From the sequence record PV340856.1: a DNA stretch of 64,000 bases, one strand, 5' to 3'. Numbering within the stretch: position 1 is the stretch's first letter; every line of letters starts with the position of its first letter. A model generated the notes under the pieces. It was not told where the DNA came from and did no database searches. It saw only the letters and a program-made list of their open reading frames with translations. This document shows, piece after piece, positions 1-64,000 of the stretch. A program made the translations under genes and the position numbers.

Positions 1-1
1 C

Positions 2-424
2 CGCCGTGCTGGTAACCTTTCCAGAGAAGCTCTGCAGGGTGGTGACAAAGGATCTGAAGCACATAAGAAGTCTGGAAAGATTGTCAAGGCACTCAACAAA
101 GATGCCGAAGAGAACAACAGAAATGATGTTAGAGAGGAAACTCTGAGAGACATCTACGAAGGTAAGAAGAAAGGTCTCTGGGACAACATCCATGCCAAAC
201 GTAAGCGTGGTGAGAAACCTGCAAAGCCTGGTGATGAGGACTATCCCAAGACTTTGAAAATCGAGTCCAATGAAAAATTGGAAGAAGCAGCTCCCGCTCT
301 CGTTGGTGTACTTGCCAAGATGGCTGCAAAAAAAGCAGCAGTTCATGTTGCAAAGAAGGGTGCTGAAAAAGTAAAGGATAAGATGGGTAAACTCCTCAAG
401 GGAGATGAAGAGGAGGAAGGTTGA
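2..424 (+). CDS. 5'-truncated Lys/Glu-rich modular hypothetical protein (candidate internal head protein)
   Basis: Own translation: open from base 2 to TGA 422-424 (RRAGNLSREALQGG...IYEGKKKGLWDNIHAKRKRGEKPAKPGDEDYPK...LEEAAPALVG...EEEEG). Its stop overlaps the next ATG (TGATG). Confidence 0.8.
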   Translation, partial: RRAGNLSREALQGGDKGSEAHKKSGKIVKALNKDAEENNRNDVREETLRDIYEGKKKGLWDNIHAKRKRGEKPAKPGDEDYPKTLKIESNEKLEEAAPALVGVLAKMAAKKAAVHVAKKGAEKVKDKMGKLLKGDEEEEG

Positions 425-2334
425 TGGATAAACCAAGTCTTGATGATTTGATCGATTCTGTGAGAAAGGGACCTGCTCCAGATCCCAAAAAAGTTGCTGC
501 TGAAAAAAAGAAGAAAGAGAGAAAAGAAGCTCTGAAAAATGTGCCCGTCGCTAAGAAAAAGTCAAGGGCACAAAAAGATAAGGAATCTGCAGATTCCTTT
601 ATTTCTACTGCAAAGAAATCTGTTTCTGATGCACGTAATAGACAACTAGATAGAGAGAAGAAAGAGGATACTCTTGCTTCTAGAACTAGAAAAAGAGAAC
701 TTGGAGATAAGAAGAAGTCTCTAGAGAACAAGAAAGCGGCAAGTGACGAAAGAAAACAGAAAGCTGGTGAAGCCTTAGCTTCTGCAAAGACCAGTACAGT
801 TTCCAGTAAAGATTCTAATGCAGAAGCAACTGGAAAAATTGTTGGTAATGCATTGAGTACAGTTGGTGCTGGACTTCGAGCAGGTGCTGCTAGAGTTGGT
901 GCTAGTGAAAAAGCATCTAGACTTAAGAAAAAGATGGTTCAAAAGATGCGGAAAAACAGAGGTCTCAAGACTGGTGTTGCTTCCAAACAAGATATTAAGA
1001 ATAGAAGTCCCAAGAAAAAACAGGAAAAGGAAAAGGATCCGTGGAATGAGTCCATGGATTGGAGAGATTCTTATATTCCAACGGAGATTGAAACCATGGA
1101 CGTTATTAAACCAGAACCTCTTAAAGCTTCTAATTGGAAAGAGGATTTTATTTGGGAAGTAGAAGACTATCCAAAAGAAAAAAAAGAGAAACAACTCAAA
1201 CCAATGACAGGAAAGAACACTGTCATTATTAATCCAAAGATTGATGAAGGTATTCGTCTTAAGACAAAAGATGAGTACATGCAGGGACTCAACAAGGCTA
1301 AAGAAAGAATTGGTAATTGGTGGAATAAGTTTGTTCCTCCAGCAAAAGATTCAAATGAACCTAGCGTAAGATCTGGTGAGAGAACTCCAAATACTGGAGG
1401 AGTCACTCAACCACATATCCCATCTAGAGGAAGAGACGGTAAACGATATGGTTCCGAAGATGATGGAAGTGTAGCACCTCCAAAGAGCACCGAAAAAGAT
1501 ACCAGAACCCCAGAACAGAAAACAACTCCTGCGGATAGAGCAAAACAGAAACCAACTCCTACTCCAACCCCCACTCCAACTCCAACTCCAACCCCGAAAC
1601 CTAAACCAAAACCTCCTACCGCGAGAGAAAAAGCATACGGACCCAAATCCACTCTTTCTGCTAAAGATCAAGCGACCAATAGAGAGTATGATCGTCTAAG
1701 AAGACAGCCTGGAGGAACAAAACCAGGTAGTGCTGCGGAGAAGTTTGGTAAGGCTGCAGCGAGAGCGAAGTTTGGTGATCAAAAACCAAAGACTCCCAAT
1801 CCTTTGATGAGGGGAATGCCAAAGAGACCTAAAATTAATACCCCAGTAAAACTGACACCTACACCAGCTCAGGGATCAACTCCAACTCCAATAAAAAAGA
1901 GTGGGTTTAGTAGTACACCCAAACCAATGAGATTGACAAACTCTTTCTCCGACTGGAGATCAGAGTTGCAATTAGATGAAGAGGCAGAGAAAAGATACTG
2001 TCCAAAGTGTGACAAAGTAGAAACTAAATCCGAGTGTTCTTACGGTCCAAAATACTGGGAAGAGAACGCAAAGAAGGTAGTTGATGAGGGTGCTGCCTGG
2101 ACTAAGAAGGAGGGTAAGAACTCTGCAGGTGGACTCAATGAAAAAGGAAGAAAGTCTTACGAAAAGGAAAATCCTGGATCTGACCTTAAAGCACCTAGCA
2201 AAAAGGTTGGAAATCCCCGTAGGGCATCCTTCTGCGCTAGAATGAAAGGTATGAAGAAGAAACTAACTTCTAAGAAGACCGCATCTGATCCAGATTCTAG
2301 AATCAATAAGTCCCTTAGAGCTTGGAATTGCTGA
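424..2334 (+). CDS. Large basic modular protein with Pro-Thr repeat; C-terminal GAAWTKKEGKN...GLNEKGRKSYE...SFCARM module (DUF6321-like); candidate internal head protein
   Basis: Provided ORF 421-2334; ATG at 424 is coupled to the upstream stop. Very Lys-rich, with recurrent W-R/K-E motifs. Confidence 0.75.
   Translation: MDKPSLDDLIDSVRKGPAPDPKKVAAEKKKKERKEALKNVPVAKKKSRAQKDKESADSFISTAKKSVSDARNRQLDREKKEDTLASRTRKRELGDKKKSLENKKAASDERKQKAGEALASAKTSTVSSKDSNAEATGKIVGNALSTVGAGLRAGAARVGASEKASRLKKKMVQKMRKNRGLKTGVASKQDIKNRSPKKKQEKEKDPWNESMDWRDSYIPTEIETMDVIKPEPLKASNWKEDFIWEVEDYPKEKKEKQLKPMTGKNTVIINPKIDEGIRLKTKDEYMQGLNKAKERIGNWWNKFVPPAKDSNEPSVRSGERTPNTGGVTQPHIPSRGRDGKRYGSEDDGSVAPPKSTEKDTRTPEQKTTPADRAKQKPTPTPTPTPTPTPTPKPKPKPPTAREKAYGPKSTLSAKDQATNREYDRLRRQPGGTKPGSAAEKFGKAAARAKFGDQKPKTPNPLMRGMPKRPKINTPVKLTPTPAQGSTPTPIKKSGFSSTPKPMRLTNSFSDWRSELQLDEEAEKRYCPKCDKVETKSECSYGPKYWEENAKKVVDEGAAWTKKEGKNSAGGLNEKGRKSYEKENPGSDLKAPSKKVGNPRRASFCARMKGMKKKLTSKKTASDPDSRINKSLRAWNC
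1552..1617 (+). repeat. Hexamer-type tandem repeat (ccaact/actcca) encoding KPTPTPTPTPTPTPKPKPKP linker
   Basis: Directly visible in the sequence and the translation. Confidence 0.85.
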
Positions 2335-2654
2335 TGAGATCCTTCAAACAATTTATGTCAGAGTCAGTCAATATCTCTGGCGACTTCAACGGAAACCTAT
2401 ATGTAAACTCTCAACCTGAAGAACCAAAACAGGTTGGTGAAAATTATGTTGCAGATGTTACTTGGATGGGTAGCATCTATCGTCTTGAAATGGTGTCCAA
2501 GAATGGTATTCCAACCAAACAAGAACTTGGAGAACAACTACAAAAAGATTATCCTGGAGCAATGGTTCAAAACATTTATCCAGTAGAAGAAAAGAATTTC
2601 AATATTAAAAATGCAAGAAGATATCAACCAGAAAAATTGACCTGGACTGACTAA
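2334..2654 (+). CDS. Hypothetical protein with capsid-targeting-like N-terminus (MRSFKQFMSE)
   Basis: ATG 2334 overlaps the upstream TGA. N-terminus resembles the T4 internal-protein capsid targeting sequence MKTYQEFIAE. Confidence 0.7.
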   Translation: MRSFKQFMSESVNISGDFNGNLYVNSQPEEPKQVGENYVADVTWMGSIYRLEMVSKNGIPTKQELGEQLQKDYPGAMVQNIYPVEEKNFNIKNARRYQPEKLTWTD

Positions 2655-2656
2655 TT

Positions 2657-3931
2657 ATGGCACAGTGGAATAAAAAAGAACAAGACTTCTTGAATCAAGA
2701 GAGAAGTCTCTTTGAGGTTTATAATATCGCAGATCACTGGGGAAACCAAACGGATTGGAGACCTCAGTTTAATGACAATAACAGACTAAAGGTTGCTCCT
2801 TTCCAAACAGTTTTCTTCAATACTTTCCAGTATGGTAAGGAGACTGATGTTTGGGATGAGAGTGTAGTTGGTGTTGCAACTGCTACTCATAATGCCAGTT
2901 CCAGTAATGTGGTTATGGAAGTTGGATCTACTGCTGGTAGTAAGGTTGTCAGACAGACTAAACATGTAATGAGATACATTCCTGGTAGACCAGCAACTCT
3001 CGCATTTGCAATTCGTCTAGAAACACCACAAGTAGGTATTCGCAGAAGATTTGGATTGTTTAATGAGACTGATGGTGCTTACTTTGAGGATGATGGAGGC
3101 ACATATTCTTATGTAATTCGCAGCAGTGCATCTGGTATCACTACAGAAACAAGAGTAACCAGAGAAAACTGGAATGGTGAAAAGTTTGATGGTAATGGAT
3201 ACACTGGTGTAACTGCTGATGCTACAAAACAGCAGATGATTTCCATTAACTATGAATGGTATGGTGCAGGTGCTGTAAAATTTAATTGGTTAATGAAAAA
3301 TGAGACTATTGTTAGCCATGAATTTGAGAACTCAAATGTCAATGATTTAGTTTGGTGTAGAAGTCCATTCCTTCCAATTCGTGTAGAGATTGAGAATGTA
3401 GATGGTGTTGCTGGAACCCATTATCTTTATCAGGGCTCTAACTCTCTTATCCAAGAAGGTGAGCCAGAAAAACTTGGTACTTTGTTGAGTGTCTCAAATG
3501 ACATCACTGGAACAACGATGCCTCTCGCAAACAATTTCTACCCAATCATCAGTTTGCGTCTTAAAACAGATCAACTTCAGGCAGTTATGTTACTGAGATC
3601 TCTGCAGGCAGTAACGAACGATAACACGAATGTCTATTGGAGACTTTTTGAAAATGCAACTTTGACTGGTGCGAATTGGGAAGATCATCCAGATCCAAAC
3701 TCCTTTATGCAATATGATACTACAGCTACTGCAGTTACTGGAGGACAAGCACTTCTTTCAGGATTTACGATTGCTGGTGGTGCCTCTCTGGTTAATGTTG
3801 ATGATAAAGCAGCACTACAAATTGGTAGAAGTGGTATTGGTACAATCAGTGATATATACACACTTGCTTGTGCTTCTCCTAACACCAACAAAAAAGCACT
3901 TGCGGTACTTAACTGGATTGAACAAAGGTAA
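2657..3931 (+). CDS. Conserved hypothetical beta-rich protein, probable virion structural protein
   Basis: 424-aa ORF rich in Thr/Gly/aromatic residues; no catalytic motif recognised. Confidence 0.6.
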   Translation: MAQWNKKEQDFLNQERSLFEVYNIADHWGNQTDWRPQFNDNNRLKVAPFQTVFFNTFQYGKETDVWDESVVGVATATHNASSSNVVMEVGSTAGSKVVRQTKHVMRYIPGRPATLAFAIRLETPQVGIRRRFGLFNETDGAYFEDDGGTYSYVIRSSASGITTETRVTRENWNGEKFDGNGYTGVTADATKQQMISINYEWYGAGAVKFNWLMKNETIVSHEFENSNVNDLVWCRSPFLPIRVEIENVDGVAGTHYLYQGSNSLIQEGEPEKLGTLLSVSNDITGTTMPLANNFYPIISLRLKTDQLQAVMLLRSLQAVTNDNTNVYWRLFENATLTGANWEDHPDPNSFMQYDTTATAVTGGQALLSGFTIAGGASLVNVDDKAALQIGRSGIGTISDIYTLACASPNTNKKALAVLNWIEQR

Positions 3932-3991
3932 ATTTAATTACTGACAATTCTCTAAATAGACCTATAATGTATCGAGTAAATATACTCTTTT

Positions 3992-4201
3992 ATGTATTTT
4001 ACCTACGTACTTATTGCTCTCCTGTTGCTTTTAGTAGCTTACGCAGGTGTAGAAGAGACTATGCGTCTCATTTATTATGTTGAACTTAATATAAAGTACG
4101 CTTACGTAAAAGTTAGAATGTACTTTATGGAGAAAAAACTCCGTAAGCAATTAGTCGAAGCAACCTCTGAAATTAATTGGGAGAAAAAGAATGACCGATA
4201 A
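3992..4201 (+). CDS. Small membrane-anchored hypothetical protein
   Basis: N-terminal hydrophobic stretch VLIALLLLLVAYAG. Confidence 0.65.
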   Translation: MYFTYVLIALLLLLVAYAGVEETMRLIYYVELNIKYAYVKVRMYFMEKKLRKQLVEATSEINWEKKNDR

Positions 4202-4442
4202 AGAGATGTCCAACCTTTCTATTGACAGGAGGGAATGCCCTAAGTGTGGTGCTACTTGGATCAACGGAACGCATCGATGGTCTACGGGAAAGATGGGAAA
4301 TGAATTAGATCTTGCCGGCTTGGTATGCAATAGTCTTGGTGATGACACTTGTATTAATCCCAAGAGAGGGATAGATGGTGGTGATTCATGGGAAAAAAGA
4401 CTTGTAGATCTCAATAAAAAAATTGAGGACTCGGATAAATAA
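4191..4442 (+). CDS. Small Cys-containing hypothetical protein (ECPKCG...C...C)
   Basis: ORF overlapping the previous gene; CxxC motif. Confidence 0.7.
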   Translation: MTDKEMSNLSIDRRECPKCGATWINGTHRWSTGKMGNELDLAGLVCNSLGDDTCINPKRGIDGGDSWEKRLVDLNKKIEDSDK

Positions 4443-4462
4443 TTTGAAAAGTCTTTATTCTA

Positions 4463-4723
4463 ATGACGTACACAATTAAACCACTGGGTCCTCAGACGGA
4501 TCTAGACCCTGCTACTGATGTAGATAGTGCTACAACTGTGCATCTTGTAAATACACATTCGGCAGCAGTAGTAATTGTAAGATCTACTTCTGCGAACGTT
4601 GGAATTAGTAGTTTTACTCTGCCTGCTGGAGAAATGGTTAAGGTAGAGAAGGATGCATCGGACAAATTGTCAGCATCTTCTAACGGAGGCGACGTAAAAG
4701 TCACAAAAGTTGCCGCTGGATAA
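4463..4723 (+). CDS. Small beta-rich hypothetical protein
   Basis: 86-aa ORF with FTLPAGEMVKVEKD motif; the virion role is a guess. Confidence 0.65.
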   Translation: MTYTIKPLGPQTDLDPATDVDSATTVHLVNTHSAAVVIVRSTSANVGISSFTLPAGEMVKVEKDASDKLSASSNGGDVKVTKVAAG

Positions 4724-4762
4724 TTGAGTAATTATAATTAGTAATAGAGTTCTCCGAGGTTT

Positions 4763-5266
4763 ATGGAGAAGATCAACACTTTCGTTTTGAACATCACTGT
4801 GACAATACTTGACTTCCTTTATAGAGGTCGAGACTATCAACGTTTTTGGGTGCTTGAGGAAATTGCCCGAGCACCCTATTTTGCTTTTTTGAGTGTCTTA
4901 CATTTCAGAGAAAGCATGGGACTTCGCGGTCCTGAGCATCTATATTTGATGAAACAACACTTTGAGCAGTCGGTTAATGAAACAGAACATCTGGAGTACA
5001 TGGAATCTAGGGGCGGTAATTCTTATTGGATTGATCGCTTTGTTGCCAAACACCTCGTACTTATCTACTATTGGAGTAATGTGGTTTATTATGGGTTGGC
5101 TCCTCGCCTTGCTTACCATCTCTCCTACGAGGTAGAGATACATGCAGCAGAAACTTATGCTAAGTATCTTGCTATCAATGGACATGATGACAAGATCCTT
5201 GAGATTTTGAATGATGAATTAGAACACTCTAGAGAATTAAAATTAGCAATGGAGAAAATTAAATGA
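4763..5266 (+). CDS. ptox: Plastoquinol terminal oxidase (alternative oxidase family di-iron protein)
   Basis: Di-iron ligand pattern: LEEIARAPY, NETEHL, EVEIHAAETY, DELEH. Confidence 0.93.
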   Translation: MEKINTFVLNITVTILDFLYRGRDYQRFWVLEEIARAPYFAFLSVLHFRESMGLRGPEHLYLMKQHFEQSVNETEHLEYMESRGGNSYWIDRFVAKHLVLIYYWSNVVYYGLAPRLAYHLSYEVEIHAAETYAKYLAINGHDDKILEILNDELEHSRELKLAMEKIK

Positions 5267-6282
5267 AAGTAGGAATGATCGGACTTGGACGGATGGGCGA
5301 AGGTATGTCCCGCCGTCTCATTAAATCAGGACATGAAGTTTGGGGATACAGAAACAATGCTGCTAAGGCAGAAGAGCAGTATGAGAAAGGTTACATCAGT
5401 GGATACACCACTTCAATCAAATACCTCGTACAAGAAGTCGGGGCAAAAGGTCCTGGCGTTTATATGATGGTAGTGCCAGCAGAAACAGTGGAGGACACCC
5501 TCAATGAGTTACTACAATTTTGTGTGGAAGGCGATATTATTATTGATCATGGCAATTCCAATTTTAAAGACTCTAGACGCAGGGCAGAACGGTTGGAAAA
5601 ACTTGGCATCCAATATCTTGACTGTGGTACTAGTGGTGGTGTTTATGGTCTGGAGCGTGGATATTGTCTTATGGTTGGTGGTGCAAATACTGCAGTATCC
5701 GTCTGTTCTCCTATCTTCAGAGCCCTCGCCCCAGGCATTGGATCTGCCTCTCGTACAGACCCCCTCAGTCATGAAACAAGTGCCGAACATGGTTGGTTAC
5801 ATTGTGGATCAGCTGGAGCAGGTCATTTTGTGAAGATGGTCCATAATGGTGTGGAGTATGGTATTATGCAGGCATACGCTGAAGGTTTCAATATTCTTCA
5901 TGAAGCAAATGCTGGATCCAAGTATGTTAAGGAAGGAGATGCTGAGGTTGCCCCAATGGAAAACCCTGCCGATTATCAGTATGATATTGACTGTGCTGAA
6001 GTGGCTGAGCTTTGGCGTCGTGGTAGCGTTGTTGGTTCTTGGTTACTTGACCTTACTGCGAATGTACTACGCCGCGATGGTGAGCTTCGTAAGTTTGATG
6101 GGGGCGTCTCAGATTCTGGCGAAGGTCGTTGGACTGTCCATGCTGCTGTGGACCTTGGCGTACCCGCTCCTGTCATCAGCAGTGCGTTGTGGGCACGTTT
6201 TGAGTCGCGCCGTCTTGGTGCTTTCACAGCCAAGGTTTTAAATGGTATGCGTGCTATGTTTGGTGGTCATGATGTTCGGTGA
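5263..6282 (+). CDS. gnd: 6-phosphogluconate dehydrogenase (decarboxylating, short form)
   Basis: GMIGLGRMG Rossmann motif, DHGNS, DCGTSGG, GHFVKMVHNGVEYGIMQAYAEG, SGEGRWTV. Confidence 0.97.
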   Translation: MKVGMIGLGRMGEGMSRRLIKSGHEVWGYRNNAAKAEEQYEKGYISGYTTSIKYLVQEVGAKGPGVYMMVVPAETVEDTLNELLQFCVEGDIIIDHGNSNFKDSRRRAERLEKLGIQYLDCGTSGGVYGLERGYCLMVGGANTAVSVCSPIFRALAPGIGSASRTDPLSHETSAEHGWLHCGSAGAGHFVKMVHNGVEYGIMQAYAEGFNILHEANAGSKYVKEGDAEVAPMENPADYQYDIDCAEVAELWRRGSVVGSWLLDLTANVLRRDGELRKFDGGVSDSGEGRWTVHAAVDLGVPAPVISSALWARFESRRLGAFTAKVLNGMRAMFGGHDVR

Positions 6283-7715
6283 ATTTCTTAAATGGATATC
6301 GATGCCCTTTGTATTATCCACAATATATTTCGGGATACGAAAAGGTGAAAATAACTACTACGACTCAGACGACTATGATGGAAATGGAACCGCTCACTAG
6401 AGGCATAGTTATCTTCGGTGCGACTGGAGATCTATGTAAACGAAAACTTATTCCAGCACTTCATAAACTTTGGGAGAAAGATCTTCTTCCAAAGGGATTT
6501 TTAATTACTGGTGCCGCAAGAAGGGATATTGGGGTGGAAGCATGGAAAGAATCTCTTGGAGAATATCCAGAGGAATTCCTACATCAATTAGATTATGTTC
6601 CTTGTGATTTATCTAATCAGGAAACTCTTCATCATCTTCCTGAAACAGACGACACAACATATTTTCTATCTGTTCCGCCAGAAAGATATGAGTCAGCTAT
6701 TGTTAATCTTAAACAAGGAGGACTTTTAGATGACCCAGAAACATCCCGTGTGGTTATTGAAAAACCCTTTGGGTACGATCTTAAATCTGCTAATCATTTA
6801 CAGTCAGTGGTGGGCAGGCATTTACGCGAGAAACAAGTATATCGCATTGATCATTATCTCGGTAAAGATACTGTTAATAACATCCTTGCCACCCGTTTTG
6901 GCAATATTCTACTGGAACCACTTTGGAACAGGGAGTACATAGAAGAGGTTCAGATCTATGCAACTGAAACTATTGGTTGTGAAGGTCGTTCACAATACTA
7001 TGAAGGTGCAGGTGTCGTAAGAGACATGCTGCAAAATCATATGCTTCAGGTTCTTGCATTGATTGCGATGGAAGCACCATGTCGTATGGATGCAAAAGAA
7101 ATTCGTAGAGAAAAGGTGAAAGTTTTATCTGCCACACGATTGGGAGAAAAACTTATCACTGGTCAGTATGCAAGTTATCGTGATGAAGAAGGTGTTGGTC
7201 CTGAATCAATGACTCAAACTTTTGTTGCTGGTGATCTTTATATTGATAACTGGAGATGGAAAGGTGTTCCATTTCACTTTATGACTGGTAAGAAAATGCC
7301 TTATCAGTGTGTAGAAGTTGTGATTAAACTTAAAGCACCGCCACTCAGTTTGTTTGAGGGTGAGACAAATGATCGTATTGTAATGCGTTTACAACCACAT
7401 GCTCATCTTGATATTCGCATTGATGTTAAGTCTCCTGGACTTGGTGATTCTGTTGAACCAGCTACTTTGACTCACCGTTATCCTGACTGGTTGGGTGTGG
7501 ATGGTTATGAGAAACTTCTTCATGATGCTATCAATGACGATCAATCGCACTTTGTTCACTCTGAAGAAGTGTTGGAATCCTGGAGAATCGTTGACGATCT
7601 AATCTGCACTGGAGATAATTGTAAAGTTAGAACCGCACCTTACATCTATCATGATGGGCAGTGGGGTCCTACTCATAAAACACAATTTATTACTGATTGG
7701 GATTATCCAGAATGA
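6279..7715 (+). CDS. zwf: Glucose-6-phosphate 1-dehydrogenase (true start may be ATG 6375-6384)
   Basis: IFGATGDLCKRKL, VIEKPFG, YRIDHYLGK, RDMLQNH, RWKGVPF..TGK. Confidence 0.97.
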   Translation: MNFLNGYRCPLYYPQYISGYEKVKITTTTQTTMMEMEPLTRGIVIFGATGDLCKRKLIPALHKLWEKDLLPKGFLITGAARRDIGVEAWKESLGEYPEEFLHQLDYVPCDLSNQETLHHLPETDDTTYFLSVPPERYESAIVNLKQGGLLDDPETSRVVIEKPFGYDLKSANHLQSVVGRHLREKQVYRIDHYLGKDTVNNILATRFGNILLEPLWNREYIEEVQIYATETIGCEGRSQYYEGAGVVRDMLQNHMLQVLALIAMEAPCRMDAKEIRREKVKVLSATRLGEKLITGQYASYRDEEGVGPESMTQTFVAGDLYIDNWRWKGVPFHFMTGKKMPYQCVEVVIKLKAPPLSLFEGETNDRIVMRLQPHAHLDIRIDVKSPGLGDSVEPATLTHRYPDWLGVDGYEKLLHDAINDDQSHFVHSEEVLESWRIVDDLICTGDNCKVRTAPYIYHDGQWGPTHKTQFITDWDYPE

Positions 7716-7792
7716 TTATTGCCAAAGCAACTTTTATTTTCGGAATCATTATATTCTTAATATGTTGGGGGCTTTCTGATGCCTATCGTTAG
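7712..7792 (+). CDS. 26-aa single-TM peptide
   Basis: Own translation MIIAKATFIFGIIIFLICWGLSDAYR; ATG overlaps the zwf stop. Confidence 0.5.
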   Translation: MIIAKATFIFGIIIFLICWGLSDAYR

Positions 7793-7799
7793 ATCAATA

Positions 7800-7925
7800 A
7801 TGCAAAATCCATGGGCACTGGGATTTATGTCCTGGTGCCTTATATGTGTACCCATCATAGGAATACAGTTAATTCATAAATATGGGTGGCAACATTGGGA
7901 ACCATTTAATAGGAGCCATAAATGA
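7800..7925 (+). CDS. 41-aa single-TM peptide
   Basis: Own translation MQNPWALGFMSWCLICVPIIGIQLIHKYGWQHWEPFNRSHK; stop overlaps the next ATG. Confidence 0.6.
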   Translation: MQNPWALGFMSWCLICVPIIGIQLIHKYGWQHWEPFNRSHK

Positions 7926-8131
7926 ATCCCGTAATTTTAGTTGGGTGTTTTACGCCTCTTATTATCATCTTCATTGTGATGAAACTTGCTGTTTGGGTTG
8001 AAGCCGTTAATGCAGAACAGGATTATGTCAGACAAGAACCTCTACGAAAACGAGGACCCTTTGTGGCAAACCCGTATGAGGATGTTGACTCAGAGGAAGA
8101 GGAGTATGGAAATCGCACAGACTATAGATGA
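7922..8131 (+). CDS. Small membrane hypothetical protein
   Basis: N-terminal TM and acidic tail; ATGA overlap. Confidence 0.7.
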   Translation: MNPVILVGCFTPLIIIFIVMKLAVWVEAVNAEQDYVRQEPLRKRGPFVANPYEDVDSEEEEYGNRTDYR

Positions 8132-8255
8132 CGCTCTTCATCAATACTATGTTGTAGAACAAGGCAAAGAAGTTCCTAACTGGAGATATATAAAGGACGC
8201 CGACTGGTGGATTGAGTATCTCAGAAGTTTGGGAATAGATCCGAGGAATCCATGA
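8106..8255 (+). CDS. Small hypothetical protein (MEIAQTIDDALHQYY...)
   Basis: GGAG SD then ATG 8106, inside provided ORF 7986-8255. Confidence 0.6.
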   Translation: MEIAQTIDDALHQYYVVEQGKEVPNWRYIKDADWWIEYLRSLGIDPRNP

Positions 8256-8443
8256 ATCAGGAACCAGATTATAAAATAGATATGTCTATTGAGGACATAC
8301 GTCTTTTATACCATTGTGTTCAAGAAACTATTAGGACTTGGCCTGGTTCTCCTGCTAGACCAGCTGAAGAACAAGAACACTTGTGGTTTCTTAGAGATTG
8401 GCTTTTTAGAATAATATTGGAATATAAATTTGATAACTTATGA
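8252..8443 (+). CDS. Small hypothetical protein
   Basis: Provided ORF with ATGA overlaps at both ends. Confidence 0.7.
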   Translation: MNQEPDYKIDMSIEDIRLLYHCVQETIRTWPGSPARPAEEQEHLWFLRDWLFRIILEYKFDNL

Positions 8444-8607
8444 ATTTATTACTTCGTCCGTTAGAAGATGTTAATGATGTAACTTGGAGTATCATCATAT
8501 CCCTCGTAATTCTTTTAGTTGGTGTTACTTATTACATATATACCATTATGAGTTTGGCATTTAAGGAACTTGAAGATGTCAATAACACTTCCAAATCGGA
8601 GGAATAG
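8440..8607 (+). CDS. 55-aa single-TM hypothetical protein
   Basis: Own translation MNLLLRPLEDVNDVTWSIIISLVILLVGVTYYIYTIMSLAFKELE... Confidence 0.65.
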   Translation: MNLLLRPLEDVNDVTWSIIISLVILLVGVTYYIYTIMSLAFKELEDVNNTSKSEE

Positions 8608-8742
8608 ATTTTTAAATGGATGAGAGAAGGCTTTGGTATAGAAGAATGAAAGTGTTGATGAGGAAAATCAGTAAACTTCAATTAAAAAAATCTATAGATA
8701 ATAATTTGGATACTAAATAAGGCTGCCCCCTGAACTGATGTC

Positions 8743-8955
8743 ATGTTAGCCTTTCTATTACCACTAGCATCTAAAATTATTTCTGATGCTGTATCCAAGA
8801 TCCCTGAAAATGAAGCTCTGGGAGAAAAGTTAGTTGAAATTTGCCTACTTATTCTATCCAAAGCTGTTAAACTTACCAAGACCGATATGGATGATAAACT
8901 TCTAGAAGTTGTCACCAAAGCAATCGCTGCAAGAGAAGAATCTCCTGCGGAGTGA
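8743..8955 (+). CDS. Small amphipathic helical hypothetical protein
   Basis: 70-aa ORF with ctaaata late-promoter-like element upstream, followed by a terminator. Confidence 0.7.
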   Translation: MLAFLLPLASKIISDAVSKIPENEALGEKLVEICLLILSKAVKLTKTDMDDKLLEVVTKAIAAREESPAE

Positions 8956-8979
8956 TTTATCATATTCACTAAGTTTTTG

Positions 8980-9007
8980 GAGACCTCTGAACGGGGTCTC
9001 TTTTTTT
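8980..9007 (+). terminator. Intrinsic terminator
   Basis: gagacctc-tgaac-ggggtctc followed by T7. Confidence 0.8.
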
Positions 9008-9014
9008 ATAAATA
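9007..9014 (+). promoter_or_regulatory. T4-type late promoter TATAAATA
   Basis: Exact gp55 consensus directly after the terminator, 37 nt upstream of ATG 9051. Confidence 0.85.
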
Positions 9015-9050
9015 AATCTAGGTCATAGTTAACAATTGGAGTACAAGCCC

Positions 9051-9548
9051 ATGTCTCTTTGGGGAAATAAAGATACTGTATACGCGACTGGTAACATTAC
9101 CACGATCACCGATCAGGGTGTTGTTATTGGATCTGGCACTACATTCACCGACTCTGGTCTTGTTGAAGCTGGTCAAGTGATTTCCATGGGTGCTTATGGC
9201 AGTGGGGTCATTAAAGCGGTTCATTCAAATACTCAACTTACCCTTGACAGCCCTGCTGGATTGTCTGGTGTTTCTACAAGTGGAATCACACAATCTTTCA
9301 ATATCAGTGAGTCTCCTAAGTTTCTGGTTAAGGACAGCAACTGGGAAGGCAGTGAAATTTATGGTGCAGATCCAACGGAAGTTGGTGTTGCAAGAACTAC
9401 CATTTATTCTGTAGATCACGCTGGTTGGGTTGGTATCACCACATATACAGATACACACGGAAACACAAGAACCAAGACGGAAGTCTTTGTTGCAAGTTCT
9501 TCGATGCAACATGATGCTGCTGACGATTCTGTCCTCGCAGATAGTTGA
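9051..9548 (+). CDS. Late-expressed hypothetical/structural protein (MSLWGNKD...)
   Basis: ORF downstream of a late promoter; Thr/Gly-rich. Confidence 0.7.
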   Translation: MSLWGNKDTVYATGNITTITDQGVVIGSGTTFTDSGLVEAGQVISMGAYGSGVIKAVHSNTQLTLDSPAGLSGVSTSGITQSFNISESPKFLVKDSNWEGSEIYGADPTEVGVARTTIYSVDHAGWVGITTYTDTHGNTRTKTEVFVASSSMQHDAADDSVLADS

Positions 9549-9575
9549 TATATATTAAGGTTGATTTAATTGTTC

Positions 9576-9947
9576 ATGAAATTTACTGAGTTGAATGAAA
9601 ATAATTATGTGATATTTGCAATTAAAAATTATGAGAATCCACATGCTGTAACCAAAGAAGATTTTGAAGAAGATCTTAAACGGTTCAAATGGATTAAACG
9701 ATTGCTCAAACGATATAAAACAACAGGAGTGTTAAAGGCACATCTGTTGATTAATCATTTTATCATTTTGTATAATGTTTTTGGTGAAGCAGCAACTCCT
9801 TTGCTATTTTATAAAATTGATAGTCAGTTATGGCCTGTGGTGAAAACGTTTATCGTTTATTTGGGTAAATTTCCAGAATATCCAAAATCACATTTACATG
9901 ATGTTCCTTTAGATGATACTTGTTTAGATTGTCTGAAACAATTATGA
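9576..9947 (+). CDS. Conserved T4-like hypothetical protein (AIKNYENP...FEEDLKRFKWIKRL)
   Basis: Recalled as a family that commonly lies upstream of the primase in marine T4-like phages; not database-checked. Confidence 0.75.
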   Translation: MKFTELNENNYVIFAIKNYENPHAVTKEDFEEDLKRFKWIKRLLKRYKTTGVLKAHLLINHFIILYNVFGEAATPLLFYKIDSQLWPVVKTFIVYLGKFPEYPKSHLHDVPLDDTCLDCLKQL

Positions 9948-10120
9948 ATGAACATAGAGCACTCACAAACATGCGAAAAGTTGTGAGAGAAATGATGTCC
10001 GCTGGTACAGGTGGATTCACAAGTGCTGCAGATGAAAAGGGTCCCGTAGCGGGATTTGATCCTGTAATGTCTAAACCTTTGAAGAGGAAACTCAAAAAAG
10101 TAAAAGATATCAAAAAGTAA
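9944..10120 (+). CDS. Small hypothetical protein (VREMMSAGTGGFT...GPVAGFDPVM)
   Basis: ATG overlaps the upstream stop. Confidence 0.65.
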   Translation: MNEHRALTNMRKVVREMMSAGTGGFTSAADEKGPVAGFDPVMSKPLKRKLKKVKDIKK

Positions 10121-10121
10121 A

Positions 10122-10559
10122 ATGGCATTCGGTCTTGGTAAAATAGCGGTCCTTGAAAGCAAACTCGATATTTATGAAGACCTATCAAAAGAGATGCTCG
10201 ACAAGCTTGAAAAGGCAGTCGGGACTATCTCAGAAAACAGTAATAAGATTGCTGTGATTTTAGAGCGCCACGAAAACAGACTTGATGAAAGCGAGAGGGC
10301 AGATAAATTGATTATCGGTATGTTGGAAGAGATGAAAGCAAGGCACGAAAAGGATAATGAAACTATCCATCAGAGAGTGTCTGCTCTTCAAAAGAAAGTA
10401 GAGACCAATGCTAAGTTTGTGATTGGTGCTGGTGCTGTTCTTGCTACCATTGTGGCAATCCTACAAGTGGTCCCACCCGTCATAAAAGTCTTGACACCTT
10501 CAATATCTACAAGTATGATAGGGAGACAGGTATCCCTAGTTCATGATCTTCGTAGATGA
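10122..10559 (+). CDS. Coiled-coil protein with C-terminal TM segment
   Basis: Heptad-rich N-terminus; hydrophobic FVIGAGAVLATIVAILQVV. Confidence 0.75.
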   Translation: MAFGLGKIAVLESKLDIYEDLSKEMLDKLEKAVGTISENSNKIAVILERHENRLDESERADKLIIGMLEEMKARHEKDNETIHQRVSALQKKVETNAKFVIGAGAVLATIVAILQVVPPVIKVLTPSISTSMIGRQVSLVHDLRR

Positions 10560-11538
10560 CAAATATATCGGGATGATTTCATCTCGACTTACTAAATTTG
10601 CCAAAAAGAAGAACGGATTATATAACTTCAGATGCCCTTACTGTGGGGATTCTCAGAAACACAAGAATAAAGCCAGAGGGTATCTTTACATTGTAAAGAA
10701 CGATTATAACTTCAAGTGTCACAATTGTGGTACTACGAGAACTCTTGCCAACTTTTTGAAAGATCATGATTCAATCATTCATGATCAGTACATCATGGAG
10801 AGGTACAAACGTGGTGCCACGGGGAAAAGATCCAATACGGCTGCACCCAAATTCAAGTTTGAGAAGCCTGTTTTCAAGAAGAAACAAGAGCTAAATCTCA
10901 ACAAAGTCGTAAACCTAAATAAAGAACATCCCGCTCGAACCTACCTAGAAGAGAATAGACAACTTCCCAGTCAGGCACTGGAAGATATGTACTATGTCGA
11001 TAATTTTAAAGAGTGGACTAATACCCAAAAACAGACGTTTGATAGTGTAACAAATGACGAACCACGCATTATCATACCCCTTAGGTATAATGGAAAGATA
11101 ATTGGATATCAGGGAAGAGCTCTTCTTCCAAAATCGAAGATCAAGTACATAACGATCATGCTGGAGGAGGATGCTCCGAAGGTTTTTGGTCTTGACAAAA
11201 TCAAAATTGAGGATCCAGTATATGTCGTCGAAGGACCCATCGACAGTTATTTCCTTGGAAATGCTATCGCTATGTGTGGTAGCGATGTTGACTTGCGCTC
11301 TCTTAATTATCAATTCGTATTCGTCTACGACAACGAACCAAGAAACAAGGAGATTGTTGAGAAGATTGCAAGAGCCACCGAGCAAGGTTATAAGGTAGTT
11401 ATTTTCCCAAAGGAGGTTGTTGAGAAAGATTTAAATGACATGTATCTATCTGGACTAGATGTCCAAAATCTGGTAGAATCTAATATCTACCAAGGTTTAG
11501 AAGCCAAACTAAAATTACAGACCTGGAAACGAGTATGA
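10543..11538 (+). CDS. gp61: DNA primase (T4 gp61 family)
   Basis: Zn finger FRCPYCGDS...FKCHNCG; TOPRIM VVEGPIDS and YDNEPRN...KDLND. Confidence 0.96.
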   Translation: MIFVDDKYIGMISSRLTKFAKKKNGLYNFRCPYCGDSQKHKNKARGYLYIVKNDYNFKCHNCGTTRTLANFLKDHDSIIHDQYIMERYKRGATGKRSNTAAPKFKFEKPVFKKKQELNLNKVVNLNKEHPARTYLEENRQLPSQALEDMYYVDNFKEWTNTQKQTFDSVTNDEPRIIIPLRYNGKIIGYQGRALLPKSKIKYITIMLEEDAPKVFGLDKIKIEDPVYVVEGPIDSYFLGNAIAMCGSDVDLRSLNYQFVFVYDNEPRNKEIVEKIARATEQGYKVVIFPKEVVEKDLNDMYLSGLDVQNLVESNIYQGLEAKLKLQTWKRV

Positions 11539-13835
11539 GCAATGGTATTAAGGTAGTTAAGAGAAGTGGGAATATTGAGTCTCTTAACTTGGAAAAACTT
11601 CACAAGATGGTAGATGCTGCTTGTGATGGTCTTGCGGGAGTGTCTGCAAGTCAAGTAGAAATTAATTCTGGAATTCAGTTTTATGATGGCATCACTACTG
11701 CTGAGATTCAAGAGATTCTTATTCGTAGTGCTAGTGACCTCATTGATCTTGATCATCCAAACTATCAGTTTGTAGCTGCTAGACTTCTTTTATTTGCACT
11801 GAGGAAGAGTTTGTATGGGGGAATGAGGGATCATCCTCCCCTTCACGAACAAATCCATAATGGTGTTGGAAAGAGAATTTATGATAAAGAAATTCTTGAT
11901 AACTATACCGACGAAGAAATTGAAAAGGTAAATAGTTTTATCGACCATGAACGTGATTTTCTTTTCACGTATGCTGGTCTTCGTCAGGTAATTGACAAGT
12001 ATCTCGTACAGGATCGTAGTACAGGTCAGGTGTATGAGACTCCTCAGTTCATGTATGCATTGATTGCCATGACGATCTTTGCCAAGTATCCTCAGGAAAA
12101 CCGACTCGATTATGTTAGAAGATACTACAACTCAATCAGCAAACACAAAATCAACATTCCCACACCTATCATGGCGGGAGTGCGAACTCCACTTCGACAA
12201 TTTGCTAGCTGTGTTCTTGTTGATGTTGATGACACCCTCGATAGCATCTTTAGTTCTGATATGGCAATTGGCAAATACGTTGCACAAAGGGCGGGAATCG
12301 GTATCAACGCAGGTAGAATCCGCGGCATCAACGCTAAGATCCGAGACGGAGAGGTTCAACACACAGGTGTGGTCCCCTTCCTCAAAAAGTTTGAGTCAAC
12401 TGTCAGATGCTGTACACAAAACGGGATCCGAGGTGGGTCAGCGACTGTCCACTTTCCTATCTGGCATCAAGAAATCGAAGACATCATTGTCCTAAAGAAT
12501 AATAAGGGAACAGAAGATAATCGTGTTCGTAAACTAGATTATTCTATTCAAATTTCCAAGTTGTTCTATGAACGTTTTATCCAAGATGGACAAATTTCTC
12601 TCTTCAGTCCTCACAACGTTCCTGGTCTGTATGATGCTTTCGGCACTGATCGATTTGATGATCTATATGTGGGTTACGAACAAGATCTCCGAGTTCCAAG
12701 AAAGACGGTTAAGGCTCAGGAGTTAATTCTCGATATCCTTAAAGAACGTGCTGAGACTGGTCGTCTTTATATCATGAACATCGACCATTGTAATAGTCAC
12801 TCCTCCTTTATTGATAAGATTAACATGAGTAATCTCTGTCAGGAGATCACTCTTCCAACTGATCCTATTCAACACATTGATGATATTTCTGGAGAAATTG
12901 CTCTCTGTATTCTCTCCGCAATTAATATTGGTAAACTTCGCAATACGGAAGAATTGGAGGAACTGTGTGATCTTTCTGTTCGCTCTCTTGACGAGTTGAT
13001 CGACTATCAGCAGTATCCAGTTAAGGCTGCAGAACTTGCCACAATGGGTCGTAGATCTCTTGGAATAGGTTATATCGGTCTTGCACATTATCTCGCTAAG
13101 AACGGCTGGAGATACGACTCACAGGACGCTTGGGATGCGGTTCACAAACTCACGGAGAGTTTCCAATATTATCTACTGAAGGCATCTAATCAACTCTCTA
13201 GAGAGAAGGGTGCTTGTGTTGATTTCCCAAGAACAAAATATTATGAGGGTTTACTCCCTATTGATACATATAAAACTGATGTAGATGAAATTACTACCCA
13301 GGAGCTCCAACATGATTGGGAATCTCTTAGATCATCTATCACCACGCACGGATTACGGCACTCAACACTGTCTGCTCAGATGCCATCGGAGAGCAGTTCC
13401 GTTGTGTCAAACGCAACAAATGGAATCGAGCCACCTAGAGGGTATCTGTCCGTTAAGAAGAGCAAGAAGGGACCGCTTAAACAGATTGTCCCGCAATACC
13501 AAACTCTTAAAAATAATTACAGTCTTCTGTGGGATATGCCTGACAATAGTGGGTATATCAATATTGTTGCTGTGATGCAGAAATTCTTTGACCAGGCAAT
13601 TTCTGGTAACTGGAGTTACAATCCAGAAAATTATCCCAATAATGAAGTCCCCGTTTCTGTTATGGCAAATGATCTATTAACTACATATAAGTACGGGTGG
13701 AAGACTTCATATTATCAAAATACTTATGATAATAAGACCGATGAGGTCTCAGACGAAAAACAAAATAAACTTAACGAATTGATTCAAGAATTAAGTTCAG
13801 CAGAGGAGGAAGCTTGTGACAGCTGTGCAGTTTAA
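11535..13835 (+). CDS. nrdA: Ribonucleotide reductase class Ia alpha subunit with N-terminal ATP cone
   Basis: VVKRSG ATP cone, PTPIMAG, FASCVL, SNLCQEI, LCILSAIN, MPSESSS, C-terminal CDSCAV. Confidence 0.98.
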   Translation: MSNGIKVVKRSGNIESLNLEKLHKMVDAACDGLAGVSASQVEINSGIQFYDGITTAEIQEILIRSASDLIDLDHPNYQFVAARLLLFALRKSLYGGMRDHPPLHEQIHNGVGKRIYDKEILDNYTDEEIEKVNSFIDHERDFLFTYAGLRQVIDKYLVQDRSTGQVYETPQFMYALIAMTIFAKYPQENRLDYVRRYYNSISKHKINIPTPIMAGVRTPLRQFASCVLVDVDDTLDSIFSSDMAIGKYVAQRAGIGINAGRIRGINAKIRDGEVQHTGVVPFLKKFESTVRCCTQNGIRGGSATVHFPIWHQEIEDIIVLKNNKGTEDNRVRKLDYSIQISKLFYERFIQDGQISLFSPHNVPGLYDAFGTDRFDDLYVGYEQDLRVPRKTVKAQELILDILKERAETGRLYIMNIDHCNSHSSFIDKINMSNLCQEITLPTDPIQHIDDISGEIALCILSAINIGKLRNTEELEELCDLSVRSLDELIDYQQYPVKAAELATMGRRSLGIGYIGLAHYLAKNGWRYDSQDAWDAVHKLTESFQYYLLKASNQLSREKGACVDFPRTKYYEGLLPIDTYKTDVDEITTQELQHDWESLRSSITTHGLRHSTLSAQMPSESSSVVSNATNGIEPPRGYLSVKKSKKGPLKQIVPQYQTLKNNYSLLWDMPDNSGYINIVAVMQKFFDQAISGNWSYNPENYPNNEVPVSVMANDLLTTYKYGWKTSYYQNTYDNKTDEVSDEKQNKLNELIQELSSAEEEACDSCAV

Positions 13836-14994
13836 ACTCACCCAGAAAGATAGTATTCAAGGTATGACGGTCTTTAATACCGAACAAGTAGATACTAAAA
13901 AACAACCAATGTTTTTCGGACAACCCTTAGGAATCCAGAGATACGATTCATACAAATACCCAGTATTCGATAAACTTACAACACAACAACTAGGATACTT
14001 CTGGAGACCAGAAGAAGTTTCGCTGCAGAAAGACCGTGGGGATTATCAAACACTTCGCCCAGAACAAAAGCATATCTATACCTCTAATCTCAAGTACCAG
14101 ATTATGCTTGACTCCATTCAAGGGCGTGGTCCTGGGATGGCTTTTATTCCTTACTGCAGCTTACCTGAGTTAGAGGCATGTATGGAGGTCTGGGGATTCA
14201 TGGAAATGATCCACAGTCGATCCTACACCTACATCATCAAGAACGTCTATCCAGATCCTTCCGATGTATTTGATAAGATCGTGACCGATGAACGCATCCT
14301 AGAACGTGCCTCAAGTGTTACAGAGGGATATAATGATTTCATTCAAAGTGCTCATCATTATGATGCTACTAATGATTGGAAACATGCTTTGGAAGACGTT
14401 CCCTATGCATTAGAAGGCAAGTATGAACTCAAACGAAAACTCTATAGAGCAATTGCAAATGTTAACGTTCTTGAGGGTATTCGATTCTATGTTAGTTTTG
14501 CTTGTAGTTTTGCCTTTGGTGAACTCAAACTTATGGAGGGATCCGCTAAAATCATTTCCCTCATTGCAAGAGATGAGAATCAACACTTGGCAATCACTCA
14601 GAATATTCTGAACAAGTGGAATCAAGGTGATGATCCTGAAATGAAACAGATCATGAAGGAAGAGGAAGAGTGGACGTATAAAATGTTTGATAATGCCGTT
14701 AGTGAGGAAAAGCGTTGGGCTGAGTATCTTTTCAAGGATGGATCTATGATTGGTTTAAATGACAAACTACTTCAGAAGTATGTTGAGTGGGTTGCTAATC
14801 GTCGTCTAAAGGCAATTGGTCTTAAACCAGTTTATGATGTTGCTGCTAAGAACAATCCTTTGCCCTGGACACAACACTGGATCTCTTCTAAGGGTCTTCA
14901 AGTCGCTCCTCAGGAGACAGAAGTGGAGTCTTATATTGTTGGTGGTATCAAACAAGACATGAAGAAAAATGCTTTTGCTGGATTCCAACTATGA
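13816..14994 (+). CDS. nrdB: Ribonucleotide reductase class Ia beta subunit
   Basis: FWRPEEVSL, EMIHSRSY, LEGIRFYVSFA, RDENQH, APQETEVESY. Confidence 0.98.
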   Translation: MTAVQFKLTQKDSIQGMTVFNTEQVDTKKQPMFFGQPLGIQRYDSYKYPVFDKLTTQQLGYFWRPEEVSLQKDRGDYQTLRPEQKHIYTSNLKYQIMLDSIQGRGPGMAFIPYCSLPELEACMEVWGFMEMIHSRSYTYIIKNVYPDPSDVFDKIVTDERILERASSVTEGYNDFIQSAHHYDATNDWKHALEDVPYALEGKYELKRKLYRAIANVNVLEGIRFYVSFACSFAFGELKLMEGSAKIISLIARDENQHLAITQNILNKWNQGDDPEMKQIMKEEEEWTYKMFDNAVSEEKRWAEYLFKDGSMIGLNDKLLQKYVEWVANRRLKAIGLKPVYDVAAKNNPLPWTQHWISSKGLQVAPQETEVESYIVGGIKQDMKKNAFAGFQL

Positions 14995-15140
14995 CAGAAA
15001 TACCTGAGTGGAAGAAGAGGGCCCTACAGGATCCAAGTCTTCCACAAAGACAATTAGAAGTCTTAATGAAAGGACCCAAGTCTCTCACTGATGCTTGGTT
15101 CCTTCAAGCAATGAGATTTAAGTACGGCAGGGACAGCTGA
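14991..15140 (+). CDS. 49-aa hypothetical protein
   Basis: Own translation MTEIPEWKKRALQDPSLPQRQLEVLMKGPKSLTDAWFLQAMRFKYGRDS; ATGA overlap with nrdB. Confidence 0.65.
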   Translation: MTEIPEWKKRALQDPSLPQRQLEVLMKGPKSLTDAWFLQAMRFKYGRDS

Positions 15141-15204
15141 TAATTACTGGACTCTTATACCCAAGAGGTGTATTTAATAAATAAAACTGCCTTACAACTT
15201 TTTC

Positions 15205-15480
15205 ATGGAAACTCCTGGAAAGGATAAACCTAAGAAGGAAAAGTTTGACTGGGCGGACGAAGGTCTGTCCGCATTGGTGCGTGTTGTTATTCTATCGTGG
15301 TCCGCAGCAATTCTTACACTTAATTATGTAACTATTCCTGGGTTACAACAGAAACAAATCGATCCCACATTTATTGCGAGTGTCTTTACGGGCACGCTAG
15401 CCACTTTTGGCGTTCAGGCGACAAAGAAAAAAGATGACGAAGTGAAAAAAGAGGATTCTAAAGATGCAAAAATTAATTAA
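15205..15480 (+). CDS. Small two-TM membrane protein
   Basis: Hydrophobic segments LVRVVILSWSAAILTLNYV and FIASVFTGTLATFGV; basic termini. Confidence 0.75.
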   Translation: METPGKDKPKKEKFDWADEGLSALVRVVILSWSAAILTLNYVTIPGLQQKQIDPTFIASVFTGTLATFGVQATKKKDDEVKKEDSKDAKIN

Positions 15481-15700
15481 TGTTGTAGCACTGCTGTCTG
15501 GTCTCACCTCTCTTGGTATGGTCAGCGGCGGTGTTTATTTGTATACACAAAAAGATGTTCTCGTAGAGAACGCTATCAATAAAGTTACTAAAGCTGCTAT
15601 AGAAGGCGTTAGTAACGCTCTCCCAGGAATGTTAGACTCTGTTATTCCTAAACCACCCGAACTTCCTAAACAAACTGGTGGTGTAATTCCTGGTATCTAA
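15464..15700 (+). CDS. Small single-TM protein
   Basis: MQKLINVVALLSGLTSLGMVSGGVYLY; Pro-rich tail. Confidence 0.75.
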   Translation: MQKLINVVALLSGLTSLGMVSGGVYLYTQKDVLVENAINKVTKAAIEGVSNALPGMLDSVIPKPPELPKQTGGVIPGI

Positions 15701-16506
15701 TGGATATTCCTGAAATTAAAGTCAGGGCTCTGGATGTTGGACCTATTGATATATGGGTTGCTCCAGAACCTAGGACTCCTGTCGTCCCTCCAATCTACCC
15801 TGTGACCACACAGATCGGTGTGCCCGTTGTGGACATGCCTGGGTGTGTAGAAGCGCACGAAGTAAACGAAAAAGATAACTTTAAGATCAATGAAGACGAT
15901 CCTAAAGGAGTCAAGGTGTTCTGTGATGCAGGTGTGCCATCATTTAATCCGATGGACTACAATAAGAAAAAATTAAAAATGACTGGTGAACGTCCCATCC
16001 CAGAAATGAAAATGGACGGGTCAAAAAAAGAAACAACTGATAACAGTACACCTCAAACTAAAATACCAAAATCTCCAGAAATACCGCCTGTAATCAGAGA
16101 GTGTCCTACTGATGAACAACTATCAAAGGAACCATTAGGGTTTATATTTGATGGTGGTAGAAAAATTATTACAGGGTATGAGTTGTCTCCTGCTGGTCAA
16201 TGTATACGTATCATAGAGAATGTACCTATCATTGAACAAGCCATAAATGGATTGCCCCCAGTAGAAGTTGTGGTAACTACTGGAGGCATTGCTGTGGTTG
16301 CTACCACATCTGCACTGATTGCTAAACCCTTTGCAGATATTCTTCTTAAGGTGATTAAACCTACTGTGAAAAAAGTCCTGAAGAAGATTGCTTCTATCAG
16401 GGGTAAGAAATTGAAACTCCAGTCCTTAAGGGACCGCCGAGTAGAGCAGCGTCAGAGGAATGCTGCGATTCGCGCTCTTCGGGTTGGTCCGAAGACGAAG
16501 AAGTAG
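15700..16506 (+). CDS. Hypothetical protein with two Cys pairs and C-terminal hydrophobic/basic tail
   Basis: MPGCVEAH...VFCDAG and ECP...QC; VVTTGGIAVVATTSALIA followed by a K/R-rich end. Confidence 0.75.
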   Translation: MDIPEIKVRALDVGPIDIWVAPEPRTPVVPPIYPVTTQIGVPVVDMPGCVEAHEVNEKDNFKINEDDPKGVKVFCDAGVPSFNPMDYNKKKLKMTGERPIPEMKMDGSKKETTDNSTPQTKIPKSPEIPPVIRECPTDEQLSKEPLGFIFDGGRKIITGYELSPAGQCIRIIENVPIIEQAINGLPPVEVVVTTGGIAVVATTSALIAKPFADILLKVIKPTVKKVLKKIASIRGKKLKLQSLRDRRVEQRQRNAAIRALRVGPKTKK

Positions 16507-17332
16507 ATGGGATCGTATGTCTGTGTGGTGCAATATCATTCTTATTCATTACTACCACATCAGCACATACTTTATAGTAACGACTCTTGGGGTGGAACAT
16601 GATTCCCTTCTGCATTAATTCGCCACAATTTTTGAGTCTAGCGATCTCAAAATCTAACCGTTTATTGGCAGTAATTTGTTGTTGTAATTCGATTTGTGTT
16701 GTAGCAGCTTTCTTACACAGGTCTTGCAACTTTTTATCAGTTGGTGTACTCCATGTCATAGAGAAACCAACACCTAGACTGTAGTTATCTTTTTGACCAG
16801 TTCTGGTTTTCTTTCTGAAAAGAATGTTTCCTGGGTTGTCTAAAACACCATCTCCTATTGGATTGCCATCTGCATCGAAAGCACCGAAATTATCGGTAAT
16901 ATCATATACGGGGTCCATGTAATGGGGCTCATATGGTTTAGAAGCAGAAGCAGTTCCTGTTACATATGGAGTAAAATTACGAGTGGGTCCTTGACATTGG
17001 ATCCCTCCTCCGTAAGTATTAGTAATATATGGTCCTTGCAAAACCTGCACAGCTTGATTGGTCACCGAGCCAGAGCTATTTGCGATTGGACTTGCTGTTG
17101 CACTTACACCCCCTACAGTCTCCGCCAGAGTGGCAGGGACAGTCGCAATTGATGTTAGACATAGAGTTACTGGGAGAAGATACTTGTGGTGTCTGTTACG
17201 CTTGTAACCTCGGTCGTTCTTTGGATAATCGTATGATTTTGCAAACCAGGGCCTGAGTAAGTTTCTGTGAACTGAAACGCTGCTCCTGGTGTCGTCTGTG
17301 TGAATGTTGGTTTGTTGTTGACGCCTGTCCAT
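16397..17332 (-). CDS. Secreted/outer-membrane-like hypothetical protein (start uncertain)
   Basis: Internal signal-like segment KYLLPVTLCLTSIATVPATLA; beta-strand YSLGVGFSMTW; Cys-bearing helical region. Confidence 0.7.
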   Translation of the reverse strand: MDRRQQQTNIHTDDTRSSVSVHRNLLRPWFAKSYDYPKNDRGYKRNRHHKYLLPVTLCLTSIATVPATLAETVGGVSATASPIANSSGSVTNQAVQVLQGPYITNTYGGGIQCQGPTRNFTPYVTGTASASKPYEPHYMDPVYDITDNFGAFDADGNPIGDGVLDNPGNILFRKKTRTGQKDNYSLGVGFSMTWSTPTDKKLQDLCKKAATTQIELQQQITANKRLDFEIARLKNCGELMQKGIMFHPKSRYYKVCADVVVMNKNDIAPHRHTIPSTSSSSDQPEERESQHSSDAALLGGPLRTGVSISYP

Positions 17333-17586
17333 GTCGAACTCACTCCATTAATAGTTACATTATTTGTTCCTGTCCCTGGTGATAAGTTACCAGATGCATT
17401 CACTCCACTTCCTGTAGCAGAGTATTGATACCCTGTGCTATAGTCCATCGAATTGATGGTTTCTGTGATCTTTTGTGTCGTCTCTGTGTGGCTAGTCATG
17501 GAGCCCTGTGTGAAGTTCGGGACCACGGGGACCGCTTGCACTGCAGGCGATCCTAACAATAACGCCACGAAAAGTAGTCTTTTCAT
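17167..17586 (-). CDS. Secreted Thr-rich beta protein
   Basis: Sec signal MKRLLFVALLLGSPAVQA; mature start VPVVPNFTQGSMTSHTETT. Confidence 0.8.
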   Translation of the reverse strand: MKRLLFVALLLGSPAVQAVPVVPNFTQGSMTSHTETTQKITETINSMDYSTGYQYSATGSGVNASGNLSPGTGTNNVTINGVSSTWTGVNNKPTFTQTTPGAAFQFTETYSGPGLQNHTIIQRTTEVTSVTDTTSIFSQ

Positions 17587-17598
17587 GACTATTTAACC

Positions 17599-18105
17599 TC
17601 AGTCGATAACAGTGATTTCCGTAACGAATTGTCCTGTAGCAACAGTACCAGCACCACCAGCAGTCAATGACATTGTGTGAGCATTATCAATCGTACCTGC
17701 TAGTGATCCAGCAGTACCTGCTGTGTAAGCAGTAACATTAGAGAAATTTGGTGTATCTCCTGTTGTTACAGCAGCAGAAGGAACAGCATCACCTTGACTG
17801 TATGTAGCAGAGAAGGAGAAAGCATCACCATCTGTTGCCTGTGTTGCTGTGATAGTGGATGTAGCAGCAGTAAAACCATCACTGGTCATACCGATAGCAT
17901 TACCTACAGTTCCAGAAGTGGTGCCGTCAGTCGTATTTACACCAGTGCCAGAGATGGACATCGAATGTCCAATTCTTGTAGCAGTTGAACGAGCAGCATC
18001 AACAGTAAGTTGAACACTGGATGCGTGCTTAGTAACGAGTCCGCCAGCATTTGCTGTTGCAGCGGTCATCAGTAACATTCCAAAAGCAATTATTGCTTTT
18101 TTCAT
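17599..18105 (-). CDS. Secreted Thr/Ala/Gly-rich beta protein
   Basis: Sec signal MKKAIIAFGMLLMTAATANA; shares motifs with 17167-17586. Confidence 0.8.
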   Translation of the reverse strand: MKKAIIAFGMLLMTAATANAGGLVTKHASSVQLTVDAARSTATRIGHSMSISGTGVNTTDGTTSGTVGNAIGMTSDGFTAATSTITATQATDGDAFSFSATYSQGDAVPSAAVTTGDTPNFSNVTAYTAGTAGSLAGTIDNAHTMSLTAGGAGTVATGQFVTEITVID

Positions 18106-18150
18106 TGTTGGTCATAGGATTATGAACAGCTGTATTTAGTGAATTTTAAA

Positions 18151-18741
18151 TTAGAAATATCTTAGTGTATATGTAGATGTGTCGATCTCCACTCTTGATA
18201 CTCTTTGTCCATCACTTTCTCTGTTAGTCGTGATGATTTGTTGTCCTGCAGAAGCTTTGAAATTATTAAATGTTTGAGTTGCTGTTGGATTATAAAAACC
18301 GTATCCTGGAATGTTGCCAGTTTCTGCTTCTTTGAGTGGAGTTCCTCCCTGGAATCCATCAGCGGTTATGATAACTGGATCCGTGCCAACTTGATCGTAC
18401 CAAGTTCCTCTTAGATCTAATACAATTCTAGGAGAATTATTACCAGGAGCGGATAAAATTGCAGGCACATCAATCAAAATGGATTCATATCCATCATCTG
18501 TGGATAGTGTGTTATCTCCACCCCATTCCATATATGTAACTGTTTGATCATTATTTTGAATCTTAGTGCCTTTTCTTGCACCAACAGATCCGATTAAGTT
18601 TGGTTCGATAAACTTCGCGATGATATCAAAGTCTTTTCCGTTTGTCCAATTCCAGTTGAATACTAAAAAATTGCAATAAAAAACTGCTGGATCAAATACC
18701 GTTCCTCGGGACTTGCCGATTCCAAATGCGAGTGGTGACAT
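18151..18741 (-). CDS. Hypothetical protein, possible fibre-associated adhesin
   Basis: 196-aa ORF in the fibre island; function inferred from context only. Confidence 0.6.
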   Translation of the reverse strand: MSPLAFGIGKSRGTVFDPAVFYCNFLVFNWNWTNGKDFDIIAKFIEPNLIGSVGARKGTKIQNNDQTVTYMEWGGDNTLSTDDGYESILIDVPAILSAPGNNSPRIVLDLRGTWYDQVGTDPVIITADGFQGGTPLKEAETGNIPGYGFYNPTATQTFNNFKASAGQQIITTNRESDGQRVSRVEIDTSTYTLRYF

Positions 18742-18746
18742 ATTAA

Positions 18747-19400
18747 CTACTGTGGGATTATAAATGAACCTACCATATTACTATGGATGGTGCATATGTA
18801 TTGATAATTTGGTGGGGCATTATGTGGGATTATGAATACTTGAGTTCCCTGTTGAGATCCACTTACATAGGTTCCAACACCAGTTGACGTTCCAGTGAAT
18901 TGAATACGGAATGGATGGGAGCCTCCAGTTGAGTTCTCAAAAATATATGTAAATCCTCTCTGTAAATATAGAGTTGGATTGTCTACTGTGTTTAGGATCC
19001 CAGGTCCAGCAAAGCGATAAGAGCTGGAACCATTTGCAGTAATATAATATTTAATTGCGAAAGAACGATCCGTTCCATTTCCAGTAGTGAGATCGGTTAC
19101 GAAACTTCCAGCGGTACAGATACCAGAAACATCCAGTGTAGTTGCTGTTAGGTTTGCAGGTACTCCTCCACCACCAAGACCAACTCCATAGTTGGTAATA
19201 TTTGTGGTGGAGATGCCTGTAATATTTGTACCATTGCCAGCAAAAGATGTAGCAGTAACTACACCAGTCACGGATGTGTTGGTTGTGATTGCAACCTGAC
19301 CCGTAGCACTCAACCTTAAATCAGCGGTGCCACCAAAAGTTGAAGTGTTTCCTGTTCCAACAATTCCAAATGATTTTACTCCAAAAGATTTAGATCCCAT
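18747..19400 (-). CDS. Short fibre-like protein with C-terminal cupredoxin-like domain
   Basis: Fibre repeat VTGVVTATSFAGNGTNITGI; SHPF...YICTIHSNM. Confidence 0.7.
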   Translation of the reverse strand: MGSKSFGVKSFGIVGTGNTSTFGGTADLRLSATGQVAITTNTSVTGVVTATSFAGNGTNITGISTTNITNYGVGLGGGGVPANLTATTLDVSGICTAGSFVTDLTTGNGTDRSFAIKYYITANGSSSYRFAGPGILNTVDNPTLYLQRGFTYIFENSTGGSHPFRIQFTGTSTGVGTYVSGSQQGTQVFIIPHNAPPNYQYICTIHSNMVGSFIIPQ

Positions 19401-19427
19401 TTTTGGTTACACTCTTTGTACTATTTA

Positions 19428-21644
19428 TTATTCCAACCCGAGGGTTAGTTCTGGGTTTTTTGGTTCTGTAGGAGATCCAGTAGGAGCATCCCAAATAACA
19501 ACTGGTCCATTTTCACCATCGGCCCAGGAAGTTTGTGTTGAATAAACATCTTCCCATGCAAAATCTGTTGCAGATAGACTATCCACATCTAGACCATAAT
19601 AAAATCTAGCTGGATTTGCATTCCCACATTGATTTTTCAACCAGTTTTTGATATCTCTCCAATCCCATTCTCTATTATATTGTAGTTTAGTGGTAATCCA
19701 TCCAGCAGCAGTTGGACATGCAGAACTGGTTCCACTAAAGTCTTCGTCATATGCAACTTTTGTTAATCCAACATAGGTTTCTGGATGTTCATATGGACCT
19801 CCAGAATAATCACTGTCAGCTTCGTTCTGACCTTCTGCACTTAGAGTATCATCTGCTGCTGCATAACAATCAACACCAGTTCCTTTATCGGAATAATTTA
19901 CAATTCTTTCTTTATACTCTGTTACTTGTCCACCATATCCACCAGAACTAATCTGATCATCTAGTGCGCCAACATTGATTGCTGGGAACTCGCAACCAAC
20001 TGTTGATAGTCCTGCCTGAGTTTTTCCAATTGACTGTGGCCAACCTCTGCGGTTGAATGTATTATAACAAGTGAGACTGAATTCAGTATGCGTAGAACTA
20101 GCTAGTGATCCATTTTGAGATGTTGACCAGTAGTTATTGTAATCTGGATCACCAGGGGACATTTGAGTTTGGTTTGAGTTTCCTGCAGCCATGACACAAA
20201 TGACACCAGCTTGTTGCATTTCTGCACCTGCAGTGGTGGTAGAATTATCAACCATTTCTCCTTTCATCCTACCACCGTCACCATAGGCACCCAGTTGATC
20301 AAAAAAGTCTGGTTGAGAAGCAGAACTATATGATGTTCCAGAAGTTTCTCCCGCAGTTCCTACAGGTCTGTACCAGTAGTATGCTGTGGTATTCCAACTG
20401 GTAGATCTATAACCCCAACTATTACTACTTAATGTTGGGTTTTTGCCATCTGTTCTTTGTTGATTTCCGTTATTTGCGGAGTGCCTATCGTAGTTTGGTT
20501 TATACAGATGGAATAGTTTTTGAACATCAAATTGACCTCCAGTGATTCCAGCAGATCCAGCTCCATAAGCATTAAGCACCCATCTATTGCAGTTGTATGC
20601 AACACCATAGTTCTTTCCAAATACTTGTCCAGCACATTCCGTACCATGGTTAGTGCTGTTTTCTGGTTTTGCAGTATTTGATCCGTTGCAATATCCTCTG
20701 GTATAACTTGCACTGATATCAGATACTGTTCCGATGGTAGAGAACCCAACAGATCTATTAGCAGAATTAGACCACCAAGATCTAGCGGCAGATTCTTGTG
20801 GTACTGTTGTTCCATCCCATCTCTGAGTTAATCTACCAGCTGGATCTGCATTAAACCAGTCTGGATCAATATAGTAGGGTCCGTCTAGAACTAAATCTAA
20901 GACTCCACATGTGCCTGGAGTGCTGGAGATTCCACTCCAAGTTAGTGCATTTCCTGTTTGATATCCAACTGGATCTGTTCCTGGACAATGGACGAACTCT
21001 GGGTGACCTAACCAAAATCCCTCATCTGCAACAATTGCATCAACACCAGTACCATCACCAAGTTGATAGATATCTTGACGAAGAATTTGATGATCTGCTC
21101 CTGATCTGGTTCCACCAGCAAATTCGGAACCAGTTGCATCCCAAGGATTATCAAATTGAGTATGTCTTAGGAGTTGATATCCAGTTCTATTGAGGTCAGT
21201 AGATCCTAGACTGGTTCTAGCAGTTGGTGGAGTAGATGGTGCAGTGTTCCATGCTCTATAGTTTGATACTTGTTTTTGGAATCTAGGACTTCTTTTAACA
21301 GAAGTATTAATCATTTCTGGATCAGGTGCAAACGTGCCTGGGTAGGCATCATAGTTTAGGTTTACATAATGCACACGGGGATCATTTCTTAAAGCATCTG
21401 CTTCTGCATCATCTAGGATATAAATTGCTCTTGTCTTACTATGCTCACAAGAATTAACACACCCCACAGAACGAGATGGAATATTATCTTCCAATGTTCC
21501 ATCTTGCATGAGAATATCATGGATATGATCCCAATCTTCTGGTTGATAACACCCAACATAATATTGTTTTTCTCCTGTTCCTTCAGGAACAAAAGCTAGA
21601 TTTGTTCTGTCTAGAATATTTTTGGGCTTATGTGTGTTAATCAT
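19428..21644 (-). CDS. Subtilisin-like serine peptidase (S8) with N-terminal propeptide-like region
   Basis: Catalytic motifs in order: VDAIVADEG (Asp), NHGTECAG (His), AAGNS (oxyanion Asn), FSGTSSACP (Ser). Confidence 0.9.
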   Translation of the reverse strand: MINTHKPKNILDRTNLAFVPEGTGEKQYYVGCYQPEDWDHIHDILMQDGTLEDNIPSRSVGCVNSCEHSKTRAIYILDDAEADALRNDPRVHYVNLNYDAYPGTFAPDPEMINTSVKRSPRFQKQVSNYRAWNTAPSTPPTARTSLGSTDLNRTGYQLLRHTQFDNPWDATGSEFAGGTRSGADHQILRQDIYQLGDGTGVDAIVADEGFWLGHPEFVHCPGTDPVGYQTGNALTWSGISSTPGTCGVLDLVLDGPYYIDPDWFNADPAGRLTQRWDGTTVPQESAARSWWSNSANRSVGFSTIGTVSDISASYTRGYCNGSNTAKPENSTNHGTECAGQVFGKNYGVAYNCNRWVLNAYGAGSAGITGGQFDVQKLFHLYKPNYDRHSANNGNQQRTDGKNPTLSSNSWGYRSTSWNTTAYYWYRPVGTAGETSGTSYSSASQPDFFDQLGAYGDGGRMKGEMVDNSTTTAGAEMQQAGVICVMAAGNSNQTQMSPGDPDYNNYWSTSQNGSLASSTHTEFSLTCYNTFNRRGWPQSIGKTQAGLSTVGCEFPAINVGALDDQISSGGYGGQVTEYKERIVNYSDKGTGVDCYAAADDTLSAEGQNEADSDYSGGPYEHPETYVGLTKVAYDEDFSGTSSACPTAAGWITTKLQYNREWDWRDIKNWLKNQCGNANPARFYYGLDVDSLSATDFAWEDVYSTQTSWADGENGPVVIWDAPTGSPTEPKNPELTLGLE

Positions 21645-21647
21645 TTA

Positions 21648-24464
21648 TCAGATATCTCTCAGTAGATTTTTGGTGAAACGACATGTTGTGGTTCCAGAAA
21701 TACCTTGTTCTGGTGTTATAGAAACTACGATATTTCCTGCGTTGTATGATGCAGATACAGATACAATTTGAACAGGAGAATACATGATTCCATACTCTTG
21801 ATAATATGTAGTTGTGGTTATTCCTGCTCCACCACCATCATGCATAATCATGAATTTCTGCATTTGCCTGTACGTTCCAACTCCAACGGTTAGTGTGTAC
21901 TCACCACTAGAGTAGGTGGAAGCAGACCAAGTATCGATGGTTTGTGGTGTAGCAGCGATTGCAGTAAAGGTTGTGACTCCTGCAGCGATACCAGTAGCAG
22001 TTACCGTAACAACACCTGCAGATACAGGAGTTACTGTAAGTTCTCCATCAAAGTTAATTGTTCCTGCAGTGCCAACTGGAGTTCCAGAATCTTGAATAAT
22101 GACACCAGATCCAGAACCAACAACACCTGTCAGACCAGATCCATCGCCATAGAATCCATTGGCAGTGATGATACCTGTTGTGTTAATACTACCGTCCGTT
22201 CCAATACCACCACTACCACCAGGAAGATTGGTCAATGCAGATCCATCACCAACGAATGCGTTCGCTGTTATGGTCTGACTAGAAGTTACGTTTGCTACAG
22301 TCAGTGTATTTGTGCCAGGATTGAATTGTATACCTCCATTATCAACCATTACTGCACGGTATGCAGAACCAGCTCCACTTTCGCCAAGCATCATAACATT
22401 GTATGAATTATTATCATCAACAGACTCGTCGATGTAAAAATCGCCAGAGAATCCAGCAGCAGTAATAATACCTGTAGTATTGATACTGTCGTTAGGTCCA
22501 ACACCACTTCCACCACTAACACCAGTCAGACCAGATCCATCACCAACGAATGATGTTGCAGTTACAACACCTGTTACATTGATGCCAGATCCAGTTACTT
22601 GGAGTTTTGTTTGTCCAGAATTTTGTAAGATTAATTCACTAGAATTAATGAATAGAGATCCAGCTCCACTTTCATTGATGTAACTTTGATTTCCATCATG
22701 CCAGATCTGGAGATCACTTGCAGCACCAAGTCCTAGTCTAACGTTATCTGCGTTTTGTGTGCCGATTCCAGTAGCAGTTGTCCAGATAGATCCATTGTAT
22801 TTCAGGATATCATTGATCTGTGCTCCAGAGGATATAACATCAGTTAGATCATTCAATGTGGTTGCTCCACCACCGCCACCACCAACTACATCGGTGATTT
22901 CAATGGTTGCAACTCCATTTGAATAGGTTGCAGTAACACCAGAACCAACGAAGTTAATGGTTGCAGCAGTTCCAACAGTGCTTCCTTCTTCTTGGATTGC
23001 GACACCAGATCCTTCTGCGGTGACTCCTGTTAGGTTAGATCCATCACCATAGAATGTACTTGCGGTAATGATGCCAGCAGTGAAATTATCTGTTCCAACA
23101 CCGATACTTCCGTCTATGTTTCTATTAACAAGTTCAGCCCATCCTCCTGCATGAGCATAATATGCCTTTCCAGTGTCATGGGTATGAACAAATGCACCAT
23201 GGTAATCAACAGGACTTGGTAGATTTCTATATTCCGCATAGAGGAATGGTAAGATATTGGTTGTTGCAGTACCTACAATTCTTCCTTTCAGTCTGAAGTT
23301 GCCCAGAACACTAAGAGCTTCTTCTGCATTAGTTGTTCCAATACCTACATTGGATGTTGTGGTAATACCTGTTGGACCAGATCTCCAGATAGAACTGCTT
23401 GATGGTAGGTTAAACAGACCAGAAGCATCACCATAGAATGTGGATGCTGTTAAGATGCCAGTGGTCTGATAATTACCATGAATATCTTCTACAAGTAATC
23501 TTCTCCAACCATTATACCCGCCGTTAGTAGTACCGTAAGAAACGTATGCTTGTTTTGAGTTATTTGCATAAGCAAACATACCTCTCCAAGACACTGCACT
23601 AGGCATGTCAGTGGTAGAGTCAAAGTCAAATCTCATCTTGCTTCCTTGACCTGGGAAGGTAACAATACCTGCGCCAGAGTTGATGTTATCAACTAGGATA
23701 GAAGGGGTCCCAGAGAGGTTCTGTGCGACTGTTGCGATGCCTGCGGTATGTGCATATCCAGCAACTGTTGAGAATCCTGCATTGCCAGTGTATGTTGATA
23801 CACCAGCGATCTTTGCATACTCAGAAACACCCGCATTGGTTGCAACACCCGATGCAGAAGAGTAAGTAACAATTCCTGCAGAAGTTGCGTAAGTTGCGAC
23901 TCCTGCTATTGTAGCATACGAAGAAACTCCCGCAAGAGGGGAATAATCTGTAACAGACGAATATCCTGCAGTTGGTGTGTACGATGACACACCCGATACA
24001 TTTGCATAGGAGACGTAATCCGATGCATCAATTGTAACGCTACCACCAAATACGCTTCCTACGTCTAATCTATCACCAAAGTTTACGGTTTGTGCAACAC
24101 CAAGAGTTGCGCCACTATTTTGAATAACAATTCCTGATCCAGTAGCAGTAACTCCAGTTAGTCCAGATCCATCTCCAATAAAGGTTCCTGTTGTGATACC
24201 TGCAAGTAATACGTTCCCCTCAACATGTAGTTGACTCTGAGGCAAGGTTGTACCAATGCCAACGTACTTACTGGTACTGATGCCATATGTGCTCGCTTTA
24301 CTCCATGTACCCGCAGAACCTGCATTAGAAGATAGCTCTGTACCGTCACCAAATTGAGTATAGATCTCTTCAAAGTTGGCGTTAATCTTTACAGCACCAG
24401 ATGCGAGGGAGTCTCCCAGACCATCATTCGGCGTAAATCCAGTGAAAATCCCCTGTCTAGCCAT
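21648..24464 (-). CDS. Long tail-fibre-like protein with T4 gp9/gp10-type N-terminal attachment motif
   Basis: N-terminus PNDGLGDSLASGAVKINANFEEIY; many GI(I/L)TA..F.GDGS.LTG repeats; A.YA..AG.A. repeats. Confidence 0.85.
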   Translation of the reverse strand: MARQGIFTGFTPNDGLGDSLASGAVKINANFEEIYTQFGDGTELSSNAGSAGTWSKASTYGISTSKYVGIGTTLPQSQLHVEGNVLLAGITTGTFIGDGSGLTGVTATGSGIVIQNSGATLGVAQTVNFGDRLDVGSVFGGSVTIDASDYVSYANVSGVSSYTPTAGYSSVTDYSPLAGVSSYATIAGVATYATSAGIVTYSSASGVATNAGVSEYAKIAGVSTYTGNAGFSTVAGYAHTAGIATVAQNLSGTPSILVDNINSGAGIVTFPGQGSKMRFDFDSTTDMPSAVSWRGMFAYANNSKQAYVSYGTTNGGYNGWRRLLVEDIHGNYQTTGILTASTFYGDASGLFNLPSSSSIWRSGPTGITTTSNVGIGTTNAEEALSVLGNFRLKGRIVGTATTNILPFLYAEYRNLPSPVDYHGAFVHTHDTGKAYYAHAGGWAELVNRNIDGSIGVGTDNFTAGIITASTFYGDGSNLTGVTAEGSGVAIQEEGSTVGTAATINFVGSGVTATYSNGVATIEITDVVGGGGGGATTLNDLTDVISSGAQINDILKYNGSIWTTATGIGTQNADNVRLGLGAASDLQIWHDGNQSYINESGAGSLFINSSELILQNSGQTKLQVTGSGINVTGVVTATSFVGDGSGLTGVSGGSGVGPNDSINTTGIITAAGFSGDFYIDESVDDNNSYNVMMLGESGAGSAYRAVMVDNGGIQFNPGTNTLTVANVTSSQTITANAFVGDGSALTNLPGGSGGIGTDGSINTTGIITANGFYGDGSGLTGVVGSGSGVIIQDSGTPVGTAGTINFDGELTVTPVSAGVVTVTATGIAAGVTTFTAIAATPQTIDTWSASTYSSGEYTLTVGVGTYRQMQKFMIMHDGGGAGITTTTYYQEYGIMYSPVQIVSVSASYNAGNIVVSITPEQGISGTTTCRFTKNLLRDI

Positions 24465-24548
24465 TTATTTCCTTATGATAAGGTCCATTTCTTCTATTTA
24501 TTGATCTAATAAATATCAGTATACGGCAAAATCTTTCCCTTTTATACT

Positions 24549-25283
24549 ATGACTAAAAAAGTCACTAGACATAGAGAAGAATACGAACAACTCAAATCCC
24601 AACTTCGAGAATACTATTGGGATAATTATATCTCTTGGCTGGAAAATTTGCAAGAGGAGGGATATGATGTTAGCAAGTGGGAAACTGAAGAGATTATTGA
24701 TACTTATATTAAGGAAAATAATCTTTGGAAATCTGCGGATACTATCCGAGAATCTATTTTTGAAGCAAAAGAAAAGAAAGATAATTCATATCTAGAAACA
24801 GATATGAAAAAAAGAAAGAAGAATAATGAAAAAGCGATTGCGGACATGAAGAAAGTCAAGGATGACACTGTTCCTCGCTGGATGAGAGAAGATGTGCGTC
24901 GGAGACTTGAGGAAGCTCGCCGTGGTCCTGAAGATCCCAGCAAAGCAGAGAAGCGTGAGAAAGCAGAAAAGAGTTATGCTTCTGTCAAAAAGCGCCAGAA
25001 AGTTCTCGACAAGCATGAGAAGGATACGGGGAAAAAATTAGACATCAATAAGTCTGTCGAAGGTAAAAAGCATAAGATGAATCACCCTGGTTCTCGTCAG
25101 AAACCAAAGGTGAAAGGTGAAAAGGAAACTGAACTGCAACAGCATAACCGCAGAGTCAGTAAGCATAACGATAGACTTATCAAAAAAGGTCCTACCACGA
25201 AAGAGAAAGAGAAACAAGCAGGTTATGATGCTTATGAGAAAAAGACTAAATCAAAATATGGTAACAAATCTGTTTGGGATTGA
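24549..25283 (+). CDS. Lys/Glu-rich modular hypothetical protein (candidate internal head protein)
   Basis: Highly charged; IFEA and LEEA junctions; ataaata element upstream. Confidence 0.7.
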   Translation: MTKKVTRHREEYEQLKSQLREYYWDNYISWLENLQEEGYDVSKWETEEIIDTYIKENNLWKSADTIRESIFEAKEKKDNSYLETDMKKRKKNNEKAIADMKKVKDDTVPRWMREDVRRRLEEARRGPEDPSKAEKREKAEKSYASVKKRQKVLDKHEKDTGKKLDINKSVEGKKHKMNHPGSRQKPKVKGEKETELQQHNRRVSKHNDRLIKKGPTTKEKEKQAGYDAYEKKTKSKYGNKSVWD

Positions 25284-25291
25284 TACTACTG

Positions 25292-25870
25292 ATGAAAAAG
25301 TGTAAGTCTGGATACTATTGGTGTTACACTGATAACAAGTGCAAAAAAATTCCGCTGGGATGGCACGTTGGACGTGGTGGAATTATTGAGAAAGACGAAG
25401 AGGAAAAGAATGGAAATAACAAGGATGGCTCTGGAAATGGGGATGGGGGGTCTGATGGGGGCTCTGATGGCGGAAGCGTCTCAGAAGAAGCAGTCTCTAA
25501 AGCTCAACAAAGATTCTTTGGAATGGTCCGTGCAGTCCAAAAAGGAAGAGCAAACATCGGAGGAGATGTAGCCAAAGCTGCTGCGTCGATGAAGAAGAAA
25601 GATGTGAAAGACTTTGCATCCACCAAACATAAAGATTTGCCAGAGAAGAAGAAAGTGGAAGAGGCGTATGACAATGCCGAAATGGCTAGTCGTCTCAAAA
25701 GATATGCTGATGAGAAGAAGGTTAATTATAAAAAAGACATGCGTATGAAGCATGGAAAGAATTGGAAAGAGTTTTCTAAACAAGCAACGGAAGCTAAGAA
25801 TAAACTGCGCCCTGGTGAAGTTAAGAAGTGGGATAAAGAAAAGAAAAAATGGGTATCGAATAGAGATTGA
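25292..25870 (+). CDS. Modular basic protein (MKKCKSGYYWC...; EEAVSKAQQRFFGMV...KDVKDFASTKHKDLPEKK)
   Basis: Modules joined by a DGGSDGGSDGG linker and EEA junctions; ATG 25292 preferred as start. Confidence 0.7.
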   Translation: MKKCKSGYYWCYTDNKCKKIPLGWHVGRGGIIEKDEEEKNGNNKDGSGNGDGGSDGGSDGGSVSEEAVSKAQQRFFGMVRAVQKGRANIGGDVAKAAASMKKKDVKDFASTKHKDLPEKKKVEEAYDNAEMASRLKRYADEKKVNYKKDMRMKHGKNWKEFSKQATEAKNKLRPGEVKKWDKEKKKWVSNRD

Positions 25871-25895
25871 CAAGGTGTTAAATCGCAGGTAGACT
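25867..25895 (+). promoter_or_regulatory. Sigma70-type (early) promoter
   Basis: TTGACA-17 nt-TAGACT. Confidence 0.65.
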
Positions 25896-25948
25896 AACTC
25901 TGCCAGGGTTCAAAGGACACTATATAACTTAGAGTTTTACTAATTCAT

Positions 25949-26458
25949 TTGAATGGCAACTTTGAGAGAAAAGATGAGAGCGAAGGGGGAACTCCTCCTG
26001 GCTCATGCTCCTATCCTAACCCTTGGACTTACAATGGTAAGTACTTTGAGTCTGATGACATTGGCGACAGCTACGGCTTTGTCTACAGGATTACGAATCT
26101 CAGGAATGGAAAACAATACATCGGCAGGAAGTACTTCTGGCAGCATCGAAAGCCTAGAGGTAAATCTAGGAGAGTTAAAAGTGAGAGCGATTGGAAAAAA
26201 TACTACGGAAGCTCTAACGAACTTAATGATGAACGCAGTGGAATTGGAAATAATTCCTTCAAGAGAGAGATTTTATCAGTCCACTCCACCAAAGGTTTTG
26301 TAAACTACGAAGAGACCCGACAGTTGTTTCTAAATAACGTGCTGACAGAAGCACTTGACAACGGTGAACCCGCCTATTACAATAGTAATGTTCTCAGTCG
26401 TTACTTCAGGAAGGATTACTTCAATGGAACACCTGACCATGGATCAGACTCTACGTGA
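25949..26458 (+). CDS. GIY-YIG family endonuclease
   Basis: YGFVYRITNLRNGKQYIGRK...YYGSS...REIL...EE. Confidence 0.88.
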   Translation: MNGNFERKDESEGGTPPGSCSYPNPWTYNGKYFESDDIGDSYGFVYRITNLRNGKQYIGRKYFWQHRKPRGKSRRVKSESDWKKYYGSSNELNDERSGIGNNSFKREILSVHSTKGFVNYEETRQLFLNNVLTEALDNGEPAYYNSNVLSRYFRKDYFNGTPDHGSDST

Positions 26459-26570
26459 TGTGATTATTGATCGTTTGCATGAGTTGGTTAACGATGGTTG
26501 CCATGAAGATGCCATCGCTTTGTATGAAGAATACAAAGAGTCTTTTGAATGTACTTCTTCTTCTAAATGA
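26424..26570 (+). CDS. Small hypothetical protein
   Basis: ATG 26424 or 26439; acidic helical peptide. Confidence 0.55.
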   Translation: MEHLTMDQTLRDVIIDRLHELVNDGCHEDAIALYEEYKESFECTSSSK

Positions 26571-27151
26571 AAAAAATAATGATTATTTCTGGAATTGTAT
26601 TGATTTCTGCTATCGCACAGTTTTCTGTAGATGCAGATCCACAGAAAGTACAAAAAATTGAAGTAGAACCATATCAACCCGAAGTAGCGCAAAAGTGGAA
26701 GTGCCCCGACTGTACTACTGAAGAACAATATGTCCTTAAACAACTCCAAGAGAAAACAAAAATCAAAGATCGCAATGCACTTGCAACAATCCTGGGAAAC
26801 ATTAAACAGGAGAGCAAGTTTATTTCCAACATATGCGAGGGAGGGGCTCGAGTTTCTTACGACGCTTGCCGTCGTGGGGGTTATGGTCTTATTCAATGGA
26901 CAACCCTAGGACGCTATAATGGTCTTGGTAAGTTCTGTCAGAAGTATTCTTGTGATCCCAGTAGTTTGGAAGGTCAAACTCGCTGGATGATTAACGAACC
27001 TATCTTCCAGAAGTATCTTCCGATGTTTGAGGGCGGTGGACAAACTGTCCGTCAATATATGGTTCCTGCTTATTACTGGTTGGGGTGGGGAATTAAAGGC
27101 AATCGTGAACTTTATGCATATCAGTATACTAAAATGTTAAAATTGGGATAA
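26567..27151 (+). CDS. Lysozyme-like muramidase (phage tail lysozyme fold) with N-terminal signal/anchor; putative endolysin
   Basis: ATILGNIKQES (catalytic Glu), GYGLIQWT, LEGQTRWM. Confidence 0.8.
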   Translation: MKKIMIISGIVLISAIAQFSVDADPQKVQKIEVEPYQPEVAQKWKCPDCTTEEQYVLKQLQEKTKIKDRNALATILGNIKQESKFISNICEGGARVSYDACRRGGYGLIQWTTLGRYNGLGKFCQKYSCDPSSLEGQTRWMINEPIFQKYLPMFEGGGQTVRQYMVPAYYWLGWGIKGNRELYAYQYTKMLKLG

Positions 27152-27238
27152 ATAGTGGGGGTGCTAAGAAAAACCGTAGAACACAAAACAAATTAACCCC
27201 TACATACGTTTAAATTTACAGCACTCTAATTTTTTCTT

Positions 27239-27511
27239 ATGATAAACAAACTACGTAAACCATATGTCGGAGTTCCCGCTCCAAACTATCTCCGACCAGA
27301 TCCTTGGTTTGGTGATCCAATTCTTTCCGAGAAAGCTCAAAAACTGAGAGAAGCAGACGTTCAGAGAGATATCACAGAAATTAGTATGAGACGACAGGCT
27401 ACAAAAGAACCTGATAATATTCACGAAGTCATGTATAATATGGCTACAGATAACGGTAAGACTACCGTTCAACTCAATCCTCCTGGTGGTTCTGAAAACT
27501 TCCAAGGTTGA
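27239..27511 (+). CDS. Hypothetical protein
   Basis: 90-aa ORF. Confidence 0.65.
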   Translation: MINKLRKPYVGVPAPNYLRPDPWFGDPILSEKAQKLREADVQRDITEISMRRQATKEPDNIHEVMYNMATDNGKTTVQLNPPGGSENFQG

Positions 27512-27536
27512 CCTAATCCCATAAGTAGTGTAAACT
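27508..27536 (+). promoter_or_regulatory. Sigma70-type promoter for the tRNA cluster
   Basis: TTGACC-17 nt-TAAACT, 9 nt before tRNA-Arg. Confidence 0.65.
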
Positions 27537-27544
27537 ACTTTTAT

Positions 27545-27618
<74 letters not shown>

Positions 27619-27622
27619 CTTC

Positions 27623-27704
27623 GTCGATGTGGCGGAATTGGTATACGCGCTGGGTTTAGGTTCCAGTGAGGCAACTCATGAAGGTTCAAGTCCTTTCATC
27701 GACA
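27623..27704 (+). tRNA. tRNA-Leu(TAG)
   Basis: Acceptor GTCGATG/CATCGAC; anticodon arm CTGGG-TTTAGGT-TCCAG; long variable arm TGAG-GCAA-CTCA. Confidence 0.95.
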
Positions 27705-27706
27705 CT

Positions 27707-28312
27707 ATGGATTTTAAAATTAGACAATATTGTAACGATCCCTTTAATACTTGTAGGTTATATGACCCTGCAATATTTGAATGTCCTTACGCAGAAGATA
27801 TTAATCCAGGCCTCATGGAGTGGATTAAGTCCAATGTAATTCCACAACCTTCAAATAATGCATTAACAACTCCTTTTAAACCTACTAAAATAGGATTACC
27901 GATTAAAGAGTTGAAAGTTTTGTTTGATTGGATTAATTCTGTATCGGTTGAGTCTTCTGAAATGCTTGCTAGGGGTACAGGAACAGCATATCATTCTGCT
28001 CCTCCAGAATTTAAAAATTTTGAAGTTGCAGATTATTGGGGAATGTGGTATAATGAAGGAGACTTTGCAGAAGAACATAATCATTTTCCATACTCAATGT
28101 CTTTTGCATACTATGTAAACTGCCCAGAAGGAAGTTCTCCTCTAGTATTAGAAGGCAATGAAATTCAGGTTACTGAAGGTAGATTGATTATGTTTGCTGG
28201 TCACCAAAACCACAAGGTAGATCCTTGTCCAGTAAATAATAGATTTATGATTGCTGGTAACATTGCGTATCTTGGTTTTGTAGACGATAATGCGGGTGTA
28301 GTTCAGCGGTAG
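27707..28312 (+). CDS. 2OG-Fe(II) oxygenase superfamily protein
   Basis: WGMWYNEGDFAEEHNH...FAYYVN...LIMFAGHQNHKV...RFMIAGN; ATG 27707 follows tRNA-Leu. Confidence 0.85.
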   Translation: MDFKIRQYCNDPFNTCRLYDPAIFECPYAEDINPGLMEWIKSNVIPQPSNNALTTPFKPTKIGLPIKELKVLFDWINSVSVESSEMLARGTGTAYHSAPPEFKNFEVADYWGMWYNEGDFAEEHNHFPYSMSFAYYVNCPEGSSPLVLEGNEIQVTEGRLIMFAGHQNHKVDPCPVNNRFMIAGNIAYLGFVDDNAGVVQR

Positions 28313-28363
28313 AACGCTATCCTTCCAAGTTAGATGTCGTCGGTTCGATTCCGATCACCCGCT
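28292..28363 (+). tRNA. tRNA-Gly(TCC)
   Basis: Acceptor GCGGGTG/CACCCGC; anticodon loop CTTCCAA; T-loop TTCGATT. Confidence 0.95.
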
Positions 28364-28393
28364 TGTTAAATAGTAATGTGTGTGCAATGACAC

Positions 28394-28678
28394 ATGAATA
28401 CCAAGTTACGAGTCCAACAATCATATGTCTGGTATGAAACTCCCAATCATACCATGATCGTTAAAATGTATTTTTTGAATTATATACCTTTTACATTTGA
28501 TGAGATTCCAGCTGTTGCAATGGATGATCCAGAAGTAATTATGGAAGCAAATAAAAATCAAGTAATCACAACAGAACAATTGTATAAATCTGCTTCTTAT
28601 CTTTCTGAAGAACTTGCAATGCCTTTAATTTATGAAATGGATTTAGAAAACCCACAAGATCTTCCAGATGCATTATGA
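28394..28678 (+). CDS. Hypothetical protein
   Basis: 94-aa ORF; ATGA overlap with the next gene. Confidence 0.7.
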   Translation: MNTKLRVQQSYVWYETPNHTMIVKMYFLNYIPFTFDEIPAVAMDDPEVIMEANKNQVITTEQLYKSASYLSEELAMPLIYEMDLENPQDLPDAL

Positions 28679-29331
28679 TTGACGCATGGTTCTGTGTTCC
28701 CATATACAGAAATTATATAATTCCCACCAAGGATCAAGATTTTAAAATTGAAAAGTTTTTTTATAAATATTGTCAAGACTTTGGACATCTCCTAGACGGT
28801 GGCATTCATAATGTTACTGGAGATATCACAGGACTTATTAAAATTTCCGAACTTGATGAGTTTAAATGGATTAATTCTGATTTATGTTCGCATGTAAATA
28901 ATTTTCTGAGACAAATTGGCGTAGATGTCTCAGAACATATGATTCACATACAGAAATCTTGGCCTGTTGTTTGTGACACAAATGGAAGTGTGTCTCCACA
29001 TAACCATAAAAATGCACATATCAGTGCAGTTTATTATGTTAAATGTGATTCGGACAATGGCGGAGATATTGAATTCCATTGCCCACCTTATCACCCTATT
29101 TTAAATTTGCCAGTGATGCTGGAGAATAATTCTACAGTTAGATATACTCCAGAAAAAAATCTACTTCTAATTTTCCCTTCCTCTCTAGAACATAGAGTTA
29201 CGAAATATATCGGAAAAGACTTCCGTTTTTCTATCTCTTATGATATAATGATTACGTCAAAAAAAGACTCTGGACTGGATACAGAATTAATCGTGACACA
29301 TCCATCAATGTGGACTGTTTTGGGAGATTAG
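28675..29331 (+). CDS. 2OG-Fe(II) oxygenase superfamily protein (TIGR02466-like)
   Basis: KSWP...PHNH...ISAVYYV...LLIFPSSLEHRV...RFSISYDI. Confidence 0.88.
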   Translation: MIDAWFCVPIYRNYIIPTKDQDFKIEKFFYKYCQDFGHLLDGGIHNVTGDITGLIKISELDEFKWINSDLCSHVNNFLRQIGVDVSEHMIHIQKSWPVVCDTNGSVSPHNHKNAHISAVYYVKCDSDNGGDIEFHCPPYHPILNLPVMLENNSTVRYTPEKNLLLIFPSSLEHRVTKYIGKDFRFSISYDIMITSKKDSGLDTELIVTHPSMWTVLGD

Positions 29332-29393
29332 CTCAGAGGTAGAGCTACTCGTTTACACCGAGTCGGTCACTGGTTCAATCCCAGTATCTCCCA
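29322..29393 (+). tRNA. tRNA-Val(TAC)
   Basis: Acceptor GGGAGAT/ATCTCCC; anticodon arm ACTCG-TTTACAC-CGAGT; T-loop TTCAATC. Confidence 0.95.
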
Positions 29394-29400
29394 TAAAAAA

Positions 29401-29649
29401 ATGTTACACGTTAAATGCACTTGTTGCAATAAAGAAATTATTTCGTCTTCAAAGCTACAGACATGTGGTTGTGAAAATAATATGATTGTGAGAAATGGAA
29501 CAGTCACTGCACAAGATTTAAATTACGTAGTTTTAATTAAATCTAAAGATAATATAAAAAATCGTGGTTTCCTGACAAATGCTGACCTAAAATACCAAGA
29601 GGAACGACGCAAACGTAAAGTTCGTAAACTAACTTTTGAGGAACGCTAA
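29401..29649 (+). CDS. Small Zn-ribbon-like hypothetical protein
   Basis: VKCTCCNKE...TCGCEN. Confidence 0.7.
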   Translation: MLHVKCTCCNKEIISSSKLQTCGCENNMIVRNGTVTAQDLNYVVLIKSKDNIKNRGFLTNADLKYQEERRKRKVRKLTFEER

Positions 29650-29849
29650 TGATAAATCTCGATGAACGATACCATTCGTATCTTGCAGGACAGAAAAAAT
29701 TTCGCATTGATGGTGTGGAGGAGGCAGTAAAAGGATATGGATTTGAGTGTGATGGTTCATCAATTGTTGGTTATTATGTGTTGACAGAGAACCATAAACT
29801 CGTATATAATCTAAAAGAACAGTTCCAATATATGGAACATCTTTCTTAA
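29649..29849 (+). CDS. Small hypothetical protein
   Basis: MINLDERYHSYL...; TAATG overlap. Confidence 0.7.
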   Translation: MINLDERYHSYLAGQKKFRIDGVEEAVKGYGFECDGSSIVGYYVLTENHKLVYNLKEQFQYMEHLS

Positions 29850-29887
29850 ATATATAACTTACGTTTAAAAAAATCGCATTAAAGATC

Positions 29888-30490
29888 ATGTTTCAAGTTC
29901 CAAACGCTGAATTGTTTTATCTCACTCAGAAGAATACTCTGAAGAGAAAATCCGTACATGATGAATTTAGAGGAAAGAAAGTTGTAGTTTACTTTGTTTG
30001 CGGAGCATATACCCCCACTTGCAGCACAAAACACGTACCTGAATATGAAGCTGCTTATGATGAAATCAGATCTTTGGGTATTGATGAAGTCTATTGTTGT
30101 TCTATGAATGATCCATGGGTTATGAAATCCTGGTGGAAGTCCATGGATATTAAGAAACATAAGTATCTGTGTGATGGAAACGGTGCTTGGCTCTTGAGGT
30201 TTGAGCAACTTGCTTCTGCAGGACAAAAAGTAGTTCAGTTCTTTAATACGGGTATGGGAAGACGTGCATGGAGACATGCTCTTGTCATTCATGACAATGT
30301 TGTTATGCATGAAGTGCAAGAGACTTCAGAAACTGGAGAAAAAAATAACTCTCCAGACGATCCATATGAATTCACTACTGCTCAATCAATCATTGACTAT
30401 CTTAAAACAAGAGAAGAAGTCAAAAAGAGAAATTTAGAATTTAATGAATCTAAAACTTCATTGTCCGATCCTACAGATGTAAACATCTGA
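29888..30490 (+). CDS. Peroxiredoxin, Prx5-like (Redoxin family)
   Basis: GKKVVVY..CGAYTPTCSTKHVPEY...GIDEVYCCSMNDPWVMKSW...RAWRHAL. Confidence 0.9.
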   Translation: MFQVPNAELFYLTQKNTLKRKSVHDEFRGKKVVVYFVCGAYTPTCSTKHVPEYEAAYDEIRSLGIDEVYCCSMNDPWVMKSWWKSMDIKKHKYLCDGNGAWLLRFEQLASAGQKVVQFFNTGMGRRAWRHALVIHDNVVMHEVQETSETGEKNNSPDDPYEFTTAQSIIDYLKTREEVKKRNLEFNESKTSLSDPTDVNI

Positions 30491-30516
30491 TACTAACCCC
30501 CCCTTCGGGGGATCTA

Positions 30517-30590
30517 CGGGGCTTAGTTCAGTTTGGTAGAACGCTCGCTTTGGGAGCGAGAGGTCACAGGTTCAAATCCTGTAGCCCCGA
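30517..30590 (+). tRNA. tRNA-Pro(TGG)
   Basis: Acceptor CGGGGCT/AGCCCCG; anticodon arm CTCGC-TTTGGGA-GCGAG; T-loop TTCAAAT. Confidence 0.95.
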
Positions 30591-30606
30591 TTTCCACTAC
30601 CCATGC

Positions 30607-30825
30607 ATGGAAAAAATTACAATACAACAATTAGAGTCCGATTTTGATGCCATTTTTGAGAGGGTGGAAAAAGGTGAGTCCTTCCACATTCTCACACCAG
30701 ATGGTAAGGACGTGATGATGGTTCCATCCGAGGATGTTATCAAGGCTTCTATTGAGGCTGGAGTTGCATCTCCCATTGATGATGACTACTTCAAACTCTA
30801 CCAAGAAACTGGTGAGGCTCCTTGA
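30607..30825 (+). CDS. Phd/YefM antitoxin-like small protein
   Basis: MEKITIQQLESDFDAIFERVEKGESFHILTPDGKDVMMVP matches the Phd beta-alpha-alpha-beta-beta pattern; acidic tail. Confidence 0.65.
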   Translation: MEKITIQQLESDFDAIFERVEKGESFHILTPDGKDVMMVPSEDVIKASIEAGVASPIDDDYFKLYQETGEAP

Positions 30826-30850
30826 CAAATCTAGTCCACGACAGTAAAAT
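30822..30850 (+). promoter_or_regulatory. Sigma70-type promoter
   Basis: TTGACA-17 nt-TAAAAT. Confidence 0.7.
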
Positions 30851-30873
30851 TAACTCGTAAACCAAACCGACTC

Positions 30874-31083
30874 ATGTCTGTTCAAGTTAAGTTCAAGAAG
30901 GATATTGGTATGCTGATCGCAGCAGCCAATGGTGATTTTTATCTTGATGTTAAAAATCCAAAACTTTATAAAAAAGTTCGTCGTTTTTATGAAAAAGAAG
31001 GTGTAGAATTTACAGGAGATGTTGAAGAGGATTATGAAATCCTCATTGACTATCTCGCCTCTGATCTTAATTGTGCAGTTTGA
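30874..31083 (+). CDS. Small conserved cyanophage-type hypothetical protein
   Basis: 69-aa ORF downstream of the promoter. Confidence 0.7.
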   Translation: MSVQVKFKKDIGMLIAAANGDFYLDVKNPKLYKKVRRFYEKEGVEFTGDVEEDYEILIDYLASDLNCAV

Positions 31084-31358
31084 TGCGTATTGCAAAAAAG
31101 CCAACCGTTCTTCTTGAGCGGTTCCCCTATCGTTATATTCAGTGTGGCACACTAGAAATCAATGGTATGCCAGACTGTCGCATCCAAAAAGTAGATTCCT
31201 ATACGGGTCGATACAGAGACATGTATCTGTGCGACAATGAGATGCAGTTGATGACCGCTATGGAAGATCATGATTACACCTGCTGGTTAGATCCTGATGG
31301 TGTTCCTTGTTATGTTCGCGGTGATGTGGTTACAGCAAATGGTCGCGGAGTGACCTAA
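31083..31358 (+). CDS. Conserved cyanophage-type hypothetical protein (LLERFPYRYIQCG...YLCDN.MQL.TAMED..Y..WLDP)
   Basis: TGATG coupling at 31081-31085. Confidence 0.75.
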   Translation: MRIAKKPTVLLERFPYRYIQCGTLEINGMPDCRIQKVDSYTGRYRDMYLCDNEMQLMTAMEDHDYTCWLDPDGVPCYVRGDVVTANGRGVT

Positions 31359-31425
31359 AACCTGCCCTGGTGGAGCCAGTCTCGGGATGACTATAAAAGC
31401 GCCCTGGTCGGGATTATGACCCCCT
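31341..31425 (+). ncRNA. Structured tandem element, possibly part of a manA-type cyanophage RNA motif
   Basis: Two units of hairpin (GGTC..GACC, AGTC..GACT) + TAAAA + GCCCTGGT. Family assignment is from memory and unverified. Confidence 0.4.
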
Positions 31426-31432
31426 GTTTAAT

Positions 31433-31681
31433 ATGAATGACGACTTTCCAAGTATTCCAGAACAAGCAAGAAACTTATCTAAGACTGCTTTAGATATTGC
31501 AAAGTCTCTCGCTGAGACTCGCAGACTTCTTGCTCCAGATGATTTAGTTGATTTACGCAATTCCATTTGTGAATCTTGCGATCGATATGAATATGATTCT
31601 TCTAGATGCAAAGAATGTGGTTGTTTTATGGTGAACAAAGTCCGTTTTAATGGGGCTAAATGCCCTCTTGGTTATTGGTAA
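31433..31681 (+). CDS. Small Cys-rich protein (CxxC...CxxCGC...CP.G.W; DUF6171-like)
   Basis: ICESCD...RCKECGCFM...AKCPLGYW. Confidence 0.75.
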   Translation: MNDDFPSIPEQARNLSKTALDIAKSLAETRRLLAPDDLVDLRNSICESCDRYEYDSSRCKECGCFMVNKVRFNGAKCPLGYW

Positions 31682-31682
31682 G

Positions 31683-32156
31683 ATGTTTGTATTAGATGAT
31701 TTTTTAACTGATTTTCAGATTCAAAAAATCTATAATAGAAACCTCCCTTATGATCATACCCTCTATCCGAAAGAGGAACTTGAATGCTTTTATCCTTTTT
31801 TTGATGAAGCAAAAAAACATTTTGATTTTTCAGAATGTATTGGTTATGAAGTCTGGAGACAACGCAATCCCCAGAATCTCGGTTGGCATTATGATCATGA
31901 TGAAATTCTTCTTCAAACAGAGGATGTTTTTTCTTGGCCAATATGCACAATTGTTTACTACATAAGAGTATGTGATATTCTTGGTGGTAATCTTCTCTTT
32001 AGAGATGGAACGTCCATCAAACCGTTACAAAATCGACTAGTTATTTTTGGTCCTGGTATTGAACATGCTGTTGATGAAATGTTTACGGTTGATGGACACC
32101 GAGATTCTATTCTCATAAATCCCTGGACATATGAGATTAAAAACCCCGTAGGATAA
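31683..32156 (+). CDS. 2OG-Fe(II) oxygenase (prolyl-4-hydroxylase-like)
   Basis: WHYDHDE...TIVYY...GGNLLF...NRLVIF...EHAV...R.SILIN. Confidence 0.85.
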   Translation: MFVLDDFLTDFQIQKIYNRNLPYDHTLYPKEELECFYPFFDEAKKHFDFSECIGYEVWRQRNPQNLGWHYDHDEILLQTEDVFSWPICTIVYYIRVCDILGGNLLFRDGTSIKPLQNRLVIFGPGIEHAVDEMFTVDGHRDSILINPWTYEIKNPVG

Positions 32157-32165
32157 GGGTTAATC

Positions 32166-32235
32166 CTGCTGGTGCGGATGGGATATATCCCGCCTGGTTT
32201 CCAATTTCCAGTAAAAGAATTGGTGGCGAGCCTGC
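32166..32235 (+). ncRNA. wcaG RNA motif-like structured RNA
   Basis: Two TGGYG motifs; hairpins GGGA-TATA-TCCC and CTGG...CCAG; loop CCAATT complementary to downstream AATTGG (pseudoknot); upstream of an epimerase cluster. Confidence 0.7.
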
Positions 32236-32248
32236 AACCCCCCTAAAG

Positions 32249-32842
32249 ATGAAACCAAAGTACGAAGATTTTATAGGCCTTTATGAAGGAGCGGTAGATC
32301 CAGAGTTTTGTAATTGGATCTGTCGTTACATGGATAACTCTACTCATGTTCTTCCAAGAAACTTCATGCAAGTAAAAGATCAACAGATCTGCTTTAGTGC
32401 ATTTTCTCCACAAGAGAATAAGCAACTAATGGAAATGGTTGATCGTTGCCTCTTCGACTATGTTAGTGAGTATCCATATCTTTCTAATTTTAATTATGTT
32501 AGTTCTTTGACTCTAGTGCAAAAAACTGAACCATGTCAAGGTTACCATCTCTTTCATGGTGAAAATCTAAACTGGGATGTTCAACACAGAACTCTCGCTT
32601 GGATGGTTTATTTAAATGATGTTAAGGAGGGTGGTGAAACTGAGTTTCAATATCAGAAACGAAGAGTTCGTCCCAAAAAAGGAACAGTTCTTATTTGGCC
32701 TGGAGGATTTACTCATCTCCATAGAGGCAACCCTCCCTTGAGTGGTAACAAGTACATTGCCACTGGTTGGTATCAAGGATCAATTGGTTTACGTGAAGTG
32801 TACACCGCTGGTATTAATGATAAAAAACAAAACGAAGATTGA
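32249..32842 (+). CDS. 2OG-Fe(II) oxygenase
   Basis: GYHLFHGE...RTLAWMVYLNDVKEGGETEF...P.KGTVLIWP...THLHRGNPPLSGNKYIATGW. Confidence 0.92.
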   Translation: MKPKYEDFIGLYEGAVDPEFCNWICRYMDNSTHVLPRNFMQVKDQQICFSAFSPQENKQLMEMVDRCLFDYVSEYPYLSNFNYVSSLTLVQKTEPCQGYHLFHGENLNWDVQHRTLAWMVYLNDVKEGGETEFQYQKRRVRPKKGTVLIWPGGFTHLHRGNPPLSGNKYIATGWYQGSIGLREVYTAGINDKKQNED

Positions 32843-32937
32843 TTGGTTGGGTCTATTAAGACCCAATTTTTGTTTTTGGGGTTGCAGAAAACTCTTAGAC
32901 ATAATATAATAAATAAGACGCAGTAAATTATTACAAC

Positions 32938-33972
32938 ATGGCGCAACAAAAAACTGCACTGGTTCTCGGTGCTGGTGGTTTCATTGGAAGTCATATGGTT
33001 AAACGCCTGATCAGAGAAGGATATTGGGTCAGGGGTGTAGATATTAAATATCCAGAGTTCTCTGAGACGATGGCTCATGAGTTCGTTATTGGTGATCTTC
33101 GTAGTCATACTGTCGTTGAAGGTGTTCTCTCTGTCAACAATGGCACCTTTGATGAGATCTATCAGTTCGCTGCAGACATGGGTGGTGCAGGGTATATCTT
33201 TACTGATGAACACTCTGCAGACATTATGCATAATTCTGCTAGTATTAATCTAAATATTTTGGATCGTCAGAAGAAACTGAATGATTTTCTTAGTGTAAAC
33301 AAAACTAAGATTTTCTATAGTTCTTCTGCATGTATGTACCCAGAACGTAATCAACTGGACCCTGATAACCCTGATTGTCGTGAAGAATCCGCATATCCAG
33401 CAGACCCAGACTCCGAATACGGATGGGAGAAACTATTCTCCGAACGTGTATACTTTGCTTACAACAGGAACTATGATATTCCTGTTCGTGTTGCCCGTTA
33501 TCATAACATCTTTGGTCCCGAAGGAACCTGGGAGGGAGGAAAGGAGAAAGCACCAGCTGCAATCTGCCGTAAGGTCGCCTATCTTCCTGAGACGGGTGGA
33601 GCAATCGAGGTGTGGGGAGACGGCTTACAGACTCGTTCCTTCCTGTTCATTGACGAATGCATTGAAGCAACTCGAAGACTGATGGACAGTGACTTTATGG
33701 GTCCTGTGAACATTGGATCTGAAGAAATGGTACAGATCAATCAACTAGTTGACACTGCTGCCAAAGTTTCTGGTAAAGTAGTAACTAAGTTGCACAAACT
33801 TGATGCACCTTTGGGTGTTCGTGGACGTAACTCCAACAATGATCTCATTCGTGAGAAACTTGGTTGGGATTATTCTCAAACCCTTGAGGAAGGTATCCGT
33901 AAAACGTATGAGTGGATCTCTGCTCAAATCAAAAACCGTAAACTAGCTGAACGTGAATTGACCAATGTCTGA
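32938..33972 (+). CDS. GDP-mannose 3,5-epimerase-like extended SDR (NAD-dependent epimerase)
   Basis: GAGGFIGSH, FAADMGGAGYI, YSSSACMYP, YGWEK, RYHNIFGPEGTWEGGKEKAPAAICRK, GVRGRNSNN. Confidence 0.9.
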   Translation: MAQQKTALVLGAGGFIGSHMVKRLIREGYWVRGVDIKYPEFSETMAHEFVIGDLRSHTVVEGVLSVNNGTFDEIYQFAADMGGAGYIFTDEHSADIMHNSASINLNILDRQKKLNDFLSVNKTKIFYSSSACMYPERNQLDPDNPDCREESAYPADPDSEYGWEKLFSERVYFAYNRNYDIPVRVARYHNIFGPEGTWEGGKEKAPAAICRKVAYLPETGGAIEVWGDGLQTRSFLFIDECIEATRRLMDSDFMGPVNIGSEEMVQINQLVDTAAKVSGKVVTKLHKLDAPLGVRGRNSNNDLIREKLGWDYSQTLEEGIRKTYEWISAQIKNRKLAERELTNV

Positions 33973-34564
33973 AACTATTACTAAAGTACCCGATACAACT
34001 ATTGTTCTCAGGAAATCTGAGATTCAAAACCTTGATGTCTCTGCACTAGAGAATGCATCTCTTAATCCGAATGACTGGCTGTCTGCTGGACAATCTGAGT
34101 ATCGTCTCTATGCATATCTGTCTACTTGTTTCAATGATTCTGTTATCCTTGACGTAGGTACTCGCGTTGGTGGATCTGCTCTTGCACTTTCTTATAATGA
34201 AAACAACCGTGTCATTAGTTATGATTTGGTTGAGCAAGGTGCATCTAAAATCGTAAAGGATAATATTGAATTTAAGATTCAAGACTTTCGTGAAGACGAA
34301 ACTCTAAACTACGATGAGATTTCAATCATTATGATTGATGTTGATCCTCATGATGGTATTCAAGAAGTTGAGATGATGGAATTCCTGAACGACAAGGAAT
34401 GGAAAGGTATTATTCTTCTGGATGATATTGGTCCTGCTTGGCCTGAGGTTCAGGACATGTGGGATGCAATTGAGGAGCCCAAGATTGATGTGACTGAAGT
34501 TGGTCACATGAGTGGAACTGGACTGGTAAACTTTGGATCTAAGCACACTGTTGATTGGGAATGA
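33965..34564 (+). CDS. Class I SAM-dependent methyltransferase
   Basis: ILDVGTRVGGSALAL; IMIDVDPHDG; ILLDDI. Confidence 0.8.
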   Translation: MSETITKVPDTTIVLRKSEIQNLDVSALENASLNPNDWLSAGQSEYRLYAYLSTCFNDSVILDVGTRVGGSALALSYNENNRVISYDLVEQGASKIVKDNIEFKIQDFREDETLNYDEISIIMIDVDPHDGIQEVEMMEFLNDKEWKGIILLDDIGPAWPEVQDMWDAIEEPKIDVTEVGHMSGTGLVNFGSKHTVDWE

Positions 34565-35409
34565 AAATTACTATTTTGGGGTCTTCTGGTCAGGTGGGTG
34601 CCTACCTGACTCAGTATTTCAAGGCCAAAGGTCATGATGTAATTGAGTTTGATAAAGTCAATGCAGACTGGCAGGATATGACTCGTATCCCCAATGTCAA
34701 TCTGCAAGATGCTTTGAAGGATACGGATTTTTGTTTCTTTCTTGCATTTGATGTGGGTGGCTCTCACTACCTGAAAAAGTATCAACATACATTTAAATTC
34801 CTTGATAACAATGCAAGGATGATGTGTAATGCTTTCCAGTATCTTGAAAAGTATAAAGTTCCTTTCGTATTCGCCTCATCTCAGATGAGTAGCATGAGTT
34901 ATTCTCCTTACGGAGTTATGAAGAGAGTTGGTGAACTATATACTGAGTCCCTGGGTGGCAAGATTGTTAAATTCTGGAATGTTTATGGTATCGAGAATGA
35001 CATGGAGAAAGCCCACGTCATTACCGACTTCATCGACAAGGGATTTAGGAACGGAGTCATCGACATGATGACAGATGGTACAGAACAACGAGAGTTTCTT
35101 TACGCAGAAGATTGTTGTGAAGCTCTTGAGGCAGTCATGCAAAATTATGATGACTTCACCTCTACTGACCCTCTTCATATTACTTCTTTTGTTAGTACAT
35201 CTATTCTGGAAGTCGGAAAGATTATTCAGAATCTATTTGATGCTGACGGTAAAGAAGTCAAAGTTATTCCTGCGGAGTCGAAAGACACTGTTCAGAAAGA
35301 TGCTCGCAACCAGGCGGATACCTTTATTACTAAGTGGTGGAAACCCAAGACTAGTATCGAAGAAGGTATTGCAAAAGTCTATCGAGAAATGAAACATTAC
35401 CATGAGTAA
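34561..35409 (+). CDS. NAD-dependent epimerase/dehydratase (extended SDR)
   Basis: ILGSSGQVG, FASS, YGVMK (YxxxK), FWNVYG, REFLYAEDC. Confidence 0.88.
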   Translation: MKITILGSSGQVGAYLTQYFKAKGHDVIEFDKVNADWQDMTRIPNVNLQDALKDTDFCFFLAFDVGGSHYLKKYQHTFKFLDNNARMMCNAFQYLEKYKVPFVFASSQMSSMSYSPYGVMKRVGELYTESLGGKIVKFWNVYGIENDMEKAHVITDFIDKGFRNGVIDMMTDGTEQREFLYAEDCCEALEAVMQNYDDFTSTDPLHITSFVSTSILEVGKIIQNLFDADGKEVKVIPAESKDTVQKDARNQADTFITKWWKPKTSIEEGIAKVYREMKHYHE

Positions 35410-36349
35410 AGGATTTAAAAAATCGTTGACGAAATCCCTAGGCAACGATACTTCTATTTTATCTCCAGATAAAAAGTTTCCAATTAACTTGATCTGCAAT
35501 GATGATTTGGAACCATCTACATCTGCAAACAACAGATCCGTTTATACCCGCTGGGTTCGTGACGGATCTGGATTTTGTAATTTGTATGTCAACCATAGAG
35601 CATTGGAAGTTCTAGAAGATACTAGTGATCTTCCTAAGTTCATTTGGTTGCTTGAGTCAAGAGAAATTATTCCAGACCAGTACAAATTCATTGAAGATAA
35701 CTATGATTTTGTTGCTAGTCGTGTGGATGGGATTTTTACTTGTGACCAAAGACTCACGCATGAGGCTGGTCCTGACGGCAAATTTCTTTATTGCCTCTCT
35801 AATGCTGCTCCTTGGGTCATGGATAGAGATATCTACGACAAGTACAAGCTCGTCTCAATGGTCGCATCTAACAAAGGATATACTCTGGGACACCAGCGTC
35901 GTCTCAAAGTAGTGCAGGAATACTTTAATAAGTATGGTGGTGACGATCTATTTGGTTGGGGACTTCCTCAGGAACTTCCTCTCAAAGAAAAGTCCAGAGC
36001 ACTTGCAGACTACATGTTCTCCTTTGCTGTAGAGAATGCAAACTATCCCACGTATTTCACTGAGAAGTTGACCGATTGCTTTGCTTGTGGAACTATTCCC
36101 GTTTATTATGGTACGATAGGAGTTGCACAGTACTTCAATCCTGAAGGAATCATTTTTCTTGATCAGAATCGACCATGGGAAAACATTCCCTGGGAAAAAT
36201 TGACCCAAGAATATTACCTATCAAAGAAAGATGCTATTGTAGAAAACTTCAATATCGCTAAAGAGATGCGAGTTGCAGAAGACTACATGTATGCAAATTA
36301 CTTAGCACAATTAGATCCTATTAGAAATCAGAGGCCAGTAACAGTATGA
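35402..36349 (+). CDS. Glycosyltransferase family 10-like (alpha-1,3-fucosyltransferase motif)
   Basis: YMFSFAVENANYPTYFTEKLTDCFACGTIPVYYG. Confidence 0.85.
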   Translation: MSKGFKKSLTKSLGNDTSILSPDKKFPINLICNDDLEPSTSANNRSVYTRWVRDGSGFCNLYVNHRALEVLEDTSDLPKFIWLLESREIIPDQYKFIEDNYDFVASRVDGIFTCDQRLTHEAGPDGKFLYCLSNAAPWVMDRDIYDKYKLVSMVASNKGYTLGHQRRLKVVQEYFNKYGGDDLFGWGLPQELPLKEKSRALADYMFSFAVENANYPTYFTEKLTDCFACGTIPVYYGTIGVAQYFNPEGIIFLDQNRPWENIPWEKLTQEYYLSKKDAIVENFNIAKEMRVAEDYMYANYLAQLDPIRNQRPVTV

Positions 36350-37146
36350 CAACTACAGTAGATAGAAAGGGTTGGGAAGCCGAAGATAAAATTGCAGATG
36401 AATACCTACGTGCTTGTACAGAAGCAGTAGAAGATGATTCTGCTTTTGAAGTATTCAAATCCAATCCAGAGTATACAACTATTCTAGAACACGTTCTTAA
36501 AGATCAGGGTCAATCATACCTGAACATGGCTCGTGAGATGAACGAGGAAGCTTTTGAGGATAACCTCGCAGGTTTCATGGAGAATGATCGGTATGGTTCT
36601 CCCAATACACAAGTTTATCCTGGTATTGAAGGACAGATCTCCCCTACCACTTTACGTTACATTAAGAATACGTTTGAGATTGCCTTCATGGTGAATGAAT
36701 CACCAATTAGTCGTATTGTTGAAGTTGGTGGTGGATATGGCGGACTGTGTAAAGTTCTCAGTACTGTCTGTGAGTTTGATGAGTATATTCTGATTGACCT
36801 TCCAGAGGTCAGTGCTCTGCAAAGAAAGTACATCGATCTGTTCCCAGATATCAAAGATAAGGTAAAATGTATTCCATGCACTGAGTACGAAGAGATTAAA
36901 GATATCGATCTCTTCATTAGCAATTATGCTTTGTCTGAGTGTAGTCTTGAAGTTCAGATGGAATACTATGATAAACTGGTTACAAATACTAAGTTTGCTT
37001 ATCTCATCTACAATCTTGTCAACTTTAACGATTTCCACTATAATGATTTCATCGACAAGATGAAGGAAACATTTACCTTCGATGTTGGTAGAGACTATGA
37101 AAACACTGTCATTCTAGCTACAAAAAAAGATGAATCGAATCCCTGA
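36346..37146 (+). CDS. Putative sugar O-methyltransferase
   Basis: LRYIK...IVEVGGGYGGLC...IDLPEV...DLFISNYALSEC...Q..Y. Confidence 0.8.
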   Translation: MTTTVDRKGWEAEDKIADEYLRACTEAVEDDSAFEVFKSNPEYTTILEHVLKDQGQSYLNMAREMNEEAFEDNLAGFMENDRYGSPNTQVYPGIEGQISPTTLRYIKNTFEIAFMVNESPISRIVEVGGGYGGLCKVLSTVCEFDEYILIDLPEVSALQRKYIDLFPDIKDKVKCIPCTEYEEIKDIDLFISNYALSECSLEVQMEYYDKLVTNTKFAYLIYNLVNFNDFHYNDFIDKMKETFTFDVGRDYENTVILATKKDESNP

Positions 37147-37897
37147 TTATATGGAATTGACATGCGATATTGTCGCATGGATCTGTGATTACTGTTATAA
37201 ACACTCCATCAAGTCTTTGGTTGTTGGAGTGTCTGGCGGTATCGACTCTGCAGTTTCTTCTACTCTTGCAGCTAAGACTGGTCTTCCTGTCTATGCTGTG
37301 GGTATGCCAATCAATCAAAAGAAAGAACAAGAGACTCTATCTGATGCTCATCTGTTTTGGTTGGAAAAGAACTATCCTAACGTGACTGTTCTTAAGGCAG
37401 ATCTTTCCGAAGTATTTGGAAAGTTTATTGAGACTATTGGTAATGATTGTGGTGTTGAATACTCCATCAATAAAATGGCAGGTGCAAACAGTCGGTCTCG
37501 ACTTCGTATGGTAACCCTGTATCAGATCGCTGCCTCTGTTGAAGGTATCGTGGTTGGTACAGGTAACAAGGTGGAAGACTATGGAGTTGGTTTTTACACT
37601 AAGTATGGTGACGGTGGCGTTGATATTGCTCCGATTGCTGATCTTTATAAAACAGAAGTAAGAGAACTTGGACGATTCAATGGAGTAATTCCTGAAATCG
37701 TTGAAGCAAAACCCACTGATGGTCTGTGGGATGATGGACGTACTGATGAGGACCAGATCGGTGCATCCTATGAAGATTTAGAATATGCTATGGAACATGG
37801 CACTGGTCCTGCAGTTCGTATCCTTCATGATTTCAACTGTAAGAACAAGCACAAGATGCTTCCTATCCCTACATTTAATTTGGTTACTAAGAAATGA
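37130..37897 (+). CDS. nadE: NH3-dependent NAD+ synthetase
   Basis: VVGVSGGIDSAV, ANSRSRLRM..LY, GTGNKVED, FYTKYGDGGVDIAPIADLYKTEV, PTDGLW...TDE..IG.SY. Confidence 0.92.
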   Translation: MNRIPDYMELTCDIVAWICDYCYKHSIKSLVVGVSGGIDSAVSSTLAAKTGLPVYAVGMPINQKKEQETLSDAHLFWLEKNYPNVTVLKADLSEVFGKFIETIGNDCGVEYSINKMAGANSRSRLRMVTLYQIAASVEGIVVGTGNKVEDYGVGFYTKYGDGGVDIAPIADLYKTEVRELGRFNGVIPEIVEAKPTDGLWDDGRTDEDQIGASYEDLEYAMEHGTGPAVRILHDFNCKNKHKMLPIPTFNLVTKK

Positions 37898-39045
37898 GAA
37901 TCGGTGTCATTGGTGCAGGTCGTCTAGGGATCTGCTTTGCTCTTCTTTGTGAGGAGAGTGGACATTCTGTAATTGTTTCTGACGTGCAATCAAAATACGT
38001 CAGTCAACTTAACAATCGTGAGATCTTCAGTAATGAACCTGAAGTCGAAGATCTTTTGATGAGATCAGAGAACTTACGTGCTACTACAAGTAACCAGGAA
38101 GTTATTCGTAGTTCGGATGTAATCTTTACCTTCGTTCCTACACCATCTCTTTCTGATGGCAGTTATGACTGTTCATGTGTTGATATGGTTGTAGAAGATC
38201 TTTTCAATTCACCAGATCTTCAGGATAAAAGTTTTGTTATTGGATCTACAGTCAATCCTGGGTATAGTGATACTGTTCAGGATCGATTAAAAGGTAGAGG
38301 CATTGATGTCTTCTACAACCCAGAGTTCATTGCACAAGGAACTATCATTCGGGACATGAGAACCGCTGATATGATTCTCTGTGGTGGTGAAGATCCTAGA
38401 GGGTTTGCTGAGATTCAAATGATCTATGAGGATATTCAGGATTCTGAGGTTCACTTCTATCCCATGTCTCGCAAAGCTGCAGAGATTACTAAGATTGGCG
38501 TAAACTGTTTTCTTACATATAAGATCAGTTATGCTAACATGATGGGTCAGATTCTATACAATTCTGGATGTGGAGACGAGATTGACAATGTTTTGGATGC
38601 CATTGGAGACGACACCAGAGTCGGTGCTAAATATTTGCGTTACGGATTAGGCTTCGGTGGTCCTTGTTTGCCCCGAGACAATCGTGCATTGGGTCACTAT
38701 GCTCGGACTGTTGGTCTTGAGTATAGTCTTCCTGATGTTACGGATGATTTCAACGATGCACATGCAAACTTTATTAAACGATATTGTATCGAACAGAATG
38801 TAGACAATCTTCCTTTCTTTATTGAGAGTATCGCTTTCAAGAAAGGTTCTGATATGACTGTAGAGAGTCCACGATTCTTGCTGGTTGAAGACCTTTTAAA
38901 GGATGGATATACTGTTTATGTTCAAGAGATTGAAGATGTTATCGATCATCATGAAGATGAATTGATTGATCTTTATGGAGACAATATCATCTTCGTTAAG
39001 AACCCTGCAGAGATTCATGAACCAGTTTGGAGGATTGACTTTTGA
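37894..39045 (+). CDS. ugd: UDP-glucose/GDP-mannose 6-dehydrogenase family
   Basis: IGAGRLG, FVPTP, YNPEFIAQG, AEITK...N, GFGGPCLPRD, FKKGSD. Confidence 0.9.
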   Translation: MRIGVIGAGRLGICFALLCEESGHSVIVSDVQSKYVSQLNNREIFSNEPEVEDLLMRSENLRATTSNQEVIRSSDVIFTFVPTPSLSDGSYDCSCVDMVVEDLFNSPDLQDKSFVIGSTVNPGYSDTVQDRLKGRGIDVFYNPEFIAQGTIIRDMRTADMILCGGEDPRGFAEIQMIYEDIQDSEVHFYPMSRKAAEITKIGVNCFLTYKISYANMMGQILYNSGCGDEIDNVLDAIGDDTRVGAKYLRYGLGFGGPCLPRDNRALGHYARTVGLEYSLPDVTDDFNDAHANFIKRYCIEQNVDNLPFFIESIAFKKGSDMTVESPRFLLVEDLLKDGYTVYVQEIEDVIDHHEDELIDLYGDNIIFVKNPAEIHEPVWRIDF

Positions 39046-39902
39046 CAATCAGTTATAATCGCCTAGGTAGCAACGGACGACTAGGTAATCAAATGTTTCA
39101 GTATGCCTCTTTGCGAGGCATCGCTGCTTATAATGGATATGATTGGATGATTCCTCCTGATGATACTAATCATCGGGATAATTATGGTTTGTTTGAAACC
39201 TTTGAAATGGTTCACTGCAAGCCAGAGAATTTGGGAATCACTAACTTTCCTAACGTAGGAGAGTCTACACATGCCTTTGATGATAAATTATATTATACAA
39301 AGGACAACGTAAATATCGACGCATATCTACAGTGTGAAGATTATTTCTTACATATCGTCGATCACATCCATGAAGATTTTACCTTCAAGTCTGATTACAA
39401 GGATCCTTGTATTGATGTGGTTAATGGTATTGATAATGCCCCCATTTTCCTACATATTAGACAATCCGATAACATTGGACGAGAAGAGTTCCATCCAATT
39501 CTACCGTTATCTTATTATGAGGAAGCGCTGAGTCACTTCCCCAAAGATACTCCATGCTTTGTTTTGACAGACGATATTGACTGGTGTAAACAACAGTCAT
39601 TCTTTGATGATGATCGATTCATGTTCAATGAAAGCAATGGTAGATATTCTTATCAGACTATTGATGGTACTGGTAAGATGCAGAACACTCTTCTGCCTCA
39701 GGTTGATTTGTGTCTGATGAGTTTGTGTACTGGTGGTATTATTGCAAACAGTTCCTTCAGCTGGTGGGGAGCATGGTTGCAGAATGATCGTGGAAAAATC
39801 ATTGCTCCTAATCCAGAGAAGTGGTTTGGGTCTGCTATGACTCACCTAGATACTTCTATGATCGTTCCTGCACGTTGGGAAACTTTGGATTGGAGTAAGT
39901 GA
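39042..39902 (+). CDS. Glycosyltransferase family 11 (alpha-1,2-fucosyltransferase-like), copy 1
   Basis: GRLGNQMFQYA, LHIRQSD, YYEEAL, DLCLMSLC...IIANSSFSWWGAWL. Confidence 0.92.
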   Translation: MTISYNRLGSNGRLGNQMFQYASLRGIAAYNGYDWMIPPDDTNHRDNYGLFETFEMVHCKPENLGITNFPNVGESTHAFDDKLYYTKDNVNIDAYLQCEDYFLHIVDHIHEDFTFKSDYKDPCIDVVNGIDNAPIFLHIRQSDNIGREEFHPILPLSYYEEALSHFPKDTPCFVLTDDIDWCKQQSFFDDDRFMFNESNGRYSYQTIDGTGKMQNTLLPQVDLCLMSLCTGGIIANSSFSWWGAWLQNDRGKIIAPNPEKWFGSAMTHLDTSMIVPARWETLDWSK

Positions 39903-40762
39903 TGAGGATTGCAGGAGCACAAATTCCTGTCGGATTAGACATTCAGCGGAATAAAAGAGAGATTCTCAAAGCAATCGATTGGGCAAAAGAAAATGAAGTT
40001 GATCATCTTTTGACACCAGAAGGATCTCTTTCTGGATATCAGAATGGATGGCAACCTAAAGAGGAAGAAATTAGAGAAGCTCTTAATGAAATTCTAGAAT
40101 TCCAGAAAGGAATTGGTCTTCATTTGGGGACCATGTTTAGAGAAAAATTATCTGACTGGGACATAACAGATCGTAATGAGATTAGACACTACGATAAACT
40201 TGGTGAACTAAGTGCCGTAACTTATAAAACACATTGTATCCCACATGATAGGTGTATGCCTAGGTATGATGATACGGAACCACTTGCATATTTTGAAGTG
40301 GAACCAGATGTAACAGCATTAGGAATGATTTGCAATGATATGTGGGGTTCAGCTGAAGAAGATCACGTATCTTTTTGTGATAATTATCTTCTAGATGAGA
40401 ATGTTCCACTTATATTTCACGCAACAAATGGTTTGAAGTGGAATGTAAAGGATAAAAGACAGAAAATTTTTAGTAATTATAGTGAAGCATTCTTGGGGAT
40501 GGTTGCTTTCAAAAGTCAATCAACTATTTTGACTGTAGATTCCTGTGTGAATTGGAACTGGGATGGCGATGAGAGTAAGATCGATGAGTGTATCACTTCC
40601 AGTCCTAGTGGTGTTATAAATTATTCGGGGTGGCAAACTAACGTCCCAAGACAAGGTAGACAGTTCTTCTATTGTGATGTAGACTTGAATATGAAAGAGT
40701 CATATCAAAATTATGGTAGAGAAATGTCCAAAACATATCCATATGTGAATTTTAATCTTTGA
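39902..40762 (+). CDS. Carbon-nitrogen hydrolase (nitrilase superfamily)
   Basis: MRIAGAQIPV, LLTPEGSLSGY (Glu), YKTH (Lys), ICNDMW (Cys). Confidence 0.85.
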   Translation: MRIAGAQIPVGLDIQRNKREILKAIDWAKENEVDHLLTPEGSLSGYQNGWQPKEEEIREALNEILEFQKGIGLHLGTMFREKLSDWDITDRNEIRHYDKLGELSAVTYKTHCIPHDRCMPRYDDTEPLAYFEVEPDVTALGMICNDMWGSAEEDHVSFCDNYLLDENVPLIFHATNGLKWNVKDKRQKIFSNYSEAFLGMVAFKSQSTILTVDSCVNWNWDGDESKIDECITSSPSGVINYSGWQTNVPRQGRQFFYCDVDLNMKESYQNYGREMSKTYPYVNFNL

Positions 40763-40765
40763 GTT

Positions 40766-41662
40766 ATGGCTATTACATTTAAGGGACTTGGTAATGAAGG
40801 TCGTCTGGGAAACCAGATGTTTCAATATGCTTTTGTTCGTGGAGTTGCGGACAACAGAGGATTTGATTGGTTCGTTCCTGGACCAAATGCAGATAGACTT
40901 GATAACTATGGTCTATTTGATTGCTTTGAATTATTCAACTGCGACCTAGTAGAGAATACTGGAGAGTATTTTATTCCCAGGAAGGTAGAATACCGTGATA
41001 TGCATTTCAATGAACAGATTTTCAATGAGTGCGAGGATAATACCGATTTCTCAGGCAACTTTCAGACCGAACGTTACTTTGAGAAGATCAGTGCGTCTTT
41101 GCGTGAGGATTTCACTTTTAAAAAGGCGTACCTGGAACCGTGTCAAGAGTTTATTGATTCTCTTGGTGGACGTGATGAGTGTATCTTTTTGCACGTTCGT
41201 AGAGGTAATCCAAACCTTACTGGGCGTAGAGGGGAAAAGTGGTCTTATCAGATGGTGCAAGAGTATCACCCGCTCTGCAAAGCTGACTATTATGTACGGG
41301 CGCTCCAAGAGTTCCCCGAAGATAAACAAGTCGTAGTTGTGTCTGACACTATTGATTGGTGTAAACAACAACCATGGTTGCAAGGTGATCGATTCCAGTT
41401 CTCAGATTCTTCTTATGAAGAGTTTGGAGACGGTGCCTCAGTACCTTATATTGATCTTTGCCTGATGAGTCTTTGTGGTGGTGCAATCATCGCTAACTCT
41501 TCCCTGTCTTGGTGGGGAGCGTGGTTGCAGAACGATGCAGGAAAGGTGGTTGTACCTGATCCCTGGTTTGGTCCTGCATATGAACACTATGATATGAAGG
41601 ATATGATTCCAAAGAGATGGGTCAAACTTCACAATGATCCAACGCCTGTGACTCCCGAATGA
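40766..41662 (+). CDS. Glycosyltransferase family 11, copy 2
   Basis: GRLGNQMFQYA, GNFQTERYF, LHVRRG, IIANSSLSWWGAWL. Confidence 0.92.
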   Translation: MAITFKGLGNEGRLGNQMFQYAFVRGVADNRGFDWFVPGPNADRLDNYGLFDCFELFNCDLVENTGEYFIPRKVEYRDMHFNEQIFNECEDNTDFSGNFQTERYFEKISASLREDFTFKKAYLEPCQEFIDSLGGRDECIFLHVRRGNPNLTGRRGEKWSYQMVQEYHPLCKADYYVRALQEFPEDKQVVVVSDTIDWCKQQPWLQGDRFQFSDSSYEEFGDGASVPYIDLCLMSLCGGAIIANSSLSWWGAWLQNDAGKVVVPDPWFGPAYEHYDMKDMIPKRWVKLHNDPTPVTPE

Positions 41663-42495
41663 AAGACCTAACATACCTATTGCCTTGTCGAATCGAGACA
41701 GATGATCGTCTTCGTAACGTAATTACATCAGTATCGTATCTACTTAAGAACTTTCCAGAGGCAAAAGTTCTGATCAAAGAAGTTGATACCAAATCACAAT
41801 TCATCGAGTTTGCTCTTCCTCAGATCAAAAAGTATGTTGGTGACATTGGTCAACTAAAGCATAGTTTTGAGAAGAGTGATGAAAAATTCTTTCACAAAAC
41901 AAGAATTCTAAATGATCTATGTGTCGCAGCTGACACTTCAATCATCTATAATCATGATGTAGATGTAGTTTTACCAAAGAATAGTCATGAACTTGCTTAC
42001 CAAGGAATTACACAAGAAGGCTCTGATGCTGTTTATCCTTTTGGATGCGGGATCTATCAGTGGGCTGTTAACTATTCCGACGACCTGTTAGATAAGTTTC
42101 TTTCCTCTCACGATGGTACAGACTTTGACCTGAGTGTTCTTGATAACAGTAAACAACGCATCCCATCTTCTATTGGGTGGGGACAAATGATCAAGAAAGC
42201 TGCACAAGTCTCTGCTGGTATGTGGAATGAAGAGTTCATTTCATGGGGTGCGGAAGACTGTGAGTTCTATTATCGACTCAATCTTTTTGGGTTTAAGGTA
42301 GGCAGAGTTATTGATGACATCTATCATTTTGAACATGGTAGAACTTTTAACTCGCACTATCACAATCCCAAGTTCCAAGACAATGATCGACTGTGGAATT
42401 GGATTCGTACTCAAGACAAAGAAAGTCTTACTCAATATTATTCAAAACTAGAATACATTAAACGTCGGGGAGAAGAACTAAATGCTAGCCTTTAA
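41659..42495 (+). CDS. GT-A fold glycosyltransferase (GT2/GT7 galactosyltransferase-like)
   Basis: FHKTRILN, HDVDV (DxD), WNEEFISWGAEDCEFYYRL, YHFEH. Confidence 0.85.
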   Translation: MKDLTYLLPCRIETDDRLRNVITSVSYLLKNFPEAKVLIKEVDTKSQFIEFALPQIKKYVGDIGQLKHSFEKSDEKFFHKTRILNDLCVAADTSIIYNHDVDVVLPKNSHELAYQGITQEGSDAVYPFGCGIYQWAVNYSDDLLDKFLSSHDGTDFDLSVLDNSKQRIPSSIGWGQMIKKAAQVSAGMWNEEFISWGAEDCEFYYRLNLFGFKVGRVIDDIYHFEHGRTFNSHYHNPKFQDNDRLWNWIRTQDKESLTQYYSKLEYIKRRGEELNASL

Positions 42496-43339
42496 TCAAC
42501 TTGGAAACTTAGGAAGACTGGGTAACCAGATGTTCCAGTATGCAGCAGTCAGAGGTATTGCTGCAATGAGAGGATATCAGTTTGGTATTCCTCCACACGA
42601 TGCAAAACGTGTTGATAACTACAGTCTTGGTAGAGCATTTAAGTTAGAATCTGTTGGTCCTTCTAACTTGCATGTCCTTGATCGTGGACATGCTCCAGTG
42701 GTTGTCGAAAAACATTTTCACTTCGATGAAGAACTACATAGAATGTGTCCGAACGACGTTAGTTTGTTTGGATTTTTTCAGTCGGAGAAATACTTCGTCA
42801 ACATTAAGGATGAGATTCTAAGAGATTTTACTTTCCATGATTCAATTCTGGATCCCTGCAAAGAGATGGTCGATTCGCTGGATCAAGCGCCTCTCTTTCT
42901 TCACGTTCGTCGGGGTGATCCTAACCTTGTCGATTCTAGGGGATTTAAGTGGTCGTACACGCAATGTTCGTCGCAACATCCACCACAACCGCTCTCCTAT
43001 TACGAGAAAGCTCTGAAATATTTTGATGATGATCAACCAGTAGTAGTCTGTTCTGACTCACCAGAATGGGTCAAGGAACAAGAGTTCTTTGCTGATGATA
43101 GGTTCTTGATCTCTGAACCCCAAGACAAGTATCCTGATGGATCCTGGGAACCTTTCGTGGACCTCTGCATTATGAGTCTATGTTCTGGTGCAATCATTGC
43201 TAACTCATCTTTATCTTGGTGGGGAGCATATCTTCAGAACAATCGCGGCACTGTTGTTGCTCCTGAGATGTGGTTTGGACCAGACTATAAGGACAAAGAC
43301 ACTTCAGATCTTTATGTGACAGGATGGATCAGAACTTAA
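42482..43339 (+). CDS. Glycosyltransferase family 11, copy 3
   Basis: GRLGNQMFQYA, GFFQSEKYF, LHVRRGD, IIANSSLSWWGAYL. Confidence 0.92.
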   Translation: MLAFNQLGNLGRLGNQMFQYAAVRGIAAMRGYQFGIPPHDAKRVDNYSLGRAFKLESVGPSNLHVLDRGHAPVVVEKHFHFDEELHRMCPNDVSLFGFFQSEKYFVNIKDEILRDFTFHDSILDPCKEMVDSLDQAPLFLHVRRGDPNLVDSRGFKWSYTQCSSQHPPQPLSYYEKALKYFDDDQPVVVCSDSPEWVKEQEFFADDRFLISEPQDKYPDGSWEPFVDLCIMSLCSGAIIANSSLSWWGAYLQNNRGTVVAPEMWFGPDYKDKDTSDLYVTGWIRT

Positions 43340-43845
43340 TTGTTGTTGATAATTTTTTAGACAACCCAGATTTTATAAGGCAAGTTGCACTTAAATTAGA
43401 CTATAGTAATATTCAGGAAACTGTTCCTGGATGTAGGAGTACCGTTGCTCTTGGTGGAGATTTGTTTGATGAAGTTGATACTAAATTTCAACAAATTTTC
43501 AATTCTAAAATTAAGTGGTATCATGGAGCCGATTCGTTTTATATCCAATCTTGTACAGAGGAAACGGAGACTTGGGTTCATGTAGATAACTGTAGTGATT
43601 GGGCTGCTGTCCTTTACTTAACGCCATATCCCGAGTTGGAATCAGGGACAGGAATTTATCATAAAGATGAAGATAATGAATGGGAAATGAACATCGCCGT
43701 AGGTAATGTCTACAACAGATTGATTGCATATAGAGGGAAATCGTTGTATCATAGGAGTATGGTTCCTGGATTCGGGAACTCTCTAGAAACTAGCCGACTA
43801 ACACAAGTATTCTTTTTTGACTTAGAACCCAATGGACAAGAATAA
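43324..43845 (+). CDS. 2OG-Fe(II) oxygenase-like protein (DUF6445-like)
   Basis: IVVDNFL, WVHVD..WAAVLYLTP, GTGIY, NVYNRL..Y...YHRS, RLTQVFFF. Confidence 0.8.
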   Translation: MDQNLIVVDNFLDNPDFIRQVALKLDYSNIQETVPGCRSTVALGGDLFDEVDTKFQQIFNSKIKWYHGADSFYIQSCTEETETWVHVDNCSDWAAVLYLTPYPELESGTGIYHKDEDNEWEMNIAVGNVYNRLIAYRGKSLYHRSMVPGFGNSLETSRLTQVFFFDLEPNGQE

Positions 43846-44632
43846 ATCTACTTATAAACTGAAGGGGTTTGGTCCTCTCTATGTCATCAACCTTGATGGT
43901 CAACCAGAACGTTGGCAATGGATGCAGGAACAACTTGATTATTGGGAGATCAAAGATTATACTAGGATCTCTGCTTACGATGGCAGACCTGAGGTTGGTG
44001 ACGATCTTAGTGACATCATCCAAGGTAGATACCCCGATAGCATGAGTCCTGGTGAGATTGGCTGTGTCACTTCTCACTTGAAAGCTATCAAACACTTCTA
44101 CGAAGAGACTGATGATCCTTATGCAATCATTATGGAAGATGATTGTGACATCAGTACTGCTAGATACTGGACATTCACCTGGAGACAATTCATCTCTAGG
44201 ATCCCATATGATTGGGATGTTTGCCAGGTTGCAATCATTTGTCCTGGTGAATTGCATGTAAACATCCACCGTAGATTTGTCAATGACTTCTCTACTGCAT
44301 GTTATGCCATCACAAGGCACCATGCTAAGAAGGTCCTTGAGCATCATGTACGTGGAGACAAATATAAACTGGACAATGGAGTCAAACCACGTCCAGTTGC
44401 AGACGATCTTATCTACAACTCTGGAGTATCATATGCCGCTCCTATCTTCTTGTATAAGATTGAATTGGGTTCTTCTATCCACCCAGACCATATTGAGATC
44501 TTCCACAGGGGATCTCATGACGGTCTGAGAAATCTCTGGGAGACCCGTGGCAGTGATCTAACCATTGACAAGATCACTGAGTATGATCCTTACCTTGGAC
44601 GTGTTGCAGGAAGAGATAAAACTCCTGCTTGA
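43832..44632 (+). CDS. Glycosyltransferase family 25
   Basis: YVINLDGQPERW..M, GEIGCVTSH..AI, IMEDD. Confidence 0.9.
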   Translation: MDKNKSTYKLKGFGPLYVINLDGQPERWQWMQEQLDYWEIKDYTRISAYDGRPEVGDDLSDIIQGRYPDSMSPGEIGCVTSHLKAIKHFYEETDDPYAIIMEDDCDISTARYWTFTWRQFISRIPYDWDVCQVAIICPGELHVNIHRRFVNDFSTACYAITRHHAKKVLEHHVRGDKYKLDNGVKPRPVADDLIYNSGVSYAAPIFLYKIELGSSIHPDHIEIFHRGSHDGLRNLWETRGSDLTIDKITEYDPYLGRVAGRDKTPA

Positions 44633-44662
44633 CATAATTCAAAGGTCAAAGTAGTATAAATA
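44629..44662 (+). promoter_or_regulatory. Composite sigma70 + T4 late promoter
   Basis: TTGACA-17 nt-TAGTAT overlapping TATAAATA (44655-44662). Confidence 0.85.
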
Positions 44663-44782
44663 CTGAACCAACCCGTTTTGTAACGGGTTGTTACAATTGG
44701 CACATGTGCCAATTTACGAAGACATGTCGAGTCTTCTTTCATCTGCGGGTGAAATTCCGCAAGTAAATAACGAGGTATCAAA

Positions 44783-45148
44783 ATGATTAAATCTGTATTC
44801 GCAGCAACTGCTGCTCTCTCCATGTCCGCTGGTGCTGCTTTTGCAGGTCCATACGTGAATGTGGAAGCAAACTCGGGATTTGTTGGTTCGGATTATTCTG
44901 GAACCGTTACAGATTTCCATGTGGGCTATGAAGATGCATCTGGTGATGTAGGTTACTACGTCCAAGCAGGCCCTAGCCTGGTCAGCCCTGATGGTGCTGA
45001 GTCTGAGACCGTTTTCTCTGGTAAGGCAGGTGCTTCTGTGGCTGCTACCGAGCGTCTTTCCGTCTATGGTGAAGTTTCGTTCGCAACTGGTATCGATGAT
45101 GCTGATAACGGTTACGGAACCAAAGTTGGAGCAACCTTCTCCTTCTGA
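44783..45148 (+). CDS. Small outer-membrane beta-barrel-like protein
   Basis: Sec signal ending AAFA; mature start GPYV; alternating aromatic strands; C-terminal Phe (ATFSF). Confidence 0.8.
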   Translation: MIKSVFAATAALSMSAGAAFAGPYVNVEANSGFVGSDYSGTVTDFHVGYEDASGDVGYYVQAGPSLVSPDGAESETVFSGKAGASVAATERLSVYGEVSFATGIDDADNGYGTKVGATFSF

Positions 45149-45168
45149 TAGATTGTTAGGGATTAAAG

Positions 45169-45187
45169 ATTAACCCAATCTTAAATC
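45169..45187 (+). promoter_or_regulatory. Pho box (PhoB/SphR-type) candidate
   Basis: ATTAACCC-AAT-CTTAAATC: TTAA repeats at 11-bp period upstream of the gene preceding pstS. Confidence 0.6.
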
Positions 45188-45264
45188 TAAATACACGGAC
45201 TTTTGTTAGAATACAGAAGTCCGTTTTTAATGAGACGAACAAACACAAGAAAAAGGAATTACAA

Positions 45265-45624
45265 ATGAAAGCAATCGCACTTGCCGCACTGGCATTGTCT
45301 GCACTGGCGACACCTGCCCTTGCAGGACCCTATGTAGAGTCTAAGCACGAATTCAAAGGTACTGATGAAGACTACAGCAAGGCTGTACATCAGGCACGGG
45401 TTGGTTACGAGACCAAGATTGGTGCCTTCAAGCCTTATATCGAAGGTGGTTTTGGTGTAACTTCACCAGAGGATGGTGATCAAGAGAACTTTACTGCTCT
45501 TGAAGTTGGTACAAAGGTTAAGATTACCGATAAGTTTGGTGCTTATGGTAAGTTCGAGAACATCTTCCAAGAAGATGACACCCGTGACTGGAAAGTTGAA
45601 GTCGGCACCAAGTACAAGTTCTGA
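45265..45624 (+). CDS. Small outer-membrane beta-barrel-like protein directly upstream of pstS
   Basis: Sec signal ending PALA; mature start GPYV; C-terminal GTKYKF. Confidence 0.8.
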   Translation: MKAIALAALALSALATPALAGPYVESKHEFKGTDEDYSKAVHQARVGYETKIGAFKPYIEGGFGVTSPEDGDQENFTALEVGTKVKITDKFGAYGKFENIFQEDDTRDWKVEVGTKYKF

Positions 45625-45634
45625 TAACTGATAA

Positions 45635-46618
45635 ATGAAACTCAAAGCAATCGCAGCTGCCGCCTTGGCAGCACCCCTGATGGTAGCTTGCGCTTCCACT
45701 GAGAACAAAGAAGTCAGTAAAGAGCCATACAAATTGAATGGCGCTGGTGCTTCTTTCCCTGCAATGCTCTACAATAATATGTTGCAGGACCTTGCTGAAA
45801 AGACTGGCAACCAAGTCAACTATCAAGCAGTTGGTAGTGGTGCTGGTGTTCGTCAGTTCAAAGCAAAGACCGTTGACTTCGGTGCCAGCGATGGTGCTGT
45901 GAGTGACTCTAAGCAACCTGCTGAAGGTATGGTTCACATCCCCATGACTGGTGGTGCCATCGTTCCTACCTACAACTATCCTGGTTGTGTAGTCAAGATG
46001 TCACAGACTGAACTCGCTGATGTCTTCCTTGGTAAGATCACTAACTGGTCTACCTTTGGTTGTGCTGATAAGCGCATCGCTACTGTCCATCGTTCTGATG
46101 GTTCTGGTACTACCAAAGGTTTCACGAACTCTCTATCGGCATTTTCCCCTGAGTGGAAGAAGACTGTAGGTACAGGTAAGTCTGTGAAGTGGCCTGTTGG
46201 TGTTGGATCTAAAGGTAACAGCGGTGTCGCTGCTACTATCACCAATACCCCTGGTTCCATTGGTTATGTGAATTATGGTTATGTGAAGGGTGACCTTCAA
46301 CAGGTTTCTATCCAAAACCGTGCAGGTAATTATGTCACCGCTTCTGCTTCGACTGCATCTGCTGGTCTTGGTGAGATCGTTCTTGATGATCAACTGCGTG
46401 GTGCTGACGCTAACCCTGCTGGTGCCAATGCTTATCCTATTGTCTCCTTGACTTGGATCCTGGCATATCCTGAGTATGAGAAGAATGGTGATGTGAAGGA
46501 CATGCTTCGCTGGATGCTGACACCTACTCAGCAACAGAAGGCAGACTCCCTTGGTTATGTTCCTCTTCCTGAGTCACTTCGTCAGAAAGCACTTGCTGCT
46601 ACTGAATCACTGAAGTGA
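45635..46618 (+). CDS. pstS: Phosphate ABC transporter substrate-binding protein
   Basis: Lipobox-like MVAC; LNGAGASFP, YQAVGSGAG, DFGASD, VHRSDGSGTT, GNSGVA, GYV, YPI. Confidence 0.97.
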   Translation: MKLKAIAAAALAAPLMVACASTENKEVSKEPYKLNGAGASFPAMLYNNMLQDLAEKTGNQVNYQAVGSGAGVRQFKAKTVDFGASDGAVSDSKQPAEGMVHIPMTGGAIVPTYNYPGCVVKMSQTELADVFLGKITNWSTFGCADKRIATVHRSDGSGTTKGFTNSLSAFSPEWKKTVGTGKSVKWPVGVGSKGNSGVAATITNTPGSIGYVNYGYVKGDLQQVSIQNRAGNYVTASASTASAGLGEIVLDDQLRGADANPAGANAYPIVSLTWILAYPEYEKNGDVKDMLRWMLTPTQQQKADSLGYVPLPESLRQKALAATESLK

Positions 46619-46652
46619 TAGTAGACACTATTAAATATCGATAGTATAATGG

Positions 46653-46675
46653 GGGGACTTTAAGTCCCCTTTTTT
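46653..46675 (+). terminator. Intrinsic terminator after pstS
   Basis: GGGGACT-TTA-AGTCCCC followed by a T-run. Confidence 0.8.
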
Positions 46676-46678
46676 AAT

Positions 46679-46879
46679 ATGAAAAAGAAAGTCAAAAGAA
46701 TGGTGAAGTGGTTTTTCACCAAAACAGATCGAGGGCAACAAAATTTAGGAGACTGCACCTCATTATATCAATTGGTGGAAAGACTCCAATATAGATTGGA
46801 GGGATTGGAAAATGAACACCTACAAATCTTATCAAAGCTACATCAACTAGAATCCAAATTAGACAATAATTATTCGTGA
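46679..46879 (+). CDS. Small coiled-coil hypothetical protein
   Basis: 66-aa ORF; TAGACA-17-TATAAT at 46622-46650. Confidence 0.6.
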   Translation: MKKKVKRMVKWFFTKTDRGQQNLGDCTSLYQLVERLQYRLEGLENEHLQILSKLHQLESKLDNNYS

Positions 46880-46955
46880 GGTTTGGTATTCAACACAAAT
46901 TTTTGATAAGTTGAGTTATTTGGATATAATTAGTATGTAATATCTAAAGTTCAGT

Positions 46956-47111
46956 ATGCCGAGAGGACCTCTTGACAAAAATGTGATTCTATCGCATATC
47001 TATAAACTCAAGCACCAATTAGATCATGAAGAGATTCCCAACGGTGAAAAATGGAAAGCTCATGAATACTTATCAAAGGTATTAGATAAAGTGATGGAAT
47101 TTGGATATTGA
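46956..47111 (+). CDS. 51-aa hypothetical protein
   Basis: Own translation MPRGPLDKNVILSHIYKLKHQL...KWKAHEYLSKVLDKVMEFGY. Confidence 0.65.
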   Translation: MPRGPLDKNVILSHIYKLKHQLDHEEIPNGEKWKAHEYLSKVLDKVMEFGY

Positions 47112-47158
47112 CAAAGACTTTACATTACTATATAATTATAGTTGTAAATCTTTACAAA
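47108..47158 (+). promoter_or_regulatory. Sigma70 promoter of hli with HLR1-like direct repeat
   Basis: TTGACA-17-TATAAT, then GTTGTAAA-TC-TTTACAAA. Confidence 0.7.
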
Positions 47159-47163
47159 ACCAA

Positions 47164-47382
47164 ATGACTGTTACTACTGAAGATGGTGGAAGGCAAAATA
47201 TGTTTGCCAGAGAACCACGTATGTATGTCTCCAAGACTGACGCTGAGCGTTATGGTTATGAGACCTATGCAGAACGTGCAGAGAAACTGAATGGACGCAC
47301 TGCTATGCTTGGATTTGTTGCTGCTGTTATCTCTTATACTTTCAGTGGTAGCGTATTTTTCTTTGGTGCTTTCGGATTCTGA
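47164..47382 (+). CDS. hli: High-light inducible protein
   Basis: MTVTTEDGGRQNMFAREP...AEKLNGRTAMLGFVAA (ExxNGRxAMxG). Confidence 0.95.
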   Translation: MTVTTEDGGRQNMFAREPRMYVSKTDAERYGYETYAERAEKLNGRTAMLGFVAAVISYTFSGSVFFFGAFGF

Positions 47383-47597
47383 TGACTGAACTTTTGACTT
47401 ATTATGTGATTGCGAGTCTTCTTTTTATTGGAGCACCAGCAATCTTTTTTATCATTGTCTTCATGCCTGCCCTACAAAACACCAAGGGTAGAATGGTTGG
47501 ATACAAAGACCATAAAACATATGGCGATTCTTCAATCTATGAAAATTCGCCAAGTGACCAAACAAACTTTCATCTTATTTTAGGAGAAAACACATGA
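47382..47597 (+). CDS. Small single-TM hypothetical protein
   Basis: TM followed by PALQNTKGRMVGYKDHKTYGDS. Confidence 0.7.
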   Translation: MTELLTYYVIASLLFIGAPAIFFIIVFMPALQNTKGRMVGYKDHKTYGDSSIYENSPSDQTNFHLILGENT

Positions 47598-47701
47598 ACG
47601 AAAACGCAGAACGTATTAATGGATTGGCAGCAATGCTGGGTATCATTGCAGCAATGGGTGCTTATGCTGTAACAGGACAAATCATCCCAGGTATCTGGTG
47701 A
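47594..47701 (+). CDS. hli: High-light inducible protein (short, 35 aa)
   Basis: Own translation MNENAERINGLAAMLGIIAAMGAYAVTGQIIPGIW. Confidence 0.93.
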   Translation: MNENAERINGLAAMLGIIAAMGAYAVTGQIIPGIW

Positions 47702-47817
47702 TGTTGGTTTTTGCTTTCTCCATGATCTTGGGATTTTTTATTGCAAGTCTATTACGACGAGATGATGACGATGACCAAGATGGGGGACTCATGCAACCAG
47801 TCACTATGCCAATTTAA
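47701..47817 (+). CDS. 38-aa TM peptide with poly-Asp and GGLMQPV tail
   Basis: Own translation; TGATG coupling. Confidence 0.6.
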   Translation: MLVFAFSMILGFFIASLLRRDDDDDQDGGLMQPVTMPI

Positions 47818-47852
47818 TTATACATAATAATATTGATTTAAATTTACGGAAA

Positions 47853-47999
47853 ATGCCTACAACACTTTGGGAAGACGTAACAACATTAAATGCTTTATAT
47901 GAAGAACTTTGTTGGGATCCTGAAGTTGAATTAGAATTCAAAGCGGATTTTGAAAACAATAGAATAATCGTACAACCTAAAAAAATCAAAGTTGAGTAG
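47853..47999 (+). CDS. 48-aa hypothetical protein
   Basis: Own translation MPTTLWEDVTTLNALYEELCWDPEVELEFKADFENNRIIVQPKKIKVE. Confidence 0.6.
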   Translation: MPTTLWEDVTTLNALYEELCWDPEVELEFKADFENNRIIVQPKKIKVE

Positions 48000-48017
48000 T
48001 AATACTCAACTTTTTTT
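47988..48017 (+). terminator. Intrinsic terminator upstream of the psbA promoter
   Basis: AAAGTTGAGTA-GTAA-TACTCAACTTT followed by a T-run. Confidence 0.8.
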
Positions 48018-48018
48018 A

Positions 48019-48079
48019 TTGACAGGATTTACTGACAGTGTTAGTATAAATACATCATCAGGTTACGAAACGTAACAAA
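48019..48079 (+). promoter_or_regulatory. psbA composite sigma70 + late promoter with HLR1-like repeat
   Basis: TTGACA-17-TAGTAT overlapping TATAAATA (48045-48052); GTTACGAA-AC-GTAACAAA at 48062-48079. Confidence 0.85.
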
Positions 48080-48084
48080 TGGTC

Positions 48085-48170
48085 GCTCCCCCTAAACCGA
48101 GACCTATAGGGAGAATAAACACGTCTCTAATACCCACACTGGAGGGTGGTGTGGGAATATCATAACTGTC
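48085..48170 (+). ncRNA. PhotoRC-II RNA motif-like psbA leader
   Basis: CTCCC/GGGAG stem, GAGAC/GTCTC pairing and CCCACAC/GTGTGGG hairpin directly upstream of psbA. Confidence 0.75.
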
Positions 48171-48205
48171 GCATCCCTAGCGATCTTTCTTACCCTTTTT
48201 CAAAA

Positions 48206-49285
48206 ATGACTGCTACACTTTCACGTTCAAATCAACAATCCTCTTGGGAAAATTTCTGCGAGTGGGTTACTTCAACTAACAATCGTCTTTATGTTGGTTG
48301 GTTCGGTGTTCTGATGATCCCAACTCTGTTGGCAGCAACTATTTGCTTCATCGTCGCCTTCGTCGCTGCTCCTCCTGTGGACATCGATGGCATTCGTGAA
48401 CCCGTTGCTGGTTCACTTCTCTACGGTAACAACATCATTTCTGGTGCTGTTGTTCCTTCTTCTAACGCAATTGGTCTTCACTTCTACCCCATCTGGGAAG
48501 CCGCATCTCTTGATGAATGGCTTTACAATGGCGGACCTTTCCAATTGGTTGTTTTCCACTTCCTGATCGGTATCTATGCATACATGGGTCGTGAGTGGGA
48601 ACTTTCCTATCGTTTGGGTATGCGTCCCTGGATCTGTGTTGCTTACTCTGCACCTGTTGCAGCAGCATCCGCAGTATTCCTAGTCTATCCTTTCGGTCAA
48701 GGTTCTTTCTCTGACGCAATGCCTCTTGGTATCTCTGGTACTTTCAACTACATGCTTGTCTTCCAAGCAGAACACAACATCCTGATGCATCCCTTCCACA
48801 TGCTAGGTGTGGCTGGTGTCTTCGGTGGTTCACTGTTCTCCGCAATGCATGGTTCACTAGTTACCTCTTCACTGGTTCGTGAAACCACTGAAACTGAGTC
48901 CCAGAACTATGGTTACAAGTTCGGTCAAGAAGAAGAGACCTATAACATTGTTGCTGCTCATGGATACTTCGGTCGTCTGATCTTCCAGTATGCATCTTTC
49001 AACAACTCTCGTTCACTTCACTTCTTCCTGGCAGCATGGCCTGTCATTGGCATCTGGTTCACTGCACTTGGTGTTAGCACCATGGCATTCAACCTGAACG
49101 GTTTCAACTTCAACCAGTCCATCATTGATGGTCAAGGTCGTGTCTTGAACACCTGGGCAGACGTTCTTAACCGTGCTGGTCTTGGTATGGAAGTCATGCA
49201 TGAGCGTAATGCTCACAACTTCCCTCTGGATCTTGCTGCTGCTGAAAGCACTCCTGTTGCTCTCACCGCACCTGCGATCGGTTGA
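48206..49285 (+). CDS. psbA: Photosystem II D1 protein (359 aa, uninterrupted)
   Basis: [62 protein letters not shown]. Confidence 0.99.
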
Positions 49286-49286
49286 T

Positions 49287-49385
49287 ATGATTGATGGTAG
49301 TTTCAACCCCCTCACATTTGTGGGGGGGTTTTTCTTAGGTATTTCAACTCTCGCAATACCATTGATAGTCGTGGTATTATTGTAA
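49287..49385 (+). CDS. 32-aa hydrophobic peptide between psbA and psbD
   Basis: MIDGSFNPLTFVGGFFLGISTLAIPLIVVVLL; contains the psbA terminator hairpin. Confidence 0.45.
   Translation: MIDGSFNPLTFVGGFFLGISTLAIPLIVVVLL
49305..49333 (+). terminator. Intrinsic terminator after psbA
   Basis: AACCCCCTCAC-ATTT-GTGGGGGGGTT followed by Ts. Confidence 0.75.
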
Positions 49386-49407
49386 AGTTACTAAAGGTAA
49401 ATAATTA

Positions 49408-50463
49408 ATGGTCGCTTCAACACTACAACAACCAACAAGGGGGTGGTTCGATGTCTTGGATGACTGGCTTAAACGAGATCGCTTTGTCTTTGTGGGTTGG
49501 TCTGGACTCCTTCTTTTTCCCACTGCTTATCTTGCAATTGGTGGCTGGCTTACTGGCACAACGTTTGTTACAAGCTGGTATACCCACGGGTTGGCGTCTA
49601 GTTACCTTGAGGGTGCTAATTTTCTCACGGCAGCAGTGTCAACTCCTGCTGACGCTATGGGTCATTCTCTTCTTCTACTTTGGGGTCCTGAGTCTCAGGG
49701 AGATTTCGTCCGCTGGGTCCAACTTGGGGGACTCTGGGCTTTTGTGGCGCTCCACGGATGCTTTGCCCTTATAGGGTTTATGCTCCGACAGTTTGAAATC
49801 AGTCGTTTAGTAGGTATCCGTCCTTACAATGCTATTGCGTTCTCTGGTCCTATTGCTGTCTTTGTCAGTGTTTTCCTTATCTACCCACTGGGTCAGTCCT
49901 CGTGGTTCTTTGCTCCATCCTTCGGGGTGGCAGCAATCTTTAGATTCCTTCTTTTCCTCCAAGGATTTCACAACTGGACACTGAACCCCTTCCACATGAT
50001 GGGTGTTGCTGGTATACTAGGTGGAGCACTCCTCTCTGCAATTCATGGAGTCACAGTAGAGAACACTTTGTATGAAGATGGTGATCAAGCAAACACTTTC
50101 AAGGCATTCGACTCTACCCAAGAGGAAGAAACTTACTCGATGGTTACGGCTAATCGTTTTTGGTCACAAATTTTCGGTATTGCGTTTAGCAATAAGCGTT
50201 GGTTGCATTTTTTCATGCTGTTTGTTCCTGTTATGGGTCTCTGGACATCTTCCATCGGGATCATCGGACTCGCACTCAACCTTCGTGCATACGATTTTGT
50301 TTCTCAAGAAATAAGGGCAGCAGAAGATCCTGAATTCGAGACCTTCTACACAAAGAACATACTTTTGAATGAAGGACTCCGTTCCTGGTTGGCTCCAGTA
50401 GATCAACCGCATGAGAACTTTGTGTTCCCAGAGGAAGTCTTGCCAAGAGGCAACGCACTCTAA
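49408..50463 (+). CDS. psbD: Photosystem II D2 protein
   Basis: [49 protein letters not shown]. Confidence 0.99.
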
Positions 50464-50483
50464 ACCACTTCCATAATCGTCAC

Positions 50484-50510
50484 AGCACTCCTTGCACGGG
50501 GTGCTTTTTT
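50484..50510 (+). terminator. Intrinsic terminator after psbD
   Basis: AGCACTCC-TTGCAC-GGGGTGCT followed by Ts. Confidence 0.75.
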
Positions 50511-50683
50511 ATTGTATAATACACTCATACACAGGTGTCTGGGGTTGGATGGACAGTCAATTAGACAAACGCTGGAAAGAGTTTCAGGAGAGTTTTAATG
50601 AAGAACAAGCACTGAAAGCACTAGACAAACTACATAAAGAGAATTGTAAAGGTATGAAGGAGTTGGCAGATGACACACTTTGA
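50492..50683 (+). CDS. Small hypothetical protein (start uncertain, possibly ATG 50549)
   Basis: Provided ORF; the annotated start lies inside the terminator. Confidence 0.45.
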   Translation: MHGVLFYCIIHSYTGVWGWMDSQLDKRWKEFQESFNEEQALKALDKLHKENCKGMKELADDTL

Positions 50684-50900
50684 TTACATCACAAAACATA
50701 TGCTTCCTGGTTGGGTTGAGTCTTGGACTTATAACTTCAGGATATGGGCAGATTTAATGACTAGTAACTACAAACCATATGCAAATCCTTGTGGTGAAAG
50801 TCCAGAACGAGAATGTTATGAATGGTTCTGGGTATCACTTAATCTGGATGATATATACACCAAAGCGTTTATTGAAGAACTTTTGCAAAAGAACGACTAG
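50670..50900 (+). CDS. Small hypothetical protein
   Basis: GGAG SD; Trp-rich 76 aa. Confidence 0.6.
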   Translation: MTHFDYITKHMLPGWVESWTYNFRIWADLMTSNYKPYANPCGESPERECYEWFWVSLNLDDIYTKAFIEELLQKND

Positions 50901-50953
50901 AAGACCTTTACAATCAAGATAAAGAGTGATATATTAAGAATGGATTTACTGGT

Positions 50954-50976
50954 AAGGACCTTCGGGTCCTTTTTTT
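50954..50976 (+). terminator. Intrinsic terminator with UUCG tetraloop
   Basis: AAGGACC-TTCG-GGTCCTT followed by Ts. Confidence 0.85.
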
Positions 50977-51012
50977 ATGACTCATATATAGAGGTAGTTG
51001 CAAACACTTCTA

Positions 51013-51336
51013 ATGAAGTTCTTTTTCGCACTTTTGGCTACACTTTTTCTTGCTGCACCTGCTTGGGCTGTAGACGTAATGATGGGCGCAGATGGTAACT
51101 TGGTTTTTGAACCGTCCGAAGTCAGCATTTCTGCTGGCGAGTCGGTTCATTTCGTTAACAACATGCTTCCTCCCCACAATGTTATTGTTGAGGATCATCC
51201 CGAACTAGATCACGAATCCCTCGCTTTGCTTCCTGGTGAAGAGTTTGATGTAACCTTCTCTGAAGCAGGAGACTATACTTATTGGTGTGCTCCACATAAA
51301 GGCGCAGGTATGATCGGCACAGTACACGTTTCTTGA
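51013..51336 (+). CDS. petE: Plastocyanin
   Basis: Signal peptide ending PAWA; LVFEPSEVSI; PPHNV; YWCAPHKGAGMIG type-1 Cu ligands. Confidence 0.97.
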   Translation: MKFFFALLATLFLAAPAWAVDVMMGADGNLVFEPSEVSISAGESVHFVNNMLPPHNVIVEDHPELDHESLALLPGEEFDVTFSEAGDYTYWCAPHKGAGMIGTVHVS

Positions 51337-51373
51337 ATTTTGTGATATAATTTGGGTACTTACTTTTCCTCTA

Positions 51374-51574
51374 ATGGTTGGGTTACCCAAATTTTTTGAA
51401 CAAACATCGGACAAACCTTACGATCGCCATCACTACAAAGTTGTAGGGAAAAATGGTGATTGTAGGGTTTTTGATTCTTATGATCTAGTCCAAGCTCTTT
51501 GGTTCCAAACATATAAAGGATTCCTGAGTCACGTTGAAGTTCTTGATATTAAAAAAGGAAAAGGATTCAAATGA
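51374..51574 (+). CDS. Small hypothetical protein
   Basis: FFEQTSDKPYDRHHYKVV... Confidence 0.7.
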   Translation: MVGLPKFFEQTSDKPYDRHHYKVVGKNGDCRVFDSYDLVQALWFQTYKGFLSHVEVLDIKKGKGFK

Positions 51575-51933
51575 AAAAGTATATTCCCCAAGAGTTTTGG
51601 TCTGTTTATGACTCTACTGGAAAAAAAATTGCTGACTGTGGTTGGGAAAGAGACGCTGCGTGGTTAGCAGAACGTCGCAAAGGAACTTACCGCAAAACAA
51701 ATCATGAACTTCCTGGACCAGTGGTTGATGTAACTCCATCCAAACAACTCCCCACAACTGAAATCGTTGTCAATATGGATGGCGGAGTTGGTGGTTCATG
51801 GGAGGAGAAAGAAGTAGAATATGAACACATTAATGATGATCCTCATGATGGTTGGTGGTTGAGACCAGAATATCGAGATGAAGTTCTGCCACAACTCCAA
51901 GAAAGTAACTTAGAACCCTTAGACCTAAAATGA
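51571..51933 (+). CDS. Hypothetical protein
   Basis: YSVYD..GKKIADCG.ERDA-type N-terminus; ATGA overlaps. Confidence 0.7.
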   Translation: MKKYIPQEFWSVYDSTGKKIADCGWERDAAWLAERRKGTYRKTNHELPGPVVDVTPSKQLPTTEIVVNMDGGVGGSWEEKEVEYEHINDDPHDGWWLRPEYRDEVLPQLQESNLEPLDLK

Positions 51934-52166
51934 ATGCAGTAGTATACACAAAAGATAATTGTCAATGGTGTGATAGAGTCAAGTCTCTTCTTAATGCTTT
52001 GAACATTGACTATCTAGAGTATAAGTATGAAAAACATTTCACTAAGAAACAGTTTTATGCTGAGTTTGGTGAAGAAGCAACATTTCCCCAGGTTTCAATC
52101 GACAACAATTACATTGGTGGATGCAAAGAAACCCTAAATTACTTTAAGACAAAGGAATTAATCTGA
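51930..52166 (+). CDS. grx: Glutaredoxin
   Basis: YTKDNCQWC; TFPQV; YIGG. Confidence 0.92.
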   Translation: MNAVVYTKDNCQWCDRVKSLLNALNIDYLEYKYEKHFTKKQFYAEFGEEATFPQVSIDNNYIGGCKETLNYFKTKELI

Positions 52167-52423
52167 TGGAAGAAAAACTAGATCTCATTCTCCTTCGTAT
52201 TAAAATGCTCGAAGGACAATTGGTTGAACTAAAACAGACTCTTGATGCTCATCGTCATGAACATACCGCAATGCAACACCCAGGAATTGCTGCTCAGATG
52301 AGAGGTGGTGATGCTGGCGTGGGTGGAATGGGAATGGGTCCTGGTGGATTCCCCCCTGGAGCAGGAGGTTATCAGGAACAACAGTCTCCTGGTGGTAGTT
52401 CATACGGTCCTCCTGGTATGTAA
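52166..52423 (+). CDS. Coiled-coil plus Gly/Pro/Met-rich low-complexity protein
   Basis: TGATG coupling; GGMGMGPGGFPPGAGGYQ. Confidence 0.65.
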   Translation: MEEKLDLILLRIKMLEGQLVELKQTLDAHRHEHTAMQHPGIAAQMRGGDAGVGGMGMGPGGFPPGAGGYQEQQSPGGSSYGPPGM

Positions 52424-52489
52424 AATCAGCTTTTGTTTTCAAAAAAGCTGGAAAAAAAACTCAGGCAAAAAATTGAACTGTAGGGTCGA

Positions 52490-54010
52490 ATGAATTTATT
52501 GGGTCTTCGTGTATGTGCTCATGATGCAAATGTCACATACTGGGACGGAGAAAAAATTAGATATGCATCTTTTGAAAGACTTCTCCAATTAAAACATCAT
52601 GGTTTTGACAGTCTTTATGAATGGACTTCTATTCTAGATGAATGGGGAGTTGAACCATGGGAAGTAGAGGCCATTTGTATCACAATGGATACTCATGTGT
52701 ACTCTGAAGTTAATATTGATGTTTCCAAAATTGAAGAAGAGATTGAAATTGATGGATTTAGAGACTTTGGTTTCAAATGTCCAATTATTAGAATTGACCA
52801 TCATTACGCTCATACTTTGAGTTTTTGGCCGTTGGGCGTCGAACCTACGATCCATTTTGTTTTTGATGGGTTTGGTGATGATTGGATGTATCGATCTGTT
52901 TGGAGGAAAGACTATCTTCTAGACTATGGTCGGCATGAATCCGTAAAATACGGATGTAACATGACTCCCAGTCCCAGTCTTGGATTTATTATGTCCTACA
53001 TGGGAGATTTGCTGGAGTTGAAGGGACATGAGTTAGATACTGCTGGTAAAGTCATGGCTATCAAGGCTTTTGGTAGACTTGGATGTCCTGGAGTCAAATT
53101 AATTGAAGGTATTGATAATCTTCATGAAGTTTGGAACTTTGATGCGGTCAGAAACTCATACCCGCATGATCTTCAGTGGATGGCAGATTTTATTGCTACT
53201 GCTCATGAACACACAGAACAAGTTTATTTGAAACATTTTCAAGAATTCATTAAACCTGATGATATTGTTGGATATAGTGGTGGTATTGCCCAGAATACAA
53301 TCATCAATAAAGTTCTGAGAGATAGTATTCCTAATTTGGTTATTCCTCCTCATGCAAATGATCAGGGATTGAGTCTAGGATGCGTTGAATACCTCCGAAA
53401 ACACTTCTCTGAAGCACCATTCCCTCGGGATGGTTTCCCCTACTGGCAGACGGACCAGGCACCCCCTCAGAGACCCTCTCAGGAGGTCATAAAGGACACT
53501 GCGGAGAGACTTGCTAGGGGTGAGGTTGTGGGGTGGTATCAGGGTCATGGAGAGGTCGGTCCTAGAGCATTAGGAAACAGAAGCATCCTTATGCGACCTG
53601 ATCTTGAAGATGGGAAAGATCTTATTAATAAGAAGGTAAAGAAGAGAGAACCTTTCCGACCATTTGGTGCTTCTATATTGGAAGAGAAGGTATCGCAATA
53701 TTTCTATTGGAATGGTCCATCGCCCCATATGTTGTATGTAACTGATGTTCTGGAACCAGACAGATTCCCATCAATTACACATGCTGATGGAACTTGTAGG
53801 CACCAGACTGTTTCTCTTGAACAGAATGAAGATTATTACAAATTAATTTCTGAGTTTGAAAAGTTGACGGGTATTCCAATGCTTCTCAATACCTCATTGA
53901 ATGTCAACAAAAAACCAATCGCGGGAAGGATTAATGACGTTATTGGAGTCTTTCGTAAGAGTGAAATGGATGCAATTGTTACAGGAAAAAAACTGATTGA
54001 TAAATCCTAA
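52490..54010 (+). CDS. O-carbamoyltransferase (NodU/CmcH/TobZ family)
   Basis: AHDAN, IDHHYAH, FDGFGD, GGIAQN, GPRALGNRSIL, VKKREPFRPFGASI, THADGTCR.QTV, LLNTSLN. Confidence 0.93.
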   Translation: MNLLGLRVCAHDANVTYWDGEKIRYASFERLLQLKHHGFDSLYEWTSILDEWGVEPWEVEAICITMDTHVYSEVNIDVSKIEEEIEIDGFRDFGFKCPIIRIDHHYAHTLSFWPLGVEPTIHFVFDGFGDDWMYRSVWRKDYLLDYGRHESVKYGCNMTPSPSLGFIMSYMGDLLELKGHELDTAGKVMAIKAFGRLGCPGVKLIEGIDNLHEVWNFDAVRNSYPHDLQWMADFIATAHEHTEQVYLKHFQEFIKPDDIVGYSGGIAQNTIINKVLRDSIPNLVIPPHANDQGLSLGCVEYLRKHFSEAPFPRDGFPYWQTDQAPPQRPSQEVIKDTAERLARGEVVGWYQGHGEVGPRALGNRSILMRPDLEDGKDLINKKVKKREPFRPFGASILEEKVSQYFYWNGPSPHMLYVTDVLEPDRFPSITHADGTCRHQTVSLEQNEDYYKLISEFEKLTGIPMLLNTSLNVNKKPIAGRINDVIGVFRKSEMDAIVTGKKLIDKS

Positions 54011-54035
54011 ATAATTTTGTCTTCAGCAGAAATGC

Positions 54036-54443
54036 ATGGAAGTTTTTAGCTCACCCGAAGATTATCTTTTTAATCTTCACACTTGTTCACCAGGAGAAGC
54101 TAGACGCATATGGAAAGACTCTATAAAACAATCTTTTGATTACAAATGTGCCTACTGTGGGTCACGGGAACATCTCACTCTCGATCACGTTATACCCCGT
54201 TTTGCAGGAGGCACCGACGAAACTAAAAATCTTGTTTGTGCATGTAATGACTGCAATAAAGACAAGTCCCATGAGGACTGGCGCACATGGTACAATAGAC
54301 AGTCATTCTATGATCCCTATAAAGAACAAAAAATTACAGAGTGGCAAAATCAAAACATTGGAAATTTCTCCAATTATATTGAAACGAAGCGGGCAGGACT
54401 AGTCTTGACCCGCAATAATTTTGTCTATAAAAAAAATAAATAA
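54036..54443 (+). CDS. HNH endonuclease
   Basis: CAYCG...TLDHVIPRFAGG...NLVCACNDCNKDKS. Confidence 0.92.
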   Translation: MEVFSSPEDYLFNLHTCSPGEARRIWKDSIKQSFDYKCAYCGSREHLTLDHVIPRFAGGTDETKNLVCACNDCNKDKSHEDWRTWYNRQSFYDPYKEQKITEWQNQNIGNFSNYIETKRAGLVLTRNNFVYKKNK

Positions 54444-54445
54444 AC

Positions 54446-54461
54446 TGTATCACATATTACA
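54446..54461 (+). promoter_or_regulatory. NtcA-box (TGTA-N8-TACA)
   Basis: TGTA-TCACATAT-TACA, an exact consensus match, 7 nt upstream of a -35 element. Confidence 0.65.
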
Positions 54462-54468
54462 TAACTAC

Positions 54469-54497
54469 TTGCCTATATATTCTATAGGGTCTATAAT
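54469..54497 (+). promoter_or_regulatory. Sigma70 promoter
   Basis: TTGCCT-17 nt-TATAAT; predicted start about 54503-54505. Confidence 0.75.
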
Positions 54498-54504
54498 AGA
54501 CCTA

Positions 54505-54737
54505 CGTTCATCCAATGATTAGTTTACTTCTGACATTGACCCTTGCCCATCATAATGACATCAACCCTTATGGGTGGCATATGTCATGTGAAAGGTTCCT
54601 CCAACGTCGTGTGGAGATTCAAATGGATCCTAACCTAGACCAACGGTCAAAGTGGGGTTTAATTGGGTATCTCAAGACAAAGGTGGAAGGTCAATGCGAA
54701 GGAGCTTATACATAGGACGCAAGTAAGTCGCGGAACG
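54505..54737 (+). ncRNA. Glutamine-II (Downstream-peptide) riboswitch-like unit 1 enclosing an ORF
   Basis: CGTTCA-TCCAATG[ORF]CATAGGA-CGCA-AGTAAGTCGC-GGAACG. Confidence 0.6.
54515..54715 (+). CDS. 66-aa secreted-type peptide with Cys pair, nested in riboswitch-like unit 1
   Basis: MISLLLTLTLAH...C25...C61. Confidence 0.75.
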   Translation: MISLLLTLTLAHHNDINPYGWHMSCERFLQRRVEIQMDPNLDQRSKWGLIGYLKTKVEGQCEGAYT

Positions 54738-54740
54738 GAG

Positions 54741-54946
54741 CGTTCATCCTATGATTGAGTTAGCACTATTAGCGAGTCTTAGTCGTGGTCCTCAACTGAC
54801 CTGCACTCAGGTCAGAGAAATTGCAGAAACCGTAGTGGAATCTGACATGACGGATCACGATAAAGAAAGATTTCTATCAAAGTTGTTTGGTAGATACATG
54901 ACGCTGAAGTGTCTCAAAGATTAGGACGCAAACGACTGAAGGAACG
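54741..54946 (+). ncRNA. Glutamine-II (Downstream-peptide) riboswitch-like unit 2 enclosing an ORF
   Basis: CGTTCA-TCCTA(TG)[ORF]TAGGA-CGCA-AACGACTGAA-GGAACG. Confidence 0.65.
54751..54924 (+). CDS. 57-aa secreted-type peptide with Cys pair, nested in riboswitch-like unit 2
   Basis: Own translation MIELALLASLSRGPQLTCTQVREIAETVVESDMTDHDKERFLSKLFGRYMTLKCLKD. Confidence 0.7.
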   Translation: MIELALLASLSRGPQLTCTQVREIAETVVESDMTDHDKERFLSKLFGRYMTLKCLKD

Positions 54947-55005
54947 GGAAAACGGATCCAGCGAAAGCTGAGAAGGTTAACTTTCCATTCATTCAGGTAC
55001 GACAA

Positions 55006-55170
55006 ATGAACACACTTACTATCATCAAAAAGCAAATCGAGAAAGCAGCACGTCTGCATGACGCACAAATTCTTCACACTACATATCGTGGTGTAAAGTA
55101 TGAGTGCAAGCAAGAAGGCGAAGAAGTACATGGTACTTTCTGCTATCGCGGTCGCAACTACAGTAAGTGA
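55006..55170 (+). CDS. DUF4278-family peptide (IF17/GifB-like, YRG motifs)
   Basis: Own translation MNTLTIIKKQIEKAARLHDAQILHTTYRGVKYECKQEGEEVHGTFCYRGRNYSK. Confidence 0.75.
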   Translation: MNTLTIIKKQIEKAARLHDAQILHTTYRGVKYECKQEGEEVHGTFCYRGRNYSK

Positions 55171-55174
55171 TGTC

Positions 55175-55267
55175 ATGGAAGCACTACAAATTGTAGGGTC
55201 AATTACCCTTGGTTGTGTTGCGGCGATGACATTACTTTACGGAGAGATTCTTCTCCTCCAAAAATAA
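55175..55267 (+). CDS. 30-aa hydrophobic peptide
   Basis: Own translation MEALQIVGSITLGCVAAMTLLYGEILLLQK. Confidence 0.55.
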   Translation: MEALQIVGSITLGCVAAMTLLYGEILLLQK

Positions 55268-55269
55268 AC

Positions 55270-55297
55270 AAGAGGGGTTGTCACCCCTCTTTTTTTA
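55270..55297 (+). terminator. Intrinsic terminator (copy 1 of a 21-bp direct repeat)
   Basis: AGAGGGGT-TGTC-ACCCCTCT followed by Ts. Confidence 0.85.
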
Positions 55298-55470
55298 TCT
55301 TTACATACTTTGTATAGTCTAGTATACAAAAGATAAGAGTTAATGCAATACGTAGCGATTCCGTCAGAGTTTGCTAACATTTGTCCTATATAATTTACGA
55401 ATTTGGAAAAGTCTTATGAAATGAAACCCCCCAATTTTTATTATATGAAAATTATACGTGGAGGTGGACA

Positions 55471-55650
55471 ATGCACAACATCATGTCTCGCAGTCAATTG
55501 AACGAATGGCGTCATTTTGAAGAAACCGTTGATCAGCTCGAGTCTGAAATAGATAGAATCAATGACTACTATGAGTGTTTAATTGAGTGTGACGACACAC
55601 AAGCAACTTGCAAACGTATCTGTAGGAGAATATTAGATTACAGTAGGTAG
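55471..55650 (+). CDS. 59-aa Cys-rich peptide (YYECLIEC...CKRIC)
   Basis: Own translation; strong GGAGGTGG SD. Confidence 0.75.
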   Translation: MHNIMSRSQLNEWRHFEETVDQLESEIDRINDYYECLIECDDTQATCKRICRRILDYSR

Positions 55651-55670
55651 GTAAAACCGATGTTTCCTAT

Positions 55671-55698
55671 AAGAGGGGTTGTCACCCCTCTCTTTTTA
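55671..55698 (+). terminator. Intrinsic terminator (copy 2 of the 21-bp direct repeat)
   Basis: AAGAGGGGTTGTCACCCCTCT, identical to 55270-55290. Confidence 0.85.
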
Positions 55699-55731
55699 TG
55701 GTAGCATCTAAATATTATCTTTGGAGGGTGT

Positions 55732-55896
55732 ATGAATTCTTCTGATATTACTCTGTCTAGTACGGCAAAGATGTTTGAGTATGAGAAGATGGCCAGAGAG
55801 ATTGATGCATGTAATGATGTAGAAACTCTCAAAGAAATGCTCAGATGTCAAGTAAAGATGTATATGAAACTTCAGGAAACCGTAGCAAGAATTTAA
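55732..55896 (+). CDS. nblA: NblA-like phycobilisome degradation protein
   Basis: Own translation MNSSDITLSSTAKMFEYEKMAREIDACNDVETLKEMLRCQVKMYMKLQETVARI. It is 54 aa, helix-loop-helix, with the L(S/T)xxxxF pattern of NblA; GGAGG SD; ctaaata upstream. Confidence 0.6.
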   Translation: MNSSDITLSSTAKMFEYEKMAREIDACNDVETLKEMLRCQVKMYMKLQETVARI

Positions 55897-55897
55897 A

Positions 55898-56476
55898 GTG
55901 ACACTTATATACAATGGTCCAATTTTTCCAGAACCAAATTATTTGCACATAAGATCGGAAAATTGGGAAAGTAAAAAGAAAATATTGCTTTCTATATTAC
56001 GGTCTGATAAATTGGTAAAAGATGATATGGATGGAACTCGCGTCTATACGGATTATCATCATCAACTGGATAGAAATCTTGATTATTACTCTAGTGACTT
56101 GCCCACAATATTTGAAAACGAATTAGAAATTGCTCTTCATGAATTAAAGGCTTTTGATTTTAAAATTATAACATCTTGGTTTGAAAATTCGGAAAAATAT
56201 TGTTGCCATGGAATTCATAATCATGGATCTGTTGGTCATAGTGCAGTTTGTTTTGTGGAATATGACGAAAAAGAACATCTTCCTACTAAGTTTCTGAGTA
56301 GTTCATTGCTTCCTACTACTCATGAAGCAATGATTCATGTGCCCCCAAATGTAAAAGAGGGTGATATTATCATATTTCCTTCAAATGTAATGCATTTCAC
56401 CGATCCTGTCGTATCAGATAAATCTCGCCTAATTATTTCTTGGAATATAAGATTTGAGTTCAATGATTATCAATGA
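55898..56476 (+). CDS. 2OG-Fe(II) oxygenase superfamily protein
   Basis: SWF...HGIHNH...SAVCFVEYD...EGDIIIFPSNVMH...R.IISWNI. Confidence 0.85.
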   Translation: MTLIYNGPIFPEPNYLHIRSENWESKKKILLSILRSDKLVKDDMDGTRVYTDYHHQLDRNLDYYSSDLPTIFENELEIALHELKAFDFKIITSWFENSEKYCCHGIHNHGSVGHSAVCFVEYDEKEHLPTKFLSSSLLPTTHEAMIHVPPNVKEGDIIIFPSNVMHFTDPVVSDKSRLIISWNIRFEFNDYQ

Positions 56477-56687
56477 AGGCGACAATGTTGTATTTCTTGG
56501 GTGTTCTCCCGAACAAGTAAAGTGGGGGAATAATGACGATCCCAATGAAATCTTGGAAATAGGTTCTACATATAAGGTGGTATCAGTTGACATTCATAGT
56601 CAACATACTAAAATATCTTTGGATGGATTTTTGGGTAAATTTAATAGTGTTTGCTTTTCTAAAGAATATGCTTCTCAGGAGACATGA
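56463..56687 (+). CDS. Small hypothetical protein
   Basis: GD.VVFLGCS.EQVKWGNNDDP...G.FNSVCF. Confidence 0.65.
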   Translation: MIINEGDNVVFLGCSPEQVKWGNNDDPNEILEIGSTYKVVSVDIHSQHTKISLDGFLGKFNSVCFSKEYASQET

Positions 56688-57151
56688 TACGGATATCTAA
56701 ATATCCAGATTATGAAGAAATAAATCCAAAGTTAATCGAATGGATTGATTTCTTACCTAATATGGGTGAGGATGAGGACACCAATCTATATGTTCATAAA
56801 AGAACTCCATATAATTGTTATCCATCAGTATTCAAAGAACTTGGCAGATGGGTTTTGAAAACATTTCAAATTTCTGAACCACGGGTATCCGTTCACTCAG
56901 AAATTTGGGGAGCTGTTTATAATGAGGGACATTATGCTAAAGTTCATACTCATGGTGATGATACCACCTCTTTTGTTTATTATGTAAATGCTCCACCTGG
57001 ATCTTCACCAATAGTTTTTCCCGACCTAGGGAAACAGTTTGATCCAGAACCTGGACTTTGCATAGTATTTGATGGAAAGGAACGACATGAAGTTCCTGAA
57101 AACAATTCACATAATAGAATTATCATAGCAGGAAACTTTTACACAAAATAA
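56684..57151 (+). CDS. 2OG-Fe(II) oxygenase superfamily protein (paralogue of 27707-28312)
   Basis: WGAVYNEGHYAKVHTH...SFVYYVNAPPGSSP...HEV...R.IIAGNF. Confidence 0.85.
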   Translation: MIRISKYPDYEEINPKLIEWIDFLPNMGEDEDTNLYVHKRTPYNCYPSVFKELGRWVLKTFQISEPRVSVHSEIWGAVYNEGHYAKVHTHGDDTTSFVYYVNAPPGSSPIVFPDLGKQFDPEPGLCIVFDGKERHEVPENNSHNRIIIAGNFYTK

Positions 57152-57152
57152 C

Positions 57153-57287
57153 ATGGAAAACCTATCAGAAAAACAACTTCTAGTTATTCTAGATTCTCTT
57201 CGGAACACTCAAGCAAGATACACTGTTGGCGATAGATTTTGGCAAGACTATCAAGAAATTATTGACTTTCTAAAAAAGAAAAATTGA
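57153..57287 (+). CDS. 44-aa hypothetical protein
   Basis: Own translation MENLSEKQLLVILDSLRNTQARYTVGDRFWQDYQEIIDFLKKKN. Confidence 0.5.
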   Translation: MENLSEKQLLVILDSLRNTQARYTVGDRFWQDYQEIIDFLKKKN

Positions 57288-57292
57288 GCATC

Positions 57293-57544
57293 ATGAACCA
57301 ATCAGCAAAATGCCACATCGCAGAGGCAACTAAACATATTCGTAGTGCTATTAAGTATTCTGCTGAAACTGACGATACCGATTTGATCTGTAAATTGACC
57401 GAAGTATTGCAACTATTTGATAGCTGGGTAGAGACTAAGACTAAGGAGATTTCAGAAACTGGAATTTTGAATAATACTAAATTCAGATGGAAAAATGAAT
57501 ATTCTTTCGTTCCCGCTTTACAAACAAGTGATGATGTTCTATAG
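57293..57544 (+). CDS. Hypothetical protein
   Basis: ATG 57293 within provided ORF 57284-57544. Confidence 0.6.
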   Translation: MNQSAKCHIAEATKHIRSAIKYSAETDDTDLICKLTEVLQLFDSWVETKTKEISETGILNNTKFRWKNEYSFVPALQTSDDVL

Positions 57545-57565
57545 TATAAAAACCGTTATCATATT

Positions 57566-57862
57566 ATGAATACTTTTCTCACTATCATACTGAGTAATTT
57601 TGTTTTTTATGTTTTAATTAGAATTAATCTAGTTAAAAAATTTCGCAATTCATACTCCATTTGGATTAAAGATGGTGACGGCAATCGACAAACATTATCG
57701 GATACTATTGCTTATTTGATCGAACAAAATCAAATTCAAGAAAAAAGAATTATGTATTTGGTCGATGAAATAGAACAACAATGGTTGAACATTGAACAAA
57801 TTAAAACAGCTACAGGAACGGAACGTTTTTGTAGTGATAGGGAGGTAAAAAACCGTGTATGA
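57566..57862 (+). CDS. Membrane-anchored coiled-coil hypothetical protein
   Basis: N-terminal TM segment. Confidence 0.6.
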   Translation: MNTFLTIILSNFVFYVLIRINLVKKFRNSYSIWIKDGDGNRQTLSDTIAYLIEQNQIQEKRIMYLVDEIEQQWLNIEQIKTATGTERFCSDREVKNRV

Positions 57863-58025
57863 GGAACTAAATTGCTTTGAAGAAGCACTAAAACACTTTG
57901 GAACAAGAGTTGAGATCATTACTGCCATGGAAATGGCAAGAAAAATTTCTGCAGAAGATGCATATCAACTGATCAAAGACGAACTTAAAAGTGTAAAAAA
58001 ATGTCGTAAGGAGTGTAAGTCATGA
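57855..58025 (+). CDS. 56-aa hypothetical protein
   Basis: Own translation from GTG after GGAGG SD: MYEELNCFEEALKHFGTRVEIITAMEMARKISAEDAYQLIKDELK... Confidence 0.65.
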   Translation: MYEELNCFEEALKHFGTRVEIITAMEMARKISAEDAYQLIKDELKSVKKCRKECKS

Positions 58026-58675
58026 AAATTTTCTTAGATACTGCCAATTTTGATGAAATTCAAAAAAGAGACTCAACTGGTCTCATTGATGGAGTTACCA
58101 CCAATCCATCTCTTATCCTAAAGAGTGGTGGAGATCCTGTAGAGGTCATTAAACGTATTTCTGGGGAGTTTCCACACTTCGAGTCTATTTCCGCTGAAGT
58201 GGTTGCGGACAATGCTCCTGAAATGATTGATCAAGCTCAGGCTTTCAAGGAACTGCATAATGTTACAATTAAAGTACCTTGCACTGTTGAGGGACTAAAG
58301 GCATGTAAGGCTTTGCGTGGTGATGGATTCACTACTAATGTTACTCTCGTATTCTCTGTTGCTCAGGCAATTTTGGCTGCGAAATCAGATGCAACCTATG
58401 TCTCTCCATTTGTTGGCCGACTCAATGACAATTCTTTCAGTGGTGTAGAACTTGTGCGTTCCATCTCCATGTGTTATAGAGAACATATGGTTCGCACTAA
58501 TATTCTTTCAGCATCTCTTCGTGATGTTCATCACGTATCTAGATGTTTCGCTTATGGTTCCGAAGTATGCACTCTTCCCGTTGGAATTTTTGATAAAATG
58601 TATAATCACATTTTGACGGACAGTGGTTTGGAACGTTTTCAAAAAGATTGGGATTCAATTAATGGCACTAAGTAA
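58022..58675 (+). CDS. talC: Transaldolase (TalC/FSA type)
   Basis: MKIFLDTA, GVTTNPSLI, VTIKVP, TNVTLVFS.AQA, YVSPFVGRL.D, ILSASLR. Confidence 0.97.
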   Translation: MKIFLDTANFDEIQKRDSTGLIDGVTTNPSLILKSGGDPVEVIKRISGEFPHFESISAEVVADNAPEMIDQAQAFKELHNVTIKVPCTVEGLKACKALRGDGFTTNVTLVFSVAQAILAAKSDATYVSPFVGRLNDNSFSGVELVRSISMCYREHMVRTNILSASLRDVHHVSRCFAYGSEVCTLPVGIFDKMYNHILTDSGLERFQKDWDSINGTK

Positions 58676-58865
58676 ATCAGTATTAGAATCACTTAAAGAC
58701 TCAGAATCTAGTTTGCGTAATGCACTTGCTTTTTCCGCTAGGTCCGAAAGACCTTTTGTTGCAAAAACAATTGCAACTATGATTGCAGAACTTGATAGTT
58801 TAATTCATATAGATAGTTTGATGGACACTATGGAACATTCATTGGAAGATACTAATAATGAGTGA
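58662..58865 (+). CDS. Small hypothetical protein
   Basis: MALSKSVLESL...LRNALAFSAR.E. Confidence 0.7.
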   Translation: MALSKSVLESLKDSESSLRNALAFSARSERPFVAKTIATMIAELDSLIHIDSLMDTMEHSLEDTNNE

Positions 58866-59061
58866 AGACTGGAGATATACTGAAGAACGCATGAATCTTC
58901 GACAAGAAGTATTTCTAGCACTCAAAAAATACAACACACTTTCAAATGTCCGCTTCCTCTACGAATTTTGTCATGACTGGGTATCGCAAGGAAACCAGTC
59001 GGTATCAAACTGCGAGCAGCACTTTCTCCAATATAGAGAACAGGTTGCAACTAAAACCTGA
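58858..59061 (+). CDS. Small hypothetical protein
   Basis: MSEDWRYTEERMNLRQ...YEFCHDWV. Confidence 0.7.
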   Translation: MSEDWRYTEERMNLRQEVFLALKKYNTLSNVRFLYEFCHDWVSQGNQSVSNCEQHFLQYREQVATKT

Positions 59062-59065
59062 TTGC

Positions 59066-59221
59066 ATGGTCAAGATTCAAACGGCACCAGATCAATACGT
59101 TACGGGTAGAGTTCTTGTTATTCTAGATAGATACTTTACAGTTTGTATAAATGAAACTACGTTAACCGCATTATGTGTTTTTCGTGAAAACTGGTCCGAA
59201 GTAGAATTACTATCATTATAA
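59066..59221 (+). CDS. Small hypothetical protein
   Basis: MVKIQTAPDQYVTGRV...YFTVCI. Confidence 0.5.
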   Translation: MVKIQTAPDQYVTGRVLVILDRYFTVCINETTLTALCVFRENWSEVELLSL

Positions 59222-59226
59222 AAAAC

Positions 59227-59460
59227 ATGTTTACAATTTACGGAAAAGAAGATTGTGGTATGTGCCACAAACTAAAAATGGTATTGGAACTGTTGGGGAA
59301 GGACTATGATTATCTCCTTCTAGGGGAAGATTATAGTGAGGAGGATTTTGAAATTAAATTCCCAGGAAAAACTCTCATGCCTCAAGTGGAAAAGGACGGT
59401 GTATATGTCGGTAACGGCAATGAAACGGTTCAATATCTAAAAGAACAACGCATTTTTTAA
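59227..59460 (+). CDS. grx: Glutaredoxin (second copy; T4 NrdC-like)
   Basis: MFTIYGKEDCGMC; TLMPQV; YVG. Confidence 0.88.
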   Translation: MFTIYGKEDCGMCHKLKMVLELLGKDYDYLLLGEDYSEEDFEIKFPGKTLMPQVEKDGVYVGNGNETVQYLKEQRIF

Positions 59461-59634
59461 GTGGAACGTCATAACTTTCACATAAATAAAGGTGTGGAAT
59501 TAATATTAAGGGGGGAACCAAAGCCTAAAGACGAAAGGAACACCTGGGAGGTGAGCTTTGGAAAATTGGTTTCTCTTTTCAAACGAGAATACGACTTCTT
59601 TTTCAAGGTTTCACTAAACATAAAAAAGAAGTAA
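59461..59634 (+). CDS. 57-aa hypothetical protein
   Basis: Own translation from GTG: ...HINKGVELILRG...LFKREYDFFFKVSLNIKKK. Confidence 0.55.
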   Translation: MERHNFHINKGVELILRGEPKPKDERNTWEVSFGKLVSLFKREYDFFFKVSLNIKKK

Positions 59635-59653
59635 GACCTCGGAGGAAAGACTC

Positions 59654-59881
59654 ATGGATGCTGCAATTATTGCGATATTTTGTCTACTTAGTGTGACATT
59701 ACTACTCGTCGGTGGTATAATTGGTTGGCTTGCACAACAAAACAACCTGTTTATCTCACAGACAGTACCCGCCCTCCATCCAGAAATGTATGATGAAAAT
59801 GGTAATGTTTTGCCAGATGAAATTTTAGCTGTACGATTTGAGAATGACTATGACGACGAAGAAACCTACGACGAGGATTAG
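59654..59881 (+). CDS. Small single-TM protein (HPEMYDENGN...LAVRFE)
   Basis: GGAGG SD; TM segment; acidic tail. Confidence 0.7.
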   Translation: MDAAIIAIFCLLSVTLLLVGGIIGWLAQQNNLFISQTVPALHPEMYDENGNVLPDEILAVRFENDYDDEETYDED

Positions 59882-60404
59882 AAAGACTACCGTCAAATCC
59901 ACGTCAAGTAAACCCAAAACGGTGGCAGTCAAAAAGAAAGAACTGCCACCCAATCCTATGGTCCATGAACTTCTGGAAGCAGTTGATTCCGAAAGAGTCA
60001 AAACCAAAAAAATCTCCCTACTCAAGCAACATGGAGATAATTCTGTTAAGAGTCTCTTTATTTGGAACTTTGATGAAACTGTAGTTTCTATGCTTCCAGA
60101 AGGTGATGTTCCTTATCAACCAGTAGATAGTGATCAAATCACTAATAAAGAAGCTGGAGTAGCAAATCGTAGCACTATTCGTGCTAAAGCTGATATGTTC
60201 TATAATTTCGTAAAAGGTGGTAACGATGGGCTGAATAAGATCAAGAGAGAGTCTATGTTCATTGGTCTTCTTGAGACTTTACATCCATCAGAAGCTGATT
60301 TGCTCATTCTTGTTAAGGATAAACTTCTCGGAACCAAATATAAAATTACTAAAGAGTTGGTATCGGAAGCATATCCAGATATTCAGTGGGGAGGGCGTAG
60401 TTGA
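59838..60404 (+). CDS. Conserved T4-like hypothetical protein (DUF6433-like; ATG 59850 alternative)
   Basis: LPEGDVPY, YNFVKGG, RESMFIGLLE.LHP.EA..L..VKD. Confidence 0.75.
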   Translation: MRMTMTTKKPTTRIRKTTVKSTSSKPKTVAVKKKELPPNPMVHELLEAVDSERVKTKKISLLKQHGDNSVKSLFIWNFDETVVSMLPEGDVPYQPVDSDQITNKEAGVANRSTIRAKADMFYNFVKGGNDGLNKIKRESMFIGLLETLHPSEADLLILVKDKLLGTKYKITKELVSEAYPDIQWGGRS

Positions 60405-60658
60405 GTAAAATAACTATTCTCCATTCAAAATGTGATCCGAATCTCGCACAAGATAAAAATCTTCCATATACCGCTTACTTACTTGAATATGTTGATGGTG
60501 AAACCACATGTTACGACATTGCAATGTCATCCAAAAAAGTAGATCTTTTTGATCATTACTGGGATACGTACAATACTGGGTTCAAAAATATGACCCAGAC
60601 AGAAGGTAGAATCAATCCCAAACTTTATGGATACGGCAAAGAAAAAAAGAAAAAATGA
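60401..60658 (+). CDS. Small hypothetical protein
   Basis: LPYTAYL.EY...KKVDLFDHYWD...QTEGRINPKL. Confidence 0.7.
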   Translation: MSKITILHSKCDPNLAQDKNLPYTAYLLEYVDGETTCYDIAMSSKKVDLFDHYWDTYNTGFKNMTQTEGRINPKLYGYGKEKKKK

Positions 60659-60786
60659 CGGAAGAAAACCCCAAAGTAAAAGTAAGTGTTGATATGGATG
60701 AGTTTAATAAACTCATGAAAACTTATAAAAAACAAAAAAAGTATCTCAAATCAAACATTTTTGAAATTACCCGACTTACAAAATGA
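60655..60786 (+). CDS. 43-aa basic peptide
   Basis: Own translation; ATGA overlaps at both ends. Confidence 0.55.
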   Translation: MTEENPKVKVSVDMDEFNKLMKTYKKQKKYLKSNIFEITRLTK

Positions 60787-61262
60787 ATTACGAAATCATT
60801 GACAATTTTTTGCCTGAAGAGGTATATAAGACTGTCAATGAGGTAATGTTGGGACAAGAAATGGACTGGAGTTTTAATCGTGGAGTAAACAGACCCAATG
60901 ATGGGTTTTATCAGTTTACCCACGTTTTTTATTCTAATCATCAACCAGTGAGTAGATTTTACCCACTGATTCAACCCATTATTGATCAAATTAATCCAGT
61001 TGCTATTGTTAGGATAAAAGCTAACATGCATATTCAACAACCTGAAAAAATTCAGCATGGTTTTCATTATGATGTTGACAATTGCACCACAGCAATATAC
61101 TATGTAAATACAAATAACGGGAAAACCGTTTTTGAAAATGGCATGGAGGTTGATAGTGTAGGTAATCGTCTCTTCGTTTTTGATTCAAATGAAGAACATA
61201 CGGGAACCACAAGCACAGACACTCTCCAAAGATGTGTTATTAATTTCAACTATTTTGTTTAA
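60783..61262 (+). CDS. 2OG-Fe(II) oxygenase superfamily protein
   Basis: IIDNFL, RIKANM, GFHYD..TAIYYVNTNNG.T.F, NRL..FD...HTG, R.VINFNY. Confidence 0.88.
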   Translation: MNYEIIDNFLPEEVYKTVNEVMLGQEMDWSFNRGVNRPNDGFYQFTHVFYSNHQPVSRFYPLIQPIIDQINPVAIVRIKANMHIQQPEKIQHGFHYDVDNCTTAIYYVNTNNGKTVFENGMEVDSVGNRLFVFDSNEEHTGTTSTDTLQRCVINFNYFV

Positions 61263-61275
61263 TGTGGTATAATCT

Positions 61276-61443
61276 ATGAACAAAGATCGACTAAAACTTA
61301 TCATAAAGAATTTAGAACTTCTTGTTAATGCTCTTAAATCCGAAGTCTATTCGGATGTAGAGTCTTACACTACTTCTTCCAAAGATCAAAAATCACAATT
61401 TTTTTATCAAGGTAGAGATGATGACGACGGCTATCCTGATTGA
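61276..61443 (+). CDS. 55-aa hypothetical protein
   Basis: Own translation MNKDRLKLIIKNLELLVNALKSEVYSD...DDDDGYPD. Confidence 0.65.
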   Translation: MNKDRLKLIIKNLELLVNALKSEVYSDVESYTTSSKDQKSQFFYQGRDDDDGYPD

Positions 61444-61446
61444 TTA

Positions 61447-62085
61447 ATGAACAGCGCAAAACTTATCACTATTACTCCTGATGCGGAGAAACTCATGGCT
61501 TATGTTGCCAGAGTATCAAATCCAGCTAATCAGGACAATGAAAACTATGCAGGTCTCCTTCGATACTGCATCAAACACAATCATTGGAGTGTGTTTGAAC
61601 AGAGTTCTATGACTCTTGAACTTGAGACTACAAGGGCTATAGCGGCTCAAGTGCTGAGGCACCGTTCGTTCACATATCAAGAGTTTTCGCAACGGTATGC
61701 TAGTACTCAACTCCTTTCTGAAGATATTCCTGTACCTGATCTTCGTCGGCAAGATACTAAAAACAGGCAGAATTCTACAGATGATTTGGACCTTCTAACG
61801 AAAGTTCAACTTATGAGTAAGATTGAAGAACACTTCATGAAGAGTCGTGTTCTCTATGAAGAACTTCTTCTACATGACGTGGCTAAAGAATGTGCTCGCA
61901 TGGTGATGCCGCTTGCTACGCCGACAAAAATCTACATGACGGGCACATGTCGTTCTTGGATTCATTATATCGAATTGCGGTCTGCAAATGGAACGCAAAA
62001 AGAACATATGGATCTTGCAGAATCCTGCAAACAAATTTTTATTGAACAATTTCCCACAGTATCTGAAGCACTTGAATGGTCATGA
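61447..62085 (+). CDS. thyX: FAD-dependent thymidylate synthase
   Basis: ARVSN, HWSVFEQ, RHRSFTYQEFSQRY, KECARMV.P, RSWIHYI.LR. Confidence 0.97.
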   Translation: MNSAKLITITPDAEKLMAYVARVSNPANQDNENYAGLLRYCIKHNHWSVFEQSSMTLELETTRAIAAQVLRHRSFTYQEFSQRYASTQLLSEDIPVPDLRRQDTKNRQNSTDDLDLLTKVQLMSKIEEHFMKSRVLYEELLLHDVAKECARMVMPLATPTKIYMTGTCRSWIHYIELRSANGTQKEHMDLAESCKQIFIEQFPTVSEALEWS

Positions 62086-62306
62086 AACTATTAACACTTG
62101 AAGATTATCAAAAAGCAGGAGAAACTTTCTGGCCTAAGTATTGGTACATTGCCAAAGAACTTGGTGAAGATGCTAAATCGGAGGACATCTTGAAAGTTAT
62201 GGAAGCAGTTGGTGGTATTGCATTAAAACTTGCACTAGAAAAGAAAGATGGTCCTTTCGGATTTAATAAAGAGAAGGAGGAAGATGGCGACGTACCCAGT
62301 AGTTAA
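62082..62306 (+). CDS. Small hypothetical protein
   Basis: LEDYQKAGETFWPKYWYIAKELG. Confidence 0.7.
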   Translation: MKLLTLEDYQKAGETFWPKYWYIAKELGEDAKSEDILKVMEAVGGIALKLALEKKDGPFGFNKEKEEDGDVPSS

Positions 62307-62544
62307 CACAAAAACGGGGGAAACCCAAGAAGTGACGATGAGCGTTCACGATTGGGATCAGTGGAAAGAAGATAATCCCGAATGGATTCGAGACTTTTCC
62401 GACCCTAGTACTTGTCCTGGTGTTGGTGAAGTTGGTGAGTGGCAAGATAAACTCGTCAATAAGCACCCAGGTTGGAACGAAGTTCTCAAGAAATCAGAGA
62501 AATCTGCTGGTATCCGAGGACGAAGGAATAAACTATCACGATAG
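62284..62544 (+). CDS. Small hypothetical protein upstream of phoH
   Basis: MATYPVVNTKTGE...; GGAGG SD. Confidence 0.7.
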   Translation: MATYPVVNTKTGETQEVTMSVHDWDQWKEDNPEWIRDFSDPSTCPGVGEVGEWQDKLVNKHPGWNEVLKKSEKSAGIRGRRNKLSR

Positions 62545-62548
62545 AATT

Positions 62549-63307
62549 ATGGCACGAAGGAAGAGAAATCAAGATGATCCCATTGGAGTGGGAATGACGG
62601 CTAAACAAATGCGTCGTCGCAAACCAATCAATGCCGACATGATGGTTGACATTGAACCTCTTACTGCTAATCAGAAGATTCTTTTTGATCATTATGATGA
62701 AGGTAAGAACATCTTTGCATATGGTGCTGCTGGTACTGGTAAGACATTTATTAGTTTATTCAAAGCACTTAGAGATGTACTGGACGAAAATACTCCATAT
62801 GAGAAACTCTATATCGTAAGATCTTTAGTTTCTACCAGAGAGATTGGATTTCTCCCAGGAGACCATGACGATAAATCTGCCTTGTATCAGATCCCATATA
62901 AGAATATGGTTCGATACATGTTCGAGTTACCTACAGACGCAGACTTTGAAATGCTCTATGGTAATTTGAAAACTCAAGAGACTATTTCTTTCTGGAGCAC
63001 TTCTTTTATTCGTGGTACAACCATGGATAATTGTATTGTGTTAGTAGATGAAATGCAAAACTTGAATTTTCATGAATTAGATAGTATAATTACAAGAGTT
63101 GGTGATAACTGCAAAATTATTTTTTGTGGGGACTCCACACAGACTGATCTTACCAAATCGTATGAGCGAAATGGAATTCTAGATTTCAAAAAAATTATTG
63201 AAGTTATGGAAGAAGATTTCGGAGTTATTGAATTTGATCTTGATGATATTGTTCGTTCTGGTCTTGTTAGGAACTATCTGGTCACTAAATTAGCACTTGC
63301 ATTGTAA
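62549..63307 (+). CDS. phoH: PhoH-family ATPase
   Basis: PLTANQ, GAAGTGKT (Walker A), IGFLPGD, FIRGTT, VDEMQN, TRVG, CGD..Q.DL, DIVRSG. Confidence 0.96.
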   Translation: MARRKRNQDDPIGVGMTAKQMRRRKPINADMMVDIEPLTANQKILFDHYDEGKNIFAYGAAGTGKTFISLFKALRDVLDENTPYEKLYIVRSLVSTREIGFLPGDHDDKSALYQIPYKNMVRYMFELPTDADFEMLYGNLKTQETISFWSTSFIRGTTMDNCIVLVDEMQNLNFHELDSIITRVGDNCKIIFCGDSTQTDLTKSYERNGILDFKKIIEVMEEDFGVIEFDLDDIVRSGLVRNYLVTKLALAL

Positions 63308-63984
63308 TGTTTGTTTATCTAAACACTCTTGGTGATAGTGATATTGAAGCTGTCAATATTGATGGAGTTAGATATTATTATCCGCCTGGGTGTAGTGGTC
63401 CTTATCCTTCGATCACATCCGTAACCAGTTTTTATAATAGGAAAGTTTTCCAAGATTGGAGACGACGAGTTGGGGAAGAGGAAGCCAACAAAGTAACCAC
63501 AGTTGCAACTCGAAGAGGAACAGATTTTCACGAAGTTTGTGAGCAGTATATAAAAAATGTTCCTCTTTCTGAAATCGATATGTTGCCTACCACAAAGGCT
63601 TTATTTCTTACTGCAAAGGATAAAATAGACAACATAAATAATATACACGCAATAGAAAAAGCTCTATACAGCAATTATCTTGGTATTGCTGGCAGAGTTG
63701 ACTGCATCGCGGAGTATAATGGAGAGTTGTCCATTATCGATTTCAAGACATCAAAGAAACCAAAACCCGAAAAGTGGATTGAACAGTATTTTGTTCAAGA
63801 AACCGCTTATGCCTGCATGTATTTTGAAATGACAGGTATCCCAGTTAAGAAGATTGTCACCATTATGGCGGCAGAAAATGGAGAATGTGTAGTTTATGAA
63901 AAACGGAACAAAAGTGACTATATTAAACTTCTTACCAAATATATCAAAGAATTCGTCACATACAAACTCGGAGAGTATGGATAA
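63307..63984 (+). CDS. PD-(D/E)XK Cas4-like exonuclease (T4-like phage exonuclease)
   Basis: PSITSV, RGTDFH, AGRVDCIAEY...IIDFKTS, Q..AY. Confidence 0.9.
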   Translation: MFVYLNTLGDSDIEAVNIDGVRYYYPPGCSGPYPSITSVTSFYNRKVFQDWRRRVGEEEANKVTTVATRRGTDFHEVCEQYIKNVPLSEIDMLPTTKALFLTAKDKIDNINNIHAIEKALYSNYLGIAGRVDCIAEYNGELSIIDFKTSKKPKPEKWIEQYFVQETAYACMYFEMTGIPVKKIVTIMAAENGECVVYEKRNKSDYIKLLTKYIKEFVTYKLGEYG

Positions 63985-64000
63985 AGAAGTCAACGATCTA
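63977..64000 (+). CDS. 5' fragment of next ORF (possibly gp33 late-transcription coactivator, by synteny only)
   Basis: GGAG SD then ATG 63977 (MDKEVNDL); runs off the window. Confidence 0.35.

Follow-up and report, generated by a model that had tools for sequence, protein, structure and literature searches.

A conserved NtcA-type box precedes a small-gene operon with glutamine-riboswitch-like elements in Synechococcus phage Sf-FS3 and related cyanophages

The DNA that we analyzed (the window) comprises the final 64 kb of the genome of Synechococcus phage Sf-FS3 (PV340856.1), a T4-like cyanomyovirus from a sponge with WH8102 as its host of isolation. A palindromic TGTA-N8-TACA box lies in this window in front of a sigma-70-type promoter and three small genes, homologues of gp196, gp197 and gp198 of phage Syn9, which are interleaved with two RNA units resembling glutamine riboswitches (Table 1). 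The gp196-like protein has a hydrophobic N-terminus, and hundreds of phage contigs carry a conserved copy. An HNH endonuclease gene precedes the box, and its stop codon ends 3 nt short of it; in relatives this place is taken by nrdB/gp195, JmjC, SAM decarboxylase, petE, or other genes. The operon is closed by an intrinsic terminator, the hairpin of which recurs in near-identical form (AGAGGGGTTGTCACCCCTCT) at 55270-55291 and 55671-55694, so that two successive small-gene units end 400 nt apart in the same way. Contigs over the operon are present in four metatranscriptomes, showing that it is transcribed. The alignment of one RNA contig identical to Sf-FS3 starts at 54514 and leaves its first 10 letters unaligned; the contig would begin at about 54504 if these were colinear, which is compatible with the promoter, as a weak indication. 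No metatranscriptome contig covers 54323-54486; the upstream DNA is strain-specific, and contigs cannot define transcript starts.

Table 1. Features of the operon and its upstream region in Sf-FS3 (positions in the 64-kb window)
Feature	Position	Strand	Remarks
HNH endonuclease gene	54036-54443		Insertion separating the carbamoyltransferase gene from the box
NtcA-type palindromic box, TGTA-N8-TACA	54446-54461		TGTATCACATATTACA; core GTA-N8-TAC 54447-54460; half-sites GTA 54447-54449 and TAC 54458-54460
-35 hexamer of sigma-70-type promoter	54469-54474	+	TTGCCT
TAnATA element (candidate late-promoter core)	54474-54479	+	TATATA (CTATATA from 54473); inside promoter spacer, 13 nt past the box
Hairpin/palindrome	54488-54502	+	Conserved; -10 hexamer in loop
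-10 hexamer	54492-54497	+	TATAAT
Riboswitch-like unit 1, 5' strand	54505-54513	+	CGUUCA and UCC
gp196-like ORF (66 aa)	54515-54715	+	Inside unit 1 stem loop; unannotated in the GenBank record
Riboswitch-like unit 1, 3' half	54715-54738	+	GGA-CGC ... GGAACGG
Riboswitch-like unit 2, 5' strand	54741-54749	+	
gp197-like ORF (57 aa)	54751-54924	+	Inside unit 2 stem loop
Riboswitch-like unit 2, 3' half	54924-54948	+	
gp198-like DUF4278/IF17-like peptide gene	55006-55170	+	
Intrinsic terminator	55270-55299	+	Closes the operon

An earlier, sequence-only reading of this DNA had pointed to the palindrome and to TTGCCT and TATAAT hexamers separated by 17 nt, and both are present exactly as described. Within the window there are three matches to TGTA-N8-TACA against 1.35 expected, a number that 20 of 100 shuffled sequences reach, and promoter-like sites in the region are not enriched (8 found, 10.7 expected). 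For the core pattern GTA-N8-TAC, 18 matches were found and 9.6 expected, an excess of roughly twofold over shuffled sequence, but 15 of these matches lie within ORFs (14 in ORFs of at least 80 aa and one in a small annotated ORF); we do not read the enrichment as a sign that functional sites are numerous. The significance of the box comes from comparison across homologous loci and not from the statistics of the window.

This comparison used 12 GenBank cyanomyophages together with IMG/VR contigs carrying the gp196 gene, 86 distinct upstream regions in all. Of these loci, 78 have an exact GTA-N8-TAC, and six more have, at the corresponding place, a box with one mismatch; conservation in related phages, a check that the sequence-only reading had proposed, is thus seen at the same place in 84 loci, the box being absent only from Syn9 and one contig. 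The logo over the box is AAAnTGTATCAnAtgWTACA, with 1.7-2 bits in the GTA and TAC columns and 0.3-1 bit in the inner columns. Mean pairwise identity is 0.976 for the half-sites versus 0.535 for N8, and the loci include 56 distinct 14-mers, 55 distinct N8 sequences, and 45 unrelated upstream contexts. Invariant GTA and TAC around a free N8, with upstream genes that change, are the signature of a protein-binding site rather than of inherited sequence. Judged from this comparison, the box is very probably a real, selected operator of the NtcA type. Other identities considered for the box were rejected: it is AT-rich, which speaks against a terminator; conservation ends about 6 nt upstream of it, which speaks against a divergent minus-strand promoter; and it is general among these phages, the HNH gene accompanying it only in Sf-FS3 and in two near-identical contigs, which speaks against a target of that endonuclease.

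The sigma-70-type promoter is conserved with the box. The -35 hexamer is TTGACT, TTGACA, or TTGCCT in 65 of the 86 regions (46, 12, and 7, respectively), and the -10 hexamer is TATAAT in 48 and TATACT in 16. Their spacer is 17 nt in 72/86, even where the -35 hexamer is displaced by 5-6 nt relative to the box, and 7-9 nt separate the end of the -10 hexamer from CGUUCA, the first bases of the riboswitch-like RNA, in 81/86. With conserved hexamers at 17 +/- 1 bp and a fixed distance to the first structured RNA element, the sigma-70 promoter is, on sequence grounds, itself under selection. Placing the -10 hexamer at -12 to -7 gives a predicted start at about 54504, one base 5' of the CGUUCA that opens unit 1. 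Relative to this start the box centre (54453.5) is at -50.5 in Sf-FS3, 9 bp upstream of the canonical -41.5 and close to the 10 bp estimated previously. Among 81 loci, the box centre is at -50.5 in 52, at -44.5 or -45.5 in 21, and at -48.5 in five, and the gap from TAC to the -10 hexamer is 31 nt in 52, 25-26 nt in 21, and 28-32 nt in eight. The activating arrangement TAC-N20-23-TAN3T, with its centre at -41.5, is absent from all 81, and a consensus -35 hexamer is present. The position of that hexamer varies from 1 to 9 nt past the box, with the spacer sequence rewritten; in the main class the gap is 8 nt and the box does not overlap the sigma-70 hexamers.

The palindrome that carries the -10 hexamer in its loop has a mean MFE of -6.3 versus -1.7 for shuffled sequences, and its arms covary (for example GGTCTA/TAGACC, GCTATA/TATAGC, and GGAGT/ACTCT). 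There are 32 G.U pairs, and the plus strand folds better than the minus strand; the hairpin may be the 5' stem-loop of transcripts that start further upstream. In the host promoters described below, the corresponding hairpin, immediately 5' of CGUUCA, would come from the palindromic NtcA box itself.

The promoter spacer also contains a TAnATA element that had gone unnoticed in the sequence-only reading. It begins 13 nt after TAC in 77/81 loci, whatever the gap between the box and the -35 hexamer, and is the only rigid partner of the box. The region is thus read here as two overlapping units, namely the box with TAnATA and the -35/-10 promoter with CGUUCA. The similar heptamer CTAAATA occurs ten times on the plus strand of the window and once on the minus strand, six of the ten plus-strand copies being 24-78 nt before gene starts; positions include 3952, 8713, 26330, 54007, and 55708. 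CTAAATA probably serves Sf-FS3 as its late (gp55-type) promoter core, and by its likeness to this heptamer TAnATA is a candidate T4-type late-promoter core, with a predicted promoter activity. The box centre would be at about -32 relative to the presumed start of this putative promoter. We rejected the idea that a box followed by N13-TAnATA is a general architecture in cyanophages, as none of the remaining GTA-N8-TAC boxes (443 when both strands are counted, or roughly 220 sites) shows it in 746 kb of the phage loci. The pairing is therefore specific to the gp196-gp197-gp198 operon.

The riboswitch assigned to this operon in the sequence-only reading is invisible to Rfam but reappears, split by whole ORFs, when the conserved cores are located directly. 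Neither RF01704 nor RF01739 matches the region, even at E<=10, and none of five phage genomes has an Rfam glutamine riboswitch above the cut-off. The cores CGUUC, CGC, and GGAACGG, however, are at 54505, 54718, and 54732 and again at 54741, 54927, and 54941. In unit 1 the triplet after CGUUCA (UCC, UCU, or UCA) and, about 207 nt further on, the one that precedes CGC (GGA, AGA, or UGA) are compatible with pairing in 73/73 loci, 72 by Watson-Crick pairs and one with a U.G wobble. This covariation indicates a fold-back stem enclosing the whole gp196 ORF. The unit 2 cores flank the gp197 ORF in the same arrangement; their triplets are invariant (UCC/GGA in 69/69 loci scored) and give no covariation support of their own. 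In some relatives the gp197 ORF is replaced by a short loop, which yields contiguous units lacking an ORF, and such short-loop forms are also present in RNA contigs. The ORF-less unit 2 in L156 reaches the RF01739 threshold with 36.4 bits; host loci score 42-75 bits for RF01704. A phage-type promoter with riboswitch units, in some cases without enclosed ORFs, is also seen in L153, L166, L170, L171, L149, and L156, contigs that are binned as Synechococcus, Prochlorococcus, 'Euryarchaeota', and other MAGs and that are probably phage DNA in these bins.

The gp198-like protein is a weak match to DUF4278. Against the Pfam profile (PF14105) it scores 19.8 bits (E=0.001), below the cut-off of 25.3 bits, but it matches host peptides linked to glutamine-II riboswitches with a blastp E value of 8e-6 and shares YRG repeats.

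Promoters of these host genes were represented by 36 canonical glutamine-II riboswitch loci of the host family (L174-L214), of which 33 have a perfect NtcA box, typically TGTAGCAACAGCTACA. In 22/33 the box starts 6 nt past the -10 hexamer and covers approximately +1 to +14, the position of an operator over the start. Nineteen of the 33 have an additional, imperfect GTATC-N6-GAAC upstream of the -10 hexamer, near the activating position of -41.5, at a distance of 21-25 nt (22-23 nt in 16/19). Host glutamine-II promoters thus often mix activator and operator geometry. Operator-type control by NtcA was inferred for MED4 by Klahn 2018 (PMC6212724), and in Synechocystis activating NtcA sites are at -41 to -44 whereas repressing sites are spread between -69 and +83 and cluster near -30 (PMC5714215). 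Since the phages use neither host arrangement, they have not simply copied a host promoter. The box is placed neither like the host operator nor at -41.5. The caution of the sequence-only reading about the sign of regulation was justified. The amt1 and glnA promoters of five host genomes contained too few exact boxes for a host matrix.

Regulators of the CRP family (HTH domain PF13545) are absent from five phage genomes and number 1-6 in the hosts. We accordingly rejected a phage-encoded CRP- or NtcA-like regulator, and the box is expected to be read by a host protein. Starting from the observed box, its conservation, and its geometry, we infer both which protein binds it and the sign of the regulation. 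The palindrome would bind a dimeric regulator of the CRP family, with 2-oxoglutarate-charged NtcA of the host as the most likely candidate. In this way the C/N status of the host would modulate transcription of gp196-gp197-gp198, while the two glutamine-riboswitch-like RNAs would separately gate translation. The suggestion that the operon reads nitrogen status twice is partly supported, insofar as the site is selected and of NtcA type and an NtcA box is paired with a glutamine riboswitch in host homologues, too. Since the hosts have several CRP-family proteins, others than NtcA are also candidate readers.

Repression of the operon under nitrogen starvation through an NtcA-type operator would be the best explanation of these data, although we hold it tentatively, with something short of even confidence. 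In nitrogen-starved cells NtcA would lower transcription by binding just before a sigma-70 promoter that is strong and needs no activator; relative to the overlapping TAnATA (late-type) promoter, it would be bound about 32 bp ahead of the presumed start. In nitrogen-replete, glutamine-rich cells the promoter would be free and the riboswitches ON, so that the IF17-like peptide could be made. We lean towards this sign because near-consensus -35 and -10 hexamers at 17 bp in 72/86 loci should make an activator unnecessary, because the host homologues are under operator control, because repression is coherent with ON-type riboswitches, and because a site at about -32 of TAnATA resembles the repressor site of gifA. 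Repressor sites like those of gifA, gifB, and the host IF17-like genes overlap the -35 hexamer, the -10 hexamer, or the start. In gifB, repression and an ON-type riboswitch form one coherent signal (PMC6212724). Three features argue against repression. The box ends 8 nt before the -35 hexamer in most phages, a weak position for steric repression; a constant 13 nt between the box and TAnATA would be more usual for activation by contact than for occlusion; and 21/81 box centres, at -44.5 or -45.5, are at the edge of the activating range.

The last two features belong to an opposite reading, in which NtcA activates and nitrogen stress (high 2-oxoglutarate) raises transcription from the sigma-70 or from the TAnATA/gp55-type late promoter. 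Because sigma region 4 is missing from the gp55 holoenzyme, there would be room for an activator one turn nearer, at about -32, and together with ON-type riboswitches activation would constitute an AND gate for a nitrogen-starved host that experiences a glutamine surge during infection. The coupling of box and TAnATA over N13, kept in 77/81 loci although the spacer is rewritten, fits this reading, as do the class at -44.5/-45.5, not far from where induced genes have their sites (-41 to -44; PMC5714215), and the window's own example of canonical geometry elsewhere (3928-3941, TAC-N21-TATAAT). Sullivan 2010 also proposed that cyanophages exploit NtcA-driven nitrogen-stress promoters (PMC3037559). 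Activation nevertheless appears unlikely, if still a serious competitor, given the full consensus -35 hexamer, two spacing classes half a helical turn apart relative to the sigma-70 promoter, the absence of the canonical N22 spacing, the operator geometry of the host homologues, and the absence of another N13-TAnATA pairing among the roughly 220 other sites. In a separate model the box and TAnATA, as a gp55-type late promoter, would be one unit, with NtcA acting directly, phase-locked and from about -32, on a late transcription complex without sigma region 4; we consider this improbable. If true, host C/N status would help to set when, or how strongly, a peptide that targets glutamine synthetase is expressed in the late phase. 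We know of no host nutrient regulator that has been described as acting on a T4-type late promoter.

The palindrome might instead be a GTA-N8-TAC look-alike bound by another dimeric factor, either a different host CRP-family protein or an unrecognized phage protein. There are up to six CRP-family HTH proteins per host, the geometry matches no known mode of NtcA action, and the phage consensus GTATCA..WTAC differs from the host operator GTAGC..GCTAC. The invariant positions are, however, exactly the GTA and TAC at N8 that define an NtcA site, the five phage genomes have no CRP-family HTH domain, and the regulated genes are homologous to host genes linked to NtcA, so that we give this alternative only a small probability. 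That the box has no regulatory function, and was inherited or arose by chance as a palindrome in AT-rich DNA, agrees with a box count within chance expectation in a single window, but is made highly implausible by half-sites so much more alike than the N8 between them, by the variety of the 55 N8 sequences and 45 contexts, and by the fixed position.

The closest known systems are host gifB (IF17 of Synechocystis) and the IF17-like DUF4278 genes of marine picocyanobacteria, which also combine GTA-N8-TAC, a glutamine-riboswitch leader, and a DUF4278 peptide (PMC6212724). By analogy, the phage operon would respond to the same two nitrogen signals, 2-oxoglutarate at the DNA level and glutamine at the RNA level. 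It differs from the host IF17-like genes, in which the box is over the -10 hexamer or the start, by a box upstream of a full -35 hexamer at -50.5 or about -45, and by riboswitch units that are doubled, each enclose an ORF, and escape detection by Rfam. With canonical NtcA class II promoters it shares perfect half-sites in an intergenic position upstream of the -10 hexamer; those promoters, however, have N22 to TAN3T, a centre at -41.5, and no -35 hexamer, whereas the phage gap is 31 or 25-26 nt and the -35 hexamer is of consensus type.

NtcA sites have been predicted earlier in T4-like cyanophages by Sullivan et al. 2010 (PMC3037559) and Gazitua et al. 2020 (PMC8115048), on the basis of this motif and likewise with the view that phages use the nitrogen-stress regulator of the host. 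Those predictions were pattern matches in single genomes, 1-16 per genome, and were read as activating; the present site is conserved across a group, tied to one operon, and in a non-canonical position. We found no prior description of the conserved site or of its geometry in the searchable literature. Among the proposals of NtcA exploitation made since 2010 on the basis of pattern matches, this is the first candidate found with demonstrable selection: about 98% of related phage loci, from oceans around the world, retain it. The site precedes an operon that has predicted glutamine-sensing RNA elements and a last gene resembling a host glutamine-synthetase inactivating factor. With a single 16-bp target, one can test if phage expression responds to the nitrogen status of the host and with which sign. 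In work from 2012, Zeng and Chisholm reportedly demonstrated by experiment that host PhoB activates cyanophage pstS through a Pho box. The two cases are alike in that the site for a host nutrient-stress factor precedes a phage auxiliary gene, and differ in that the one described here concerns nitrogen instead of phosphate and is known from sequence alone.

Several other elements were observed in the window. The intergenic GTA-N8-TAC at 3928-3941 has activating geometry, with 21 nt to TATAAT at 3963-3968 and CTAAATA at 3952 in between, and precedes SfFS3_171 and a plastoquinol terminal oxidase/dehydrogenase cluster. Rfam matches include a wcaG RNA at 32140-32237, a PhotoRC-II RNA at 48073-48168, before psbA, and five tRNA genes between 27545 and 30590.

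Follow-up and report, generated by a model that had tools for sequence, protein, structure and literature searches.

A probable composite glutamine-sensing RNA with genes in its P2 loops in Synechococcus phage Sf-FS3

Riboswitch aptamers are generally viewed as compact domains of untranslated leaders that do not themselves encode protein. Whole genes can sit within structured RNA elsewhere, as homing-endonuclease genes do in the peripheral loops of group I introns. Glutamine riboswitches of both types are associated with DUF4278/IF17-like genes and are ON switches located 5′ of IF17-like genes (PMC6212724). In the type-II aptamer the ligand contacts and pocket are formed by C1, G2, G18, C19, C39 and G40, with G41 pairing to C19, and the aptamer is functional as two pieces (PMC6698751). 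A survey in 2017 recorded just two glutamine aptamers among the genomes of cyanophages (PMC5473149). Here we analyse a locus in which glutamine-aptamer cores flank two complete small genes. In the literature accessible to us, we found no description of ORFs inside aptamers or of nested glutamine riboswitches.

The locus lies in a 64,000-nt stretch of DNA from Synechococcus phage Sf-FS3 (record PV340856.1), which we call the window; all features described are on its plus strand. An initial annotation had proposed two units with the pattern CGTTCA/CGCA/GGAACG, and every one of these motifs was recovered. CGTTCA occurs at 54505 and 54741, each time followed directly by TCC, while the 3′ portions are GGACGCAAGTAAGTCGCGGAACG (54715–54737) and GGACGCAAACGACTGAAGGAACG (54924–54946). 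The sequence CGTTCATCC has exactly two exact copies within the window, which are unit 1 and unit 2, and each unit has CGUUCA, CGC and GGAACGG. GGACGCA-N10-GGAACG has two exact matches in the 64 kb and one with two mismatches; with up to two mismatches allowed, shuffled sequences gave a mean of 0.38 matches and 0 of 100 reached three. Chance is no explanation for these matches. CGTTCA by itself is not enriched in the window (25 observed vs 24 expected), so the signal is the combination of motifs. Together the cores flank a 66-aa ORF1 and a 57-aa ORF2, with a promoter directly 5′ and a DUF4278 (IF17-like) gene 3′.

ORF1 (54515–54715; phrog_6471, Syn9 gp196 family) is absent from the GenBank annotation of the record, and ORF2 (54751–54924) is annotated as SfFS3_249 (Syn9 gp197 family). 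The pN/pS ratio of ORF1 is 0.21 in frame vs 1.23 and 1.54 off frame, and that of ORF2 is 0.48 vs 0.83 and 1.65. ORF1 has two invariant cysteines, and a fold search with its model returned no PDB match better than E 2.9; a hydrophobic helix at the N terminus is a further feature of the ORF1/ORF2 family. The two families align to each other in hhalign (94.4%, E 9e-8). On sequence comparison, ORF1 and ORF2 are paralogues that both evolve as coding sequence. A 4-nt gap separates CGUUCA from the ATG in both ORFs of the window, as it does in 76 of 92 units with ORF1 and 160 of 170 with ORF2. At the other end, the motif GGGACGCAAACGACUGA forms the last five codons of ORF2 (...WDAND-stop) in 159 of 170 ORF2 units; the ORF2 of the window stops before the 3′ core motif.

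We searched the window with Rfam models and compared the locus with its relatives. No glutamine riboswitch match was obtained for the whole window at the gathering threshold, nor for 54400–55300 at E values up to 10 (RF01739 or RF01704), because the element spans 442 nt with two ORFs inside. Relatives came from 419 phage records, 80 IMG/VR loci reached via ORF1 and two further sets of at least 120 loci each. The same cores are kept in more than 300 related phage loci; the CGUUCA of unit 1 is invariant in all loci and both P1 copies (described below) are invariant across more than 300 relatives. In many of them a short hairpin (UUCG, GNRA) takes the place of one or both ORFs, and an unbiased sample contained 77 loci that are compact in unit 1 with an ORF in unit 2, 22 with an ORF in each and nine that are compact in both. 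A genome contig scan for host DUF4278 loci gave one contig only, probably a misbinned phage.

Compact relatives are recognized by the curated models, for which the gathering scores are 35 bits (RF01739) and 33 bits (RF01704). Six natural compact doubles score 38.4–43.6 bits against RF01739, as one match across both units, and the window shares 69 of 70 core bases with the highest of these (L100, 85 nt, 43.6 bits). Single compact units match both RF01739 and RF01704 at 24–33 bits, and at 24–32 bits for RF01704 alone, mostly below the gathering score. The exceptions are L119 (34.0 bits) and L323 (40.1 bits) with RF01704, and L265 (37.1 bits); L323 and L265 belong to a second sequence class, in which some single units reach the gathering score alone. 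Collapsing the ORF loops had been suggested as a check on the riboswitch identity, and these naturally collapsed homologues give significant covariance-model matches, some of them above the gathering score. In the RF01704 alignments of compact units the P2 columns are mostly deleted. Locally, we found no type-II P2 hairpin enclosing GGAACGG and no complementary strand 3′ of GGAACGG.

We consider it somewhat probable that 54505–54948 is one composite, nested glutamine-sensing RNA with genes in its P2 loops. The outer aptamer (54505–54946) would be of the type-I (glnA RNA) kind, with P1, P2, J2/3, P3 and J3/1, and the inner aptamer would be a second, circularly permuted copy of the core that caps the outer P3. 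The CGUUC of unit 1, which with the conserved A occupies 54505–54510, pairs with GAACG at 54942–54946 (followed by GG to 54948) in both the unconstrained minimum free energy (MFE) fold and the RNAalifold consensus of compact relatives. P2 joins UCCAAUG (54511–54517), which holds the ORF1 start codon (54515–54517), to CAUAGGA (54711–54717), which holds the ORF1 stop UAG (54713–54715), such that ORF1 forms the P2 loop. In the window this helix consists of 3 + 3 bp around an A·A mismatch, and a mismatch occurs at the same pair in 16 of 45 distinct relatives. Across these 45, 79.4% of cells are paired vs 70.2% after shuffling (0 of 500 shuffles reach the observed value), and 28–49% when the stem is slid out of register. 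Pair 3 is CG in 23, UA in 17, UG in 2 and AU in 1, and covariation links the ORF1 stop (TGA/TAA/TAG) to the 5′ leader (TCTC/TCTT/TCC[T/A]). J2/3 (CGCAAGUA, 54718–54725) includes the ligand-pocket strand CGC and the E-loop sequence AGUA and aligns with the RF01739 consensus CGGAAGUA; J3/1 (GAAG, 54938–54941) matches the consensus GAAG-GAACG. Within ORF1, a further long-range helix between CAUUGACC (54534–54541) and GGUCAAUG (54689–54696) is part of the RNAalifold consensus for 43 relatives and also of the MFE fold, with one pair being G-C in 32 and C-G in 6.

The predicted inner aptamer runs in the order GAACG (54733), GAG loop, CGUUC (54741), P2′ and CGCAAA. Its P1′ is formed by 54733–54737, within the GGAACGG of unit 1 (54732–54738), and 54741–54745, within the CGUUCA of unit 2 (54741–54746) that also supplies the conserved A; the two strands pair across a 3-nt loop in the MFE and RNAalifold folds. 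P2′ joins UCCUA (54747–54751), which ends on the first base, A, of the ORF2 start codon (54751–54753), to UAGGA (54922–54926), which holds the ORF2 stop UAG (54922–54924), with ORF2 as its loop. Pairs 1–5 of this stem are paired in 89–100% of 113 distinct relatives, and three or four pair types occur at pairs 1, 3 and 4. In 50 diverse ORF2 units, the long-range pairs returned by RNAalifold were confined to the CGUUC/GAACG helix and the stem flanking the ORF; it gave one 2-bp local hairpin besides and nothing conserved within the ORF. The inner J2/3 (CGCAAA, 54927–54932) is conserved apart from one position, where either A or C occurs. In the compact forms, covariation is seen at 4 of 4 P2 pairs and 4 of 5 P2′ pairs. 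The location of the ATG in the 5′ stem strand and of the stop in or adjoining the 3′ strand, as first proposed, was borne out for both ORFs, and conservation and covariation of the ORF-flanking stem, set beforehand as a test, were found for both stems. A local permuted motif, GGA-CGCA...GGAACG-GAG-CGUUCA-UCC, was considered as an element of its own and is now treated as part of the nested model's inner aptamer.

P3 connects the two aptamers and is built from the 10-nt linkers of the two units, which pair with each other. In the sequence class of the window AGUCG (54726–54730) pairs with CGACU (54933–54937), and in the second class the linkers are AGCCGAC[U/A] and [A/U]GCCGACU. At the terminal pair of the second-class helix, 86 loci have U:A, 26 have A:U and none has a mismatch (112 of 112 loci covary), a covariation that may stem from only one or a few evolutionary events. 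P3 is further backed by linker lengths that change in step, and in the second class it has two systematic C·A mismatches. The initial identification as glutamine-II riboswitches held for the glutamine-aptamer cores, and its reading of the units as two independent type-II (Downstream-peptide) aptamers is probably incorrect.

The main alternative, which we regard as unlikely, is that the units are two independent tandem aptamers, each with CGUUC and GAACG paired within the unit, and that the linker–linker helix is an extra contact between them. Each unit has the full set of core nucleotides, and single compact units match RF01739 and RF01704 significantly, as described above. Taken with the linker helix, unit 1 is connected in the same way as the type-II pseudoknot whose structure was solved (PMC6698751), and glutamine doublets are common, with 157 reported (PMC9481103). 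In the 2010 glnA alignment, marine metagenome sequences of exactly this type are already present with their units handled separately. Against this, both the MFE and RNAalifold calculations prefer the swapped pairing, unit 1 CGUUC with unit 2 GAACG and unit 1 GAACG with unit 2 CGUUC. For 54503–54950 of the window, the unconstrained MFE fold is the nested one (−147.9 kcal/mol), and the tandem fold is 2.8 kcal/mol worse (−145.1 kcal/mol). Among eight compact doubles that we folded, the nested structure is the MFE and 2.5–5 kcal/mol better than tandem in six; in L100 it outscores tandem by 2.6 kcal/mol, but a third fold is the unconstrained MFE (−27.3 kcal/mol), and L144 was mis-parsed. The nested pairing in 36 compact doubles has 94.7% of cells paired vs 87.6% shuffled (0 of 500). 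P1 and P1′ never vary, so covariation does not distinguish nested from tandem pairing.

The arrangement of the remaining elements also argues for the nested fold over the tandem one. RF01739 aligns the compact relatives as one type-I-like unit, and the E-loop halves are divided, AAGUA occurring in unit 1 only and GAAG in unit 2 only, as within a single type-I aptamer. In a tandem arrangement the CGC strand of unit 2 would, by geometric inference, have to span an 8-bp helix via only 2 nt. The spacer between the units is just 2–6 nt, and in two loci it holds a stem-closed insert, as a hairpin loop would.

We compared the nested RNA to the known systems. It resembles type I (glnA RNA, RF01739) in the CGUUC/GAACG P1, the conserved A, the covarying P2 hairpin, the J2/3 of CG(G/C)AAGUA, the P3 helix, the GAAG of J3/1 and the association with DUF4278/IF17-like genes. 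It differs in that P3 is built from the linkers of two units and capped by a permuted second aptamer, that its long-range pair is C...G (CGC...GGAACGG) as in type II whereas the type-I consensus is CGG...GGAACGC, and that whole genes occupy both P2 loops of the window, giving an aptamer of 442 nt. Glutamine-II (RF01704) shares the core CGUUCA, hairpin and CGCA...GGAACGG and the position 5′ of DUF4278 genes, and the wild-type Prochlorococcus P1 likewise starts AUCC and ends GGAC (PMC6698751); the phage RNA lacks the local P2 hairpin and prefers the nested fold over an H-type pseudoknot. As in tandem riboswitches (glycine and glutamine doublets, PMC9481103), two cores for the same ligand share one leader, probably with a sharper response, but the phage cores are interlocked via a shared helix and probably domain-swapped, lie 2–6 nt apart, serve one expression platform and have genes within their loops. 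Group I/II introns offer a parallel in a conserved RNA fold that tolerates whole genes in peripheral loops with polymorphic presence. The phage RNA is instead a small metabolite aptamer and not a ribozyme, and its ORFs are small paralogues, not homing endonucleases or maturases, with start and stop within the closing stem.

It is rather improbable that the ORFs are cargo in tolerant hairpin loops, the sensor having been lost or controlling DUF4278 alone and the clamping having no regulatory meaning for the ORFs. Close relatives are polymorphic for the ORFs, a third loop also takes inserts (L164, L204), a deletion variant (L041) fuses both ORFs, and their paralogy suggests copying between loops. 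In crystallography, the peripheral P2 has been exchanged for a tetraloop with binding kept (PMC6698751). Yet the ORF-flanking stems still covary after ORF acquisition, the stop codon with the leader included, the position of the ATG is fixed relative to CGUUCA in most units, and the covarying helix inside ORF1 draws its ends together. Furthermore, the cores are invariant in ORF-bearing units and an aptamer strand contains the end of most ORF2 genes. We give very little credence to the conserved sequence being a coding constraint, a protein-binding site or a cistron-separating RNase-processing site and not a metabolite sensor: GGGACGCAAACGACUGA does encode the end of most ORF2 proteins, but the 3′ core is retained in loci without ORF2 (L065, L058 and nine compact doubles) and where ORF2 ends before it, as in the window. 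Two curated glutamine-aptamer models also recognize the cores, and every ligand-contact nucleotide is present.

Next, we examined the sequences that surround the composite RNA. A sigma-70-type promoter lies immediately upstream (54469–54497), with TTGCCT (54469–54474) and TATAAT (54492–54497) separated by a 17-nt spacer, and it places the predicted transcript start at about 54503–54505, within ~7 nt of CGTTCA. The −35/−10 pair is present in 240 of 297 related loci, and in 219 of these 240 the −10 element ends 7–9 nt before CGTTCA, in keeping with the original proposal that the transcript starts at unit 1. Our literature search on Syn9 transcription start sites and phage IF17-like genes found nothing relevant. 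Downstream, the DUF4278/IF17-like gene (55006–55170, 54 aa; SfFS3_250, Syn9 gp198 family, phrog_545) itself matches DUF4278 weakly (19.8 bits, cut-off 25.3), and 43 of 48 family members at the equivalent position match DUF4278 (PF14105; best E 2.3e-7), which upholds its first assignment. An intrinsic terminator-like hairpin with a T tract (55270–55299) marks the operon end.

A covarying helix connects the aptamer to the sequence abutting the DUF4278 ribosome-binding site. CUGAAG (54936–54941), which overlaps P3 and J3/1, pairs with 54991–54996, and the 3′ strand feature (AUUCAG, 54991–54998) overlaps an AGGU Shine-Dalgarno-like site (54995–54998). In relatives, CTAAAG occurs with CTTTAG in 34 of 34 loci and CTGAAG with TTCAG in 94 or TTTAG in 44, and the DUF4278 ATG lies 9–11 nt past the end of the 3′ strand. 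CUGAA/UUCAG was also considered as a type-II P2 located 3′ of unit 2 and was rejected because it takes in the equivalents of A33–G35 as well as nucleotides that the nested model assigns to P3 and J3/1; we read it as the expression-platform helix. The platform loop has an optional structured insert, consisting of ACGGAUCC, a GNRA hairpin and AGAAGGUUAA (54952–54980), which is present in about 42 of 173 loci and has a covarying hairpin.

The positions of these helices suggest how the nested RNA might act. An early-type phage transcript would carry it at its 5′ end, where it would take up glutamine in both pockets, in which the ligand-contact nucleotides of the solved type-II structure are all present. 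Binding would lock P3 and J3/1 into the aptamer and free the DUF4278 ribosome-binding site, an ON direction that we take by analogy from cyanobacterial gifB leaders and host riboswitches. The folded aptamer would bury both ORF start codons, and ribosomes crossing ORF1 or ORF2 would have to melt P2 or P2′; thus, expression of the IF17-like protein may be reciprocal to that of the two small proteins, according to the glutamine level and ribosome traffic. Such glutamine-dependent, translation-coupled control would be akin to the MS2 coat–replicase interaction and leader-peptide attenuators, in which ribosome passage opens a long-range helix and alters downstream expression, although the helix here belongs to a ligand-binding aptamer and the coupling is one that we infer.

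We tentatively propose, as a possibility that we rate below even, a toggle of two interlocked glutamine aptamers that share one helix, have translated genes as their loops and are gated by glutamine and ribosomes. At low glutamine, or with ribosomes occupying the loops, the small paralogous proteins would be made and the IF17-like gene shut; at high glutamine the aptamers would lock, both starts would be buried and the IF17-like gene would open. The outer P1 would have to close ~440 nt of RNA on which ribosomes can load during synthesis, and in vivo the fold may therefore form rarely or slowly.

Comparison of the loci indicates a natural series among relatives, with zero, one or two ORFs within one RNA scaffold. 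Where a validated aptamer class is intact around whole genes, the sensing of ligand and the translation of those genes must disturb each other, a regulatory principle for riboswitches of which we found no description, and the nested double aptamer with its shared helix would, if confirmed, be a new tandem-riboswitch architecture. Hundreds of genomes and contigs of T4-like cyanophages contain the element, which standard model searches have overlooked, and it would revise the view that riboswitches are rare in phages. It also points to phage influence on host nitrogen assimilation via the IF17-like, putative glutamine-synthetase-inactivating protein. If the toggle is true, abundant marine cyanophages could sense the nitrogen status of the host at an early stage of infection and, from a single 0.7-kb transcript, select one of two protein outputs.

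The window was 100% identical to its source, Synechococcus phage Sf-FS3 (PV340856.1), and the site is laid out on the forward strand. A promoter (TTGCCT-17-TATAAT, 54469–54497) is followed by the 5' part of unit 1 (CGTTCA-TCCAATG, from 54505), ORF1 (66 aa, 54515–54715) and the 3' part of unit 1 (CATAGGA-CGCAAGTAAGTCGC-GGAACG, ending at 54737). An inter-unit GAG lies between 54737 and the CGTTCA at 54741, where the 5' part of unit 2 begins (CGTTCA-TCCTATG), followed by ORF2 (57 aa, 54751–54924) and the 3' part of unit 2 (TAGGA-CGCAAACGACTGAA-GGAACG, ending at 54946). Between unit 2 and a 54-aa ORF (55006–55170) lies a leader of 59 nt, and a terminator is located at 55270–55291. The composite 3' motif, GGACGCA-N10-GGAACG, occurs exactly twice in the window, versus 0.38 copies expected even with two mismatches allowed, bearing out the initial annotation of two CGTTCA...GGAACG units around 66-aa and 57-aa ORFs. 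The 64 kb contains just two exact copies of CGTTCATCC, both at this site. Rfam detected no glutamine riboswitch, at any threshold, in the window as it stands.

ORF1 and ORF2 are real genes, with pN/pS of 0.21 in frame versus 1.23 and 1.54 off frame for ORF1, and 0.48 versus 0.83 and 1.65 for ORF2. Their families (ORF1 belongs to phrog_6471) are paralogous (hhalign 94.4%, E 9e-8), and each has two invariant cysteines. In the predicted structures (pLDDT 79 and 81), both proteins begin with a hydrophobic helix at the N terminus, and a helical hairpin comes next; no solved structure resembling the ORF1 model was found. ORF1 carries no annotation in the Sf-FS3 GenBank record.

We compared the region to related loci. 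It was matched by 419 phage records, including Syn9, where the three ORFs correspond to gp196, gp197 and gp198, and the element is near-universal in T4-like cyanophages. Both motif pairs are nearly unchanged in 80 IMG/VR loci found through ORF1. A further sample, for which the 3' half of unit 1 was the sole selection criterion, is thus unbiased for ORF presence; among the matches listed, 77 were compact/ORF, 22 ORF/ORF and 9 compact/compact (unit 1/unit 2), where compact denotes a short hairpin in place of the ORF. Compact hairpins are 12–47 nt long, capped by UUCG, GNRA or other loops, and their stems vary freely yet stay complementary (UCCC/GGGA, UCCGA/UCGGA, UCAGAG/CUCUGA, ACCC/GGGU, UUCGCUAUU/AAUAGCGAA). 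Longer linkers mark a second sequence class, represented by at least 120 loci, which shows the same mixture of states and equals or exceeds the window's class in abundance; among its listed matches, ORF1/ORF2 subfamily members fill every one of the 30 long loops in unit 1 and 71 of the 74 in unit 2. One locus near-identical to the window (L041:1189–1535) carries a deletion fusing ORF1, at about codon 57, to mid-ORF2, which leaves one chimeric unit, its 5' half from unit 1 and its 3' half from unit 2. Another (NHGE01000043.1), labelled as the MAG Euryarchaeota archaeon TMED129, has the phage-type double aptamer and promoter and is the sole genome contig matching the DUF4278 gene; it is probably a cyanophage fragment misbinned into an archaeal MAG.

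The compact relatives are a loop-collapse experiment done by nature. Single compact units scored 24–33 bits (E 3e-4 to 0.015) against the glutamine type I (RF01739) and type II (RF01704) models, under the gathering thresholds. Compact doubles reached 38.4–43.6 bits against RF01739 (threshold 35) as a single match across both units, answering in the affirmative whether a glutamine model is matched by naturally loop-collapsed relatives. In this alignment P1 is formed by the unit 1 CGUUC and the unit 2 GAACG, P2 is hairpin 1, J2/3 is CGCAAGUA, P3 is AGU.../...ACU and J3/1 is GAAG. With the P2 loops left out, the window shares 69 of 70 positions with the highest-scoring double (L100, 43.6 bits). 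Ligand contacts and pocket nucleotides in the type II crystal structure are C1, G2, G18, C19, C39, G40 and G41, the last paired with C19 (PMC6698751), and all are found in both window units. The type II aptamer still binds glutamine when divided into two strands (PMC6698751), which is relevant to the window aptamer, whose halves are 150–200 nt apart.

Selection acts on the stems enclosing the ORFs. In the ORF1 stem, pairing holds in 79.4% of cells over 45 distinct sequences, versus 70.2% when shuffled (0/500 reach the observed value) and 28–49% with a slid partner. Pair 3 is C-G in 23, U-A in 17, U-G in 2 and A-U in 1, and pair 4 is U-A in 15, C-G in 12, A-U in 2 and mismatched in 16. The ORF1 stop (UGA/UAA/UAG) covaries with the four bases 5' of its start codon (UCUC/UCUU/UCC[U/A]). 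For ORF2 (113 distinct sequences), pairs 1–5 are 89–100% paired, with pair 1 U-A in 106, C-G in 6 and G-C in 1, and pair 4 C-G in 89, U-A in 15, U-G in 5 and A-U in 3. The covariation looked for in the flanking stems is therefore present around both ORFs. Unguided RNAalifold of 50 diverse ORF2-bearing units recovered just two long-range elements, the CGUUC/GAACG helix and the flanking stem (5 bp each), plus one local 2-bp hairpin beside the 3' core, and no conserved structure within ORF2. A conserved helix does lie inside ORF1 (54534–54541 with 54689–54696), one pair being G-C in 32 and C-G in 6.

The ATG lies 4 nt past CGTTCA in 76 of 92 ORF1 units and 160 of 170 ORF2 units, and the ORF1 stop ends 2 nt 5' of CGCA in 78 of 92, in agreement with an ATG in the 5' stem strand and a stop in the 3' strand as first described. 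ORF2 runs through the aptamer strand to the UGA of CUGAAGG in 159 of 170; the window's ORF2, stopping at UAG within the stem, is of a minority type. Since ORF2 in related loci (e.g. L002:1236–1250) ends ...W-D-A-N-D-stop in most phages and ...D-A-K-A-D-stop in the second class, GGGACGCAAACGACUGA serves both as the last five codons of ORF2 and as conserved aptamer strand.

The two units probably form one nested double aptamer, an outer type I-like aptamer whose P3 is capped by an inner permuted one, rather than two independent aptamers. The linkers are complementary between units, AGUCG with CGACU in the window's class and AGCCGAC[U/A] with [A/U]GCCGACU in the second, both lengthened together; the terminal pair of the latter is U:A in 86 and A:U in 26 of the matches listed, with zero mismatches. 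The halves of the type I E-loop are divided, AAGUA occurring in unit 1 only and GAAG in unit 2 only, and units 1 and 2 thus form one canonical type I junction. The nested fold was the MFE in six of eight compact doubles, 2.5–5 kcal/mol better than tandem, in a comparison where one locus (L144) was mis-parsed; for L100 it beat tandem by 2.6 kcal/mol, yet the unconstrained MFE was a third fold. For the 448-nt window RNA it was the unconstrained MFE (−147.9 kcal/mol, versus −145.1 for tandem). RNAalifold on 36 natural compact doubles picked the swapped helices (CGUUC-1/GAACG-2 and GAACG-1/CGUUC-2); the nested structure paired 94.7% of cells, versus 87.6% shuffled (0/500) and 31–57% slid, with both-sided changes at ten pairs. 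Two loci (L164, L204) hold a ~100-nt insert between the GGAACGG of unit 1 and the CGTTCA of unit 2, containing just a 7–10-codon ORF and closed by its own stem (ATTAGA/TCTAAT). The scaffold's third loop, the inner P1' loop in the nested model, thus accepts inserts too, and the closing stem matches the hairpin loop which that model expects.

Pairing of each CGUUC with the GAACG of its own unit, giving two independent tandem aptamers, is a less probable though serious alternative. Unit 1 plus the linker helix shows type II connectivity, second-class single units attain gathering scores alone, and second-class P3, part of the nested model, has two C·A mismatches. However, the geometry suggests that the unit 2 pocket strand would have to span an 8-bp helix with 2 nt. 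Covariation is neutral here, because the CGUUC/GAACG helices never vary. Of the initial proposal of two tandem glutamine-II aptamers, the independence of the units is thus disfavoured by linker pairing, the nested MFE and RNAalifold, whereas under either topology a P2-type aptamer hairpin carries each ORF in its loop.

Downstream, CU[G/A]AAG, comprising the last two P3 bases and J3/1, pairs with xUU[C/U]AG directly 5' of the GGAG/GGU ribosome-binding site of the 54-aa ORF, and the ATG lies 9–11 nt past the xUU[C/U]AG strand. The ORF belongs to the DUF4278 family, which 43 of the 48 members taken match (best E 2.3e-7). Partners match, CUAAAG with CUUUAG in 34 of 34 and CUGAAG with UUCAG (94) or UUUAG (44). 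This platform helix and the folded outer aptamer cannot coexist; with the leader included, the MFE instead combines the inner P1' hairpin with the platform hairpin (z-score −5.7), which fits two competing states. About a quarter of loci have an insert in the platform loop (54952–54980 in the window), consisting of ACGGAUCC, a 4-bp hairpin with a GNRA loop, and AGAAGGUUAA; the hairpin covaries (CAGC/GCUG, CUGC/GCAG, CAUC/GAUG, CUCG/CGAG) and the insert resembles J2/3-P3-J3/1 of a degenerate third aptamer. The DUF4278 gene is overlapped at its end by a small hydrophobic ORF, SfFS3_251 (55130–55267; 45 aa counted from the 55130 ATG), which may encode a fourth small operon protein; similar peptides follow the DUF4278 gene in Sf-FR1, S-8S56, S-SM1 and S-T4.

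An HNH endonuclease ORF (Pfam HNH_5, E 1.5e-11; 54036–54443) separates the carbamoyltransferase gene from the riboswitch promoter. Because Syn9, Sf-FR1 and S-8S56 lack it at the equivalent position, it probably inserted recently as a mobile element. Elsewhere in the window, Rfam matched wcaG RNA (32140–32237, 83.6 bits), PhotoRC-II RNA (48073–48168, 78 bits) and five tRNA genes (27545–30590), consistent with a T4-like cyanomyovirus, in which such elements are ordinary.

The two classes of glutamine aptamer, and their association with DUF4278 genes, are already known. Glutamine riboswitches often occur in tandem, 157 doublets being reported (PMC9481103), and a few cyanophages are reported to carry glutamine aptamers (PMC5473149, with two; PMC9964418). 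The 2010 glnA alignment contains marine metagenome sequences of exactly the window's type, with unit 1 aligned alone and the ORF2 counterpart marked as a downstream gene. In the literature searched (Ames and Breaker 2011 and Ren et al. 2015 apart), we found no description of genes within aptamer loops, stems made of start and stop codons, the linker-linker helix and nested reading, or the near-universal presence in T4-like cyanophages.

In cyanobacteria, both glutamine riboswitch types switch the IF17-like (DUF4278) family ON (PMC6212724). From the observed parts of the element and their conservation, we propose that glutamine would stabilise the double aptamer, withdrawing CUGAAG from the platform helix and exposing the IF17-like gene's ribosome-binding site. 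Where phages carry the ORFs, as in the window, the folded aptamers would bury both start codons; the ORF1 leader is only ~12 nt and lacks a Shine-Dalgarno sequence. Ribosomes on ORF1 or ORF2 would need to open P2, P2' (the hairpin stem around ORF2) or the internal helix of ORF1, and in loci whose ORF2 stop is the UGA of CUGAAG they would cover P3 and J3/1 as well. The two small proteins and the IF17-like protein would thereby come under reciprocal control, sensitive to glutamine and translation.
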